A DNA stretch of 63,883 nucleotides, counting the filler, from Globobulimina sp. (lineage: Eukaryota): the NCBI GenBank assembly GCA_003354225.1. It is 53 parts of 53 records of this genome, joined end to end, with 100 filler letters (N's around TTAATTAATTAA, not from the genome) between each part and the next. Parts side by side here need not be neighbours in the genome. Positions count along the whole stretch, not along the records: positions 14,497 to 15,604 come from PIVH01023323.1; positions 15,705 to 16,812 come from PIVH01023324.1; 51 more parts are not named here. The stretch is one strand, 5' to 3'. Shown here piece by piece: positions 1-63,883 of the stretch. Position numbers and translations under genes: made by a program. Every line of letters begins with the position of its first letter. Position 1 is the first letter of the stretch. The notes beneath the pieces are model-generated. The model ran no database searches, was not told where the DNA came from, and was given only the letters and a program-made list of their open reading frames with translations.

Positions 1-179
1 TGGTAAAAATAAAGGGCAACAAAAAGCAGTTGTAACTGATGACCAAATGGAATGTTATCATGCAAGAGCTTTGTTTAATAAAAAATTAATAGAGCATAAA
101 CATGTTGCTGGATTCGGTGAAGGAGTTCGTGTTACTGAGCTTGGGAAACGGTTTTTGTATTTAGTTAAAAGGGGTTAAA

Positions 180-518
180 ATGATTGACCATAAACTTTGT
201 GAAAAAATACTTTCACTAATTGACACATGCAGAATAGACGAAAATATGACTTCTCATGAAATAACACCATTGTTATCTGAGTTAATCTTCCCTTCAAACA
301 ATAAAAAATATCTATCTGTTTTTGTAACATTAGTAAACGGGTTTGTTGTAATTAGTATTGAGAAATGCGAGCATCGTTTTAATATCACAGACAATAAAAA
401 AGCTAAAGATTTTCTTGACAATCTATCTGAAACATTCACCGTAGACCTTTTATTTTCATCTTCTGTCTACCATCCCGCTGAAGAAGGGGTTGACGAAAAT
501 TTTGATTTTGTTGACTGA
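180..518 (+). CDS. Hypothetical protein, phage/bacterial-like
   Basis: Intact 112-aa ORF; purine-rich AAGGGG a few nt before the ATG; tightly packed behind an upstream ORF ending at TAA; no introns. Confidence 0.5.
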   Translation: MIDHKLCEKILSLIDTCRIDENMTSHEITPLLSELIFPSNNKKYLSVFVTLVNGFVVISIEKCEHRFNITDNKKAKDFLDNLSETFTVDLLFSSSVYHPAEEGVDENFDFVD

Positions 519-529
519 ATCAATTCATA

Positions 530-1060
530 TTAAAAAAACAGATTCTGTTGTAATATTTCTTTAATGTTATCTTGTTTCCAGTAAGGAATTCTAATCAACT
601 TAATATCCTTATTAAAACAATAATTATCTTTTATTTTATCGTTTAATTGAGTTCGTTTTAAACTTTCTTGATTATATATAGGAATATAATGCTGCTCCCC
701 GTCATATTCAATTAATATATTATGATCTGGTAAATAAAAATCGAATGGCATACTTCGTTTATTTTTACAATCTTGAAATAAATATTCTTCTATATAATCT
801 ATATTATTTTTTATTAACAAATCACATATTAATTGAACAGGTAATGATTTTTTACAATATGAACATCTATTTCCGCTTTTATGATTGTTTGGCGTTCTAT
901 CAAAGATTGTATCACACTTTAAACATTTCATTTTCATATTTGTGTGATTGTTTATATATGTATCCCAATAATAATGAAAATCTTTTGGTGAATGTATAAT
1001 ATCAAACGCTTCCTTTTGTTGAATAGAAGTTAATACTAAAAAATCATTAGCACATTTCAA
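530..1060 (-). CDS. Zn-ribbon + PD-(D/E)XK/Vsr-like putative homing endonuclease (DUF723/DUF2726-like) of phage or large DNA virus type, 5'-truncated
   Basis: CxxC...CxxC then FDFYLPDHNILIEYDGEQHY ... ND..KDNYC...IKLIRIPYW motif series. Confidence 0.75.
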   Translation of the reverse strand: MKCANDFLVLTSIQQKEAFDIIHSPKDFHYYWDTYINNHTNMKMKCLKCDTIFDRTPNNHKSGNRCSYCKKSLPVQLICDLLIKNNIDYIEEYLFQDCKNKRSMPFDFYLPDHNILIEYDGEQHYIPIYNQESLKRTQLNDKIKDNYCFNKDIKLIRIPYWKQDNIKEILQQNLFF

Positions 1061-1108
1061 GCAACAAAATTTATGATATCCTGTTGTGAGAATTGATAAA
1101 CAGCATTA

Positions 1109-1208
1109 NNNNNNNNNNNNNNNNNNNNNNNNNNNNNNNNNNNNNNNNNNNNTTAATTAATTAANNNNNNNNNNNNNNNNNNNNNNNNNNNNNNNNNNNN
1201 NNNNNNNN
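1109..1208. other. Artificial contig-joining spacer (first of about 52 copies, recurring about every 1207-1208 bp)
   Basis: 44 N + TTAATTAATTAA (stops in all six frames) + 44 N, repeated regularly; contig lengths fall from 1108 to 1106 bp. Confidence 0.98.
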
Positions 1209-2287
1209 AAAAATTTTACATTTTGTTTTCTGGTTTGATTATTATTTTTAGCTGAATTCCCATCGGATTCATCAGCATCAGGCTCGTCCATCACATGATC
1301 TCTATAATCATTCATATACACTCCTTCATTATGCCAACGAGACGGATCAATCACTAACTGATCACTGCCTTTTTTACCCCAAAACAATTTACTCCGCTTC
1401 TCGTCCAAATGGCCAATCAAATCAAACAAAGTGGTTTGACCCAATTCTCTTTCTAAATGCTCCAAATGTTGCGATGCTGCGCCAACTCTTTTCACACAAC
1501 CTGCATATTCGAATAATAATGTATCACAAACTATTTTTTCAGTGGCAAATAATCCGTATGCTTTCCGTGAATGAACGCCATATTTCTTGGCTGGATTCTC
1601 AGCATCGGTTATCTCGCCAATTACAAATGATTTATTTGATACGTTGTGATCCCATTTACGCCAATCGCGACACAAAAAAGTTAAAATTATATCACGAATA
1701 CGCGGCAAATCACAATCCCAATCGCTATTAACTGAACGTAGATGGTATTTGGGTAACATTTGTTGCTTATATTTATTTAATTTCATTCCTCGTTTTAAAT
1801 GCATTCCAATGCAGCTTTCTTTTTGTACTTCCTTTTGCAACCATTTCCTATATCTTTTTGTAACCATTTTCATCCGTTCATAGGTATCTGTGGTATATTT
1901 TTGCCGACGGATAATATACTTTTCATTCATTATATCTTCTAATTGAACTGCAATGAATTTGTCTTCATTTGATTTCATATCTATATCTTCATTGTCATCA
2001 TTATTTATTTCAAGATTTCCCATTTTTGAAGAAATATCCACATCCTCGTTTTCATGCTCATCCTCGAAATATCCACATCCTACTTCGGCTTTATTTTCAT
2101 TCTCTTGTTTGACGAAATTGATTATATTCTGTGCTTTTAAAGGCACTTTTTTATTTTGCCAATATTCATCCACCAATTCCATAAAAGAAAAGGATGCTTC
2201 TGTTTTGCAACAAGCTTCATTTGGATAATTCTTCCATTTTACGGTATATTCATCATAGATAATATCATAATCGATGACCTTCTCCAC
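1209..2287 (-). CDS. Chromodomain + SET-domain protein (partial)
   Basis: N-terminal VEKVID...EYTVKWKNY (chromo); YGLFAT...LFEYAG and VIDPSRWHNEGVYMND (SET motifs); runs into the spacer. Confidence 0.7.
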
Positions 2288-2503
2288 TTAAAATTCGGCA
2301 TTTTTACTAAAATTATNNNNNNNNNNNNNNNNNNNNNNNNNNNNNNNNNNNNNNNNNNNNTTAATTAATTAANNNNNNNNNNNNNNNNNNNNNNNNNNNN
2401 NNNNNNNNNNNNNNNNATAAGTCTATTCCAAATTTGGTTCTATCATTTCTATCATCAGCACTTATCAAAGTAGCCAACATATCTAAAAATCCACCATCTA
2501 TAA

Positions 2504-3337
2504 TCATTGCTTTAACATATTAATAAATATTTTAATAATATTCTGCGTAAGTTCATAAGCCCTGAAATCGCTGTTTGTTTTGAGCCAAACATTACAAACC
2601 GATGCAACAAAGCCTTCCATTGCCATGTATTTAAAAGTACCGCTACTCAATATTCCAGTTGTTATTTGCAGCAATGAATCCCCATCGTTAAGTTGCACCA
2701 ATTTATTCATAGTGTATGATAGCAACAATGCTCCTGTTTCATGTGATAAATGTGAGATATTCCAAGCGACAATGGAAAGAACCATATGATTGGATTTATT
2801 TCGAATCAATATCTGCTCGAATTTACGCACCAAATCTTCACTATATTCACGGAGATAAATAGGAGGAATGAAATCTTTTTGATATTGCTGACATAATTGA
2901 AGTGCATACAAATTCTTATCATCATCGTCAGACAAAATATTTTCAATTATTGCTCTTTTAAATGGGAGAATACGCATAAACGGCAATTCCTTATCAATGT
3001 CATTGACCGATGCGTCTCGTCTGGCGGCAATGGCTAATAATCGGTTACTTTGTTGCGCGGTATTTCGTTCATTTGGAGTTAGAAATCGCATCATATTCGA
3101 TAAACAGTCATAAGGTAAATCGGTGAGACATAGCGAGTGTACATTCTCATTGCGTTTATATTCATTATCTGTACATATGTTATCACTCAACAATTGATAT
3201 AATTTGTGATGCCTTTCAATGGATAATGTATGCAATGAATGTAACAATAACGACACAATTCCACCAATTGCAAACACATCATGGATAACATCATTTTGTA
3301 TTAATCGCAATTTGTTTGAATCGAATTGCTCCAACAA
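2504..3337 (-). CDS. F-box-like motif protein with helical C-terminus
   Basis: LTDLPYDCLSNMMRFL F-box-like motif within a 277-aa ORF. Confidence 0.45.
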   Translation of the reverse strand: MLEQFDSNKLRLIQNDVIHDVFAIGGIVSLLLHSLHTLSIERHHKLYQLLSDNICTDNEYKRNENVHSLCLTDLPYDCLSNMMRFLTPNERNTAQQSNRLLAIAARRDASVNDIDKELPFMRILPFKRAIIENILSDDDDKNLYALQLCQQYQKDFIPPIYLREYSEDLVRKFEQILIRNKSNHMVLSIVAWNISHLSHETGALLLSYTMNKLVQLNDGDSLLQITTGILSSGTFKYMAMEGFVASVCNVWLKTNSDFRAYELTQNIIKIFINMLKQ

Positions 3338-3405
3338 TTGATTATTTTGAATCTATCCACACTCAAATTTCTCACTTGTGCTGACTTGGTATAAACTGAA
3401 GGTGC

Positions 3406-3524
3406 CACTCATTTCAAAGTAAAATAACTAGCTACAATTTGGATATGATATAGCTGTATGTATTCTAACAACAGATCTGAAACCCATTTTGTGCCATTGT
3501 GGATAACAAAAAAGTTATACTCAC
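3406..3524. repeat. 119-bp repeat, copy 1 (identical to 61353-61471)
   Basis: Direct comparison: CACTCATTTCAAAGT...AAGTTATACTCAC identical; both copies end exactly at a contig end. Confidence 0.95.
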
Positions 3525-3642
3525 NNNNNNNNNNNNNNNNNNNNNNNNNNNNNNNNNNNNNNNNNNNNTTAATTAATTAANNNNNNNNNNNNNNNNNNNN
3601 NNNNNNNNNNNNNNNNNNNNNNNNTCCGTAATTTCTGCTCTA

Positions 3643-4685
3643 AAATGCCAGCCAGTTCTCAAAATGCCAGCCAAATGTTGCGTTTTCAAAGCAACCAGTT
3701 TTAACAGTCAAGTTCAGCGACTTCCCTTTAACAAACAAACAAAGAACAGTCGCGTTAAACAATCAACAAAGTATAAATCATTTAAACTTCAATTATAATG
3801 GTCATCTAGCTCAAGAAGAGCAATTGGCTTATACCATATATGCAGGTTCAATTCCTGCGGTGACTGGCTGTGGTGGAGACACGAAAGGTGCGTTTTTATT
3901 ATTTTAAATATATTGGTCGGTGGATATTAATATGACTACATACAATAAGGCATTTGGGGAAACAAACTGATTGGAACCATGCAATCTGTGATTGGAATCA
4001 GAATCATTGGATTATACCGCATTTCCGCATATCAAATTTGTGGAAAAGAATAAGTTATGGTGTAGGTCAAGGAGGTGGATGAATTTTGGTTAGCCACAAA
4101 GGAAAAGAGAGACAATATTTGTTTGGAAACAAGAACATATTATTGTGTGCAAGGATTGTTTTGTTGCTACAAAGTGCAAGGATATTAAAAAATGCAGCAT
4201 TTTTGCGCAAATGATAATTTTCTATACTATCCTTGCAAAACAAGTTCTCACCAAAAATATACGCCATATCACTCATCACTGCTTTTTGTATCAATTATCC
4301 AAATGATTGTCTCTTTTCCTTTGTGGCCAACCAAAATTCATCCACCTCCTTAACCTACACACCATAACCTATTCTTTTCGACAAATTTGATATGCGGAAA
4401 TGCGGATAATCATCTCTTAATCCAATGATTCGTCCTCCACTTTTATGTCCTCCACGTTCCTTTGATTATATTACGAATAATGCAAATAATAATATTCCAA
4501 TGGTAAAATACAATCCTATCCAAATTCCAGTTTCCCATTCATGACATTTCATGTGTACATAAATAAGTCTTTCATTTCCTATACAAACATAAAAGACAGC
4601 AAGAAAAATGACTAGAGAGCAGAGTGGTGAACCTAAAGTTGGAAAACAAGCATTTGGCTGGCATTTTGAAAACTGGCTGGCATTT
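3643..4685. mobile_element. Non-autonomous TIR element candidate with nested inner inverted repeat
   Basis: 35-bp inverted repeats 3643-3677 / 4651-4685 (1 mismatch); inner imperfect IR of about 120-130 bp at 4001-4121 / 4300-4431; no transposase ORF. Confidence 0.65.
3800..3866 (+). ncRNA. tRNA-like cloverleaf with degenerate anticodon arm
   Basis: Acceptor GGTCATC/GGTGACT, TA, D-arm GCTC-AAGAA-GAGC, T-arm GCAGG-TTCAATT-CCTGC; anticodon arm only TGG-CTTATA-CCA. Confidence 0.65.
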
Positions 4686-6324
4686 CTGAACGGACACAAT
4701 TTTGAGAGTCAAAACAAGTTTTCAGTTTGCTGNNNNNNNNNNNNNNNNNNNNNNNNNNNNNNNNNNNNNNNNNNNNTTAATTAATTAANNNNNNNNNNNN
4801 NNNNNNNNNNNNNNNNNNNNNNNNNNNNNNNNTTAAGTAGGGTGAAAAATTTAAAAAATTGTGTTATGGAAGCAATGACTTTTGGAAGATTGAAAAAATG
4901 TAAAAACAAAGATACTGAGAAGAGATTAGAAGAGGAAAATCGATTAAGTGAATTAGAAAAAAACCTAAAAGATTTTGAATTTTGTAATATGAATAATGAC
5001 TTTGAAATGATTGACATTGCTGAAAGTGAAGAAAATTGGAGTGACCATCCAAGTGACGAGGATGTAATACAAGACATAAATAGAGATATATTGGATGACA
5101 GTGAGGATGCGATGGAAGTTGATGAAGAAGACTTTGTTAGTTTTTGAATGAAAAAAAAGGAAAATATACAAGACATTTGTTTTGAATGACCTGTGTGTTT
5201 CCTATTGTTTTAATAAAAAGTTACACCTGTTTTTTGGAAATATTTCAAACACAGAAAATTAGCCTCTCACCAGTCCCACAAAAAAAAATGGTAAGAAAAT
5301 GATGGGTTGCATTCACGATTCATTAATCTGTAGGCAGATTGAACTAAATTATCAGTAAACGGCTTCTGCAATTCCTTATTAAGTTCGTTGATTTTAACAT
5401 TGTGTAACCTCGGATTTGGAATATTGTGCGGTTTCACTTTATCGTGTTTAGGATAAATATTATTCTGGTATTTGGGTATTGCACGCTAATCCAAATGCAT
5501 GACTGGCTCATCCCCAATATGCGCAATATCCCGATGACAAAAACGTTGCGCATATATGTTCGGTTTAGCGTGGTTACAATATTTTTGTATCTGATTCAGT
5601 ATCATCGTATTTCCGATCACAGCCATCGTTATTCGTCTCGTTTCCATTGTTAATGAGATACTGTATATTTTGATTCGATGTGCTGGGATGATTTAATCGC
5701 TGGATTTTGTCTTTCAGTTTGCATGGTGTAATGTGCTTGGTATTGGTATGTGTAACATAATTCTGGATAACGACTCGCTTTCTATGTCTCACAGCCTTTC
5801 GATTAATACGTCTCAGCTCATTGATACGATCCTTTAGCTCCTGTTAATGCGGGCGACCCGTGTGGTTGTCCATGTGATCATACATCAATGTATGATCAAA
5901 TTCATATGGATAACTACAGAGCTTTTTTTTTTTTTTTTTTNNNNNNNNNNNNNNNNNNNNNNNNNNNNNNNNNNNNNNNNNNNNTTAATTAATTAANNNN
6001 NNNNNNNNNNNNNNNNNNNNNNNNNNNNNNNNNNNNNNNNATATGATATTTCATAGCCAGTCGATAAAAAAAATTCGTATTCTTTCAACCACTTTAAATT
6101 ACTCTCCACGTTTTTACTGTTCGTGTTACCCATTTCACGCAAATGAAAACTTATTTTGTTGGTCAAGGGAGGATGCTGTTTGATTTTCAAACTAAGTTTA
6201 AAAAACTGTTTTTTGTTTTAATAAATAATTTCGAATATGATAATGAAATATGCTGAGCCCACGTTCAAGAGTCGGCGTTTTATTGGTCATGAACTTATTT
6301 TTATTGTATACAAATAGCAAACAA

Positions 6325-7149
6325 TTAAAAAATCAATACAATCCAGTTCCCAAATATTGAGTTTGTTGTAACAATGTTTGTTTCATTATGAGCATCAAAA
6401 TTGTATGAACCCAGACCAATGCTTTGATTCTTTGCATTAAACTTAAAATCTGCATTATGCACAGCAGTATTTTGTGTGAAAACAAATTGTGAATTAACCA
6501 TTCTTCTTCCTTCTCGGATATATATTTGTGTTGGGAAATAATTATTGTCCACAAATTCATCGCCACACCATCCCCATTCATTATTCATTGCATTCCGAAC
6601 ATTTTCCGGTACACTTTCATCGCTACACAAAAACCATAACAATCCCAGCGTATAATTCCTTGTTTCCTCAGCAATTCTATGTCGATTTGCATGTGTATTG
6701 TTTATATAATTGCTGCTATGTCCGAGATAATCCGTAGATAGAGAGCCACAGTTATTACAGTCATACTTTCCATTGGGTATTGCCCCCGTATTGCATGAGG
6801 GTACTCCGCCAGTGCCTGCATAGCAATTGTTACATTTTTATATAATATATACTAGCAATCATACCATACCAACTGGTGTTATTTTATTTTGCCTTCTCAA
6901 CAATTCCCAGCGTACAGGGTCGTAACTGTCCGGTTTGCTGAATGGAACTCTTTTTGCTGCATTTTTTGTAACACACAACCTATAATTCAAAGATTCGACT
7001 CTTTCATCGGACTGTCCAGGAGTTTCGCCATCAAATGCTTGTACCAACGGCAATAAGTTACCATTATCATCATATGGATTGACATAAAAAGCAAAATTAT
7101 TCTTTGAGGTTGGGGTTGATCGCCCATTTAATGTCTCATTATATTCGTN
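6325..7149 (-). CDS. FAD-dependent oxidoreductase (FAD_oxidored / xanthan-lyase-associated type), partial, spliced
   Basis: NYRLCVT..YDPVRWELLRR; after the GT-AG intron 6816-6869 it reads GTGGVPSCNTGAIPNGKYDCNNCGSLSTD, then PTQIYIREGRRM and SIGLGSYNFDAH. Confidence 0.75.
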
Positions 7150-7285
7150 NNNNNNNNNNNNNNNNNNNNNNNNNNNNNNNNNNNNNNNNNNNTTAATTAA
7201 TTAANNNNNNNNNNNNNNNNNNNNNNNNNNNNNNNNNNNNNNNNNNNNTGCAAATTTCAAGACAAATTCATCAAAATCCGAAGCA

Positions 7286-8097
7286 ATGACAACTAAAATA
7301 TTCAACTTCCAACGCAGTTTTCTTTGGTTTCATCACATCCATAGAAAAAAATACAAAGTCGATCAACTTTCCAAACAATTGCAGTTGACCGGGTTTTGTG
7401 TGACAGGCAAACCGGGCGTTGTTGTCATCGAAGGGCTGAATCACAATGTTAATGAATATATTTCTGAATTAAAAGTTGAGTGATTTTGAGAGTTTATACC
7501 TGTTCATATCATTTGTGATGAATAAAGAGTTGGAGTTGGAAGAGAATGATAGTGCGACATAGTGAGAATGAGATATTTAGTGAGAAACTGGAATTTGAGA
7601 ATGCGCGGAGATACAAAGAATGGATATTTAATGACATAGCACCATTTACTAAAGGCGGAATGAAGAATGTTTATGCTTTGTTAAAAAAAGGAAATTTGGA
7701 ACATTATTACAAAGTAATTGTGCATATAAATACTTCTATCGATTGTACGCATGCACTGAAATCGAATGAATTGCCATATTTGTCTGCACATAAAAATGGA
7801 GTTTTATTGGATGTGTCGGTCAAAGTAAAGGCAAAGAAAGATGGTCAAAATATACTGGATGGGAATGGTCAGCGTTTGGAGTTTGAAATAGCACAACAAC
7901 GAACTGATGATGATGCGGTAAATAATAAAATATGTGACTACATTGCAAATGTTTTGGGCTGCACTAAAAGCAATGTTATCATTCATAGAGGACATAAATC
8001 GCGCAATAAATGTGTGTTGGTTCAAAATATAACTTTGCAATATGTGAGCAACAAAATTCAAAAAAAATGTAGGGGAAATTCTGTATGGTTTTGTTAG
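7286..8097 (+). CDS. DUF1115 (RWDD2 C-terminal-like) fused to DUF167/YggU-like domain, one intron
   Basis: FLWFHHI...LTGFCVTGKPGVVVIEG; GT-AG intron 7475-7527 joins in frame to SWSWKRM and the 7546 ORF; C-terminal VSVKVKAK...AVNNKICDYIANVLG.TKSNV.I.RGHKSRNK. Confidence 0.7.
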
Positions 8098-8520
8098 TGC
8101 ATTATTTATAAACTACAAAAAAGTCCGTGTATAATTAGCAACACCTCCCTTAAACATAATGCTTGTCGCATGTTGACTCTCTCCATTTGTAAAATAAAAA
8201 TACACCAATTCCTGATCTGTCCCATCATCCAACCATCGGCACGCACTTTCATGCAAACTATAGGCCCGAAAAACATTCTTATCATAAACTTGTCCATTTT
8301 CTTCATTCTTAAACACATTCAACCTCAATGTCTCACCGATGGCGGATTGCTTCTTGNNNNNNNNNNNNNNNNNNNNNNNNNNNNNNNNNNNNNNNNNNNN
8401 TTAATTAATTAANNNNNNNNNNNNNNNNNNNNNNNNNNNNNNNNNNNNNNNNNNNNTAATTTGGTTTGTAGTTGTCACTGCACATTTATTATTTATATAA
8501 ACATCATATATGTCCAACAG

Positions 8521-9366
8521 ACTATTTTTCGCCAAGGATGTTTATCCATCGGTATCGACGAAGGACGCATCATAATACCCTCTGACTTATATGATAAAAA
8601 GAATTTAAATCAAGTAATATCGAATTTATATGCTCTCTCTGGGATGTCTGTAAAATATGGCTTCAAAGGCCCTGTATTGGAGGAAGAACCGCCGAAAGAA
8701 GAAGAAGAAAAGGAAGCAACTCCCGAACCATCACCAGAGCCGGAACCTGAACCTGAACCATCGCCAGAACCGGAACCAGAGCCATCACCATCGCCTGAAC
8801 AGAAAGTGGACGATAGCTGTTTATTGTCGATATTTAAGACCTTGCCCTATAAGAAAATGGGCGATGATGATGGTAGAATTCATTGGACTCAGTTTCGAGA
8901 CTTTGTTAAAAATTATACAGGCATCGATGAGGATAAATTGCGTAAAATATTCGATGATATTGATACTGACCGCGATGAATATATCACAAGGGAACAATAT
9001 AGGATTTGGATGGACAAATTAAATTCACTCCATTTGGATGTTTTGTTGAAAGGAATGAGTGAATATATTGCGTCGAGTGGTAAATATATTGAGTTTTCTT
9101 TCAATCAGACTGGCGTTGATTGGTTATATTCGGAGTTAAGCAAATTAAATATTCAATCTTTGGATAATGACAATAATGGAAGTGTAACACATAAAGCATT
9201 CAAAGAGTATATTGTTGGATTGGGCAAAAATGTTCCAAATATGGTTATTGATAAAGTATGGCATGTCATTGATCCACAAAAGAAAGGAATAATTAGTACT
9301 GCGGATTATACACAATATGTAAATGCATTGGATGCTGATTTATTAAAGAATACCATTATTGGATAA
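8521..9366 (+). CDS. Calponin-homology C-terminal half + PE-rich linker + EF-hand protein (5'-truncated)
   Basis: FRQGC..GI....IIIPSDLYDKKNLNQVISNLYALS (CH); EPSPEPEPEP linker; DTDRDEYITREQY and further EF-like loops; upstream CAG acceptor at 8518-8520. Confidence 0.7.
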   Translation, partial: TIFRQGCLSIGIDEGRIIIPSDLYDKKNLNQVISNLYALSGMSVKYGFKGPVLEEEPPKEEEEKEATPEPSPEPEPEPEPSPEPEPEPSPSPEQKVDDSCLLSIFKTLPYKKMGDDDGRIHWTQFRDFVKNYTGIDEDKLRKIFDDIDTDRDEYITREQYRIWMDKLNSLHLDVLLKGMSEYIASSGKYIEFSFNQTGVDWLYSELSKLNIQSLDNDNNGSVTHKAFKEYIVGLGKNVPNMVIDKVWHVIDPQKKGIISTADYTQYVNALDADLLKNTIIG

Positions 9367-9818
9367 AAAGTAATATGTAAATATTTGTTTGTGTGGTTTT
9401 TTTTTATGTAAATAATATCTTTCCACAAAGTAACCACTACAAAAACAGAAAACATTTAGATTAAAAACTACTGACTAGTCTGCCGCATTAAGTTCAAACA
9501 TCAGCAATTGCAAAAATGACAAAACAAATACATGTCAAATTCTTGCTAAAATAATTAAGGGTAANNNNNNNNNNNNNNNNNNNNNNNNNNNNNNNNNNNN
9601 NNNNNNNNTTAATTAATTAANNNNNNNNNNNNNNNNNNNNNNNNNNNNNNNNNNNNNNNNNNNNGCATGACGTTGCAATACATTCCTTCGCTTTCTTTTT
9701 TTTTATTCCAAGTTAAATTATACCATTTTGTTGCCATACATTCTGTACAAAATAGAAGATTTTATTGAATGTCAGTATGTAAACGTTTTTTTGAACTACA
9801 ACTGAGTATCTCGACAGC

Positions 9819-10466
9819 ATGTCGAAACCTTTAGAGACAGCAGGAATTATAGATTTTGCAACGCCAACATTAGGAGCCACGCAAGATATAAAATCCATTG
9901 TGAAAACCCCAAAAGGAGAGAGATTAAATGAATGGTTGGCCGTAAACACAGTAGATTTTTTCAATGAAATTAGTTTATTATATGGCATAATCACCGATTA
10001 TTGCACCAAAGATACCTGTCCGTGTATGTCAGCTGGACCTAAATATGAATATCTATGGGCGGATGGCATCAAATACAAGAAACCAATCAAAGTATCAGCG
10101 CCCGAATATTTCGACTTGTTAATGACATGGGTCGAGGACCAAATTAACAATGAACAAATATTCCCGATGGAAGAAGGCAATAAATTTCCAAAAAATTTTA
10201 AAACTATCGTCAAGACCATATTTAAGCGGTTATTTCGCGTTTATGGACATATTTATCACTCTCATATTCAAAAATATGTGCAATTAGACGCCGAAGCTCA
10301 TCTTAATTCATGTTTTAAGCATTTCTATTATTTCATCGCGGAGCATAATTTAGTGGATCAGCATGGATTACAGCCTTTGCAACCTCTCATTGATGTTATA
10401 CTTAAAAAGGACGCGTTAACACAGAAATTAAAATATCAACCAAAATTCAAAAATTTGTATCAATGA
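9819..10466 (+). CDS. MOB1: MOB kinase activator (MOB1 family)
   Basis: LNEWLAVNTVDFFNEISLLYG, CPCMSAGPKYEYLWADG, FKRLFRVYGHIYHSH, EAHLNSCFKHF. Confidence 0.95.
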   Translation: MSKPLETAGIIDFATPTLGATQDIKSIVKTPKGERLNEWLAVNTVDFFNEISLLYGIITDYCTKDTCPCMSAGPKYEYLWADGIKYKKPIKVSAPEYFDLLMTWVEDQINNEQIFPMEEGNKFPKNFKTIVKTIFKRLFRVYGHIYHSHIQKYVQLDAEAHLNSCFKHFYYFIAEHNLVDQHGLQPLQPLIDVILKKDALTQKLKYQPKFKNLYQ

Positions 10467-12080
10467 AAATGAGCACATCCATTGTTTTGCACTTTTGTAA
10501 TAATACAGTTGTCTTTCGCTTTTTTTTTATGTTTCTGGGCTGATGCCTTTATTTTTTGTTCGTACAAACATGAAAAAAAACACGTATATCCGCTCTGTGC
10601 AAGGATATATTCCAAGATACATTTGGAATTTGGATATAATAATACATTACAATGTCATTTAATATAATTCACAGTCATTATAACTGTCTGTCCTTTGTTG
10701 ATATGACAAGTATAAAAAAAAACGGAGGAGATAATATTTTTTTTGATATAGGCTTTGTCAAAGCGACTAAAGNNNNNNNNNNNNNNNNNNNNNNNNNNNN
10801 NNNNNNNNNNNNNNNNTTAATTAATTAANNNNNNNNNNNNNNNNNNNNNNNNNNNNNNNNNNNNNNNNNNNNTAGTTGGATTTATAATGAATATATTTCA
10901 ATGAATAAAGAGTTAAATCAATTAAATCAAACACAATTTAAAATATCATTAAATATCACAACAAATTCAGAAAATAAAAAAGAAGATACCTTATGTTTTG
11001 ACAGATTGTAATCTTAATTGTAGTTTCGTGCTTTTTTCGTTTTCTTTTTGAGAATGATCATTTAATTTTGTTTTTTAATTTTTTGCTGTGCAAATTAATT
11101 GTGCTCTCCTTGGATGTAACCGAAATTAAAATGTATTGACCGAGTGGTTTCAATTTAAAGGTAAATTAAATATTTTAATAATCGATTGATAAAATCCGAC
11201 ATTAATTGATTATTTGAGCTAAATCCGACATTTAATTTGAGCTAAATCTAATTTTTTTAATACATTTGTGTAGGAAAGCATTTGATACGAATGTCCAAAC
11301 ACTTCTCATTTCTCAATAGCAAATTCCTTGTGATGTGATATATGGTTGTTTCGATTTGTGTATTTAAATAAGTGCACGGAAGAACTTTACTGCTGCAATG
11401 GTTGGTATATCACAAATGGGTAAGTTCTGTTCGATAATAGTTATATTGGTATACATATGGACATGATACACACATCACAGAATATGGAGAATTTACCGCG
11501 GAAAACAACACTGATTGTCAGGTGCATAACTTTATCAGCTTTAATCAGAGAATGTATAATATCCAACCAAATTGCCAAATTGCACAAATGAAATAGCAAA
11601 TATCATACTGGTGGTAACAACAGGTACTACAGATATAATATATGCCACCACCATATGCGTCATGTCTTGCTTCTAACCCGTCCTTTGAATAAATACCTTA
11701 TTAGGCATTTTTGCTTTATCGTAAAAATCTATTTTCTAAGGGAAAAAACTGATTTTTTCTGTTTAAAAACAGATTTTTACGATAAAGCAAAAATGCCTAT
11801 TGTCCCCGACAACTATTTACGCAAATTCGCATTATAATTATTTAAAAATGTGCGGTTGGGATACTATCAAGGAATATCACGACCCGCGACCGTATCGGAA
11901 ATCGCGTGAAGGGACAACAGTGTTGCGGCCAGGCAGAGCACTTTTAACCATGCCCAATAACCAACGCGATAAGCAACAATNNNNNNNNNNNNNNNNNNNN
12001 NNNNNNNNNNNNNNNNNNNNNNNNTTAATTAATTAANNNNNNNNNNNNNNNNNNNNNNNNNNNNNNNNNNNNNNNNNNNN

Positions 12081-13188
12081 CATAAAATACATCTAAATTA
12101 CCCCGTATTTGCCCTACGACTCTGTCTCCCCTATTTTGCCACCAATACATTTGTGCGCTTCATCCAATTGCTGGAGTTCAATAATTATAAATGGCAGTTA
12201 TTGTTTCATAACGTCTGCACCGAATTGGTGCCAATGCACAAAGAGACGCTGATCAACCAATGTTTTAAAGACTTTTCAATCTTACAATTTGTGCAGGAAA
12301 TGTACCACAACAACAACGACAACAACAGCGCGCCGAGCATGGCGGTCAATCAGTTGTATGTTGACATTTTGTTAAATATGTTGAATTTGAAAAGCACGCC
12401 GCCGACAAATAAGTTGTTATTGCAAATCATGCCGCATTTGACTGGCAAACATATGAAGAACGCGGAGAATTTGATGATTTTAAATTGGATTTGTTCGAAG
12501 GTGCACTTGAATAAGGAGCAGTTTTGTGTGTTGTTGAAGTGTTTGATCGCAAATATCAGCGATAATAATGAGGAGGAGGTGAACCAGAGATTGGTTTTAA
12601 GCATTGATTACATGCTAAGCTCGCAGCATATTCATGAGTTATCCGAGGATATTGTGGCTGTGTTGTGCACCACGCAGATTTTTAAGATTGTTACTGAAGT
12701 GAGAGGCAAATTTATGATCAAATTGGCGGTGTTTATGATTAAACAGTTGATATTTTATAAAATGTTGCGTGTGAATGAGTTGTTGTTTATGTACAAATTC
12801 GATGAGGATATCATTTGTAATGAGATATTTTCGCAGTTGCAACAGAATGAAATTACACAGCTCAAAATACCAAGTAATTATAACGAGTTATTGTGTACGC
12901 CGACGTTGATAAATGTGCTTAATCCGGATTATAATTACGAAAATTTACAAAATATAATCTGTAAATATGCGCAGAAAACAGAGGTTATAAAGATTATCAT
13001 TGACAAAATTGTGGAGAGGTTTAACGAGAAACAATTGAACAATCATCAAATGACAGATTTATTAATGGTTTGTTTAAAACATTGCCCGGTATTAAACCAG
13101 AAAGTATTTGATATTTTATTTGATTATAAATTATTATTAGTCAATCAACGAAACGTAATAGAAATCGTAAGACATATTTTCCAAATAA
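12081..13188 (+). CDS. UTP10: U3 snoRNP protein UTP10/HEATR1, N-terminal region (partial)
   Basis: CLPYFATNTFVRFIQLL...W...VPMHKETLINQCFKDFSILQFV matches the remembered HEATR1 N-terminal pattern. Confidence 0.7.
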
Positions 13189-13288
13189 NNNNNNNNNNNN
13201 NNNNNNNNNNNNNNNNNNNNNNNNNNNNNNNNTTAATTAATTAANNNNNNNNNNNNNNNNNNNNNNNNNNNNNNNNNNNNNNNNNNNN

Positions 13289-13662
13289 GATTGAAAAGGC
13301 TCCTGCTTTTAGATGGCGATAAATATACTGCAGGTGTGGAACCTTTGGACATATTTATTAAAGGAGACTATCTGAACAATTCTTATTATAACATATTGTA
13401 TCTAATCTCCCAAAACATTCAAGGCATTCTAGCCAACAACACCATTGTAAGAGCCCTGACAGAGATCACTGAAGATACCAAGCTGTACGAAGCGGGGGAT
13501 TCGATCGAATTCCATAAATCGAACCCAACTTATCACAAATGGGTTGGTGGAGATGTATCAGGCAAAGTGGAGGTCCATTTAACAAACAGTATCAATCAAC
13601 CACTACATATGGATGATGGGTTTTTATTCGTTGTACTTCATTTTATAAAAAATGATGAGTGA
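13289..13662 (+). CDS. Polinton/adintovirus-like minor capsid protein (penton), C-terminal part
   Basis: SQNIQGILANNTIVRAL...NPTYHKW...KVEVHLTNSINQPLHMDDGFLFVVLHF resembles the penton C-terminus, which ends in ..VxLHF; lies upstream of the MCP. Confidence 0.65.
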
Positions 13663-13720
13663 CATCCTATGTACCTCTATAAATACTATAAATAACAGTA
13701 CCATTTGTTTAAAATTAGTT

Positions 13721-13870
13721 ATGGCTACATTTGTTCGAGGTGATGACTTGTTAAAGTTTGGAATAAAACGCTTTACTTACCAAGCTCCAACAATACAACC
13801 CAAACAAAAACGAAAAATCTCCGACCAATTTAAACAGAACAAAAAACGCCGAACCATCAAAAATGCCTAG
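13721..13870 (+). CDS. Small basic protein between penton and MCP (putative core/DNA-binding protein)
   Basis: 49-aa ORF with Lys/Arg-rich tail (PKQKRKISDQFKQNKKRRTIK); its stop overlaps the MCP start. Confidence 0.4.
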   Translation: MATFVRGDDLLKFGIKRFTYQAPTIQPKQKRKISDQFKQNKKRRTIKNA

Positions 13871-14396
13871 ACCGAAGAAAGGTGTGACAAACAATATGGT
13901 AATAATAATAATAATAATAATTTTGTTATATTCATATCATTTTAATATGTATCACACATTCTTTTTAGTTCGCCGCAGAAAATGGTGTAGATGACTTCAC
14001 TCAAAACTACACCATAGAAACTCTGCCATGCATAACAAAAATGCCGATAGTCGGTTCTGGAACACCATTTAGATTCTTAATAAAATCGATAAAGGGCGAA
14101 TACATTGACCCAAATCATTTGGTGTTGTATCTAAAGTTTAAAATATGGAAACAGTCGGCTGATGGCACGAAAACTGCATTACCCGAAGGAGAGAAGATGG
14201 CACCCTACTGTGGATTTCTGTACACCATGTTCAAGGTACAGCTAATGTTTTGAAAATTTTTAAATGTTTTTCAATCCATTTTTAAGGATATAATGGTCGA
14301 CTTCAATGGAGTGACAGTGTACACAACCCATCAACAATACCAACATTTGGCATACCTTGGAATTTTGCTTAATGCACCCCACTCGATGAAGAAAAC
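13863..14396 (+). CDS. Polinton/adintovirus-like major capsid protein (double jelly-roll), N-terminal part, two introns
   Basis: Exons 13863-13898, 13969-14235, 14287-14396 (GT-AG introns of 70 and 51 nt) give ...TPFRFLIKSIKGEYIDPNHLVLYLKFKI...APYCGFLYTMFK|DIMVDFNGVTVYTTHQQYQHLAYLGILLNAPHSMKK. Confidence 0.8.
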
Positions 14397-14526
14397 NNNN
14401 NNNNNNNNNNNNNNNNNNNNNNNNNNNNNNNNNNNNNNNNTTAATTAATTAANNNNNNNNNNNNNNNNNNNNNNNNNNNNNNNNNNNNNNNNNNNNCATT
14501 ATTTCTAAATAAGAAACCTCCTGGGG

Positions 14527-14773
14527 GCCAGACCTTAGAGGTCTGGCTTTTTTTTTTTGCCCAAGGTCGGACCTTAGAGGTCCGACCTACTCCCTAAAGG
14601 GTCGGACCTTAGAGGTCCGACCCGTGCCCCTAAAAGGTCCGACCGCTGCGGTCGGACAAGGGTCCGACCGCAGCGGTCGGACGGGCCCGGACATATAATG
14701 TCCGGGGTGAGGCAAGGGGGTTGGCTGCCCCGCCGCCTAAGGCCCCGCGTGTGCCCTACGGGCACACGCGGGG
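14527..14773. repeat. GC-rich array of seven perfect hairpins
   Basis: Stems at 14527-14547, 14564-14588, 14599-14623, 14637-14657, 14662-14682, 14686-14706, 14743-14773. Confidence 0.93.
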
Positions 14774-14893
14774 GTTTTTATCTTATTACCTGATTCGACA
14801 ACTAATGAAGAATGTCTACTTTATATACTCGAGGTTCATCCTATTTTTGCGATGTTGTCATCTTTTTGTGATGATGAATAAAATTTTATTTAT

Positions 14894-15565
14894 TTACAAC
14901 AACGATACATAACCGTATGGATGAGTAGAGTTTTTATTTTGTGGCCAGGTTTCTTCCGTGTTGAGCAGCATCGATTTGTCGTGCCTGAACCGTACTATTT
15001 TCTTGCTGTAAATCTCTTCTTTGAGTTTGGCTTTGAATCTGTCTCTAACGAGCCGCGGTTGTGGCACAATCAATCCGGAAGCTTTCTTGCTCGACCTGCT
15101 CTTGAACCATTTTTGTTGCATAAACGCGTCGAGACACGGTTTGACCAAGTCGTGGGGTAATTGATATCTACCCAAACGTTTATAGAATTCGTCGAAGGAC
15201 TGTCTTGGGGAAGCACCATCTTCGCCGACCATCTTCATGTCGATCAGATCATTCCAGAGTTGCCTATCATCAAACGAGTCCCTGATGCTCGATCCCAGAG
15301 CACCCAAATGTATTCCTGAAATATATGACTTACTACAATTTTTACTATTTTCTTATACCTTTTGACTTGATGATGGTTCTTTTGGGTTGCCAGGTGATGG
15401 GGTTTTCACCCGTTTTGATGGCCACTTCCACCCTATACGTCTTCGGTGCTATGCACTGGAAGCATGTGATGAACTCATTATTTTTAAGTTCATTGGTGAG
15501 TTGACCCAAAGCTTCACCTCTGATGGGTTCTGCTTCACCAGGGATACTCAGATAAACCAGGCTGT
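14894..15565 (-). CDS. Protein-primed family B DNA polymerase (Polinton pPolB), C-terminal part, spliced
   Basis: Exon 15565-15359 reads (D)SLVY...GEALGQLTNEL...ITCFQCIAPKTY...TIIKSK; after the 43-nt GT-AG intron 15316-15358 it continues GIHL...LVRD...KKIVRFRHDK...THPYGY. These are the DTDS, LGxLTxE, PKxY, KxKG and terminal PYGY motifs. Confidence 0.85.
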
Positions 15566-16233
15566 CTGAAAAGAGTGTTGGTATATTTTTGTTAAAAGAT
15601 AACANNNNNNNNNNNNNNNNNNNNNNNNNNNNNNNNNNNNNNNNNNNNTTAATTAATTAANNNNNNNNNNNNNNNNNNNNNNNNNNNNNNNNNNNNNNNN
15701 NNNNTTATCTTTTGCAGACGCAAGAATCCGATTTGTTTGAAGGTTTGAATTATCATTCGCCTGCCCGGCAGAAGTAGCAACCAGCAATACACCAAACAAT
15801 ACAACAATTTTATTCATATACCCCCCTTTCCTGATTCTGAATTAATAGGGTTCAGGTGATATAAATACAGGCCCGTATATTCAAATGTTAGCTCATGTGG
15901 CCCCTTACAGGTGGAATTCAATTTCGAGCTGTTTGTAAAACACATATATCACAAAAATCAGTTTGTCAAATTATAGCCGAGTCTAGAATACATTCCGATT
16001 GCCTGCCTGGAACCATAAAATTACTTATTTCGGAAAATATATGAGTTGATTCCAGACATGCGTTACCTGATACTGACAAATATTGCCCCTGCAAAACAAT
16101 TTCAAAATTTAACGGGGTAGTTGCCAGTGATCAGTGAAGATTTGGTATTATAAGCAGTTGGATTTTATTTGTTATTTGAGTTCTTTGATTTGAAATTAAT
16201 GAGCTGTTTGTTTGCACAAACCTCTACGCCGGC

Positions 16234-16266
16234 TATAACCACATGCACGAATGGCATGTGGTTATA
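16234..16266. terminator. 13-bp stem-loop downstream of the cytochrome gene (possible terminator)
   Basis: TATAACCACATGC-acgaatg-GCATGTGGTTATA; no clear U-tract. Confidence 0.35.
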
Positions 16267-16358
16267 AGGTGTCAGAAAACAGCAGTGGTTATTTTTTTTA
16301 AAAATGTTTCATGAAGAATGATCGCATGTAATAAGAGCTTCATACGAATCCAGATTGA

Positions 16359-16812
16359 CTAATAGATGCCCGGATGTACCGGGGGCAACGGATAGTAGCC
16401 TTTGTCAAAATGGTCCATTATTTTGTCAGCCTCATCATCAGACACTTCAGCTCCCTTTTTCCGCATCTTCTTGATGATTTCTTTTGATAAGGTGCCCTTT
16501 TTATGGGCTGTCACAATCCGATCAAGTACGTGACATTTTGTACATTTCTGTACCAGCAGGTGACGGCTGGGGGCTGCAAGAAACGCTGCAATTTCCTCGG
16601 CTTCCTTGTCAGAGAGATCTGCGCCTTTCTTTTTTTGCATCTTCAATATTGTTTCAAGAAAACCCTTCTTTGACATGTGCATCTTTTTGGCCTTGTCGGA
16701 CTTATGGCATTTGCTGCACTTTGTTTCCATAAGTTCTGAAACAGCGACCTTTTGCTTATTCTCCTCAGCAAAGACACTGGATACAAACACGAAAAGTATC
16801 CCCATAAAAAAG
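16359..16812 (-). CDS. Bacterial periplasmic di-haem c-type cytochrome with internally duplicated domain
   Basis: Signal peptide (..SSVFA|EE), two CxxCH motifs (CSKCH, CTKCH), each followed by I.KM.KK.GA..SD.EA; a second signal-peptide ORF with GGGGGG SD starts near 15817 on the same strand. Confidence 0.85.
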
Positions 16813-16912
16813 NNNNNNNNNNNNNNNNNNNNNNNNNNNNNNNNNNNNNNNNNNNNTTAATTAATTAANNNNNNNNNNNNNNNNNNNNNNNNNNNNNNNN
16901 NNNNNNNNNNNN

Positions 16913-17110
16913 ATGAAATGAAATAATTTTAAATGAAACTGGAATTAAAAGAAATTGAAACGATTTGAAATAATTTGAAATGAAATGATTTGAAATGAAA
17001 TGAAATGAAACGATTTGAAATGAATTGATTTGGGCACAAACTATGAAACTAGTCTGAAAAGAATTGGATTTGGGCACCAACCATTCATTGAAATGAATTG
17101 AAATGAACTT
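16913..17110. repeat. Degenerate (GAAAT)n simple satellite
   Basis: Runs of tgaaatgaaatg / tttgaaat. Confidence 0.7.
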
Positions 17111-18120
17111 AAATGAGTTGATATGGGCGCCAACCCAATAACTGGTATGCAAGGAATTCATATGGGCGCCAATCCAATAATTGATATAGAATCAACTGAA
17201 TTGAAAAAGGGGCACCATCCCAATAACTGGAATAAAGAATGAATTGGGCACAGACTCATGAACTGGAAGGAGAAGAAGCTGTGGAGAATCAAGTCCAACG
17301 CACTTGTGTCAAACACAAATTATATATTTCCTGTTAATTAATCACAAAAAATCACGCTAGCGCAATAATCGCATAAAAATACTTTATTTTCAGTGTCTGT
17401 TACGACATATTGACTATCCGACGTGAGTGACGTATTTTAAAGTTGACTTAAGAGGAAAACTTGTGGTTTACGAACACTCGAGACAAACCTGTGTATAAAC
17501 ATAGAAAAGATTTCGAAAGTATTAATTGTAATACTAACAAACAATTAATAAAATATTATTGTAAAAAGTAATGTGTGATATATGATATTTTGTGATATGT
17601 TGAGTTGAAAAAATAATTGAATATTTTGAAACATGATTATACCAACAACACGAATATTCATATTCAGAATTTGGATTCAGCAGCATTGCAAATTGGATTC
17701 AGAATTTGTAATAATCCAACTGAGACTATGTATGTACAATACTAAGTTGACAACAATTGATGCGGAGGCATCCAATATGTAGTTTGCAAATGAAACGATG
17801 TTTTTAGTAACAACATTCAACAACTTTAATTGGTCTCTTTACTTTGAATGTAATGTATTATCATATTAAAAGAAGCAAATACGAATGGACAGAAACAAAT
17901 AATTATTTTTTTAACAGTATAATAAACGCAGCATCATTTTGTAAACACACATTCAAGCAAATAAGTTATTATTTATTTTGTGAGTTTAACACATAAATAA
18001 TTTAATTAATATTAATTTAGNNNNNNNNNNNNNNNNNNNNNNNNNNNNNNNNNNNNNNNNNNNNTTAATTAATTAANNNNNNNNNNNNNNNNNNNNNNNN
18101 NNNNNNNNNNNNNNNNNNNN

Positions 18121-18881
18121 GCTATCAAACAAAAAAATATAATCACACACTGAACATAATTAAATACAATAACACAAAATAAATTGCAGATCGAAAAGTG
18201 GTTTAAATCATCGCCAATAAACAGCAAAATACAATCCATCACATTTATGGGTTTTAATGCAAACAATGGCTGGAATGGTGGCATGCATTCAAATGAGGCG
18301 GATAATAGGTAATGTAATGAGTTTATGTTACACCGATGGTTTGTATTTTTATTTTTATTTTTATTCTTTAATTTATTTAAATAATAACACCAAATCGCTA
18401 TAAACAACAGCCACACCATCTTTTGCCGCGATTCAATGGCATGGCGGGATAACTCGTCCACCAAATGGCACAATCGAATTGCATCGCCATTCTTGTTACA
18501 ATGTGCCGCATTTAAAGGCCTAAGCAACAGTGTAATTCGCCCAACAAATCGCTGAGCCAATTGTATATTATTAATGTTTAATGAAAATAATTTGAAAAAT
18601 TTCCGAAATAAATTCAAAATATCGGTTTCCGCCATGTGTGGCAAGCCCATCAACACATTTTTTAGACAAATAATACTCGATTTATCATCAAATGGCAATG
18701 CATTGTAATAGAGGGTGACAAAATATTGTGACACCGTTTCACAAATAATAATATGAGTATCTTTTAAATTTATTTTATTACGCGATGCGGATTCCAGCCA
18801 TTCGCTTAATGCGTCAATCCCCGCTGCATTGCCATTATTTATCATTTTTATTATTTTATTCAATCTGTCGGTATTATCCAT
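18121..18881 (-). CDS. Hypothetical eukaryotic protein
   Basis: Long ORF, no motif recognised. Confidence 0.4.
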
Positions 18882-19334
18882 GTTTTTGCTGTCGCCATTG
18901 ACTGCATGTTATATTATCATTTTTTATTGTTTTTATGTGCAAACACGTTATATTATATAGAAAATAAATAGATTAAATAACTCAGTTTAATCCAATGGTT
19001 GGCTCCGTCATTGGCATTGTTCCCGCCATTGCCATCACGTCTGTCTCTATTGCAGTTGTTATGGTTGTGGTTATTGTTGTGGTTATTATTCATATCGCTG
19101 CTTCTCTCCTCTTTTCGATCGCTATCGTTATTATTTTTTATTCCGAGGAGTACTTTTTCTCCTTTTTTTACGTATATCGGGAGAGAAACATCGCGTAGAT
19201 GTGCTGCCATGACATTGGCATTATTTCCNNNNNNNNNNNNNNNNNNNNNNNNNNNNNNNNNNNNNNNNNNNNTTAATTAATTAANNNNNNNNNNNNNNNN
19301 NNNNNNNNNNNNNNNNNNNNNNNNNNNNGATGCA

Positions 19335-20408
19335 TTGGAACGCGCATTGATGATATCAGTGCAAAACGCGAGCGCATTGGAACATGCATTAAGGATATCG
19401 GCAAAACAAGCAATCCCAACGAGCACTAATCACAATAATCATATTAATGACAACAATGACAACCGGCCGCGGAATAATAAACAGCAAAATGTGGTTATAT
19501 CCCTTGTTGAAAAACGAACGTATTTTTGTCGGATATGTGTTCCAAACAAAAAATATAAATCAAAAAAGCATTATGATAAACATATGGCACAACATAATAA
19601 TAATAGTCGACCATCCATAGTGGGTAAAAGAAAACATTTTGATCCGCCAAATACCAATCCACCAAGAATAAAATATAAAAAATGTGAACGTGAATCATCA
19701 TTGCTTACAGCCACAAAAAATAATAACAATACGAATAATAATAATATTGGACCATCCATAATGGGTAAAAGAAGACATTTTGATCCACCAAATACAAATA
19801 CATCTCGTCCAAGAAAAAAACACAAAAAATGTGAAATTGAATCCTCAATTACAGTCACAAAAATTAAATGTGATTTGGATATGGTTAAATTGCAAAGAAA
19901 TTCATATCTAAATAATAAAAACGGTGGTTGTTATATAAAATATAATGGGGAACCCTATCGATTGAAATTATATATTAATAAACTTACTGCTCACTTACAA
20001 ATGGCAAAAGCGAATGGCGTTTATTGTGAATATGAAGAATTGGGAAATGTAGATTATATTATTGTCATTGCACAGGATAACAATCGGAATAAATCCAACA
20101 TTTATTTGTCAGATTTTGCTGTGTTGCTGGATTCGAATGGGATTAAAAGATTAAAATTAACGCCAATTGTCAGGAAATATTACATTATGGAAAGGGAGCA
20201 AAGAATGGTTCATTGCAAAGGATATATGGTTCGATATACGCAATCAAGACAAGAAACAATGAATAAAATATGTGATTATTATTATAAATTGTTATATTTT
20301 TTCAATCATCGCAATGCGGGAAAAGAATTAATTTTGACAAAGCGGGGAATGCCGTATTCATTTCAAGAATTTCAAGAGACGGAAAGAAATATAATTATTT
20401 TGGATTAG
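19335..20408 (+). CDS. C2H2 zinc-finger protein with internal duplication
   Basis: CRIC...HYDKHMAQH; two copies of PSI.GKR.HFDPPNTN...KKCE.ESS. Confidence 0.6.
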   Translation: MERALMISVQNASALEHALRISAKQAIPTSTNHNNHINDNNDNRPRNNKQQNVVISLVEKRTYFCRICVPNKKYKSKKHYDKHMAQHNNNSRPSIVGKRKHFDPPNTNPPRIKYKKCERESSLLTATKNNNNTNNNNIGPSIMGKRRHFDPPNTNTSRPRKKHKKCEIESSITVTKIKCDLDMVKLQRNSYLNNKNGGCYIKYNGEPYRLKLYINKLTAHLQMAKANGVYCEYEELGNVDYIIVIAQDNNRNKSNIYLSDFAVLLDSNGIKRLKLTPIVRKYYIMEREQRMVHCKGYMVRYTQSRQETMNKICDYYYKLLYFFNHRNAGKELILTKRGMPYSFQEFQETERNIIILD

Positions 20409-20601
20409 TCACATTCAGTTTTTTAAATAATTTTTNNNNNNNNNNNNNNNNNNNNNNNNNNNNNNNNNNNNNNNNNNNNTTAATTAATTAANNNNNNNNN
20501 NNNNNNNNNNNNNNNNNNNNNNNNNNNNNNNNNNNTATAGGTGCAGGTACTATTAATTGTTAATTTTAATTCCATATAAACTAACAACTTGCCGCATGTA
20601 G

Positions 20602-21642
20602 TGATTGGATGTGCGGATCAGATGTCTGCAACGATGAAGAGGTACGATCTGTTGCACGAGCTAGCAATGACTAAGAACGGAATGAAAGATGTAGGATGGA
20701 ATAGGCTCAATCTTGATGATTGTTGGGAAGCTTGCTGGGTATATTTGTAGCACCACACTTTCCATTTTATATTTGCTTATATATATATAAATAAAATGTG
20801 CGTTTTGTAGCGTTCCGATGGATATGATGTCGGATCAATATTAGCAGCACCAGCAAGATTTCCATATGGAATGAATAACTTAACAGCTTACTTACATGCA
20901 ATGGATTTTAAGTTTGGATTATATACCTCGGCAGGGACTAGCACTTGCAATCCCGGAGCAAGGCCATGTTTGGTGCCCGGCAGTTATGGTCATTATGAAG
21001 AAGATGCACTGACATTCGCCAACTGGGGAGTGGATTATGTCAAGTTGGATTGGTGTGGGAAGGAAACAAAAAACTATACATTGCAACAGACACAATTCTC
21101 ACTTGCATTGAATGCAACTGGAAGGGAAATGTGGTTTGAGGCATGCAGAGGATATCCATATCCGCCACCACCATATTTGCCAAGCATAGCGAATTCGTGG
21201 AGGATTGACGGCGATCACGAAGATTCCTGGCCGTCCACATTAAAAGCTATCGATAATGTGGGTAGATATAATGTGACCGCTATGAGTGGCACATACAATT
21301 GGGCCTATATGGATTTCTTAATGACTGGAGGCCATGGTTGCCCCAGCATCGATCCCTCGGTGCCACATAAACATTGTCCGGGACAATCGGATATTGAGTA
21401 TGTTACAGAATTCAGTGTATGGAGTATTATGGGATCACCGTTGATTGTAGCGACTGACGTGCGGAATATGACTCAAGTAATGGATAAAATTCTACTGAAT
21501 ACCGAGGTGATTGCTGTGAATCAACAGAATGAGACACCAGTTGGAACTTTATTGACTCAAAGTGACTGCGATGCAAATGTTACAGATGCATGCCGGATAT
21601 TTACACGACACTTGAATGATGGAAGTATTGCTGTTTTGTTGG
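20602..21642 (+). CDS. Alpha-galactosidase, glycoside hydrolase family 27 (partial, spliced)
   Basis: NLDDCW in the upstream exon; KFGLYTSAG, WGVDYVKLDWC, ANSWRIDGD, FSVWSIMGSPLIVATD, EVIAVNQ. Confidence 0.92.
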
Positions 21643-21973
21643 NNNNNNNNNNNNNNNNNNNNNNNNNNNNNNNNNNNNNNNNNNNNTTAATTAATTAANN
21701 NNNNNNNNNNNNNNNNNNNNNNNNNNNNNNNNNNNNNNNNNNATTGCCTTTGATAACGATAACGAGTATGTTTTGCTTTTATCCGTTGACTGCGATGCAA
21801 TTTTCTATCACCATCAGGATTTTTCTTCCATTGCTTAGATGTATTTGTAATATGTTGGAATTGCCGAGTCGATTTATCCTGTTCTGCAACATCAACCAAT
21901 TCTAATTTATATTGTTTCCGTTGGCTGCGGGTATTATAATTTCTATGTTTCTCATATCCTATACTATCCTATA

Positions 21974-22849
21974 CTATCCTATGTTTATAGACAATGGGTC
22001 ATTAGAAACAGTCAAAGTATCAGTTAATGTATCAAGTAATGTGGATTCCAGGTCGTTTATATCAAATACCGCCAAATCTTCCTTAGATGTCAACAATGTG
22101 TCCTTTAATGCCGTCGAAGATTGTGTTGTATCCGCAGAAGATTGCAATTTCAATTCATTAATGCTAGCGAGTTCCGGCGGGTCTGTGGGAGCAATGACCG
22201 GTGATTTAGGAATTATGGGTGGTAAGAATCCGCTCATTAAGTCCGGAGATAGCGAGCGATCAATCTCATATTTATCATTATTACGAGTCGAGACAGAGGG
22301 CACAAATGCCGCCGCATTCACATTCAAAGTAGCATTTGTGGCAATAATTTGTGTGTGATTCTGTTGTTTTTGATCAGAAACGGCGATTTCTATATGTTTA
22401 GCACCATTACGGCTATTCGCAAAATTACAATGGGCACAATTCCAATCAATAGCCATTGTATCAATATTCTGGACATAGTCACAAACGAAACAATGCACTT
22501 CAATTGCTTTGAATTCATCATTCAAAACGTTATCATCATCACTGTGCAAATCATTATTATTCATCAACACATCATGGTCATCATCAACTACGTCCATAGA
22601 GGTCGGTACAGTGTGTGCCATCGCGTTGGGAGACGCATTCTGTGCGTTATTGATATGTGGCTCTACAATTTGTGTATCAATTATAACGGTGTCACGATCC
22701 GGGACATTATTATGATTGACAGTGTGTGGCATAACAACAACGGAGTCATTACGTGGTACCGTTTCATGTCCAAAACGTGGCACAATAACTGGTGCATTGT
22801 AAGGCGCTACGACCGGTACATTATGAGGTTGGTTACGACGCATATTATG
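21974..22849 (-). CDS. Protein with RanBP2-type zinc finger and PAM2-like motif
   Basis: WNCAHCNFAN; LNVNAAAFVP. Confidence 0.5.
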   Translation of the reverse strand, partial: HNMRRNQPHNVPVVAPYNAPVIVPRFGHETVPRNDSVVVMPHTVNHNNVPDRDTVIIDTQIVEPHINNAQNASPNAMAHTVPTSMDVVDDDHDVLMNNNDLHSDDDNVLNDEFKAIEVHCFVCDYVQNIDTMAIDWNCAHCNFANSRNGAKHIEIAVSDQKQQNHTQIIATNATLNVNAAAFVPSVSTRNNDKYEIDRSLSPDLMSGFLPPIIPKSPVIAPTDPPELASINELKLQSSADTTQSSTALKDTLLTSKEDLAVFDINDLESTLLDTLTDTLTVSNDPLSINIG

Positions 22850-22949
22850 NNNNNNNNNNNNNNNNNNNNNNNNNNNNNNNNNNNNNNNNNNNNTTAATTA
22901 ATTAANNNNNNNNNNNNNNNNNNNNNNNNNNNNNNNNNNNNNNNNNNNN

Positions 22950-23995
22950 CATCGCCGTTATCCGCAATTGAGCCTGTTCGTTGACCCAAACCGAAAACGT
23001 TTTGGATTTGTTCATAAATATACCCCGTCCCTGCGGCCAATCCCTTTCCATCCCCGCAACCTTCAAATTGGGATCGCCACTCACAAACAAAAAGTGGTCG
23101 TCCACCAGTTTCTGCCGAGTCTCCTCATCCATAGTCGCCAACGAATAATATGTGCCCGACAGCTCACCGCTTAGTGACTCGAACGCGCCTTTTATTAACG
23201 ACTCGACTGCCAAGCGATGCGTCTTTAATATGCCCGGACTTAAGCCGTAGCCTTCGATGTTTCTGCCGACGCGAATCCGGGTCGATTTTATAGGGATATC
23301 CGTGTGGATATTGCCGGTGATATCGTTGGCGTTCATATTGGAGATGTGTTTGCCATCGAAATTGTGATAATCTTCGATTATGGGATTGAATAACTCGGCG
23401 AAATCAACATAACAATCGTAGTCACCTTACGTTGTAATGTTTGATGTGGTGTGTTTGCTGGGTTTGTGCTGCGAAATTGCGTGTAATGTGCGACTGTGAC
23501 TGTTTTACCTGCATAAATGCCACAATGTTGGTTGTCGAATTGAACGGCGCACGCAATGCATTCGTCTAAGGTACAGCCGGAAGTTTTGGTTTTTTTGTCT
23601 TTTAACTTGTTGTAGATCGCAGGGGTCAAATATTTGGAGACTAAGGAATGTTGGCTCTGAATGTCTGGCATGGTTAATGGTGCTACGTTGGCATAATTGG
23701 TATAGGCATAGACACCACCACCGCCACCGGCTAATAATAATAATATAAATAGCTTAGCTCCGGCGGAGAAACCTTGACCATTTGAACTTGGCTCTGCTGT
23801 AAATCGACGAGTATTTAATTTAAGGAAATTGAAATTGTTGGTTCGAATTGATTTGGATTTGAATTGTATTGCTTTGGTGCGGATATTACGAGTTTTAAGC
23901 AATATAATTCGTAGGTTGGTGTGTGTTGGTCTTGTCTTTCTTAAACTTGTTGTAAAAGAGCGTCTTGCAATTCTGCAAATTGACAACAACGACAT
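22950..23995 (-). CDS. Phosphagen (ATP:guanido) kinase with mitochondrial-type presequence, one intron, 3'-truncated
   Basis: HSLVSKYLT, QHCGIYAG|DYD across intron 23426-23508, STRIRVGRN, LVDDHFLF, ERDWPQGRGIF, VWVNE. Confidence 0.93.
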
Positions 23996-24467
23996 TAGAC
24001 TCCTGCTAACTAACTTTTTTCTGTGAGCTATAACTGAAAGGTTCAATTACATGTCANNNNNNNNNNNNNNNNNNNNNNNNNNNNNNNNNNNNNNNNNNNN
24101 TTAATTAATTAANNNNNNNNNNNNNNNNNNNNNNNNNNNNNNNNNNNNNNNNNNNNATTTTGATAATCGGAGTTTGTTTTACCATTAATATTTGCTAAAA
24201 ACTAGAATTTTTTAACCTTTTGAATATTTATTATTCACACAAATACTTTACCTCAGCAATTCCCTGTAGATTAGTTTAGAAGGATTTGGTTTCGGAATAT
24301 CTCAACTATATATCTGAAAATAAATCACTCCGAGGCAATCACTCCGAACTTAGTCAAAATGTGAAATGTCGGCAACAAATTTCAGAATTTGAAGTTAATT
24401 TGTTGCCAAATGTACGAAACAAAACGAAAAGTAGCCTTTTCAACGAGGGTAACAGTTTAAGAATAAA

Positions 24468-25229
24468 TCATAAATTAAATTTATTACACAATATCTTGTG
24501 GTTAAATCTATTCCAATCATATTTTTGGCACTTTCGAGAACAATAATACACAATTCTACATTTACTACATTTATACCATTTCTTCTTTGGTGAATTCTTC
24601 CACATTTCATTAGAAAATGCAGGTGCTTCATATTTATGAAGATAGAAATTTATTTTACATTTCTTATTGCAACAACTTATTCTATCCCGAAATTCAGTAA
24701 TTTCATTCATATAATTCGAGAGCTGTATTTTGTAAACCTTTCTTATTTTACTATTTTTGTCTGAAAATGCTGTTAAAACCAATCCATAATATTCATACGT
24801 TGCTGTTGAGGATGAATACAATATGTTTTCCCATGCATTCATGAAAAACAGTTTTTGTTTGTATTTCCAAACCAATAACGAAGTATAAATAGCAAAATAA
24901 TATATTTCAAATGGTGGATCAACAATTTTATCAATTTCATCTTGATATTGTGTCATATTAATAAATGGCATCATTACATATACAACGAAAAATCGACCCC
25001 CATCAATCATCAATATCCATTCCAGGCGTTCAAAGGTTTGGCCATTATGATAGAAAATATTGAATACTTTTTCCAACTCCTCATGTCTCACAAATGATTC
25101 TTGTGTTATATAAGTATGCAAACGTTGTTGAAACATATCAATTCCCACAGTTGCCCGTTTGGTATGACATGATGCCCAATCACTTGCACTCTGTTTCCAA
25201 TCTCTTAAATAACAGTCAGATTTAACCAT
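24468..25229 (-). CDS. MYND zinc-finger protein
   Basis: C-terminal KCSKCRIVYYCSRKCQKYDW...HKILC. Confidence 0.85.
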   Translation of the reverse strand: MVKSDCYLRDWKQSASDWASCHTKRATVGIDMFQQRLHTYITQESFVRHEELEKVFNIFYHNGQTFERLEWILMIDGGRFFVVYVMMPFINMTQYQDEIDKIVDPPFEIYYFAIYTSLLVWKYKQKLFFMNAWENILYSSSTATYEYYGLVLTAFSDKNSKIRKVYKIQLSNYMNEITEFRDRISCCNKKCKINFYLHKYEAPAFSNEMWKNSPKKKWYKCSKCRIVYYCSRKCQKYDWNRFNHKILCNKFNL

Positions 25230-25627
25230 AAATGTTATGAATCTAACAAATAATTGCTGTTTGNNNNNNNNNNNNNNNNNNNNNNNNNNNNNNNNNNNNN
25301 NNNNNNNTTAATTAATTAANNNNNNNNNNNNNNNNNNNNNNNNNNNNNNNNNNNNNNNNNNNNTTACAAAGTCTTAATGTCTGCAGTGATATATATATTT
25401 ATAAATAGCGCCGAATTAATGTATCAAAATGTCTTCAGAGTTTGCCTGGAATCGCTGACAAAAAACCAAATCCGATGGCGAGCGATTAAAATAAAAACAA
25501 AAACAAACACAAATCAATTTTAGACAATCGATTCAATGAAACATCAATAAATGCGCAGTGATTGAATCTCGCAATGAATTTGCAAACAAATATCGAGCCG
25601 CAATGAATTAATAAATATTACAATGAT

Positions 25628-26330
25628 GTGATCGTAGTCAAATTGAACAATTATTACAACAACAAATTAAATCCGCGTTTTATGATTGAAAACGACGAAA
25701 GTTTCCGGAATCGCATTGCCAAATTAAAAGGTCTAAACACTTACGAATTGGATGAGTTCGATGACCACATTTACGGCAAAAACAACCTGCAAAACAACCG
25801 GGAAAAGGGAATGAAAAACAAGCGCGAAAACAGCAAAAACAAAACGATCTTCAATTCCAAAGGCAAATCGAGTATGAATTACAAGTTCCGCGCTTTTAAG
25901 AAGTCGTCGCAGCCGAACAGTTTCGTGCAGACCGCCGAGGAGAAGAAGCAAATGAAGAACAACAGCCGCTATCTGATGCATGGCAGTGGCGGCCATGGGA
26001 TGCGCGGAAATATCCACGTCAACGACGACGACATTTACATCTCTCGCGGCGACGGCATCGATATGAACGAATTGATCAATGGCTTGGTTTACAGCGCAGA
26101 GTATCAGGACCACCGCATCGGGACTTTGAACACGGCACAAAACGACGCCTTTTTATGTCAATGCGGACTTGAAAGCCTTTGATTTGTTGAGTTTGCAGTG
26201 TAAGTTTGACGTGATTTTGGTGGATCCGCCGTGGCGGTTTTACGTGGATTTGCTGCGTTGTCTATTTATTGTTTGGTTGGTTTGACCGTCGGTTATTTGG
26301 CGCATAAACATGATATGCCAATGACGATGC
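25628..26330 (+). CDS. MT-A70 family methyltransferase (METTL14/MTB-like), frameshifted as assembled
   Basis: Alternative frame from about 26139 reads KTTPFYVNADLKAFDLLSLQCKFDVILVDPPWRFY; needs a 1-nt shift from the 25628 ORF near 26135-26142; exon boundaries uncertain. Confidence 0.65.
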
Positions 26331-26971
26331 GAACTTGGTATTGTTTCATTAAACTTCTTTTACCAATTTGCAAAATCGAAACCATTGAATGTCTATATTT
26401 AAACTAGTTTTTACCCGTTGATTGGCGACAAAATCTATGGCATAGCAGGTGATATTATCGATATTCTGGCNNNNNNNNNNNNNNNNNNNNNNNNNNNNNN
26501 NNNNNNNNNNNNNNTTAATTAATTAANNNNNNNNNNNNNNNNNNNNNNNNNNNNNNNNNNNNNNNNNNNNACGGCATTGATTGTGGTGATTTTTTACCCG
26601 ATTTAACTGTTGTTGTGTTGCGAGAGAAACCATTTAATATCACAAATTTTGGACATCGTAGGGATTTGGCAAAGCATTTTAAATCACTTAATAACAATAA
26701 TAATATGGATAATGAAGGCGATATCACTCAGTATCACGCTCATTAAAAAAAAACATTTTTACTTTTTTTGTTTTGTTTTGTTTGTTTTTACTAATTAAAT
26801 TGGGCATTTCCCCCAAATTCTGATCAGAAAGCATGACTCAAATGAATTAAATACGGACTTTAAATACGTGTGGATTGGTTTTTGGACTACATCTAGTCGA
26901 GTCGACTAAGCTTTTTATAGTTTTTATTTGGAGTGGACATGTTCCCCTGATAGCAACGTAATATCTACCCA

Positions 26972-27677
26972 ATGCAATTTAAATTATCTATAAAGACAGG
27001 CGGTGTCTCGCCACCACCAAAGAGTCACAACCCGGTTCCCAAAATATGCATAAACGCAGATGAGACAAAATCCTCCGATGACACTGCTCTCAACAATATG
27101 CCCAACATAGAATTGATAGAAACTACTAAACGCGATTCACGCACTAATTCACCCATATCCCATCATTCAGGTCAATTGCAATCAGACAATGATACCCATT
27201 CAAATTCATATTCAGCCATAACACAAACAAAATTAGGTTTAGATATTCAAGTAAACACTGAATCACAATCACAATCACAATCCTCCACTCCCAACAACAA
27301 CAAATCTGATCATGATCACAACACAATGGGTATACCGGAGGAGGAGGACGACGAAGAAGAAGAAGTATTATCAGACTTAAACAACATTGTGTACACAGCA
27401 AAGAAAAGCGTCCCCAAAATAGATTTTGGTTTGCAAATAAACACCAATTCACAGACCACTCTCTGCAAAATCATTGTAAAATCGTCCTCTGACAACGAAG
27501 AGGACTCTGCAGAGCAGAAAATAAATAAAATCACACTCAAAAAAATAGACATCACTCCTTCCGGCAGTCACAGCGAATCCATGGAAGCATCCTCGACTTC
27601 ATTAGTCAATGAAAAAAGCAGTTTATTAGGCTTTCAAAGTGGATCCCTCGACGTCGACTCATTAATACAAAGGTCTG
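26972..27677 (+). CDS. Low-complexity Ser/Asp/Glu-rich N-terminus of an unknown protein
   Basis: Long ORF running into the spacer. Confidence 0.45.
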
Positions 27678-28129
27678 NNNNNNNNNNNNNNNNNNNNNNN
27701 NNNNNNNNNNNNNNNNNNNNNTTAATTAATTAANNNNNNNNNNNNNNNNNNNNNNNNNNNNNNNNNNNNNNNNNNNNCCTCCCCTTCGTTCGGGTAGGGG
27801 TGGAAAAGGGGGGAGAAGGGGGAAAGTAGAATAAATGAAACAACGGTGGCCCGTAACAAATATGTTTCAAGTTAATCGACGTTATATAAAAAGGATGGCC
27901 AAAACAGAGTGGATATGGAATGTCATCTATAATATTTTCGGCATGAAGGCCATCCTAAGTGCGTTAGACAATGGCGTACAATGACATTCCAATTTCGGTC
28001 CTCGTAGACCACCCATATATAAAATTAAAATTTTTGCTGAGAGGAGAAGGAAAGAGATGCAGCGCATCGTTTGAAAGGGTATAAAATGATCTTTTTTTCC
28101 CAATACATTTTGTTTTCAAAGGTTTTATC

Positions 28130-28633
28130 ATGGCTATAAAGTGGTTCGACAAGAAATCAATTATGTCGGCGTGCGCAGGCACGGTCGGAGTAGCACTCAT
28201 TTTTATCTCCATCATGATGATACTTCCTTCGGATATAGATTCAACCAAAAATGTGGAAACTTCAACCACAATGGAAACGTCTACAAGAAGAACTTGGCCC
28301 AAAGACAACTGTTTATTTTCTGCGATGAAGCGAACCGAAAGAGCGCTCCTAACTTTTTGCTATGACCATCAGTTGAATGAACGTCTCACTATTTATTGCA
28401 ATGGGACAGCAGTCGCTTGGTCTAAAGATGCCATCAGAAGAACGTCACAATTTTTAAAAAGGGTCTTTGAAACTATGGAACCATTGGAGCAGCGAAAGGG
28501 ATATCATTTCGAATTGATACCTTATATGAATCTACGTTTCGAAAATGGTGTTTTGCGATATGCTATCTTAGAACAAAAGTGTAATGTGACAGCTTATGCC
28601 GTATATACATTGTATCACTGGCTTTCTTACTGA
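28130..28633 (+). CDS. Hypothetical protein with N-terminal membrane anchor
   Basis: Hydrophobic VGVALIFISIMMIL then Thr-rich stalk; intact ORF. Confidence 0.45.
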   Translation: MAIKWFDKKSIMSACAGTVGVALIFISIMMILPSDIDSTKNVETSTTMETSTRRTWPKDNCLFSAMKRTERALLTFCYDHQLNERLTIYCNGTAVAWSKDAIRRTSQFLKRVFETMEPLEQRKGYHFELIPYMNLRFENGVLRYAILEQKCNVTAYAVYTLYHWLSY

Positions 28634-28985
28634 ATATAACGTTTTATGCATATGACTGTGTAAATATAGCGCTGGTGATTCTCAGAAACCTAAAGGTTTC
28701 ATCGAATTCCCCAGCGTATTTCGCTGGCGCTCCATACGGGGATGTTAAAAAAGATGAGAAAAGAAGCTGAGCATCGTTTGAGAATGTATAAAACAAGTCC
28801 ACACTTCTATAACTTCAGTAAACATGGCTAATATATTTTTCTATCAAGACCTTAGGGAGGTTCTTTGTTTGAAGAATGTTATAANNNNNNNNNNNNNNNN
28901 NNNNNNNNNNNNNNNNNNNNNNNNNNNNTTAATTAATTAANNNNNNNNNNNNNNNNNNNNNNNNNNNNNNNNNNNNNNNNNNNNC

Positions 28986-29084
28986 GAGGACGAAATCGAG
29001 AAGATCATGAAGGCATTGGCGCCCTGTCTCTCGGGCAAAAAGCCCAACAACCTGTTTCTCTATGGGAAAACCGGCACGGGCAAG
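28986..29084 (+). CDS. cdc6: Archaeal-type Orc1/Cdc6 AAA+ fragment
   Basis: [33 protein letters not shown] (Walker A in Orc1/Cdc6 context); breaks off abruptly. Confidence 0.75.
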
Positions 29085-29129
29085 ATGTAGAGCAGTTTGC
29101 GACGCGAAAATTCTTCCGGGTCGAGGTAG

Positions 29130-29354
29130 GTGACCGTCGCCACCGTTTACGATTTGTTGATGGCACAATATGGGGTTCCTCGCGATCTGTCTGGCGAATA
29201 TCCCGAGAATTATGACGATCCAGATCAGCCCTATACCCCGGCATGGTCGGAAAAATATACGGGCCTGTCACGGGACAATCTGATCAAGTTTGCTCGGGAA
29301 TGGGGCTCGACAGCCGAGCATACTCAGGGCAAGTGCACCATTATCATTGGCGCG
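29130..29354 (+). CDS. narG: Respiratory nitrate reductase alpha subunit fragment
   Basis: [15 protein letters not shown]...[18 protein letters not shown]...IKFAREW...[14 protein letters not shown]; lacks the expected continuation GxNHW. Confidence 0.88.
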
Positions 29355-30191
29355 ATATCCTTTTGGTATGGGAACGATCGGTGTGGTGATTAAAGTAACC
29401 GTGGCATTGACATCTTTGTTGCCATAATGTTTACACTTCCAATATAAAAATAATTCTTTTGGCTTACTTTCAATATTGGTAAAATATGGTTTATTTGGCA
29501 ATAATAACGGTGTTACAATCTCTGATTTTTCAGAATATTTTATGGATAAAATCGAGCAACATTTCACTACAAATTGATAATTATTGCCATTGATTAAATT
29601 GGTAAAAACTGCTGGAGATTTACTGCATTTTATTACCTATTTAATACAGTTTCAAACTGAAAAAAATGCACCAAAATATTGCCAATAAATTTTACAAACC
29701 TGCTCATTTCCAATCGCTTCAATTTCAAACCAATATTCCATATGTTGGCACACTTTGGGTATTCGAGGCTCATTGCAGACAAAATAAATAGTTGCACAGC
29801 CTGGCGATGCCACCACTCTCTCAATGGTTGGAGCTTGCAAATTTTGTTTAGATAATTCAATATCATACACATTCATTCCCGGTGCTGGCCAGATACCATT
29901 CGGTTCCACTGCTTCCCATCCATAATTTGGCGGCACCATATCCTTACAACCAGTCATACCGCAATAATAATCCGTAAATTTACCTTTCAAAAAAAAAAGA
30001 AAACCAATCAAAATCAATCAAGAAAAAAAATGAAAACCAGTCAAGAAAAAATGAAAACCAATCAAAAAAAAAATTGAAAACCAAACAAAATNNNNNNNNN
30101 NNNNNNNNNNNNNNNNNNNNNNNNNNNNNNNNNNNTTAATTAATTAANNNNNNNNNNNNNNNNNNNNNNNNNNNNNNNNNNNNNNNNNNNN

Positions 30192-31288
30192 CCAGAATTA
30201 TCCATCGCGATGCCTGTGTTGTTTTGCTTGGGATAGCGGATTTTGTTCATATTGACCGCCTCCTCCAACTCTACATTTTTATTCATCTGAATCTTCTCAA
30301 ATTGCTGCATATCTTCGTTTTTTAGATACTGCCCATACGGGACCGGAGCGGGGCCATTCTCAAACTCCATCTGTTGCTCATTGAAGCTGTTACTTTTACT
30401 TTTGCTCAACGGCGAAGAGGGACTATTCGCGCCGCTTTTATTCTTTTTCTTGGATTTTTTCTCCTTTTTCTTGCTTTTTTTCTTCTTTTTCTCGCTCTTC
30501 ACTTTGGATTTGCGGTGCCAGAATTTCTTTTTTTTACCACCACCACCACTTCCATTCGAGTCAATGTTTTCATTCTTCAAATTATAGCCGTCATTCGCCA
30601 GACCTTTGCCGATCGGGCCGGAGCTCGGCGAACGTGGCTGGGCCACAAAACCCTGCGGTTTTGCTGCGACCCGCATACCGCTGCGGTCATTCTGATAATG
30701 GCCATAGGGGTCAAATATATCGTTACCAGCGGCATCGGGTAATAATGGGTTGTTATTCTTGGATTTGTCCTTCTTGCCAAATCTGCCGCGGCCGTTATAG
30801 AAATCCTTCATGTCGTCGCCCATCGGCGTCTCAAACTCTTTTGGGTCCCAGTTAGCTCCACGGAACTTTAAGTAATGTGGTTGGTCGATCTTGGGTTGAT
30901 AGTCCCGCTTCTTATCACCGTACATATCATTCAATTTATTCAATTGCACGCCGTATTTCTTGCACAATGTCGGCAACTGTCCGTACATCAATTGCATCTG
31001 CGATTTGATCCACAAATCCAACACACTTTTCTTCACCTTGCCACCCATCAAGTGTTGTTGCCGTCCAATATATGTATAAAATAGTATTAAATCGGTGATT
31101 GGTTGTGGTATAAATAATGTTATTTGTGTTCTAATGTACCCCTCTATAAGGAAAATCCAATCTTCCTCAATATCCTCTTTACGGAAACGAACAACCCGGA
31201 CAACATTAGATTTCTTTTTTTCAATTTGATAGTTTATTTTTAATTGTTTTGAATTTGGAACTTCTTTGGGAACTGCATGGTGTACCAT
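30192..31288 (-). CDS. Hypothetical eukaryotic protein with Lys-rich tract
   Basis: Long ORF; IEGYIR...IPQPITDLILFY motif. Confidence 0.5.
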
Positions 31289-31455
31289 TTGAGCAACANN
31301 NNNNNNNNNNNNNNNNNNNNNNNNNNNNNNNNNNNNNNNNNNTTAATTAATTAANNNNNNNNNNNNNNNNNNNNNNNNNNNNNNNNNNNNNNNNNNNNCA
31401 TCTTTTGCAAAAATCGTTGCTGGAGTAGATTTTGTAACATAACTGAACCAACTCG

Positions 31456-32172
31456 TTATTGTAAGCGGATAATCAAATCATTATCTCCCATATAATAACA
31501 GATATCGCTTTTGGTACTCACTCCATTATGATGCAACATTTCAAATCGTTCCAACTGTTTCACGAATCCATTATTTGGATATATTAAACCCCTACAACTC
31601 TTCAGAAAATACCATGCTTCACTTAACGTCAACACATTATATTTCAAATCATTCTCACGTCCAATTCCAGTTCTGATTATATCAATACACTTTTTCTCAA
31701 TATCAGTCCACTGAATTTGTCTATGGATCAAATATGATAAGACCACTGATGCACTCCTGCTTATCCCAGCGGCACAATGAATCAAAATTTTATTATTTTG
31801 CTTCTTATTTCCAGAATTATAATATGGATTGCACTGGTCAATGAACAGTGCTGCAGCTTCTAATGCTATGCGAGCATAGTTAATTTTGTATTTCCGACAA
31901 ACGTGAAAACATGGGATTGCTTTGCTGCAATTTAAAATATGGGTGATTCCCAATTGCTTAATGACACCTGGAAGTGCAGCGTGCGCATAATTTCCTAAGA
32001 ACATCCAATCAGATACAATCATACTGGGCATGGTAGGCATACTTGTACCAACCTCACCGAAATTTTTCAGGGTTGTTTTTTCCGATTTTTTGTCAATCAA
32101 TATATCTGATGATATTTTAGATGGAGGTAATATCACCACACAATATTCATACCTTCTCCTTATCATTCCCAA
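31456..32172 (-). CDS. Dual-specificity protein phosphatase
   Basis: MFLGN...LGITHILNC, ILIHCAAGISRSASVVLSYL, IYPNNGFVKQL. Confidence 0.92.
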   Translation of the reverse strand: MGMIRRRYEYCVVILPPSKISSDILIDKKSEKTTLKNFGEVGTSMPTMPSMIVSDWMFLGNYAHAALPGVIKQLGITHILNCSKAIPCFHVCRKYKINYARIALEAAALFIDQCNPYYNSGNKKQNNKILIHCAAGISRSASVVLSYLIHRQIQWTDIEKKCIDIIRTGIGRENDLKYNVLTLSEAWYFLKSCRGLIYPNNGFVKQLERFEMLHHNGVSTKSDICYYMGDNDLIIRLQ

Positions 32173-33243
32173 ATCATAAACAACTCATTTATAATACCAA
32201 CATATCTCCCCCAACTGCCCTCATCACTTAATATCATCTCCAGCCATAACCTACCCATCCTATCACTCTTAATCAACTCAAAAACAAAATAATAAGAACA
32301 CAATATCCACACTCTCGAAATCATTTCATTCTTTTTCAAATCATTAAATGATATAATATATATCCTTGCATGTTATAATATTTTTTGTTGGAAGGAAAAT
32401 AGGTTAATAATAAAATGTTAATGGTTCCCGATGAAACACAACCTTTAAGAATTCAATTTTGACTTTCAATGTTTTTATTTTGAATAATCTGTAAAAAACT
32501 GTAAANNNNNNNNNNNNNNNNNNNNNNNNNNNNNNNNNNNNNNNNNNNNTTAATTAATTAANNNNNNNNNNNNNNNNNNNNNNNNNNNNNNNNNNNNNNN
32601 NNNNNAATCATATTTGTACATGTTTACTATTGATTGTTGCATTGATATGTTTTATTTTGAACACAAGCGAATCCATTGTTGCTGGGATACTGTTATTAAT
32701 ATTTACGGTGTTGACGTGTTTGTTGATTAAGAGATGCATAAAGTTGGCGGGAATGGAGAGTTGGCTGAGATATATTATGCTTATTAATATTGAAAAAGAG
32801 CAGATATATTTAATTATGCAATCAACTAAAAAAAGATGGAAATATTATGGAATTATTCCACTTTCTGCGTTTAAATCGGTTGGGACATATACTAACACTC
32901 GACATCGATTATGGTGCCGTAAACATGTAAAGTCGTATGTTATTTTATCATTAACCAGGAGAGGAACCGTACGATTTAAAGGAATGAAATTAGATTTTTG
33001 GTATGAAAAGAAAACAGATATAATTATTAAAGAATATGTTGATATTTTACGCGAAAAAGAAGGTGAGAAACAAACGAATTTAAATGATATTGATAGCGTT
33101 GTTGTTAAATTGTTGTTATTGAAATGTCAGACATTGGAACATGTTTCACATTGATAAATTAAGTTATTTTGTATGTTCATAATCTAGTTTTGTAAATGTA
33201 TTTTATTAGTTTGACTCAAGCACTAACCTTAACATTTCGCATT

Positions 33244-33712
33244 TTATAGATTATAAGAAAACAAGTTCAACAACGTTTCATTTAACGTTTCCTTCATCAA
33301 TTTCACATCATTCTGCGAATATCCATCAAATCTATAATCCGGATTACCATATGTTTGCAATGCTTTTTTCCGCCCTCTCGACAGTCCATGCCCTTTAGCA
33401 GCACTTTGCTGTATCACTGGGCCGCCGCTACGCACATAACCTCCCGCGCACGCACACAATTTACTGATTAGCTTCTCCGGTTGGAATAATATGTCCTCAT
33501 ATCTTATCACCAGATGTGGAATATTTTCAGCTGCCTTATAATACTTTTCCTGATCAAATCTACTTTGATTCACGTCATGTAACACATATTTTTTCTCACT
33601 GTTCAAGAAATTCTGTGTCATCCATTCCCTCCAACTAACTGATATTGTACTGTTCCAATATTCCGCGGTTGGCTTCCAATTTACACTGATTGTCTCTCCG
33701 CTGTCTGTCCAT
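33244..33712 (-). CDS. Sulfotransferase-like C-terminal fragment
   Basis: LVIRYEDILFQPE motif and C-terminal L..FSY. Confidence 0.55.
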
Positions 33713-33849
33713 NNNNNNNNNNNNNNNNNNNNNNNNNNNNNNNNNNNNNNNNNNNNTTAATTAATTAANNNNNNNNNNNNNNNNNNNNNNNNNNNNNNNN
33801 NNNNNNNNNNNNGGTTATGATTATGGCAATGCATTTGGAAGTATAGGAA

Positions 33850-34236
33850 TTGAGGCAGGAGGCAAAAATAAATATAAATGGTATTCAATCAAACTGGAAT
33901 GTTTATACTCCTTTGACGAAGCTAGAGTATGCATATGATGGATGGAGTGGTTATACATACAATTTAGGTGAATTTGAAGAATATGGAATTAAATGGGATG
34001 CCGGTGATGTAATTGAAATGAGAGTTGATTTTGCAAAACAAGAAATGGGATATTCAGTGAATGGGTTGGATCAAGGAATTGCTTTTACGAATATAGAGTT
34101 GGCAAAAACATATTATTTGGTTGTTTATATGAATACATCTTATAAAGGAGAAGAGAGCCTTTTGTTAAGTGATTTTAATGAATTTGAGGAGAAAGAAAAT
34201 AAACCACAAACACAATGTACATGTATAATTATATAA
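33850..34236 (+). CDS. SPRY/B30.2 domain protein C-terminus with CaaX box
   Basis: YG.KWDAGDVIEMRVDF....GYSVNG.DQGIAF; ends CTCIII*. Confidence 0.7.
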   Translation: MRQEAKININGIQSNWNVYTPLTKLEYAYDGWSGYTYNLGEFEEYGIKWDAGDVIEMRVDFAKQEMGYSVNGLDQGIAFTNIELAKTYYLVVYMNTSYKGEESLLLSDFNEFEEKENKPQTQCTCIII

Positions 34237-34355
34237 TCTGTAATAATTATTGTATACTTGTGATTTTTGAGTGTTCTCTAAACTAAGCTTCACATTTTTA
34301 AAATTAATTTACAATTAATCCACAGTTTAATAATAATTATTTATTTGGCAATCCT

Positions 34356-34919
34356 CTAATACCACCCACCATCACTTGGCAATGAGTGCGTGACTGCTTT
34401 AACATTTTGAAAGCCTTCCAATGCATATTCTCCTTTAACTCTACCAAAACCCGATTGTTTATAACCACCAAATGGAGCCGCTACGTCAAATACATCATAG
34501 CAATTCACCCATACTGTGCCGGCTTTTAATGCACGCGATACCCGATGACAAGTATGGACACTCTCACTAAAGACACCTGCGGCTAAGCCATACGGCGTAT
34601 TATTGGCTCGTGCAATAACATCATCGGTATCTGCAAACTTCATAATTGGCATCACCGGTCCAAATATCTCCTCTCTCGCTATGCTCATTTCATCCGCAAC
34701 ATCTACAAATATGGTAGGATCCACATAATATCCTTCAGCACCAACCTGATTCCCTCCATGTAATAATTTTGCACCAGATTTTTTACCTTCATCTATATAC
34801 GCTAACACCTTCTCATATGTCCGTCTATTTGAAAGCGGTCCGGAGTCCACGTCAGTGAATGGATCGCCTATTGTTCTCTTCTGTGTTTCTGCCACTGTTT
34901 TCTCCACAAATTCATCATA
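34356..34919 (-). CDS. Aldehyde dehydrogenase (ALDH1/2-like), C-terminal part
   Basis: IAREEIFGPV, ANNTPYGLAAGVF, AGTVWVNCY, PFGGYKQSGFGR. Confidence 0.95.
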   Translation of the reverse strand, partial: YDEFVEKTVAETQKRTIGDPFTDVDSGPLSNRRTYEKVLAYIDEGKKSGAKLLHGGNQVGAEGYYVDPTIFVDVADEMSIAREEIFGPVMPIMKFADTDDVIARANNTPYGLAAGVFSESVHTCHRVSRALKAGTVWVNCYDVFDVAAPFGGYKQSGFGRVKGEYALEGFQNVKAVTHSLPSDGGWY

Positions 34920-35679
34920 NNNNNNNNNNNNNNNNNNNNNNNNNNNNNNNNNNNNNNNNNNNNTTAATTAATTAANNNNNNNNNNNNNNNNNNNNNNNNN
35001 NNNNNNNNNNNNNNNNNNNAAAACATAAACATTTAAAGTAGCGCTAAAATATCGCACATATCATGATACGCATTGTCTTTATATTCAAGTTCAAACTCAA
35101 AAAATAATAACTACTAAATATTAATCAAAAGGCATGATAATCATCTCGATAGATGTGCTTATTATAAATTACATAACCATTAATTTATCATCACATAATA
35201 CCATACCTATTGTATACTATAATTCTGAACCTGAGCAATGACCATGTCAGCCTTGGCTTCATAACATTTTTAATAGATGAATTTTGCTCAAAAGTCTTTG
35301 TACAGGTTCCTATGTGTTATAAAACAACATAATATCTTATTTATTCATGAAACAAATGAAATAGAAACTTTCTGTAAAAAAGTGAAATTCTGTTCATGGC
35401 TAACTTTGTCAAAACGAAGAATTGAAGTCTTTCCTTTTAGAACCTATCTGATTGATACAATACACACACAATAACAAACGCACAAAGCAAGCAAAATGAC
35501 GACAGAGTTAGTGTGCTGATGCCTAGGTCCTAGGTCTCAATTTATATTGCAATATAAGAACAACCCACAAATGAAATGGAATTTTAACAGACAAAGTAAC
35601 CATACACGTATATTTTTACTATATCATTAATATCAGAAACAACCAGCACTTCTCTGCCATTTTCACGGAAAAACTTTTC

Positions 35680-36126
35680 TCACAGTTTTGATTGGTTACG
35701 ATTCATTGTAACACGTTTTAATCCCATTCCATTCTCAAATTCTAATTGATTTGGCGATGTAATCCCTGAATCAATAATGTTAAGAAGTTGTAATACATTG
35801 GGTATGTTTACCAGTCTTGTTACAAATTTACATCCTTTCATATTAAAGTCCCGTGCCATTGCAAGAGTAGCATTGCATGCCTTGAAATCAATAACTCCTT
35901 CAATTGGATTATTAGAAATAACAACATACTGCAAAGCGAATGGCAGACCAAATGTTTCCTCATCTAACCGCGTAAACTGATTATTAGCAATGGATAAATA
36001 TCCAATACCACCCTCAAATAAAAACTGTTGTAATGAATCTAAATTATTATCTTCTAATACAACGACTTCGAATGCTGGAATTTCAAATGCATTGTCAGCA
36101 ATTTCCAAATATTGCAACACCTCTTG
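35680..36126 (-). CDS. Leucine-rich repeat protein fragment
   Basis: Repeated LxxLxxxxN patterns. Confidence 0.6.
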   Translation of the reverse strand, partial: QEVLQYLEIADNAFEIPAFEVVVLEDNNLDSLQQFLFEGGIGYLSIANNQFTRLDEETFGLPFALQYVVISNNPIEGVIDFKACNATLAMARDFNMKGCKFVTRLVNIPNVLQLLNIIDSGITSPNQLEFENGMGLKRVTMNRNQSKL

Positions 36127-36226
36127 NNNNNNNNNNNNNNNNNNNNNNNNNNNNNNNNNNNNNNNNNNNNTTAATTAATTAANNNNNNNNNNNNNNNNNN
36201 NNNNNNNNNNNNNNNNNNNNNNNNNN

Positions 36227-36837
36227 AATTTTAATATTTTTGAAAAAAATATCTTTCGAAATTAAAAGAAATAAAGGGTCGACATGACATGAAACAAATA
36301 CATTTGCTCCACACCCTGTGATTTGCAAAGATTTATCGAAACCAACACTATATTCATATTTTCCATCATAAATTAATATTTTATCACCATTTTTTGAAGC
36401 ATTAACTGCATCGTTCAAATTATTAATTGGTCCTTTATATTTTTAATTCAATTTCTTTATCATTTAATTTGGTTCGTTTTTTATCAACAACCCAAGTCGC
36501 ATTCTTTTCATTTTTATACTTTTGTGTTGATATAAATTCTTGCTCTCTTTCTTTTGATTTTAAAATTGTATTTTTTTCATAACATTTATGAAAGGTATTA
36601 CTAACTGCTTTGATATTTGATAAATTATTAAAAGATTGGTAATATTCTTTCAATTGATAAAGATGAATAAAATATATTTGATGTGTCATTTAATGCTACA
36701 GTGGCAATCTGACTTTTTATTATATTTTTTACCATTTCCAATTCTAAAAATTGTAACATTGGAATGAGGTCAATGACTGATGTGGCTTCGTTGACTCGTT
36801 GATATATCATATTTTTATGATACTCTATGCCTGCCAT
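36227..36837 (-). CDS. F-box-like + beta-helix protein, frameshifted as assembled
   Basis: Three consecutive minus-strand ORFs in different frames; LSIERILP..; DAVNASKNGDKILIYDGKY....DKSLQITGCG. Confidence 0.45.
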
Positions 36838-37049
36838 TCTTAAAAAAGGATTTTATCAGACTGTTGTTTTCAAAAATCAAATCTGAGGTTCACGCTCAAA
36901 CAGTTTTCCATTTTTTAATTATCACATCCTTGCACTCGGAACATCACCAACAACCGTTCCCAATCAACCGAATCATCGAAATCTAAAATCAACCGAATCA
37001 TTTTGTTTTTTTTTGCAACCAAAAAAAAAGATAACCATCAATTATACTC

Positions 37050-37333
37050 ATGTTCAAACAAAATAATCGTGAATTCCAAGCCGGATTAGACACAGAAGAA
37101 ACCCGCAGACGTCGTCAAGACAGTTCCTTATCATTACGCCGCAAAGCTCGTGAAACAATTTTACAAAAAAAACGCCAACGCATTTTAGCCCGATCGCCGC
37201 AAACAAGCAATAACAACAATGACAACAGCAACAGCAACATAGCTAATAACAGTACAAACAGCCATCACCAAACCAACACAGCTCAATTACCCAAATTAGT
37301 AAATGGCTGTTTTAGTAACAACGCAGCGGCTCA
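37050..37333 (+). CDS. Importin alpha, IBB domain (5' part)
   Basis: DTEETRRRRQDSSLSLRRKARETILQKKR followed by LPKLVNGCFSNN. Confidence 0.85.
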
Positions 37334-37563
37334 NNNNNNNNNNNNNNNNNNNNNNNNNNNNNNNNNNNNNNNNNNNNTTAATTAATTAANNNNNNNNNNN
37401 NNNNNNNNNNNNNNNNNNNNNNNNNNNNNNNNNAAATATACACTTGGGTTTTCTAAACAAACTGTTAGTTATTGTTTTTACGTAATTAAACAGACTTGCA
37501 TAAAAAAACTCATATATAAACTAATATTTTATCACAGAGAAACATTTATGGGTGAGATAACAT

Positions 37564-37626
37564 GGTGATGATTGGGATTTGAACCCAATATTCTTCAATA
37601 AGACGCTCTCATTGAGCTATCATCAC
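37564..37626 (-). ncRNA. 63-nt tRNA-like cloverleaf with truncated anticodon arm
   Basis: GTGATGA/TCATCAC acceptor, TA, GCTC-AATGA-GAGC, TCTT-ATTG-AAGA, TTGGG-TTCAAAT-CCCAA; all stems Watson-Crick. Confidence 0.75.
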
Positions 37627-38009
37627 AAGAAGGATTTGTAGGTGGCAGCTGTCCACGGCGCTACGTACGCCGTACCATAATAAATAGCAGCGGTACCAAT
37701 GGCTGCTGGCATACCATAATAAATAAGCAGCGGTACCAATGGCTGCTGGCATATTGCATGATATGATCGTTGGTGAATTAATTTATTTCTTATTGTTGCT
37801 AAACGTCGCATATTTTGAACTAACTTTTTGGGGAATTTACAATTTTTGTGTTGGATATTGAAATTGCGCTCTGCTGTTGTTATTTTTTGATGTAATCCTC
37901 TTCCCGTTGCATTGAAATGTGCTTCTAAATAATATTCCAATTCCTTTGATAATCTGATGGCTAATTCATAATCATTCTTAATTTTATAAACCCATTTCAA
38001 ATCATGCAT
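37623..38009 (-). CDS. Small HEPN/DUF4145-like protein
   Basis: DYELAIRLSKELE..LE.HFNATGRGLHQKI...RRLATIRNKLIH contains an RxxxxH motif; C-terminus includes a 39/40-bp tandem duplication (37673-37751). Confidence 0.55.
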   Translation of the reverse strand: MHDLKWVYKIKNDYELAIRLSKELEYYLEAHFNATGRGLHQKITTAERNFNIQHKNCKFPKKLVQNMRRLATIRNKLIHQRSYHAICQQPLVPLLIYYGMPAAIGTAAIYYGTAYVAPWTAATYKSFL

Positions 38010-38028
38010 CTTTGTATAATCACCATGC

Positions 38029-38540
38029 TCAGAGATGTGTTTTGCAGCAAATTAAACGCATTGCTGTTTTGCAGCAAATTAAAGCAAAATAATGATTGTC
38101 TGACTTTGTTCTGATTCTGCAAACACCAACATTCGCAATTGCTGCTTCCATTAAAACTACAACTTTCTCGATGTTTGTCACAAAATACAAACAGACGCCG
38201 CGATTAACCACAACTCTCTGAAATACAAAAGAAAACCAATTAGCTCTCAATATTTCTTTAATGTTATTTTTATATTTTGCTATAGTTTCAATGTGTGTAT
38301 TCTGTGCAGATCTCCATCGAGTTAGAAATGAATCTTTTGTGATCTCACAATTCCGTCGGAAAAATATCTGAGCAGTAACATTCATCGCAAACATCACAAC
38401 CACGCTTTTGTTTTCATCCAATTTTGTTATCCTGACTGCCATTTGAACCGTCGTATCCAATGAATTATTTCTTATCATTTTTGAAGGATTCAGCACTAGT
38501 TTCAAATTAAACATTTTCGAGTGAAAAAATCCTAAATTAT
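38029..38540 (-). CDS. Beta-adaptin appendage C-terminal (platform) domain
   Basis: VQMAVR..., ITKDSFLTRWRS, L.AN..SFVFQR.....CLYF. Confidence 0.6.
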
Positions 38541-38656
38541 NNNNNNNNNNNNNNNNNNNNNNNNNNNNNNNNNNNNNNNNNNNNTTAATTAATTAANNNN
38601 NNNNNNNNNNNNNNNNNNNNNNNNNNNNNNNNNNNNNNNNTGATGGCCATCGGATT

Positions 38657-39412
38657 TCAACTTTGCATATGAGTTATCTTCAAACATTTGATTTGTAGCG
38701 AAGATCTGTCATCATACAAACAAATAACCATTTGATATTTTTTGGACCAATCAATATTTTCGAATGCTATCCCATAATCTTTGTCGTTAAATACATATCG
38801 TATGGTTGTTGCCAAAGTATCAATTTGTATTTTTATTGTATTTTCTGTAGCTCCCATACACTCCCAACCACTTATTGAATTTAGAGCTTTTTGAGATTCA
38901 TCATGAGAGTCCTTTATACAACTTCGAAATCCATCATCATGCACAAAATACAATGCATAATAATTACAGTTTGGTATTGCGTGAATGAATGGATTTGAAT
39001 TGAATACATTATCATTGTATACAGAATTATTAACTGACAATATACCAATCTGTGCAATCGTCGATGAACAAACACTTGCATTTATTTTAAATATCCATTC
39101 AAAAATAGAATCTGCTGACTTTCCACCACTAATAATGGTTGATATAAATGCACATTGCCAGTGTGATTTTGTGGTATGAATCGAAGCTATTTTACCATTC
39201 CCTGATATTTCAATTTCTGTTCCATGCAAATTTGCTTGAAATGAGGCATTTGAAAAAACAAATAATAAACAGATATCCGCAATTTCGTTGGGTATAATCA
39301 CGTTGTTTGTCAATAGTTTCTCGATTTCGTGCAAAAACCCAAAAACAGTTTTATGTGTCCTATCATCGATCAGTCTCAAAACTCTTAAATCCAAACCGTT
39401 TACCGTGGCCAT
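38657..39412 (-). CDS. SPRY/B30.2-like protein
   Basis: FEWIFKI....IGI, NTIKIQID...TIRYVFNDKDYGIAFENI...KYQMVICL; N-terminal VFGFL...IIPNEIADICLLF. Confidence 0.7.
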   Translation of the reverse strand: MATVNGLDLRVLRLIDDRTHKTVFGFLHEIEKLLTNNVIIPNEIADICLLFVFSNASFQANLHGTEIEISGNGKIASIHTTKSHWQCAFISTIISGGKSADSIFEWIFKINASVCSSTIAQIGILSVNNSVYNDNVFNSNPFIHAIPNCNYYALYFVHDDGFRSCIKDSHDESQKALNSISGWECMGATENTIKIQIDTLATTIRYVFNDKDYGIAFENIDWSKKYQMVICLYDDRSSLQIKCLKITHMQS

Positions 39413-39847
39413 TACGCGATTAAACTCCTAACTGTAAAGTTTTCGCTGCTTCAAAAAAAAATAACACTTCAAAGTCTTCAAAAAACATTTAGCGTCCATG
39501 GTAGCGTAGTAATTTACCACTTTGAATATTACATAACATGGCATTTACATCTCGACCATTAAAAGGAGCCAATAATGGAGAGGGCAAAAAAAAGCAACAA
39601 AAGCAAAAACAGCCAAAACCCAAGAGACAACACAGGAAATCCGCATCGAATCCTTTTGCTGGTCGTAATCGCACCAAATCACAAAATGTCAAATACCCGT
39701 CCTACGAACAAGAAGAAGATGGTTCCTCCATCTTTCATGAATTGGACNNNNNNNNNNNNNNNNNNNNNNNNNNNNNNNNNNNNNNNNNNNNTTAATTAAT
39801 TAANNNNNNNNNNNNNNNNNNNNNNNNNNNNNNNNNNNNNNNNNNNN

Positions 39848-40954
39848 ATACAATGCGGTATTTCTGTGATTCCGCTGGTTACTAAATTTAACATTGCCAA
39901 TTTATGAAATGAACAGATTGGAGGAAGATAGCCTTTGTCTGCATTCACATTTTGGAAGCCGACATATTGCAACTCTGATAATTGAGAAAAAGTGTTTGGA
40001 AATTGTTCAATGTCGCAATTTTGCACACTAAGATACTGCAAATCTTTCCAATTTGACATTTCTGGAGCAATATAGCCGATGATTAGATCTTCAATCTCTA
40101 AAACCTGCAACTTTGTTGCGACAAACATGTCTGATGTAAAGTTTAATGACCGATATTGTTGTTTGCTGTCATATGCGTCGGTAATACCCGATACTGACAT
40201 TTTTTGCAACATTTTGAACGATCTGAACACGCTGGATATGATATCTACCAATTCGATATTAAATGTTTCCTGTAATTCAATGGCATCCCATGCAAAATAG
40301 TGCTGATCATAGCGGGAATACTCGAACTTAAAAGCACGACAATCACATTTTGTATCAAAGGGATAAACTTTTTGTTTACAAAAGTTCCACAGAAATAATT
40401 CCGGCCTCTCATTCAATGTTTGTTGAGCTGACAGTGTTAACATGCTCTTATTGTCATTATTATAGTCGGATAGCTCAGAAACGATTTGATTACAAAATAC
40501 TGTCGATTCCTCGAAATGAGATGTTACCAAAGCTAATACAGTGCTGCCATAAATACAAAACACTGCCGATATTAACATAATCAGTGTTTTTCGAGTATAA
40601 ATATGATAAAAACAAGTTTTCAATGCATGCTTATTATCAGTATCGATATGTGCTTCAGACCCAGATATCATCCAACTGGCACTGTGAACGGGTAAATGTA
40701 CTGTATTTGTGCGCGCAGACGGCGCAGTCCGTTGATTGGCATTGGCATAAAATTCACGCATTTCATCCATTGTTTGATTTGATAGCGACCAACACTTACT
40801 ACACAATAACAAGAGAGGAAAGAAAGTGGCCCAGAATGACAATGCATCGTTTCTTTGCAGCGAAGCTAATGATACAAGGATGCCTATGTCATCTGGCTTG
40901 GATAAGACCACAATAAACGCGAATAGCGCATAAAATAAGTCATTAACCATATCA
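39848..40954 (-). CDS. Membrane protein with C-terminal LRRs (partial)
   Basis: Hydrophobic segments followed by LQYLSVQNCDIEQFP..FSQLSELQY repeats. Confidence 0.7.
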
Positions 40955-41054
40955 NNNNNNNNNNNNNNNNNNNNNNNNNNNNNNNNNNNNNNNNNNNNTT
41001 AATTAATTAANNNNNNNNNNNNNNNNNNNNNNNNNNNNNNNNNNNNNNNNNNNN

Positions 41055-42161
41055 TCATAATCCAAAAATCCTGATAACACATTATTTGTTTTCTTAATGA
41101 AGATTGCATATTATTTAATGTCTGGGGGTAATCATTTCTTGTTTCATCAAAAGAATCAACAAAATAATCATCAAAACTATCGTCAAAATAACTATCTTCA
41201 GTGTTATTATAATCATTTTGAGATAAATTATTATTATCATATTGTTGATTGGTACCACTTAAATGTTCATTAACTTGAGAATTATAATTATTTTGTTGTC
41301 GATCTTCATTATAATATTGAGTAAAATCAGTAAATTGAGTTAATTCTTCGTCAACGACATCAATCTGCTTTTCATCATCATCACAATTTGAATTATTATG
41401 ATTTTGTTGTTTATAAAACTGAGTGAGAGTGGTTTGTACTTTATTAATATCATAATTATCTACTTTGATTAATTCAAATTTATAAACAACCCCTTGTCGG
41501 CCAGCTGTAATATTTCCATTTTGCGTGACTGAAATAAATTTTCTATCTTCATGCTTCAATGACAAATATTTACCACCTTTTCCACTGTAAAATGCTTCAA
41601 ATTTATATTCACCGCTTAATATCTTAATATTTCTCGTTTGATTATACCACCAAAAATAATCTCTGCGAGGGATGCGAATACTGATTGGAATGCCATCGCT
41701 TGTCGGATGTCTGTGATATTTACGCAACTCAAATATATCAAAATTATTTTCTTTATTATCCATCTCATCACTCCTTAACTCACTAAATATTGCTAAATTA
41801 TATTCTAATTTTGATCGTTTGGACGTATTTTTACGCGCAATCACATAATTTCCATCCATTGTTTTCAATTTAAATAAAGATTTACAAATCAAATCCGAAC
41901 CATCCTTAATTTCGCTTTCTTTTTCTTTTTTATTTGTATTTTTCTTTTTTGATCCTTTTATCGTTGAAAGAGTCAAACTATTTCTTTTTCGAGCTTTCTT
42001 TTTGCGTTTCCTTGCTTTTTTTTTCTTTTTATTCTGTTTTTTTGCATAAATGGTAGCATCCATGAAATCATCATCGACTTCGGCATCATCTTCAATTGGC
42101 TCCTTATTATATTTTCTTTTTTTAATTTTATTTTCACTTAAATATTTTTTACAATTTGCCT
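41055..42161 (-). CDS. Hypothetical protein with possible fascin-like beta-trefoil segment
   Basis: LSLKHEDRKFISVTQNGNITA.....KFELI; basic N-terminus. Confidence 0.4.
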
Positions 42162-42261
42162 NNNNNNNNNNNNNNNNNNNNNNNNNNNNNNNNNNNNNNN
42201 NNNNNTTAATTAATTAANNNNNNNNNNNNNNNNNNNNNNNNNNNNNNNNNNNNNNNNNNNN

Positions 42262-42769
42262 GGCGGTAAAAAATGAGGATTATGAAAAAAAAGATGATGA
42301 GGGAAATATTGAAAAACATATTGCTTTTCCACCACAATGGACATCGTGGGACTCATTGGTTATTGACGAAGGCAATTTAAGTATTAATGAATTTGTTAGC
42401 ATATTTAGTAAATTATTTAATGGAATAATTGTGGATCAATTACAAAAACCAAATACAAAAATTGGTAAATTTATATACAATGCAAATGCTAAGCGATCGA
42501 CATCGCAGCAAGATCGACAATTATCAAACAAAAATTTATCTGATAAAATTCGAAATATATTTTTAAAACAAAAACAAGATATTTTAGATTATAATGAACA
42601 AATTGAACAAAAACAGGACGAAAAAATAGTTGATCGATATATTGATTGTTATGGTAAATTAGTATCAGCGGAGAGAAATTATATTATCTTAACTGGGACA
42701 TTTTTAATGCCAAATACAAATGAACAAATATTTGTTGATTTACCAAGAATTACATATTTGTTTAAATGA
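42262..42769 (+). CDS. UBA1: Ubiquitin-activating enzyme E1, C-terminal ubiquitin-fold domain
   Basis: AFPPQWTSWDSLVIDEGNLSINEF...RNYIILTGTF...VDLPRITYLF*. Confidence 0.65.
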
Positions 42770-42847
42770 TAATGTTGTTTGTTGTCTTGACATTTGACTG
42801 TTTTTTTTTGAATTTTATTTAGTTTTACCATCAGTCAACTGACTTTT

Positions 42848-42905
42848 AGGCCTTTTTGGTATTCGGACTTTTTGGTGTTCGGACTTTTTGGTGTTCGGAC
42901 TTTTT
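42848..42905. repeat. 16-bp tandem repeat (TTCGGACTTTTTGGTG), about 3.5 copies
   Basis: Seen directly. Confidence 0.85.
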
Positions 42906-43468
42906 AATGTGGATAATTTTACCCTTCAGTTGCATGGCAGTTAAAGCTACGTGTAAGCATGGAGTCGGATGAGATTCCCGACTAAATTTGTTACTATATA
43001 GGAAAGTAAAATATTTTATAATAAACAGTAAAATGTGATATAAATCTAATATTATATATGGTGTACGAATGGGAGTATAACACAAAACATGCAAAAACAA
43101 CACAAAATCAAAAAAACAATACAAAACATCTAAAAACAATACAAAACATTTAAAAAAACACAAAATACATTCTCGAAAAAAACACTTGAAATAACATCTA
43201 AATGATCATGATATATTATATTATACAAAACAAAAGAGTTCACATAGTGAATGTCCTTAGAGTTGGAGCTGTACTCTTCATCTTTAAACTGTTACATTTC
43301 TTTATCTCTGCTCTCATTCTATCCATTTCACAATTAAACACACTCAGTAATGCAACTTTTGATTGTTCNNNNNNNNNNNNNNNNNNNNNNNNNNNNNNNN
43401 NNNNNNNNNNNNTTAATTAATTAANNNNNNNNNNNNNNNNNNNNNNNNNNNNNNNNNNNNNNNNNNNN

Positions 43469-44502
43469 TATTGATCTTGTTGTTGTGACTGTGGTCGCCA
43501 ATCATTGTCTGTATTGGGATTGAAGTATATGTCCTCCATTAAAACATATCGACCTCGCTGCATAATTCTATAGGTACCATGTTCAAAATCATGTGCATAT
43601 AAATAGATTGTTTCAAGGTCTGCCTCATGATCAGATGCTGTCTGTGCAGCTCCCTCATCAATTACAATTGCATCCGTTATGGATTGTTGTTTGTGTTTTA
43701 ATTGTATACTGTTGCTCTGCAACATGTTATTAGTGGTTGATTGTGGTTGTGTACATATACAGTGTTTTCCATTGGTGCCAATGGATGGTTTAAGATGATA
43801 GCCATTATGTATATCATTGATAGTGCACGATTCATGATCCAAGTTGGACGAAATGTGCATATTTGCTGGGCGCACATTGAACGCACATAAACCGGAATGA
43901 TCCCAATCGTTTTTAGCTGAAAAGTCTGTTAGCTGAAACTTCGTAAATTCGCCAAATTGTTGTTGCTGTGTGTTACTGTCTGTAAACGTTGTTTCTGCGT
44001 CGTAATAACATTCGTATGTATTGAAATTCTGGTCGTATTCATGTTGATTGTGATATAACCAATAACAGCCAAACATATTTCCTGTCATCATATATACAGT
44101 TTTGTCGTCGTATAATTGTCGTTGATGACGAACATCACAGGAGTCACAGGTTGGTGATAGCAAATACGTATTGGTATTGGAGGCGGCATTGGGTAAGAAC
44201 CAGGCATCCCAATTGATTGGGAATGCGTTGGATGGCCCAGCCACAGATGTATGATACATTTCAAAAGAATTGAAATATAATTTTATATCCTCATCTAATG
44301 ATGGATCTAGTATTAAATATTCATTATGACATTTTGCATATATTATGGGATATTCATCACCGACTAGCAATTTCAAATAGTAATATCCGTCTGACAAACC
44401 AATGCAAGATGATGGTATTGATATTGTGTCCGAGTCACAATCCACTAGTGTCAATATAAACAAACACAACGTGAATATGATGTCTGCCGTGCTCTCGATC
44501 AT
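43469..44502 (-). CDS. Secreted Cys-containing protein of unknown function (partial)
   Basis: Signal-peptide-like N-terminus, long ORF. Confidence 0.55.
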
Positions 44503-44675
44503 TGTGGTAAATACAAAAAAAAAATCTTAATTGACTACTGCCAATTAAGTTCGGAGCTTAAACAATCAAAAGCATNNNNNNNNNNNNNNNNNNNNNNNNN
44601 NNNNNNNNNNNNNNNNNNNTTAATTAATTAANNNNNNNNNNNNNNNNNNNNNNNNNNNNNNNNNNNNNNNNNNNN

Positions 44676-45782
44676 CCTTTTCCTTTCTTCCCTTTCTTCC
44701 CTTTCTTCTCTCTCTCACTCAAATCCTTCACATTTTGCTGCAAATACTTACTGAGCTGTTTATCCGTTGGTCGCTTGGGATGGAATCCGTGCGTTGCCTC
44801 GAATGTCTTTGACGGATCCTTAACAACCACAAAACTGTATTTTCGAACCGCATCCGGAATGGATCCCTTTTTAGCGCGCTTAAATTGGAAACTGCCGTCC
44901 GCTCGGATCCAATAATTCGGATCTTTGACCCATTTATCTTTCATCATTTGCCGCCAATAATTACTACATTGATAGCCAACGCGTCCCGGCACTTTCATAC
45001 TAAACGAACCCCAATGGACATTCACGCCGCACTCCAACACCCGCTCCATAAACACCTTATGTTCATCCATCGCAATCCGGCCATTCTTCTGCGACTCACC
45101 TACCACACAACAAAAAAACCACACATATAATTGGAACAAAATATATCTTACACACAAAACCTGGGTCATTGAACCGATAATAGTACGCATTGGGATTCAC
45201 TGTCTTATTTTTCCAGGCTTGGACCCGCGCTCCGCTCCAACCCTCAAAGTTCTCCGTATCCTTCAACGCGTCGTCCAGTAGCAAGCGCCCTGCGGCCCGA
45301 TATTCCTTCCCATCCTTATCGCGCCACACATTCTTGTTTCGTTTCCGCTTTTTCCTGCCGCCCAAAGCAAACTCGTCGTCGTCGCTGATCATATTTTCAT
45401 TGTCCAAGTCGGGGTCCTCCCAATCACTGTCCATGGAATAGGCGCTGTCCTCGCTGTCGTCGTACTCATTTAAATCGAACTCGCTGTCCGAATCATCGCC
45501 TTTTTTGCTTTTCTTCTTTTTGGGGCAACGCACGCCGGCGGTCACTTGCTTGCGTTTCTCGTCCATCATTTCGCGCATATCAGTCAAGAAAAAATCGCCT
45601 TCTTCCTCGATTTTGTCATTTACGTCCCATTGGAACTTGCGGCAGAAATCGTAAATGAAGGCAGCTTCTTCGTCGCTGATCTTTTGACCGATGTTGAACT
45701 CAAAGGAACTGATAATTTCTTCTAATTTTAGTGCGCGTTCTTTGCGGATTGCGTCGGAATATGAGGATTGAATCCCATCCAT
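44676..45782 (-). CDS. Myb/SANT-like domain protein (partial, one intron)
   Basis: NPNAYYYRFNDPG|ESQKNG across intron 45100-45160; EH..F......WGSFSMKVPGRVGYQCSNYWR. Confidence 0.75.
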
Positions 45783-48296
45783 NNNNNNNNNNNNNNNNNN
45801 NNNNNNNNNNNNNNNNNNNNNNNNNNTTAATTAATTAANNNNNNNNNNNNNNNNNNNNNNNNNNNNNNNNNNNNNNNNNNNNATTTGATAATGTTTTTTG
45901 TTTTTTTAAAGGTGGCTGTTTCGAGTCAGTCGATGAATCATTTATTGCTGGAAATCTTCGTTTATCATCGGAGTTTTCTGAATTTAATTGTAAAGAAATC
46001 ATTATTGAAAATTCTGAGAGATTAATGAATGACAATTGACAAACCTTGTTTTAATATGATATCAATTAATTGTTCTTTACTCATAGACAATAACTGCTTT
46101 TTTCTATCTTTGTCGGAAGGAGAAGCCATGCTGAAATTGCTGATGTTGCTAAATACGATGTGAAAAAACCTTTATCCTTGCACTTGAAATAACATTTTGT
46201 CACTGACAGTCAAAAAAAATTTAAGCTACAAATGCTATGACTATGAGATACGAATTGGTTCAAATTTTGCTGTTTCATGCTTTTTCTTCATCAACATCCA
46301 TATATCAGTCACCATTATAACAAATTCTTTGGCGGTTTTGGGATCACAACGATATATATTTAATGGTATTGGTTTCCTTTCAAACTGAGCGTTTTGTTTT
46401 ACATTGAGATAAACGAAATGATCCTGATATGATAAAGCATCATATTCATCAAATGCAATTTGTGCAATAAATTCATTATTTCTATGAATTTCAACATTAT
46501 TTATTCGAGATATATGACGGTGATTGCATTAAACACCAACATGACAGAAATATATGTTAAGTATTCGCAAACATAACATAATAAAATAATTGCAAACATA
46601 AAATATTTGACATACAAATAATTGTTGTTACACCATGAAATATCTGAATAGAAAAAACAATAATGGCAAAATGAAACAAAATTGCGGTGAAAGAAAAAAG
46701 GAAAAGTCTTAAGACTTATTCCTTTATTATTTCACATTCTTTTCATGCACATTTATCACTGACGCACAGATCGAGACAACATAACTATTTTCAATCCATT
46801 GCATAAAACATCTCATTGCATATTGTATAATTTGCAGATCACCGCAATTAACGGTTTGCAACCGAATATTTCTTAAATGGACAACAAATGAATCGTGTAA
46901 ATCCATCGCACGATTTGGATCTCGGATATATTGTGATTTTGCTCTCTTTTCATCCTTTTTTCCCACCGATTGTGTCAGCTTCACACAGCNNNNNNNNNNN
47001 NNNNNNNNNNNNNNNNNNNNNNNNNNNNNNNNNTTAATTAATTAANNNNNNNNNNNNNNNNNNNNNNNNNNNNNNNNNNNNNNNNNNNNAATTGTTTTTA
47101 TATTCATTGCTGAACGATCTGCAATATAATATTGCATATTTGTTCTTTTTAGTTGTATTGAGTGCTTCAAAACGCGATGTCTGAAAATGAGAGAAAATTA
47201 CAACTGTGACATAGACTCTCTCCCTGCCAAGTTGTTGACTCAAAACACGAACAAAATATAAAAGCCAACATAAATCTATTATTTTGCTATTATTTTATAT
47301 AAATATTAATTGTAATTACAATGTCCATCAAATTGTTGTAATTTCGTCCCATAACTACATGGATCAATGAGATAAGATATATATGTTTAGGTTACTGGCT
47401 CAGGTTTTACTTTGTGACTCTGATGGTAATATTCATGAGTGTCCTATTTGAAAAATTCCACTCCCATACCACTGCAGACACAACTATTGAGCTAATTTAT
47501 TGTGGTGAGCAATTAACTCCAAAAGTTGAAGTCCGACCTGCATGCGCAGAAAACATACTACACAGTCACCGCGTCTTACTGCAATTTAAACATATTAAAC
47601 CGTCTTAAATAAAAACAACATATTTTAGAATATTAAATACAATATTTATCAAACAAATAAACACAAACAGTTACACAAAAGTTGGCACTCTTTGTTCGCC
47701 ATCGTCATCAGAGGCAATACGAATTATTTTCTGTTGCAGAGAGTCAGGGGAATCTGGACACATTCTCACTTGATCATATTTATTTGTCGACGGCTTTGCA
47801 ACACTTCTATTTCTAAGCAATATTTGAGCTGCTTTGTTCAATAAATTATTTTCTGTTTCTTTTAAACTTTTTTGTGATGGAAATAATTGTTCTTCTTTCT
47901 CCCGTTCATTGCTATCATTTTTAGAAGCAACATCTGGCCGATTCATCAAAGGTTTCTTTTCCGAAATTGCCATATTTTTAGTTTGCCATTCCGGTTTGCA
48001 GGCCCAATACTCAATTTTAGAGATTAAGTTGTCGGTGATGGCACAATCGATCTGGTCGTTATGAACAACCAGGATACGCAATTGGTGTTTGTCCATTGGT
48101 ATCTGTATTCCTTTAAGGAAATTCCAGAATTTAAATCATCCCAAAACCTATTGTACAATCGACAGTGATGCGTGATAAAACCTGATTCACGCATCANNNN
48201 NNNNNNNNNNNNNNNNNNNNNNNNNNNNNNNNNNNNNNNNTTAATTAATTAANNNNNNNNNNNNNNNNNNNNNNNNNNNNNNNNNNNNNNNNNNNN

Positions 48297-49403
48297 AGCC
48301 ATGCAGTTGGTCTTTATGGCGCCGCTGCAAATGTTGGTGGGTGTCAATGCGAGGAAATTGCAGAAACTTGTGATGAAAAAACGAGATAAAAGAATGGAAG
48401 TTATCAATGAGGTGTTTGGTGCTATGAAAATTGTGAAAATGTACGCTTGGGAGAAATCCTTTGGGGATAAAATTGGTACGTTGCGGAAGGAGGAATTGAG
48501 TATTTTGAGATGTTACATTTGGTGGTTTTCGTTGATGAGTTTATTTTGGGGCTTTGCACCGACATTGGTGGCCTTGGCGTCTTTTATGACATATACTGCG
48601 GCGGGACACACGTTGACCGCCGCCAATACATTTACAAGTATTGCCTTGTTTAATTTGTTGCGGTTCCCGCTGGCCATGTTGCCAATGGTTATCATCGCGT
48701 TTATTGAGGCAAATGTGTGCTTGGGCCGAATTCGAAAGTTTTTAAGTGCGAGCGAGATTGATCCGAATTTGGTAGAATATGCTCCATTGAACAAGGCAAA
48801 TAAAGGAAATCAGGGAAATAAGGGATTGTTATATGAGAATGAGGAGGAGGAACCAGTTGGAAATGAGTATGGTCGGCGAAGGAATGCGATCGAATTAGAG
48901 AATGTCACTGCGACCTGGGATGATGAGATGAATCAAGTGGCGTTGGGTGACATTAATGTCATATTCAAAGAGGGGACCACTTCGATGATAATTGGCGAAA
49001 CAGGCAGTGGCAAATCAGCATTGTTACGTGCAGTGTTGGGCAATTTAACCAAATCGAATGGACGTATTATTTATGGGGAATCGGCCTCAAATCCGGGACA
49101 TCACATTAAAGTGGCATATAGTTCACAGGTTGCATGGATTCGCAATGCCACAGTGAAGGATAACATATTATTCGGCTCCGATTATAATGCAGAATTATAC
49201 AATGCTGTCATACGGTGTTGTGCATTGATTGATGACTTAAAAATATTGCCCGGCGGAGATCACACTGAAATCGGTGAAAAGGGCATCAATTTAAGGTATG
49301 TACGTCTGTTTATACTTTATATCCCAATAATTGCATTATTTAATCGTATATTATAGTTATTAATAAGTGGTGGGCAAAAACAACGCATTTCCTTAGCCCG
49401 AGC
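48297..49403 (+). CDS. ABC transporter, ABCC/MRP subfamily, TMD1-NBD1 fragment
   Basis: MKIVKMYAWE, FNLLRFPL, GETGSGKS, NATVKDNILFG, TEIGEKGINLS|GGQKQRISLAR across intron 49296-49367. Confidence 0.95.
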
Positions 49404-49503
49404 NNNNNNNNNNNNNNNNNNNNNNNNNNNNNNNNNNNNNNNNNNNNTTAATTAATTAANNNNNNNNNNNNNNNNNNNNNNNNNNNNNNNNNNNNNNNNN
49501 NNN

Positions 49504-49651
49504 GCGGACTTGATATTGGATGTGTTTGTGTGTGCAATTTGCGGACTTGATATTGGATGTGTTTGTGTGTGCAATTTGCGGACTTGATATTGGATGTGTT
49601 TGTGTGTGCAATTTGCGGACTTGATATTGGATGTGTTTGAGTGTGCAATTT
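49504..49651. repeat. 37-bp minisatellite, four head-to-tail copies
   Basis: GCGGACTTGATATTGGATGTGTTTGTGTGTGCAATTT x4, no spacers; a further degenerate copy near 49818-49870. Confidence 0.93.
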
Positions 49652-50719
49652 TCGATCCATTGAACTGTTTATTTGTTGCAAACAATTCGAAATAAAAGTA
49701 TGTTACAATATAAAATAGAAAACGTAATATATATATTTATGTAATATAAAATAGAAAATGTAATATAAATATAAATATAAAATGGATGTGTTTGGGTGTG
49801 GTTAATGCGAGAATTTGGTGGATGTGTTTGAGTGTGCAATTTGCGGACATGATATTGGATGTGTTTGTGCCGGGTAAAAGTGCACGTCATATATATATAT
49901 ATATTATAACATACATGTTTTGTGTGGATCGATGTGCTCAGACAGTAGTCTAAAACATCCACTTCAAAACTGTTTTAACCATGGCAACGTCAAACCATGT
50001 ATGCTGTGGTTCTTATAAATCATATTCGGCTCCAGCTCGAATCATTTCATATGAAGGAAGAATATGGGATCATTTATTCGGCTCCAGCTGTGGTTCATCA
50101 TCACAAAAAAACGCGGAGCAGCAAACTCCATCTAAACAATATAAATCTGCATCATCACCGCCACAGCCAAACGATGACCCTCAATATGAACCATCAGCAG
50201 CTCCACCACCACCTCTCCCAAAAGAACGCTGCGTCGTGCCTCCAAAAATGACATTAACTAAATATAGCCGCGACCATATGTATTAAATAACTTTTATAAT
50301 ATAATTTTATGTATTAAATAACTATACCAATGTTCTTTTATAATAATTTTATTTGTTTTAATTAATTTAAACCATTGAATCTTGCCGCAGATATGTGCGG
50401 ATTGCCGCAGCCTTTGACGCTTCTGATATGTGCGGATCTGCGCGATACAAAAACCAGCACAAAAATCTACTTTAAAACTTTTTTAAACATGTCACTTTCC
50501 CCACAACCGCTTGAGTCTTCTTCAACGCGTTCAAAATCTGCGCCAGCTCTCCCTCGATCAGCATCACATATTCTTCAGTCTTCTGTGCGAAAAACAGAAT
50601 CTGTGCCGCCNNNNNNNNNNNNNNNNNNNNNNNNNNNNNNNNNNNNNNNNNNNNTTAATTAATTAANNNNNNNNNNNNNNNNNNNNNNNNNNNNNNNNNN
50701 NNNNNNNNNNGAGCCTAAA

Positions 50720-51817
50720 GTGAATGGAAATGGTTATTTTGATTCAAATGACAGGTACAGACTTTTCCCTTATTTCAATTTATGTTGGAAATGTCGAGGC
50801 AAAGGACACCTTCATAAAGAATGTACTGTTCCCCGAGAACTTTGTGTCAAAAAGAGGAGACATTTCGCTATGAGAGTCGATGGTAATCGTCAAATTCGTC
50901 AAAAGCGTCAATACAGTACCCCTATCGTTGCTCCTACCGTTTCCCATGGTTCGAAACATGTGGTGATGGATTCTGGAGTGTTTTCACACATGACTTTTGA
51001 TGGTAGCAAGTTATCGGACTATAAAAGATTCAATGTGTCTCATTCTGTGTCATTTTATGATGGTTCTACTGCTCAAGCTGTTGGTACCGGCAGCCTTACC
51101 CTAAAAATGACTGTAAATGGCATTGATTCCTTTTTCCTCCTATCAGATTGTCTACATGTCCCAGTGTTGCCATGTCATGTTGTGTCGGTTGGTGCTGTTG
51201 TCTCAAGTGGTGGTAAAACAGCCGAATTCTATGGTAATTCAGCTGTTATCAAGTCAGAAAGTGGTCAGGTTATTTTGTGTGGCCACAGAATCAATGGAAT
51301 ATATGTTGCTGATGCAGTGGTAGTGCATGCAGCTCAGTCAGATTTCGTCAATCATCAAGGACATAATCTTTCTGCCCAGAGGTTTGATAGTTTTGCCTAC
51401 AAGTCAAAAACTATCACAGAAAAAGCCACCGATTCGTCAACATGTGGTCATGACTGTCAACGCGACACCAAGTTATTTTGTGGTGAGAAAATGGTCGTTG
51501 GTCATGCAAATTCAAATAATCATTCTGTTAGTGACCAAAGTATTCATTTTGATGCGATAAAGCTATGGAGCAATGGTCAATTTGGAATAGACAATCAAAG
51601 TTCATGTCCAGAAAATGACATTTTCGGATCCCCAGACAGTAGACCGGTCAGTTCTTTATTGTATGCGCATACAGAAAGTGTGGATTCGTCAGTGATTCTC
51701 AAGGGTCACTCAGGTCAAGCAACTGATGGTTATTCAGTCAATGATTATGAAAATTCGGACATTCATACAGTTTCTGGCCAGAGCATTCAACGTGACACCA
51801 CATCGTTATTGCCAGGT
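50720..51817 (+). mobile_element. Ty1/copia LTR retrotransposon gag-protease fragment
   Basis: CCHC knuckle CWKCRGKGHLHKEC; VVMDSGVFSHMT protease motif; G.GSL.L...LSDCLHVP.L...VVSVG. Confidence 0.85.
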
Positions 51818-51917
51818 NNNNNNNNNNNNNNNNNNNNNNNNNNNNNNNNNNNNNNNNNNNNTTAATTAATTAANNNNNNNNNNNNNNNNNNNNNNNNNNN
51901 NNNNNNNNNNNNNNNNN

Positions 51918-52016
51918 GGTGCCGGACCTTGCGGACTCGCTTGCGGTATTGAAGCTCAGGTGCAAAACCTAGATTATCTGATTGTGGACAAAGGCAGCAT
52001 AACTGAATCCATCAGA
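51918..52016 (+). CDS. Bacterial YpdA-like / thioredoxin-reductase-family flavoprotein N-terminal fragment
   Basis: GAGPCGLACGIEAQVQNLDYLIVDKGSITESIR (GxGxxG dinucleotide-binding start). Confidence 0.7.
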
Positions 52017-53024
52017 ACATATGACTGGATCTGTCATAATACAGTTTGAAATTGGACATAAAAATTTATTATTTATGTTTTCTTTTACTTCAATCTCATT
52101 ATGTTTTAACTCATTGTCTTCCATACAATTTAATAATTCTTCCACTTGCAAATCATTCATATTCTCGTCATCCTCCTCCTCCTCCTCTTCATTTATAACA
52201 TGATTTGTCAGTTCTTCAATATCACCCTCTTCGAATGCAAATAAGTCGGCTTCATTCTCATTTATTTCATACGCGTCGATTTCGGAGCTTCTATTAATTA
52301 ACGATTCGATATTCATCATAATAACCTTCCTATCGACATTATTTTTAATACCGCACATCTTCAAAACAGTATCATTTATCAGCGCTAAAATCGGCGTATG
52401 ATTCTCATGCAATTGCAATATTTCTTCCTCTTCTTTTGCCTCATTTAAATTTGGTGATATCAACACTGGCAATATTTTATCTATCTCACTATCCATTTTT
52501 TGCAGGTCTTTCAGACTAAAATTTAAATTTCCTTCCATTTCCAGGCTTTGATTGTCTTCATTTTCTTCATCTGACATCGATATTTGTTCATAATCATCAT
52601 CGATATGTTCCAACTCGCGCAATTTGTGCAAATCCTGATAATATTTTTCAAATTTCCCATTCAAATCCAACTTACAAATCCAAGTAATAATATCATTGAG
52701 CTCCCAATATCTCCAGTTCTGCTCCAAATCTTTTCTTTTTTTCTCATAAATAGTCTGCAATTTACATTCATATTTATTTGGTAATTTGCCTGCTTTCTCA
52801 CACAGAGACTTTATATTTGTATTTACCTTCGCCATTAACTCAAACATAACATTGTCAACTTTTAACTTCTCGTTCACGTCAAACATTTCCTGCGTCAAAT
52901 AACTTCTTTTTTTTTCTTGTTTGATTAATTTTTGATTCAAATATATTTTCGCATTGTCACATTGTGTTAACTGTCTTTTTAACATTGAGATTTGTGCCAT
53001 TAATTCGTTGATATTCTTTCTTTT
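51999..53024 (-). CDS. Coiled-coil + SAM-like + U-box protein (truncated in the U-box)
   Basis: WELNDIITWI...LKMCGIKNNVDRK (split SAM); FLCPISNCIMTDPVICSDGFSY (U-box). Confidence 0.8.
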
Positions 53025-53130
53025 NNNNNNNNNNNNNNNNNNNNNNNNNNNNNNNNNNNNNNNNNNNNTTAATTAATTAANNNNNNNNNNNNNNNNNNNN
53101 NNNNNNNNNNNNNNNNNNNNNNNNGATGAA

Positions 53131-54231
53131 ATGTTCAAGAGAATTTCAAAGGGTATTGCAGATGACAAGGTTAAATCTATTGTTGTACCGGTACTGCAGA
53201 AAGTTACAAATGTAACATCTCTGCTGGGTGCAAAGGGGTTAAAGAAAAAAGTATTTGCAGCGAAGAAACTATTTTACACAGAACAATTTGCAAATTGTAA
53301 GGATCCTGGGTCATATTGGAAGACCATCAAAAATGTCACTGGTCGTTCTACCCATTCAAACCTCCCTGATCTCATCACCACTGAAGGGACTGTGTCCACC
53401 AGCGAAGCCAAAGCAAATGCGTTAGCTGACCAATATGACACTGTTTTCAACACGACTAATGGTGATTTCCCAGTATCTAGTGATCAAGACATTGATGCAG
53501 AATGGTTATGTGATGAAGATTTTGTATATGAACAATTAACATCACTGGACATTAAAAAAGCCAATGGCATTGATGGTATTACAGCAAGGATGTTGTCAGA
53601 ATCTGCTCCTGTAATTGTTCCCTCCATCACTCTTCTTATAAATCGCTCATTTGTTGAAGGAGTTGTCCCATCCGAATGGAAAATGACCATTGTATCACCT
53701 ATACCAAAAGTGAAAAATTCCCCTCATCCTTCTGATTATCGACCAGTTTCTCTGCTGTGCATTATTTCCAAAATTGCAGAACGTTCTTTTGCCAGAAACC
53801 TTGGCCCTTTGATTGATTCAAAATTGCCTTCAATGCAGTATGGTTTCAGACGTTGCCGATCCACAGAGGATGCTGTGGCTTTACTGGAACATAAAGTAAT
53901 TAACTGTTTCAATGATTGTTCTGGTGTCACCAAAGTGTGTGGAATTTTCTTCGACCTGTCAAAAGCATTTGATAAAGTTCCCATTGGTCACTTACTCACT
54001 GCATTACAAATGACATATGTGATACCACCTGGTGCCCTGAAATGGTTAAGGTCCTATCTCACTGAAAGAAAACAAACTGTTCATGTAAATGGGTCATTTT
54101 CAAGTGAACGAGATGTCATGTCAGGGGTTCCACAAGGATCGGTTCTTGGTCCTATGTTATTCAATGCTTATTCTGCTCCTGCCCTCCAAATATTGATGTC
54201 CCCTGGCGCAACATGCATTGCTTATGCTGAC
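53131..54231 (+). mobile_element. Non-LTR retrotransposon reverse transcriptase (CR1/L2/Jockey-group-like)
   Basis: KANGIDGI, DYRPVSLL, QYGFR..RST, FFDLSKAFDKV, GVPQGSVLGPMLF, YAD at the contig end. Confidence 0.95.
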
Positions 54232-54331
54232 NNNNNNNNNNNNNNNNNNNNNNNNNNNNNNNNNNNNNNNNNNNNTTAATTAATTAANNNNNNNNNNNNN
54301 NNNNNNNNNNNNNNNNNNNNNNNNNNNNNNN

Positions 54332-54590
54332 AAACATTTCAATGTCTGCATCTTTGGCATTGAAGGACCGATTATGCCACAATTTTTACCAAATTTAACA
54401 AATAAACCTTGCATGAAATGGTCGCGTAAACCTTGTCCAACTCCAGAAAGATCTGAAATGACTTCAATTTCATGCTTTTGCAATTCTTGTCTTGGCCCAA
54501 TTCCGCTCACCATCAACAACTGTGGGGAACCAATCGCGCCTGCACACACTATAATCTCTCCATTATTCCCTTCATTGATACAGATTTTGT
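54332..54590 (-). CDS. GMC oxidoreductase internal fragment
   Basis: EIIVCAGAIGSPQLLMVSGIGP...GVGQGLRDH. Confidence 0.85.
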
Positions 54591-54794
54591 GATTCTATGT
54601 ATGACATTCATGACACTACAATTTTTTGGCTAATTAACTTTTGATTAAAGTTAATGAAATCCCGTGATTTCACTATGATTTCACATTGAGATCAAGAAAT
54701 CACAAATGATGATTGGAATTTCATGATGCTAGTGAGCGAAAGGATGCTGACTGGACTAAAGAAAGTTTTTCTTGCTATAATCTGATGAGCTTTC

Positions 54795-55011
54795 ATATGG
54801 ACTAGGTAGAATAGGAACCAGGCTCAAGCTCAATAGATTGGACTCGCAAGTCACCCAAGTGACATTGGTGATAACAAGAAGTCACTTGAGTTGTCACCAG
54901 TGAATTCAAAGTCATATCGAGTGACTTCTTGTTTTTACCAATCTCACTTGGGTGACTTGCGAGTCCAAACTATTGAGCTTGAGCTTGGTTCCTATTCTAC
55001 CTAGTCCATAT
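54795..55011. mobile_element. MITE-like element with about 95-bp imperfect terminal inverted repeats
   Basis: Arms 54795-54889 / 54917-55011 with about 6 mismatches; core GGACTAGG...CCTAGTCC flanked by ATAT on both sides. Confidence 0.8.
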
Positions 55012-55144
55012 TGTAAACTAATTACAAATCATTTCTAAACCCTAAACAAAATTCAGTCAAAACTAAATGCAAATTAACTAAATATATATACGTCATAAAT
55101 TTTTTTTTCAATTTACAATAATTTAAATAAGAACACAAATAGTG

Positions 55145-55438
55145 TCACAGTTTCTTTGGGGTGGATTTCTTCCAGTCTTGCAGAATCATCATCGCTCCTT
55201 TACTACCAATCATGTAACACATTGCTTGAATATTGCCAGCAACCAAATTGGGTGCAATTGAAGCGTCTACAACTCTCAAATTGCTGAATGTTTTCACTTT
55301 TAATCGTTCACTACAAACTGTCATCTTTTCTTGTACTGATCCCATCGAACATGTGCCAACTGGGTGGTACACAGTGAGCAGATTATTATTTACGAAATAT
55401 TCTGCCATTTCCTCGTCTGGGAAGATGGTTTCGATTCC
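55145..55438 (-). CDS. GMC oxidoreductase C-terminus
   Basis: VYHPVGTCSMG...LKV....NLRVVDASIAP.LVAGN. Confidence 0.88.
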   Translation of the reverse strand, partial: GIETIFPDEEMAEYFVNNNLLTVYHPVGTCSMGSVQEKMTVCSERLKVKTFSNLRVVDASIAPNLVAGNIQAMCYMIGSKGAMMILQDWKKSTPKKL

Positions 55439-57200
55439 NNNNNNNNNNNNNNNNNNNNNNNNNNNNNNNNNNNNNNNNNNNNTTAATTAATTAANNNNNN
55501 NNNNNNNNNNNNNNNNNNNNNNNNNNNNNNNNNNNNNNTTTAAGGCAATGAAGAGAGATTTCTTTTTGTGGCGTATCAAGCTGATTTGGCCTATTTTTGT
55601 ATTGATTGCACCAAATTAAAGGGATACTTTCCTCGCCATACATTTTGTTGGATGATTTTTTCGTTTTATTATTGATTGTTTTTGTAGGTTTTGCAGGAAT
55701 TATATATATATATGTTGCCAATGATGAGAACAGTACTGGTACCCAGAAATATTAATAATTATCAAATGTTGATTCAATTCAAATCTTACAACTCTTCTGA
55801 CCTTTTTTTTTATTGCTTTTTTTCGTATTTCTGGATTATAATTTGTTGGTTTAATGGGTTTTTTTTTGATTTTGTTACAGCACAGCGGCCAGCCTTAGAT
55901 TGTATTATTTGTATATTATGAAGCTAAGGATTGTCATTATCAAACTGGGTATGTCCTTTTAATATTTCTTTGTATGATGACAGCCCGACTCACCCATCAG
56001 AATACCCTCAATGTTCCTTGTTGAGTGTTGCTGAAATGGTCTTAACAAACTGACTTTTGATTGAATTGTTTATGTCTATGTCTATGATATGATGCGGCCT
56101 CAAACTAATTTAAAATATATGTTGTTGTTTTTCAGGCTATAGATTAATGGGATGTTAATTCTCTGAAGGCCGTGGTAACGATCTATCCTATTTTTAAAGA
56201 TGGGAATGGAAAGAAAACAACATTTTTATCATTGCAGTCCAAATACCCTTTAATAATAAATGGAATTGAAACAAAATACAGATTATTGGTAAAGAATAAA
56301 AAATTGACAGTGATATTTGAAGCAATATATTTGCGATCTTTCTTCGTTTGGAATAAATGGTATGTTTTGTCCATTGAATATAATTTTTTCTGGGATGAAG
56401 CAACGGAAATTAACGTGAGAGTAATCAATGAAAATACACTCACGGACGCCTGATCTGATCATATTTTTTTGCTTTTTTACACAAATTAAAATATACAAAC
56501 CTTCATTTGCTGAATTTGTTTTGTTTTTTTATTCTGTTTCATTACAGCACAGCATAGCCATTTTTGCAGCACAGCACATATTAATAATTGTAATCCAGGT
56601 AAGTATAAAACGTATAGTTCTATTTAACATTTTGTTTGTGATGAANNNNNNNNNNNNNNNNNNNNNNNNNNNNNNNNNNNNNNNNNNNNTTAATTAATTA
56701 ANNNNNNNNNNNNNNNNNNNNNNNNNNNNNNNNNNNNNNNNNNNNTATTTATTTTGAGTTAAATGCGTGTTGATATTACTCGTATTTTTATGCGATAAAA
56801 CTTCACTCTCTGTACATATCTCATCATTGTCATCACTTTCTGACCATTCACCAGAATGACCTTCCACAAATTATTATCTTTCACTCAGTTCTGATTTATA
56901 TCCATATCCACATCCATACTCATTCCAACTCATACTGTTTGCACTGAAATGGTTGATCTTTATTCGCTGTGTGTACATTAATAAGATGCTGTTTTAAGTA
57001 TATTTTTTGTTTGAATGATTTGCTGCATGCATTTGAATTGCTTTCCTGTTTTGACATACAGTTTCCAACTGATATAGATCAATGATATGGTGTGCCTTAC
57101 CCATTTTAGTTTTTGTATTGAAATAGTTACTAAAATAGTCACATAGACTATTTAACTTGTGTAGCCTCAAAAAACACTCGACTCTCATCTCTCTGGTACC

Positions 57201-57852
57201 ATGCTGTCATCACACAATGTCCTACTTTTAGTCGTTTCCCTCATCCACGACATCAACTCGCAAGTCGTGAATTGTGCGGGTGATAGTTATTGTTCATGTC
57301 CATCAGCCTCATCTGGAACACTTTGCATCTTAGAGTATGTACTAGGTTTCTATCCAAAGTCAAACCCAAAACACATACACAAAAAATATACACAAAAATA
57401 GCTGTGGTGCAGAAGATCGATGCAAAGAAAAGACACTGACCTGCCGAGCCGGCGACCCTTGCGAAGTACGATGCGATGCCAAAGCAACATGTTCCTCCAA
57501 CACCTACATCAACGCACGTTTATCCACCGACGTAACCGTGATATGTGGCGCCGAAGATGCCTGCAAAGAGGGCATAACCATAACTTGTGGCACCGGTGAT
57601 TGTGACTTACAATGTTATGGTTCCACCTCCTGCGAAGACTTTGGCAGCATTGATACAACACCGTCCACCGGATTTGTATGCAGTGGTAACTGCCCACCGT
57701 CCGGTTATGTGCCTTCACCATTCAGTCAATCCCCCACCAAAATGCCTTCCGTGCCACCTACACCTTCACCAATCAGCGAATCACCCACACCATCACCTAC
57801 ATCGTCACCCACATCACGTCCCACCTCGCCCAGTCCCACACAAGTGACTCAT
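57201..57852 (+). CDS. Secreted Cys-rich repeat protein with Pro/Thr/Ser stalk (spliced, partial)
   Basis: Signal peptide; CGAEDxCKE repeats; PTPSPTSSPT; GT-AG intron near 57335-57401. Confidence 0.65.
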
Positions 57853-57952
57853 NNNNNNNNNNNNNNNNNNNNNNNNNNNNNNNNNNNNNNNNNNNNTTAA
57901 TTAATTAANNNNNNNNNNNNNNNNNNNNNNNNNNNNNNNNNNNNNNNNNNNN

Positions 57953-58613
57953 AGAAGCGGAAACCATATTGATATTCATTCAAAGTTTCATCTTTTTGTT
58001 CACAGAAATTAACAAACTTATTCTTAACATCATAGATTCTCTCCAATCCATCGACATTACGACATTTATTCATTTTTGATTGACTCAATTTATATATTCC
58101 TGATACCACTCGATCAGTAAGCAATGGATCTTTTCCATCCATTTCATTATAATTATCATTTATTTTTTGGTTCAAGATATTTTGATGTTCATTCCGTGTG
58201 ATTTTGTATCCGATATCAAATGAATGTGAGTAAAAACAATGAATTCGATCCAATAATTGCTGAAATACAATCACTTCATCATCAGTACAAAAATATAATT
58301 CTTCCAACATATTTTTACTTCGATCTCTTTGATTCCTTTTTATCAACAAACAATTCTGTAACTCGCACGGTGTTAAGATATCATAAATATCTTCAAATTG
58401 ATCGAGATGGTTTTGCTTAGAATGAATGAAATCGTTCAATAAATCTGTGTATTTTCCAAATGTATTCATCTTCATATCTTCCTTGTTGTTATTTTGTTTG
58501 CTTGCAATATATGCTTTGTATCGATTCAATGCAACACGTATTCTATCAATAGCATCACATTCACAAATTCTATAATTACATTGATTTTCTATATAAATAT
58601 TACTCGCTGACAA
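57953..58613 (-). CDS. Hypothetical eukaryotic protein (partial)
   Basis: Long ORF with LLNDFIH...C....C..IKRNQR...LDRIHCFYSHSFD pattern. Confidence 0.5.
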
Positions 58614-59219
58614 TAAATAAGAAGAAGCACGATCTACTGTATATATTTTGAGCTACGACAATATATTTACTGAGCAGACAAAAATCAACTTAACCATTGT
58701 TCGTATCAACATGTAAATGGCTCAAATTTAAGCTCACTGGATTCTGTTTCTCATCATCAACAGATATCGACCGCGTTTTTAACAATTTACCAGCTTTGCA
58801 TTTATTCAATAATATATTTTGTAGCTCGTTGAGTGGGATTAATTCTTCAACGAACGGATATAAATCCTTTAGAGTTGCTGCATTTTTAATGTCCTCAATT
58901 TGTTGCTCCATATATTCACTTCTATTCAACATAAATTCTGCTTCGTTTTGTTCAATTTCATCCAATACATCATCGATCAGATCGACATCAATGTGAGTGT
59001 TATTTGTTGTTTCCAATTCATCGATACAATCATTCAAAATACGGTCCAAGTCACCCATGNNNNNNNNNNNNNNNNNNNNNNNNNNNNNNNNNNNNNNNNN
59101 NNNTTAATTAATTAANNNNNNNNNNNNNNNNNNNNNNNNNNNNNNNNNNNNNNNNNNNNTATTGTATTTCTCCTTTATATCATCAATACATTTTGTTGCA
59201 AACTGAAATAGAACTATTA

Positions 59220-60174
59220 TTAAACTAAACGTGTTGTTAAAATATAAGAAATGGCTTGAAAATAATATAACATTATTTTACTAACCATAATTTCCAATGA
59301 AGTCAAATATTCCTCTCTTGTCAATCCATCATCTTTTCTGCTTTTAATGCAATTACAAATGGTATCACATTTACTGCATTTACAACAAGATTGTGATTCT
59401 TTTCCCGCAGCGGATTTATTCGTTGATATTTTCTTGGATTTAGCAAATAAAATAAACACTGCCCAAAGAAACCCGTATATGATGGGGAGAAATAATCGCG
59501 TTCCATAATTTTGATCACATTTCATACATTTTGTTGAACCAAATACTTCTGAATATCCCAGAATGCATTGCCCACATAAATAAGTATTAAAATCTCTATT
59601 TTCAGCACATAATAAGTCCGAATCATCGATGATATCACATCCAATTTGCGACTGACAACAATAAGCTGCGGGACCTATATATTGTATATTATTATAAATT
59701 AAAATGAAAGAAACCAGTCCGAATATACTGTCACATACATTTACTGCTCAGAATATGCTCTGAACCAAATATATCAACATCAATATCAGTAAACGTATCT
59801 ACAACAATCCAATAATTATAGTCAATAATAATATGATGTGAACCAAAACACTCAATCCCTTCAATTTCATTTTCATTGCAATAAGAACATGGCTCGCTGC
59901 TTGTTATTAAACTGAAATATCCTTTGGAACAAACATCACATTGATTTGCATTGCCAGTCCCACCATAACCAGCGGGACATTGCACGATCTTAATAGTAAT
60001 CAAATCATTTACAAATAATTCGTTATTTTCGACAGTTGCTGCTAATAAATAACTGCTAGTATTATCAAACAAATCCAGTGTTGCTGTAATTAATAATACT
60101 CCGCTCTCACATACTTTGCATATACCGTCAGAACCGATAGTTAATGGAAACTGCGCAAATAATGTTTCATTCAT
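59220..60174 (-). CDS. Cys-rich (GCC2/GCC3-like) multi-pass membrane protein fragment
   Basis: CPAGYG....QCDVCSKGYFS; CA.NR...LCGQC..GYSEVFGSTKC followed by TM segments; intron near 59675-59739. Confidence 0.6.
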
Positions 60175-60365
60175 TGATTTTAAATGTATTGTTATTTCGT
60201 CATTAATTGTATCAATTTATTGTTATATGCATCAAAAATAGAATCGTTAAATTTTAATCGGTCTCNNNNNNNNNNNNNNNNNNNNNNNNNNNNNNNNNNN
60301 NNNNNNNNNTTAATTAATTAANNNNNNNNNNNNNNNNNNNNNNNNNNNNNNNNNNNNNNNNNNNN

Positions 60366-60953
60366 GCAGTACATAATATTTCCAAAATGGAAGGTCATGC
60401 CATGGTTATTTGTGGAGCGACAAATGATTTTTGGATTATGAAAAATTCATGGGGTGATTGGGCAGATAATGGATATTGCAGAATTGCAAAAGATGCTATT
60501 GTGGATTCATTCCTTTATGATATATTTTATCACCAAACTGATTTATCTGAGGCTGATCGGGAGAATTATGCAAAATATAATCGAGAGAAATGTAATGCAG
60601 AATCTATTGCGACTGTAATCCGTGCCGCAGAACGTCGGATTATCGGTAGAAAATCAAAAAAATTTAGTACTTTTAAGTGGGAAATTTTACAAAAAATTAG
60701 GAAAGGACAATCTATGAATGAAATTATGAAATCAGAATGTGGACGGAGAAAATTGCGATTTAGTAAATCAGATGCAAGTATTAAAGGTATTGAAGGATCG
60801 ATTGATGAAAATCGCCCAAGAATTGGTGTGATGGAATTGAGTGAATCCAATTGGTGTAAATTTATTCAAATATTTATAAATGATAATTGTTGCTGTTCAT
60901 TAAAAGGTAATAAAGGGAAAGATAATGAATTTAGTATCAAAACAAAGTGTTAA
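60366..60953 (+). CDS. Papain-family (C1A) cysteine protease C-terminal fragment with extension
   Basis: GHAMVICG....WIMKNSWGDWADNGYCRI. Confidence 0.8.
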   Translation, partial: AVHNISKMEGHAMVICGATNDFWIMKNSWGDWADNGYCRIAKDAIVDSFLYDIFYHQTDLSEADRENYAKYNREKCNAESIATVIRAAERRIIGRKSKKFSTFKWEILQKIRKGQSMNEIMKSECGRRKLRFSKSDASIKGIEGSIDENRPRIGVMELSESNWCKFIQIFINDNCCCSLKGNKGKDNEFSIKTKC

Positions 60954-61352
60954 TGTGATAGTGGCAGAGGTTTATGGATCACAATATAAAATTAAAAATC
61001 CGTGGGGCGATAATTATAAATTAATTGAATTAGACGGAATTTTTGTTGAATTCTATGATGTATTTTTTTATCAACATGAATTAACGAAATGGGATTGGGA
61101 AAATTATCACGTACAAGAAATATATAATAATCTTTCAAAATATCATGAGCTTACATCCAGTAAATATCAAAAATAATTATAACTATTAAATGTAATATAT
61201 TCTAAGTATCAAAGGGAAATTTGTTTTTTATTTTTGTAGAATATATACAGATGTTATAAATAACTCAAATTCAGATTGCAAACTAACTAAATATATTATA
61301 TGTGTTGTAACTTGTAAATGCATTTTTCATATTGTTTGGAGGGCTCTCACAT

Positions 61353-61471
61353 CACTCATTTCAAAGTAAAATAACTAGCTACAATTTGGATATGATATAG
61401 CTGTATGTATTCTAACAACAGATCTGAAACCCATTTTGTGCCATTGTGGATAACAAAAAAGTTATACTCAC
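61353..61471. repeat. 119-bp repeat, copy 2 (identical to 3406-3524)
   Basis: Direct comparison. Confidence 0.95.
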
Positions 61472-61859
61472 NNNNNNNNNNNNNNNNNNNNNNNNNNNNN
61501 NNNNNNNNNNNNNNNTTAATTAATTAANNNNNNNNNNNNNNNNNNNNNNNNNNNNNNNNNNNNNNNNNNNNCGTTGTGCAATACAGCTGATTCTACGATT
61601 GATTATAACAATTTTTTAGACTTAATTATGGACTGTGATGCGACGGATAAATTGATAAATGTGGCGAAGGAATGGAACTTATTTAGATATAATTTGATTG
61701 GAAGTGGAAGAATTGAGGGTTTATTACGCATTTTGTACCGTTATGACGGATGGCCGGAACCCATTTCGTTTGTGGTCAAGGAAATTGAAACAGAGACAAA
61801 AAATGGTATTTCCTTACAGCAAATATTGGATCATGTCCATATAGGATAAAATTTTATCA

Positions 61860-62597
61860 TCAATTAGTCGAGCAGGAACGTTTTCTTTTTGAATCATATT
61901 TCGGTTTAAGCCATTGTTCAAGCTCAGATTTGTAAAAATTAATTTTTTCATTCAGAATAATATATTTTTGACGTTTTGGCTTGATGACAGCACCACTGTA
62001 AAGCTGATTTATTCGAGATAAAGTTAAGTTATGTTCTTTTTGGAGATTCGGCAATAATGAGCGAAGAGGCAAATGAGATTTTCCGATTGTTTCATTGAGT
62101 TTATTATGGAATCCTTCTGAGTCATTATTCGTTCTGGCACCGATGTTTTCAAAATGATTCCAACGTTCTAATGGAACACGACTCATCCAATAATCACGAA
62201 AATAACTAACAAAATTGCGACACCATTCTTGTAGTGGGTCTTCTTGCGTTTCAGGAAAAGTGGCTAAATAATCTTCAAAAATCGATTCAACAGCAAAGTC
62301 CGGTACCATACTGAGGGCAACAAATCGACGAATCCATTTATATACTTCACCATCGCGTTCGGCATAGAAGGACTGAAGGTGATGTTTTTTCACATTTCTG
62401 TCTATGGCTTGTGCAAAATGAAAAAGACATCCTTGGACACGAATGCCAAAGATTGATTCAGCCGAACTTATTGCTGCTTCTTCGAAATCCATCATCATAC
62501 ACTCAAGTCTCCATGGTCCAGCTCCGATTTTTTCCCAATAAGCATTTTTCATAGCCGAAAATAATAAATCATATGCAACTCGTGTTCTCTCTTTCAT
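61860..62597 (-). mobile_element. Mutator/MULE transposase, C-terminal catalytic region
   Basis: MMDFEEAAI, GCLFHFAQAIDRNV, FVSYFRDYW, RTNNDSEGFHNKLN. Confidence 0.92.
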
Positions 62598-62862
62598 AAA
62601 TACTGTGTGATCTCATAGGGTAATCGATCATTGTAAAATACTTATTTTGCCGAACCAATTCATTTTTGTGTGTTTTTNNNNNNNNNNNNNNNNNNNNNNN
62701 NNNNNNNNNNNNNNNNNNNNNTTAATTAATTAANNNNNNNNNNNNNNNNNNNNNNNNNNNNNNNNNNNNNNNNNNNNATTATCTCAGGTGAAACTTGTCA
62801 GGGAATATAGTTGAACATTTGAACTTTGCCGCCCGACTTTTGAGGTCGGAATCAGTGAATTG

Positions 62863-63534
62863 TTAACCAATTGATTCTTGTCGGTCGATAGAATAAGATA
62901 CTGGCATGAATTTCTTTTTAGAAACAACAGAATTACAATAATCCATTGTTGAGGATGCATGCCGCCATTCATGGGAATCTTTTTTGGTTCTTTTAAGATG
63001 GGCCTCTGAATATCCTTTGAGTATTTTTGCCTCTCGCTCAGTAGCCCAACAGAGCATTGGCGTATGACCCTCCAACACTATGCATGGTTCTAGTTTTCGA
63101 AGCATCTCAGCTATATTTTCTGTTAAAAAGCATATTGCCCCTGGGCCAGATTTTTGCTCAAGTTCATAAGCCATAACCAAACCTTTTCCGTAGACGCGGG
63201 AATAAGTGAAATTAGGACAGTGTTGGAAAAGCTTATCGGATGGTTCGTGATTTATCCAGTGTATATTCCCCATTGCGAGGGCGCCACGGACGTAGACCAA
63301 CTCAGAATACCAATTCCCATATACAAAATTTATGGCTTGAAGCAACATCCTAACATCTGATTCATCAGCTGAAATTATTAGTGAGTCAGAAAATACGGCA
63401 AACTGAACAGAAGGAGCATTGATCGCAGCCAAACCAATAGCATTAACAAATTCAAGCGCATCTATATCGCTAAAGCGGTTTGACATTACCGCATCTCGTG
63501 TGCCTAAAATGTCAAAGAAGCCCACTATGGTCAT
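62863..63534 (-). CDS. Prokaryotic stand-alone nucleotidyl-cyclase-fold protein
   Basis: FFDILG ... FSDSLII ... VRGALAMG ... YGKGLVMAYELEQ, matching the class III cyclase core layout; intact 223-aa ORF, purine-rich AGAGTG upstream. Confidence 0.6.
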   Translation of the reverse strand: MTIVGFFDILGTRDAVMSNRFSDIDALEFVNAIGLAAINAPSVQFAVFSDSLIISADESDVRMLLQAINFVYGNWYSELVYVRGALAMGNIHWINHEPSDKLFQHCPNFTYSRVYGKGLVMAYELEQKSGPGAICFLTENIAEMLRKLEPCIVLEGHTPMLCWATEREAKILKGYSEAHLKRTKKDSHEWRHASSTMDYCNSVVSKKKFMPVSYSIDRQESIG

Positions 63535-63883
63535 TTAATCACTCTATTGGTTGGTTGCTTGGTTAGACTACATTATTCAACTGCTCGTCACAAACCTTGA
63601 TAAACTTTTTGAATTTTTCACCGAGTTCTTTTTTGTTTTCTATTAAGTCATTCATGTGCGTTCTTTCGGCTTGAGCAATAATCTTACACCAATGAATTGC
63701 ATCACGTGCAGAATTCACTACCTCTGGATATTTATTGTATTTTCCGATTAGATCATCATCATGAATCATCATTTCATTATACTTTTCAGCCTTCATTTCA
63801 TGGGGCTTCCAGTTTGCAGCCCGCTCATAATAACGTCCTACTTCATCTTTAAGATCCTCTATTTCTTGAAGCATCCGTTCTCT

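Follow-up and report, generated by a model that had tools for sequence, protein, structure and literature searches.

The end of a probably intron-split, protein-primed DNA polymerase gene in a Globobulimina sp. assembly

What kind of gene ends on a short contig where two minus-strand reading frames are separated by 43 nt of AT-rich sequence with the look of an intron, and where a second splice acceptor seems to fall within the catalytic motif of a DNA polymerase? The window, meaning the whole stretch of DNA that was analysed (63,883 nt, assembly GCA_003354225.1), is made up of 53 unrelated contigs, each of 1106-1108 bp and spacer-joined as N...TTAATTAATTAA...N, and the gene end in question is confined to the minus strand of one of these (14497-15604; 1108 bp). 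The flanking "genes" in the window sit on other, unrelated contigs; the remaining contigs of the assembly are mostly eukaryotic. The explanation preferred here, to which we assign a probability of roughly 0.75, is that the contig represents the last two exons of a split gene for a protein-primed family B DNA polymerase (pPolB), carried by a mobile element or DNA virus of eukaryotes that is unclassified and expressed in the nucleus, and that splicing of both introns is needed. Direct support exists for the exon structure, the conservation of intron position, the coding constraint, and the pPolB homology of the upstream exon of one homolog, P0003.

Exons and introns on the contig

The features of the contig, in the direction of the gene, are as follows.

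15566..15604, minus strand: 3' part (39 nt) of an upstream phase-1 intron, from sequence; acceptor CTCTTTTCAG ends at 15566; GC 0.256
15359..15565, minus strand: penultimate exon, 207 nt, phase 1 at both ends, (D)SLVY...LGQLTNEL...IAPKTY...IIKSK(G); from translation, 66% identical to P0003
15316..15358, minus strand: intron GTATAAG...TTTCAG, 43 nt, phase 1, splitting a Gly codon G|GA; from sequence; GC 0.209
14894..15315, minus strand: last exon, 139 codons plus TAA (14894-14896); from translation, with relatives P0004-P0007 and L001
14885..14894, minus strand: two overlapping AATAAA hexamers at the stop codon, a candidate poly(A) signal, from sequence
14845..14878, minus strand: conserved gene-end motif, core TCATCACAAAAAGATGAC (14857-14874), with a 5-bp inverted repeat inside; present in 3/3 copies compared
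14526..14773, no strand assigned: about seven palindromes, perfect or nearly so, in a GC-rich (0.65) cluster, from repeat search and DNA folding

The minus-strand frame from 15602 to 15359 reads LSFNKNIPTLFSDSLVY...LGQLTNEL...FQCIAPKTY...KSK, and the frame from 15315 to 14897 reads (G)IHLGALG...PYGYVSLL, followed by TAA at 14896-14894. Removal of the intervening 43 nt yields KSK-G-IHLGALG, in agreement with the conserved start of the relatives, and in-frame TAG and TAA codons occur downstream of this intron's donor. The final G of CTCTTTTCAG is the first base of the GAC (Asp) codon that precedes SLVY. The contig starts 39 nt upstream of this second acceptor, within the intron, so that the acceptor is the only part of the splice signal present (a complete GT...AG is seen for the 43-nt intron), and the upstream YCDT exon lies outside the window. 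Both acceptors on the contig have a T-rich tract, and GC content is 0.46 in the exons versus 0.21 in the 43-nt intron and 0.26 in the partial upstream one. The observation from which this work started, made from the sequence without searches, is confirmed as real: the 43-nt GT...TTTCAG intron at 15316-15358 joins stop-free exons in the frames described, and the acceptor ending at 15566 lies inside the Asp codon before SLVY.

The last exon is not a stand-alone gene, because five of its invariant residues (R18, L20, W21, L24, and I25) are all upstream of the first ATG in the frame. Stop-codon reassignment of the ciliate type was rejected as a way of reading through the 43 nt, since the frame, read by eye, stays out of register and reaches a TGA. 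Read-through of the intron in the DTDS motif, on the other hand, is stop-free in frame, over 13 codons in the window contig and 19 in P0003, and its retention would be compatible with the sequence alone. The penultimate exon would contain the remainder of polymerase motif C along with the KxY region and the last part of the palm, and the last exon probably encodes a thumb or C-terminal domain, a function assigned from its position only. AlphaFold2 modelling of the last-exon alignment (five sequences) gave a mean pLDDT of 45.3 and a pTM of 0.34, and the model was unusable.

That the 43-nt segment might be an assembly artefact had been named as a possible objection. A 617-nt Logan contig of run X1 includes the segment, which is therefore no quirk of one assembler's contig; run X1 may be the window's own source, and its reads are probably not independent of the assembly. 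This contig has only two differences, a T>C at 15349 and an extra A after 15331, both within the 43-nt intron. The sole exon variant in the sample, at 15477 in the penultimate exon, is synonymous (AAT>AAC). The segment varies in an intron-like mode, with an indel and a substitution inside it and a synonymous change in the exon.

It had also been suggested that TTTCAG is a nematode-style acceptor, pointing to a different host. A T-rich tract followed by TTTCAG is no diagnostic mark of nematodes, and this suggestion is not supported. Elsewhere in the window, an arginine-kinase-like gene, the one gene checked in this respect, has an 83-nt CA-rich intron with the end GTAAG. The claim that the polymerase acceptors are unlike those of the window's other spliced genes is not supported, the genes compared being on unrelated contigs; the intron of this one gene does look different from those of the polymerase (n=1).

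Evidence for a protein-primed polymerase

The identity of the gene depends on P0003, a 208-aa protein from a 1279-bp ENA metagenomic contig that is 66% identical to the penultimate exon (library E 9.9e-29; pairwise E 1e-40). P0003 reads ...GAYVTAYAR...ALYCDT, then 19 unrelated residues, then DSLVY, and it departs from the window sequence immediately past KSKG. It is thus interrupted at the same two codon positions as the window gene, by segments that differ in length and sequence, and the interruptions in the window are therefore beyond chance. From its read-through translation, the interruptions in P0003 would measure 57 nt and about 50 nt. The read-through residues following the last conserved residue (G-K and G-M) are compatible with a GT donor, and the second interruption ends in F-F-Q, compatible with a TTYTTYCAR stretch. 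P0003 also has a 20-residue insertion relative to the window exon. Taken together, these alignments show that both intron positions are conserved across copies that are 66% identical.

The upstream exon of P0003 matches phi29 DNA polymerase (BLASTP E 5e-5; residues 42-80 to 418-454), and the match ends at YCDT. Local alignment gave z scores of 8.6 against phi29 and 11.4 against L004, a phage-like contig of 14 kb whose pPolB is ordinary and intronless (PF03175 match, E 2.1e-11), with 0/300 shuffles as good in each case. Against a profile of 70 phage pPolB sequences, drawn from 77 loci examined, P0003 scored 33.7 bits (E 1.3e-12 at Z = 1; 0/200 shuffles); 76 of the phage loci came from an IMG/VR scan with an alignment of phi29 and L004 (A6) and served as a reference set for the profile only. 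With an X placed at the junction, the profile alignment continues across it, DS-i being paired with XS-L. Residues 22-50 of P0003 line up with the part of phi29 and of the profile that separates motif B from Tx2GR, presumably the place of TPR2, a correspondence that is suggestive only. As a further lead, 18 of 30 neighbours of P0003 in the ESM Atlas fall in the family set, and the top cluster is labelled "DNA polymerase family protein", with PF03175 in 17% of its members.

These results bear out the earlier proposals that the gene is the C-terminal end of a pPolB and that one intron lies inside the catalytic motif. Of motif C (YxDTDS), the window contig has only (D)S after the acceptor, and P0003 supplies YCDT, the 19-residue read-through, and DSLVY. 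The pPolB identity of the window gene would accordingly be carried by contiguity within this one homolog. The motif order proposed for the window's own exons can be seen by eye and is colinear on the phage profile, without reaching statistical significance. For example, K-T-Y in the penultimate exon is placed colinear with the profile's K-t-Y at 0.6-0.8 bits, with 4/200 shuffles as good, and the X-joined window exons scored -0.9 bits, with 31/200 shuffles as good. Local alignment of the window exons to phi29 or L004 was no better than for shuffles. The profile search against DNA_pol_B_2 that had been proposed as a check gave no support, in that the window exons, as single, short, interrupted pieces rather than as a spliced product, matched no Pfam or PHROGs family at E <= 10; likewise, P0003, P0004, P0005, and P0007 had no Pfam match, the PF03175 gathering score being unreached. 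A PDB sequence search with the penultimate exon and P0003 returned chance rows only (E about 1), and the penultimate exon alone in the ESM Atlas (best score 0.86) retrieved uninformative, mixed retroelement fragments. The 1.1-kb contig holds the gene end only and lacks the exonuclease motifs, motifs A and B, and TPR1.

The gene end, its relatives, and a proposed mechanism

Seven relatives were found in all, every one on contigs of <= 1.4 kb (548-1366 bp), and the family is represented in databases solely by anonymous fragments of 112-208 residues. Relatives of the last exon include P0004-P0007 (49-60% identity), which are free-standing ORFs with starts within about 10 residues of the exon boundary, and L001 (75%), the single relative found in a scan of JGI metagenomes. 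Between the last exon and L001, differences at the three codon positions number 26/13/51, with 38 synonymous and 29 non-synonymous changes among 116 codons, indicating that the last exon is under purifying selection between copies that are 75% identical.

Longer copies were sought widely. An exhaustive HMMER search with the last exon against 1.84 billion representatives returned no long protein and none of Polinton type, and a word-seeded protein-library search with the last exon and P0003 likewise returned no longer protein. There was no match to P0003 by tblastn in 50,697 phage records, and no relative in IMG/VR using both exons singly or alignment A1; an IMG/VR search with an alignment of P0003 and phi29 retrieved L004 only, and the hairpin-box pattern retrieved nothing there. 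In sum, IMG/VR, JGI metagenomes, GTDB genomes, and the protein libraries yielded no longer, full-length, or intronless relative. Three sets of hits were rejected as chance: L002, a haloarchaeal-virus-like contig matching back-translated YCDTDSLVY in IMG/VR; two IMG/VR matches to the gene-end motif, within a coding sequence; and L005, a GTDB bacterial contig of 65-70% GC that matched LIKPCLDAF.

The gene-end motif occurs once in the 63.9-kb window and twice in L001, where its copies flank an extra 72-codon ORF; AATAAA precedes copy 1 and ACAATAAAA precedes copy 2. The palindrome cluster begins about 120 nt past the stop codon and includes a 46-nt palindrome, composed of two 21-nt palindromes, and three related 23-nt units. 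Its DNA fold has an energy of -107 kcal/mol (z = -13.5; 0/100 shuffles as stable), and the contig runs 29 AT-rich bases beyond it. The layout in L001 is the same, with a hairpin of different stem sequence, a GGCGGyGG...CAACCCCC box, and a palindrome around CCGCTGCGG whose flanking stem bases differ from those in the window. No Rfam family was found on the contig at its gathering score. In all likelihood the cluster acts in cis, as a structure at an end of the element or near its origin.

Under the preferred explanation, short AT-rich GT-AG introns would interrupt the pPolB gene at positions common to its relatives, one splitting the second Asp codon of the catalytic YCDTDS and the other, of 43 nt, splitting a Gly codon where the palm ends (KSK-G) and the C-terminal domain begins. 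Both introns would be spliced out to give an active polymerase, and the element would therefore depend on the host spliceosome. The spliced enzyme would then replicate a linear genome via protein priming, and the gene would terminate in the AATAAA signals and the conserved gene-end motif, followed by the conserved GC-rich hairpin cluster. What we infer in this scheme is that splicing occurs, that expression is nuclear, that replication is protein-primed, and that the hairpins have the role given. A bolder proposal, which we consider doubtful at present, is that these sequences belong to an unrecognised lineage of spliceosome-dependent pPolB linear elements or viruses with old, position-conserved replicase introns, their own C-terminal domain, and possibly terminal hairpins. 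Surveys of Polinton-like and other endogenous DNA viruses commonly use prokaryotic gene callers with a stated assumption of no introns, as described in the methods of PMC10120064. If the proposal is true, mining for Polinton-like viruses by gene calling in the prokaryotic manner would not reveal such a lineage, and surveys would systematically miss pPolB genes whose introns are conserved and in one case interrupt the catalytic motif. It would also tie the replication of a self-replicating element to the nuclear splicing machinery of its host, bearing on where and how such elements are expressed. For now its value is limited, about 210 codons and one end region being known.

Alternative origins and comparison with known systems

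A sub-case of the preferred explanation is that the gene belongs to a Polinton/Maverick (polintovirus or adintovirus-type) element that acquired introns in its core polymerase, and we regard this as a serious candidate falling somewhat short of even odds. Polintons are generally known as the commonest nuclear pPolB carriers of eukaryotes, and are so presented in PMC5718144; the assembly otherwise consists largely of eukaryotic contigs; and the ESM Atlas neighbours of P0003 include, as leads, two clusters, one with PF03175 and the label Preplasmiviricota, the other eukaryotic and labelled Nematoda for the most part, which is the sole nematode hint. Such an origin fits poorly with the absence of long Polinton-type proteins from the last-exon HMMER search, and with Maverick core genes being described as intronless in nematodes (10.1101/2022.07.12.499685) and vertebrates (PMC8097293). 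Moreover, the 1108-bp contig is too short for the rve integrase, double jelly-roll capsids, adenain-like protease, FtsK-type ATPase, and TIRs with a 6-bp TSD. Improbable, in our judgement, is a small linear pPolB virus with hairpin or ITR termini, bidnavirus- or "bidnaparvovirus"-like, nuclear and host-spliced, in which the palindromes would form the terminal repeat. The GC-rich, multi-palindrome cluster about 120 nt past the stop codon and AATAAA, conserved in L001, would suit it, as would the breaking of both contigs in or just after the cluster, which is often seen at terminal repeats. Small introns are common in parvoviruses, and metagenomic contigs with bidnavirus-like PolB are on record (PMC8502044). 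However, 29 AT-rich bases follow the cluster on the window contig, so that it need not lie at a physical end, and the hairpins form an array rather than a single large palindrome with a T or Y shape; the searches found no long PolB with similarity to the gene, and the 1.1-kb contig bears neither an NS1 nor a capsid gene.

The two remaining explanations dispense with an intact, spliced element. In one, rated about as low as the terminal-repeat virus, the contig would hold an endogenous viral fragment, either decayed or domesticated by the host, whose "introns" are pseudogene insertions or were gained after capture, and the existence of the family solely as fragments on short contigs, the failure of Pfam to recognise its pieces, and the 20-residue insertion in P0003 are all consistent with it. 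Decay is opposed by the purifying selection on the last exon, by the occurrence of the same interruption points, with canonical GT...AG ends, in copies that share only 66% identity, and by the repetition of the gene-end motif around the extra ORF cassette of L001, as expected of a compact element more than of random flanking host DNA; the same evidence is compatible with domestication and intron gain. The other, which we think very improbable, invokes an organellar or cytoplasmic linear plasmid that uses frameshifting, translational bypass, or another non-spliceosomal route, or else treats the last "exon" as a separate gene. Mitochondrial and cytoplasmic linear plasmids do encode pPolBs, palindrome clusters rich in GC are frequent in certain mitochondrial DNAs, and splicing here is predicted from the DNA itself. 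Yet the GT...AG ends, the T-rich tract at both acceptors, the phase-1 boundaries at both interruptions, the TAG and TAA stops past the donor, and the P0003 read-through residues that fit GT donors and a TTYTTYCAR acceptor all argue for spliceosomal introns, as do the AATAAA signal and the lack of an ATG ahead of the last exon's conserved start.

The split nuclear pPolB gene favoured here resembles that of phi29 in several respects. The upstream exon of P0003 has TAYAR (of the Tx2(A/G)R type; TAWAR in phi29) and YCDT at the same spacing, and the window exons have DS-hydrophobic, LG....E, K-T-Y, and K..G in the same order, the first three being colinear on the phage profile at a non-significant score. 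Unlike phi29 and other phage pPolBs, the gene of this family has at least two short GT-AG introns, and neither past motif C nor in the 139-residue C-terminal domain could similarity be detected to phage pPolBs or to long proteins among the 1.84 billion representatives. With the bidnaviruses and "bidnaparvovirus", it may share a pPolB gene adjoining a palindrome-rich, putatively terminal region, and nuclear expression is plausible; it differs in having no detected sequence similarity, no parvovirus-like gene on the 1.1-kb contig, and hairpins that lie 29 nt inside the contig end.

Polinton/Maverick elements and adintoviruses share with it a pPolB-type polymerase and, presumably, a eukaryotic setting, but their polymerase genes are described as intronless, whereas two conserved intron positions are seen here. 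The earlier statement that such genes are usually intronless agrees with the descriptions of vertebrate and nematode Mavericks cited above, and a methods remark in PMC10120064 extends the lack of introns to endogenous viruses of protists. In the passages covered by a literature search, spliceosomal introns were not reported for any pPolB core gene, a result short of proof of absence. A precedent is provided by the introner-bearing eupolintoviral elements of dinoflagellates (PMC12166617), in which intron-type sequences also occur within Polinton-like integrated elements. Those introners are transposon-derived, and conserved introns in a polymerase catalytic motif do not feature in the portions of that report bearing on them; by comparison, the introns here measure 43 and about 50-57 nt, and no repeat family was detected for them in the window. 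Because pPolB genes of this kind are normally intronless, the split gene described here is unusual.

Composition of the window and anatomy of the gene

The window, 63,883 bases in all, consists of 53 separate contigs of 1106-1108 bp each, ordered by length and joined by N...TTAATTAATTAA...N spacers. Because it is an artificial concatenation, inference across the spacers, whether of operons, neighbouring genes or a shared host, is invalid, and the focal contig (14497-15604; overall GC 0.459) has no physical linkage to either flanking stretch. A Pfam scan of all contigs (66 ORFs of at least 110 codons) returned mostly eukaryotic genes, including Mob1/phocein, EF-hand, arginine-kinase-type phosphotransferase, aldehyde dehydrogenase, dual-specificity phosphatase and retroelement Pol fragments, together with one bacterial-looking cytochrome c, a content that points to a eukaryote-rich mixed assembly as the source. 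Other contigs of the window include the following:

15705-16812: contig adjoining the polymerase contig in the window, bacterial-looking and unrelated to it
16362-16811, minus: secreted di-haem-like cytochrome c ORF on that contig, with weak Cytochrome-c551 and Cytochrome_CBB3 matches
19329-20435 and 18953-19276: Asn- and His-rich low-complexity ORFs on contigs of ~31-34% GC, characteristic of AT-rich, protist-like genomes; the assembly's dominant organism is their probable source
50711-51817, plus: whole contig a retroelement fragment (GC ~0.40), Pol polyprotein beta-barrel domain (Pfam, E 1.6e-13)
53125-54231, plus: whole contig a retroelement fragment (GC ~0.40), RVT_1 reverse transcriptase (Pfam, E 3.6e-23)

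On rereading the focal contig, all coordinates of the earlier sequence-only reading, which had proposed an intron-split, protein-primed family B DNA polymerase (pPolB), proved correct. In transcriptional order, the gene is laid out as follows:

15604-15566, minus: 39 AT-rich bases from the start of the contig, ending in CTCTTTTCAG, with the last G at 15566
after 15566 to 15359, minus: open frame (D)SLVYLSIPGEAEPIRGEALGQLTNEL...FQCIAPKTY...IIKSK, up to the G at 15359
15358-15316, minus: 43 bases, GTATAAG...TTTCAG, with TAG and TAA in the incoming frame
from 15315, minus: a different frame, (G)IHLGALG...PYGYVSLL, then TAA at 14896-14894

Evidence that the interruptions are introns

Five independent lines of evidence argue that both interruptions are introns. 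The most direct comes from P0003, a 208-aa metagenomic homolog on a 1279-bp ENA contig, which was recovered in a word-seeded search for longer proteins and shares 66% identity with the penultimate exon (E 9.9e-29 in the library search and 1e-40 in a pairwise comparison). The gene caller's straight read-through of P0003 gives ...GAYVTAYARTTLL...ALYCDT followed by 19 residues that resemble nothing else and by DSLVY..., and its similarity to the window is wholly lost directly after KSKG, placing the interruptions at the same two codons in both genes. The interrupting sequences themselves are unrelated and differ in length (~57 and ~50 nt in P0003, inferred from the translation, versus at least 39 and exactly 43 nt in the window). 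The residues flanking the P0003 breaks (G-K and G-M) fit GT donors, and the F-F-Q at the end of the second break fits TTYTTYCAR. P0003 also carries a 20-residue insertion relative to the window (residues ~111-130, between IP.E and AEP.RGEALGQL). The last residues of this insertion (AERVRD...) are similar to the AEPVRGE that comes next, so a short tandem duplication seems likelier than a third intron.

The last exon was compared with 1.84 billion representative proteins in an exhaustive HMMER search, which returned five proteins at E <= 0.001. Four of these (P0004-P0007; 112-149 aa, 49-60% identical) are true relatives, and all four are free-standing ORFs that begin within ~10 residues of the exon boundary; the fifth, P0008, a 423-aa repeat protein (E 4.7e-5, 29% identity), was taken as spurious. 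In the window's frame, the first ATG comes only after five invariant residues of the alignment (R18, L20, W21, L24 and I25), so the last exon cannot be a separate ATG-initiated gene. Over 116 codons shared with L001, a 75% identical relative from a JGI metagenome (PJEL010265937.1, 1133 bp), differences number 26, 13 and 51 by codon position, with 38 of the differing codons synonymous and 29 non-synonymous; the last exon is under coding constraint.

Base composition and polymorphism complete the picture. GC is 0.46 in the exons, 0.21 in the 43-nt intron, 0.26 in the partial intron and 0.27 in the 3' untranslated stretch. Positions 14861-15588 are covered by the Logan assembly of sequencing run X1, which may be the source sample. 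The 43-nt segment is present in that assembly and is thus not a quirk of this one contig. A 617-nt Logan contig differs from the window at only two intronic sites, a T>C change at 15349 and an A inserted after 15331, and a further variant of the X1 assembly, at 15477, is synonymous (AAT to AAC). Both introns claimed from the sequence are borne out at the sequence level.

Polymerase identity

The window's own exons found nothing in Pfam, PHROGs or the PDB, and in local alignments with the phi29 polymerase and with L004, an IMG/VR pPolB (PF03175, E 2.1e-11), they scored no better than shuffles. Against a pPolB profile built from the C-terminal regions of 70 phage polymerases, out of 77 loci examined, the penultimate exon scored 0.6 bits, a value matched by 4 of 200 shuffles; this weak alignment puts LG....E and K-T-Y on lG....e and K-t-Y, colinear with motif C. 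L004 (also L008; IMGVR_UViG_3300031998_002773) is a 14-kb contig that served only as a reference polymerase; at 2381-4468 it carries a 695-aa intronless pPolB ORF, after which come an ATPase-like ORF and ORFs of capsid size. The same IMG/VR scan listed ~18 similar contigs (L009-L025; 8-15 kb, 46-74% identity).

The pPolB case is carried by P0003, in which an upstream exon and the homologous DSLVY exon are contiguous. This upstream exon matches the phi29 polymerase by BLASTP (E 5e-5, residues 42-80 against 418-454), with TAYAR aligned on TAWAR and the alignment ending exactly at YCDT. Its shuffle z-scores are 8.6 against phi29 and 11.4 against L004, with none of 300 shuffles reaching the score, and it scores 33.7 bits against the 70-sequence profile (E 1.3e-12 as a single comparison; 0/200 shuffles). 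If the junction is written as X, the profile alignment runs on into S-L, opposite D-S-i. As a lead only, 18 of 30 ESM Atlas neighbours of P0003 fall in a family set headed by a cluster labelled 'DNA polymerase family protein', in which 17% of members have PF03175. The conclusion is that this is a pPolB family, the C-terminal third of which lies in the window. The intron within the second Asp codon of DTDS is judged real. The polymerase identity first proposed was thus right, by way of the P0003 upstream exon, the window's own exons being without statistical support.

Downstream palindromes, element type and host

The polymerase stop codon overlaps two AATAAA hexamers, and a gene-end motif (core TCATCACAAAAAGATGAC) lies ~20 nt beyond them and is kept in all three copies compared, one in the window and two in L001. 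The L001 copies flank an extra ORF of no recognised family, whose sole Pfam row is a sub-threshold DUF2155 match:

L001 479-697: extra 72-codon ORF that separates the polymerase gene from the hairpin cluster; copies of the motif near 400-425 and near 935-965

Bracketed in this way, the ORF resembles a gene cassette equipped with a terminator or poly(A) element of its own. Beyond the motif lies a 248-nt cluster of about seven palindromes (65% GC), which folds as single-stranded DNA at -107 kcal/mol (z = -13.5; 0/100 shuffles as stable) and matches no Rfam family. The part covered by the L001 contig is arranged likewise: a perfect hairpin whose stem sequence is completely different from the window's, a conserved GGCGGyGG...CAACCCCC box, and, around CCGCTGCGG, a palindrome with complementary base changes on the two sides of its outer stem. 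This conservation of structure rather than sequence suggests that the cluster has a function in the element, with an end-proximal or origin-type cis element as our best guess. Assemblies tend to break at terminal repeats. Both contigs break in or just after the cluster; the window contig runs 29 AT-rich bases past it, making it a putative terminus at most.

A Polinton/Maverick-type element is the prior favourite among the candidates, as in the sequence-only reading. Against it, no long protein among the 1.84 billion representatives searched with HMMER has a counterpart of the last-exon domain, and Maverick core genes are described as intronless in the available text of studies on vertebrates (PMC8097293) and nematodes (10.1101/2022.07.12.499685). 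The small introns and the hairpin cluster adjoining the polyadenylation signal are also consistent with a linear virus that replicates in the nucleus and has palindromic termini. A domesticated host copy has a low probability. The contigs that carry the seven relatives found measure 548-1366 bp, and no longer relative was found in IMG/VR, JGI metagenomes, GTDB genomes or a phage collection. A nematode host is an unproven idea, drawn from the TTTCAG acceptor, which is not diagnostic, and from one ESM Atlas neighbour label. The window's arginine-kinase-type gene offers one comparison:

22950-24056, minus: contig with an arginine-kinase-type gene (ATP-gua_PtransN and ATP-gua_Ptrans), split by a GT-AG intron
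about 23426-23508, minus: the intron, 83 nt, CA-rich, ending GTAAG

In style, this intron differs markedly from those of the polymerase contig, which are AT-rich and end in TTTCAG. The difference fits the earlier hunch of a different host, albeit as a single case on an unlinked contig.

The observation as a whole is confirmed at the level of sequence. Though known from a 1.1-kb fragment, it points to a class of replicase genes invisible to intron-blind virus mining. In the literature text available, no pPolB core gene was described as having conserved spliceosomal introns. The nearest precedent is that of introner insertions in dinoflagellate eupolintoviral elements (PMC12166617). Nucleus-replicating linear viruses with palindromic termini are exemplified by the bidnavirus-like PolB viruses of PMC8502044 (section 3.5).
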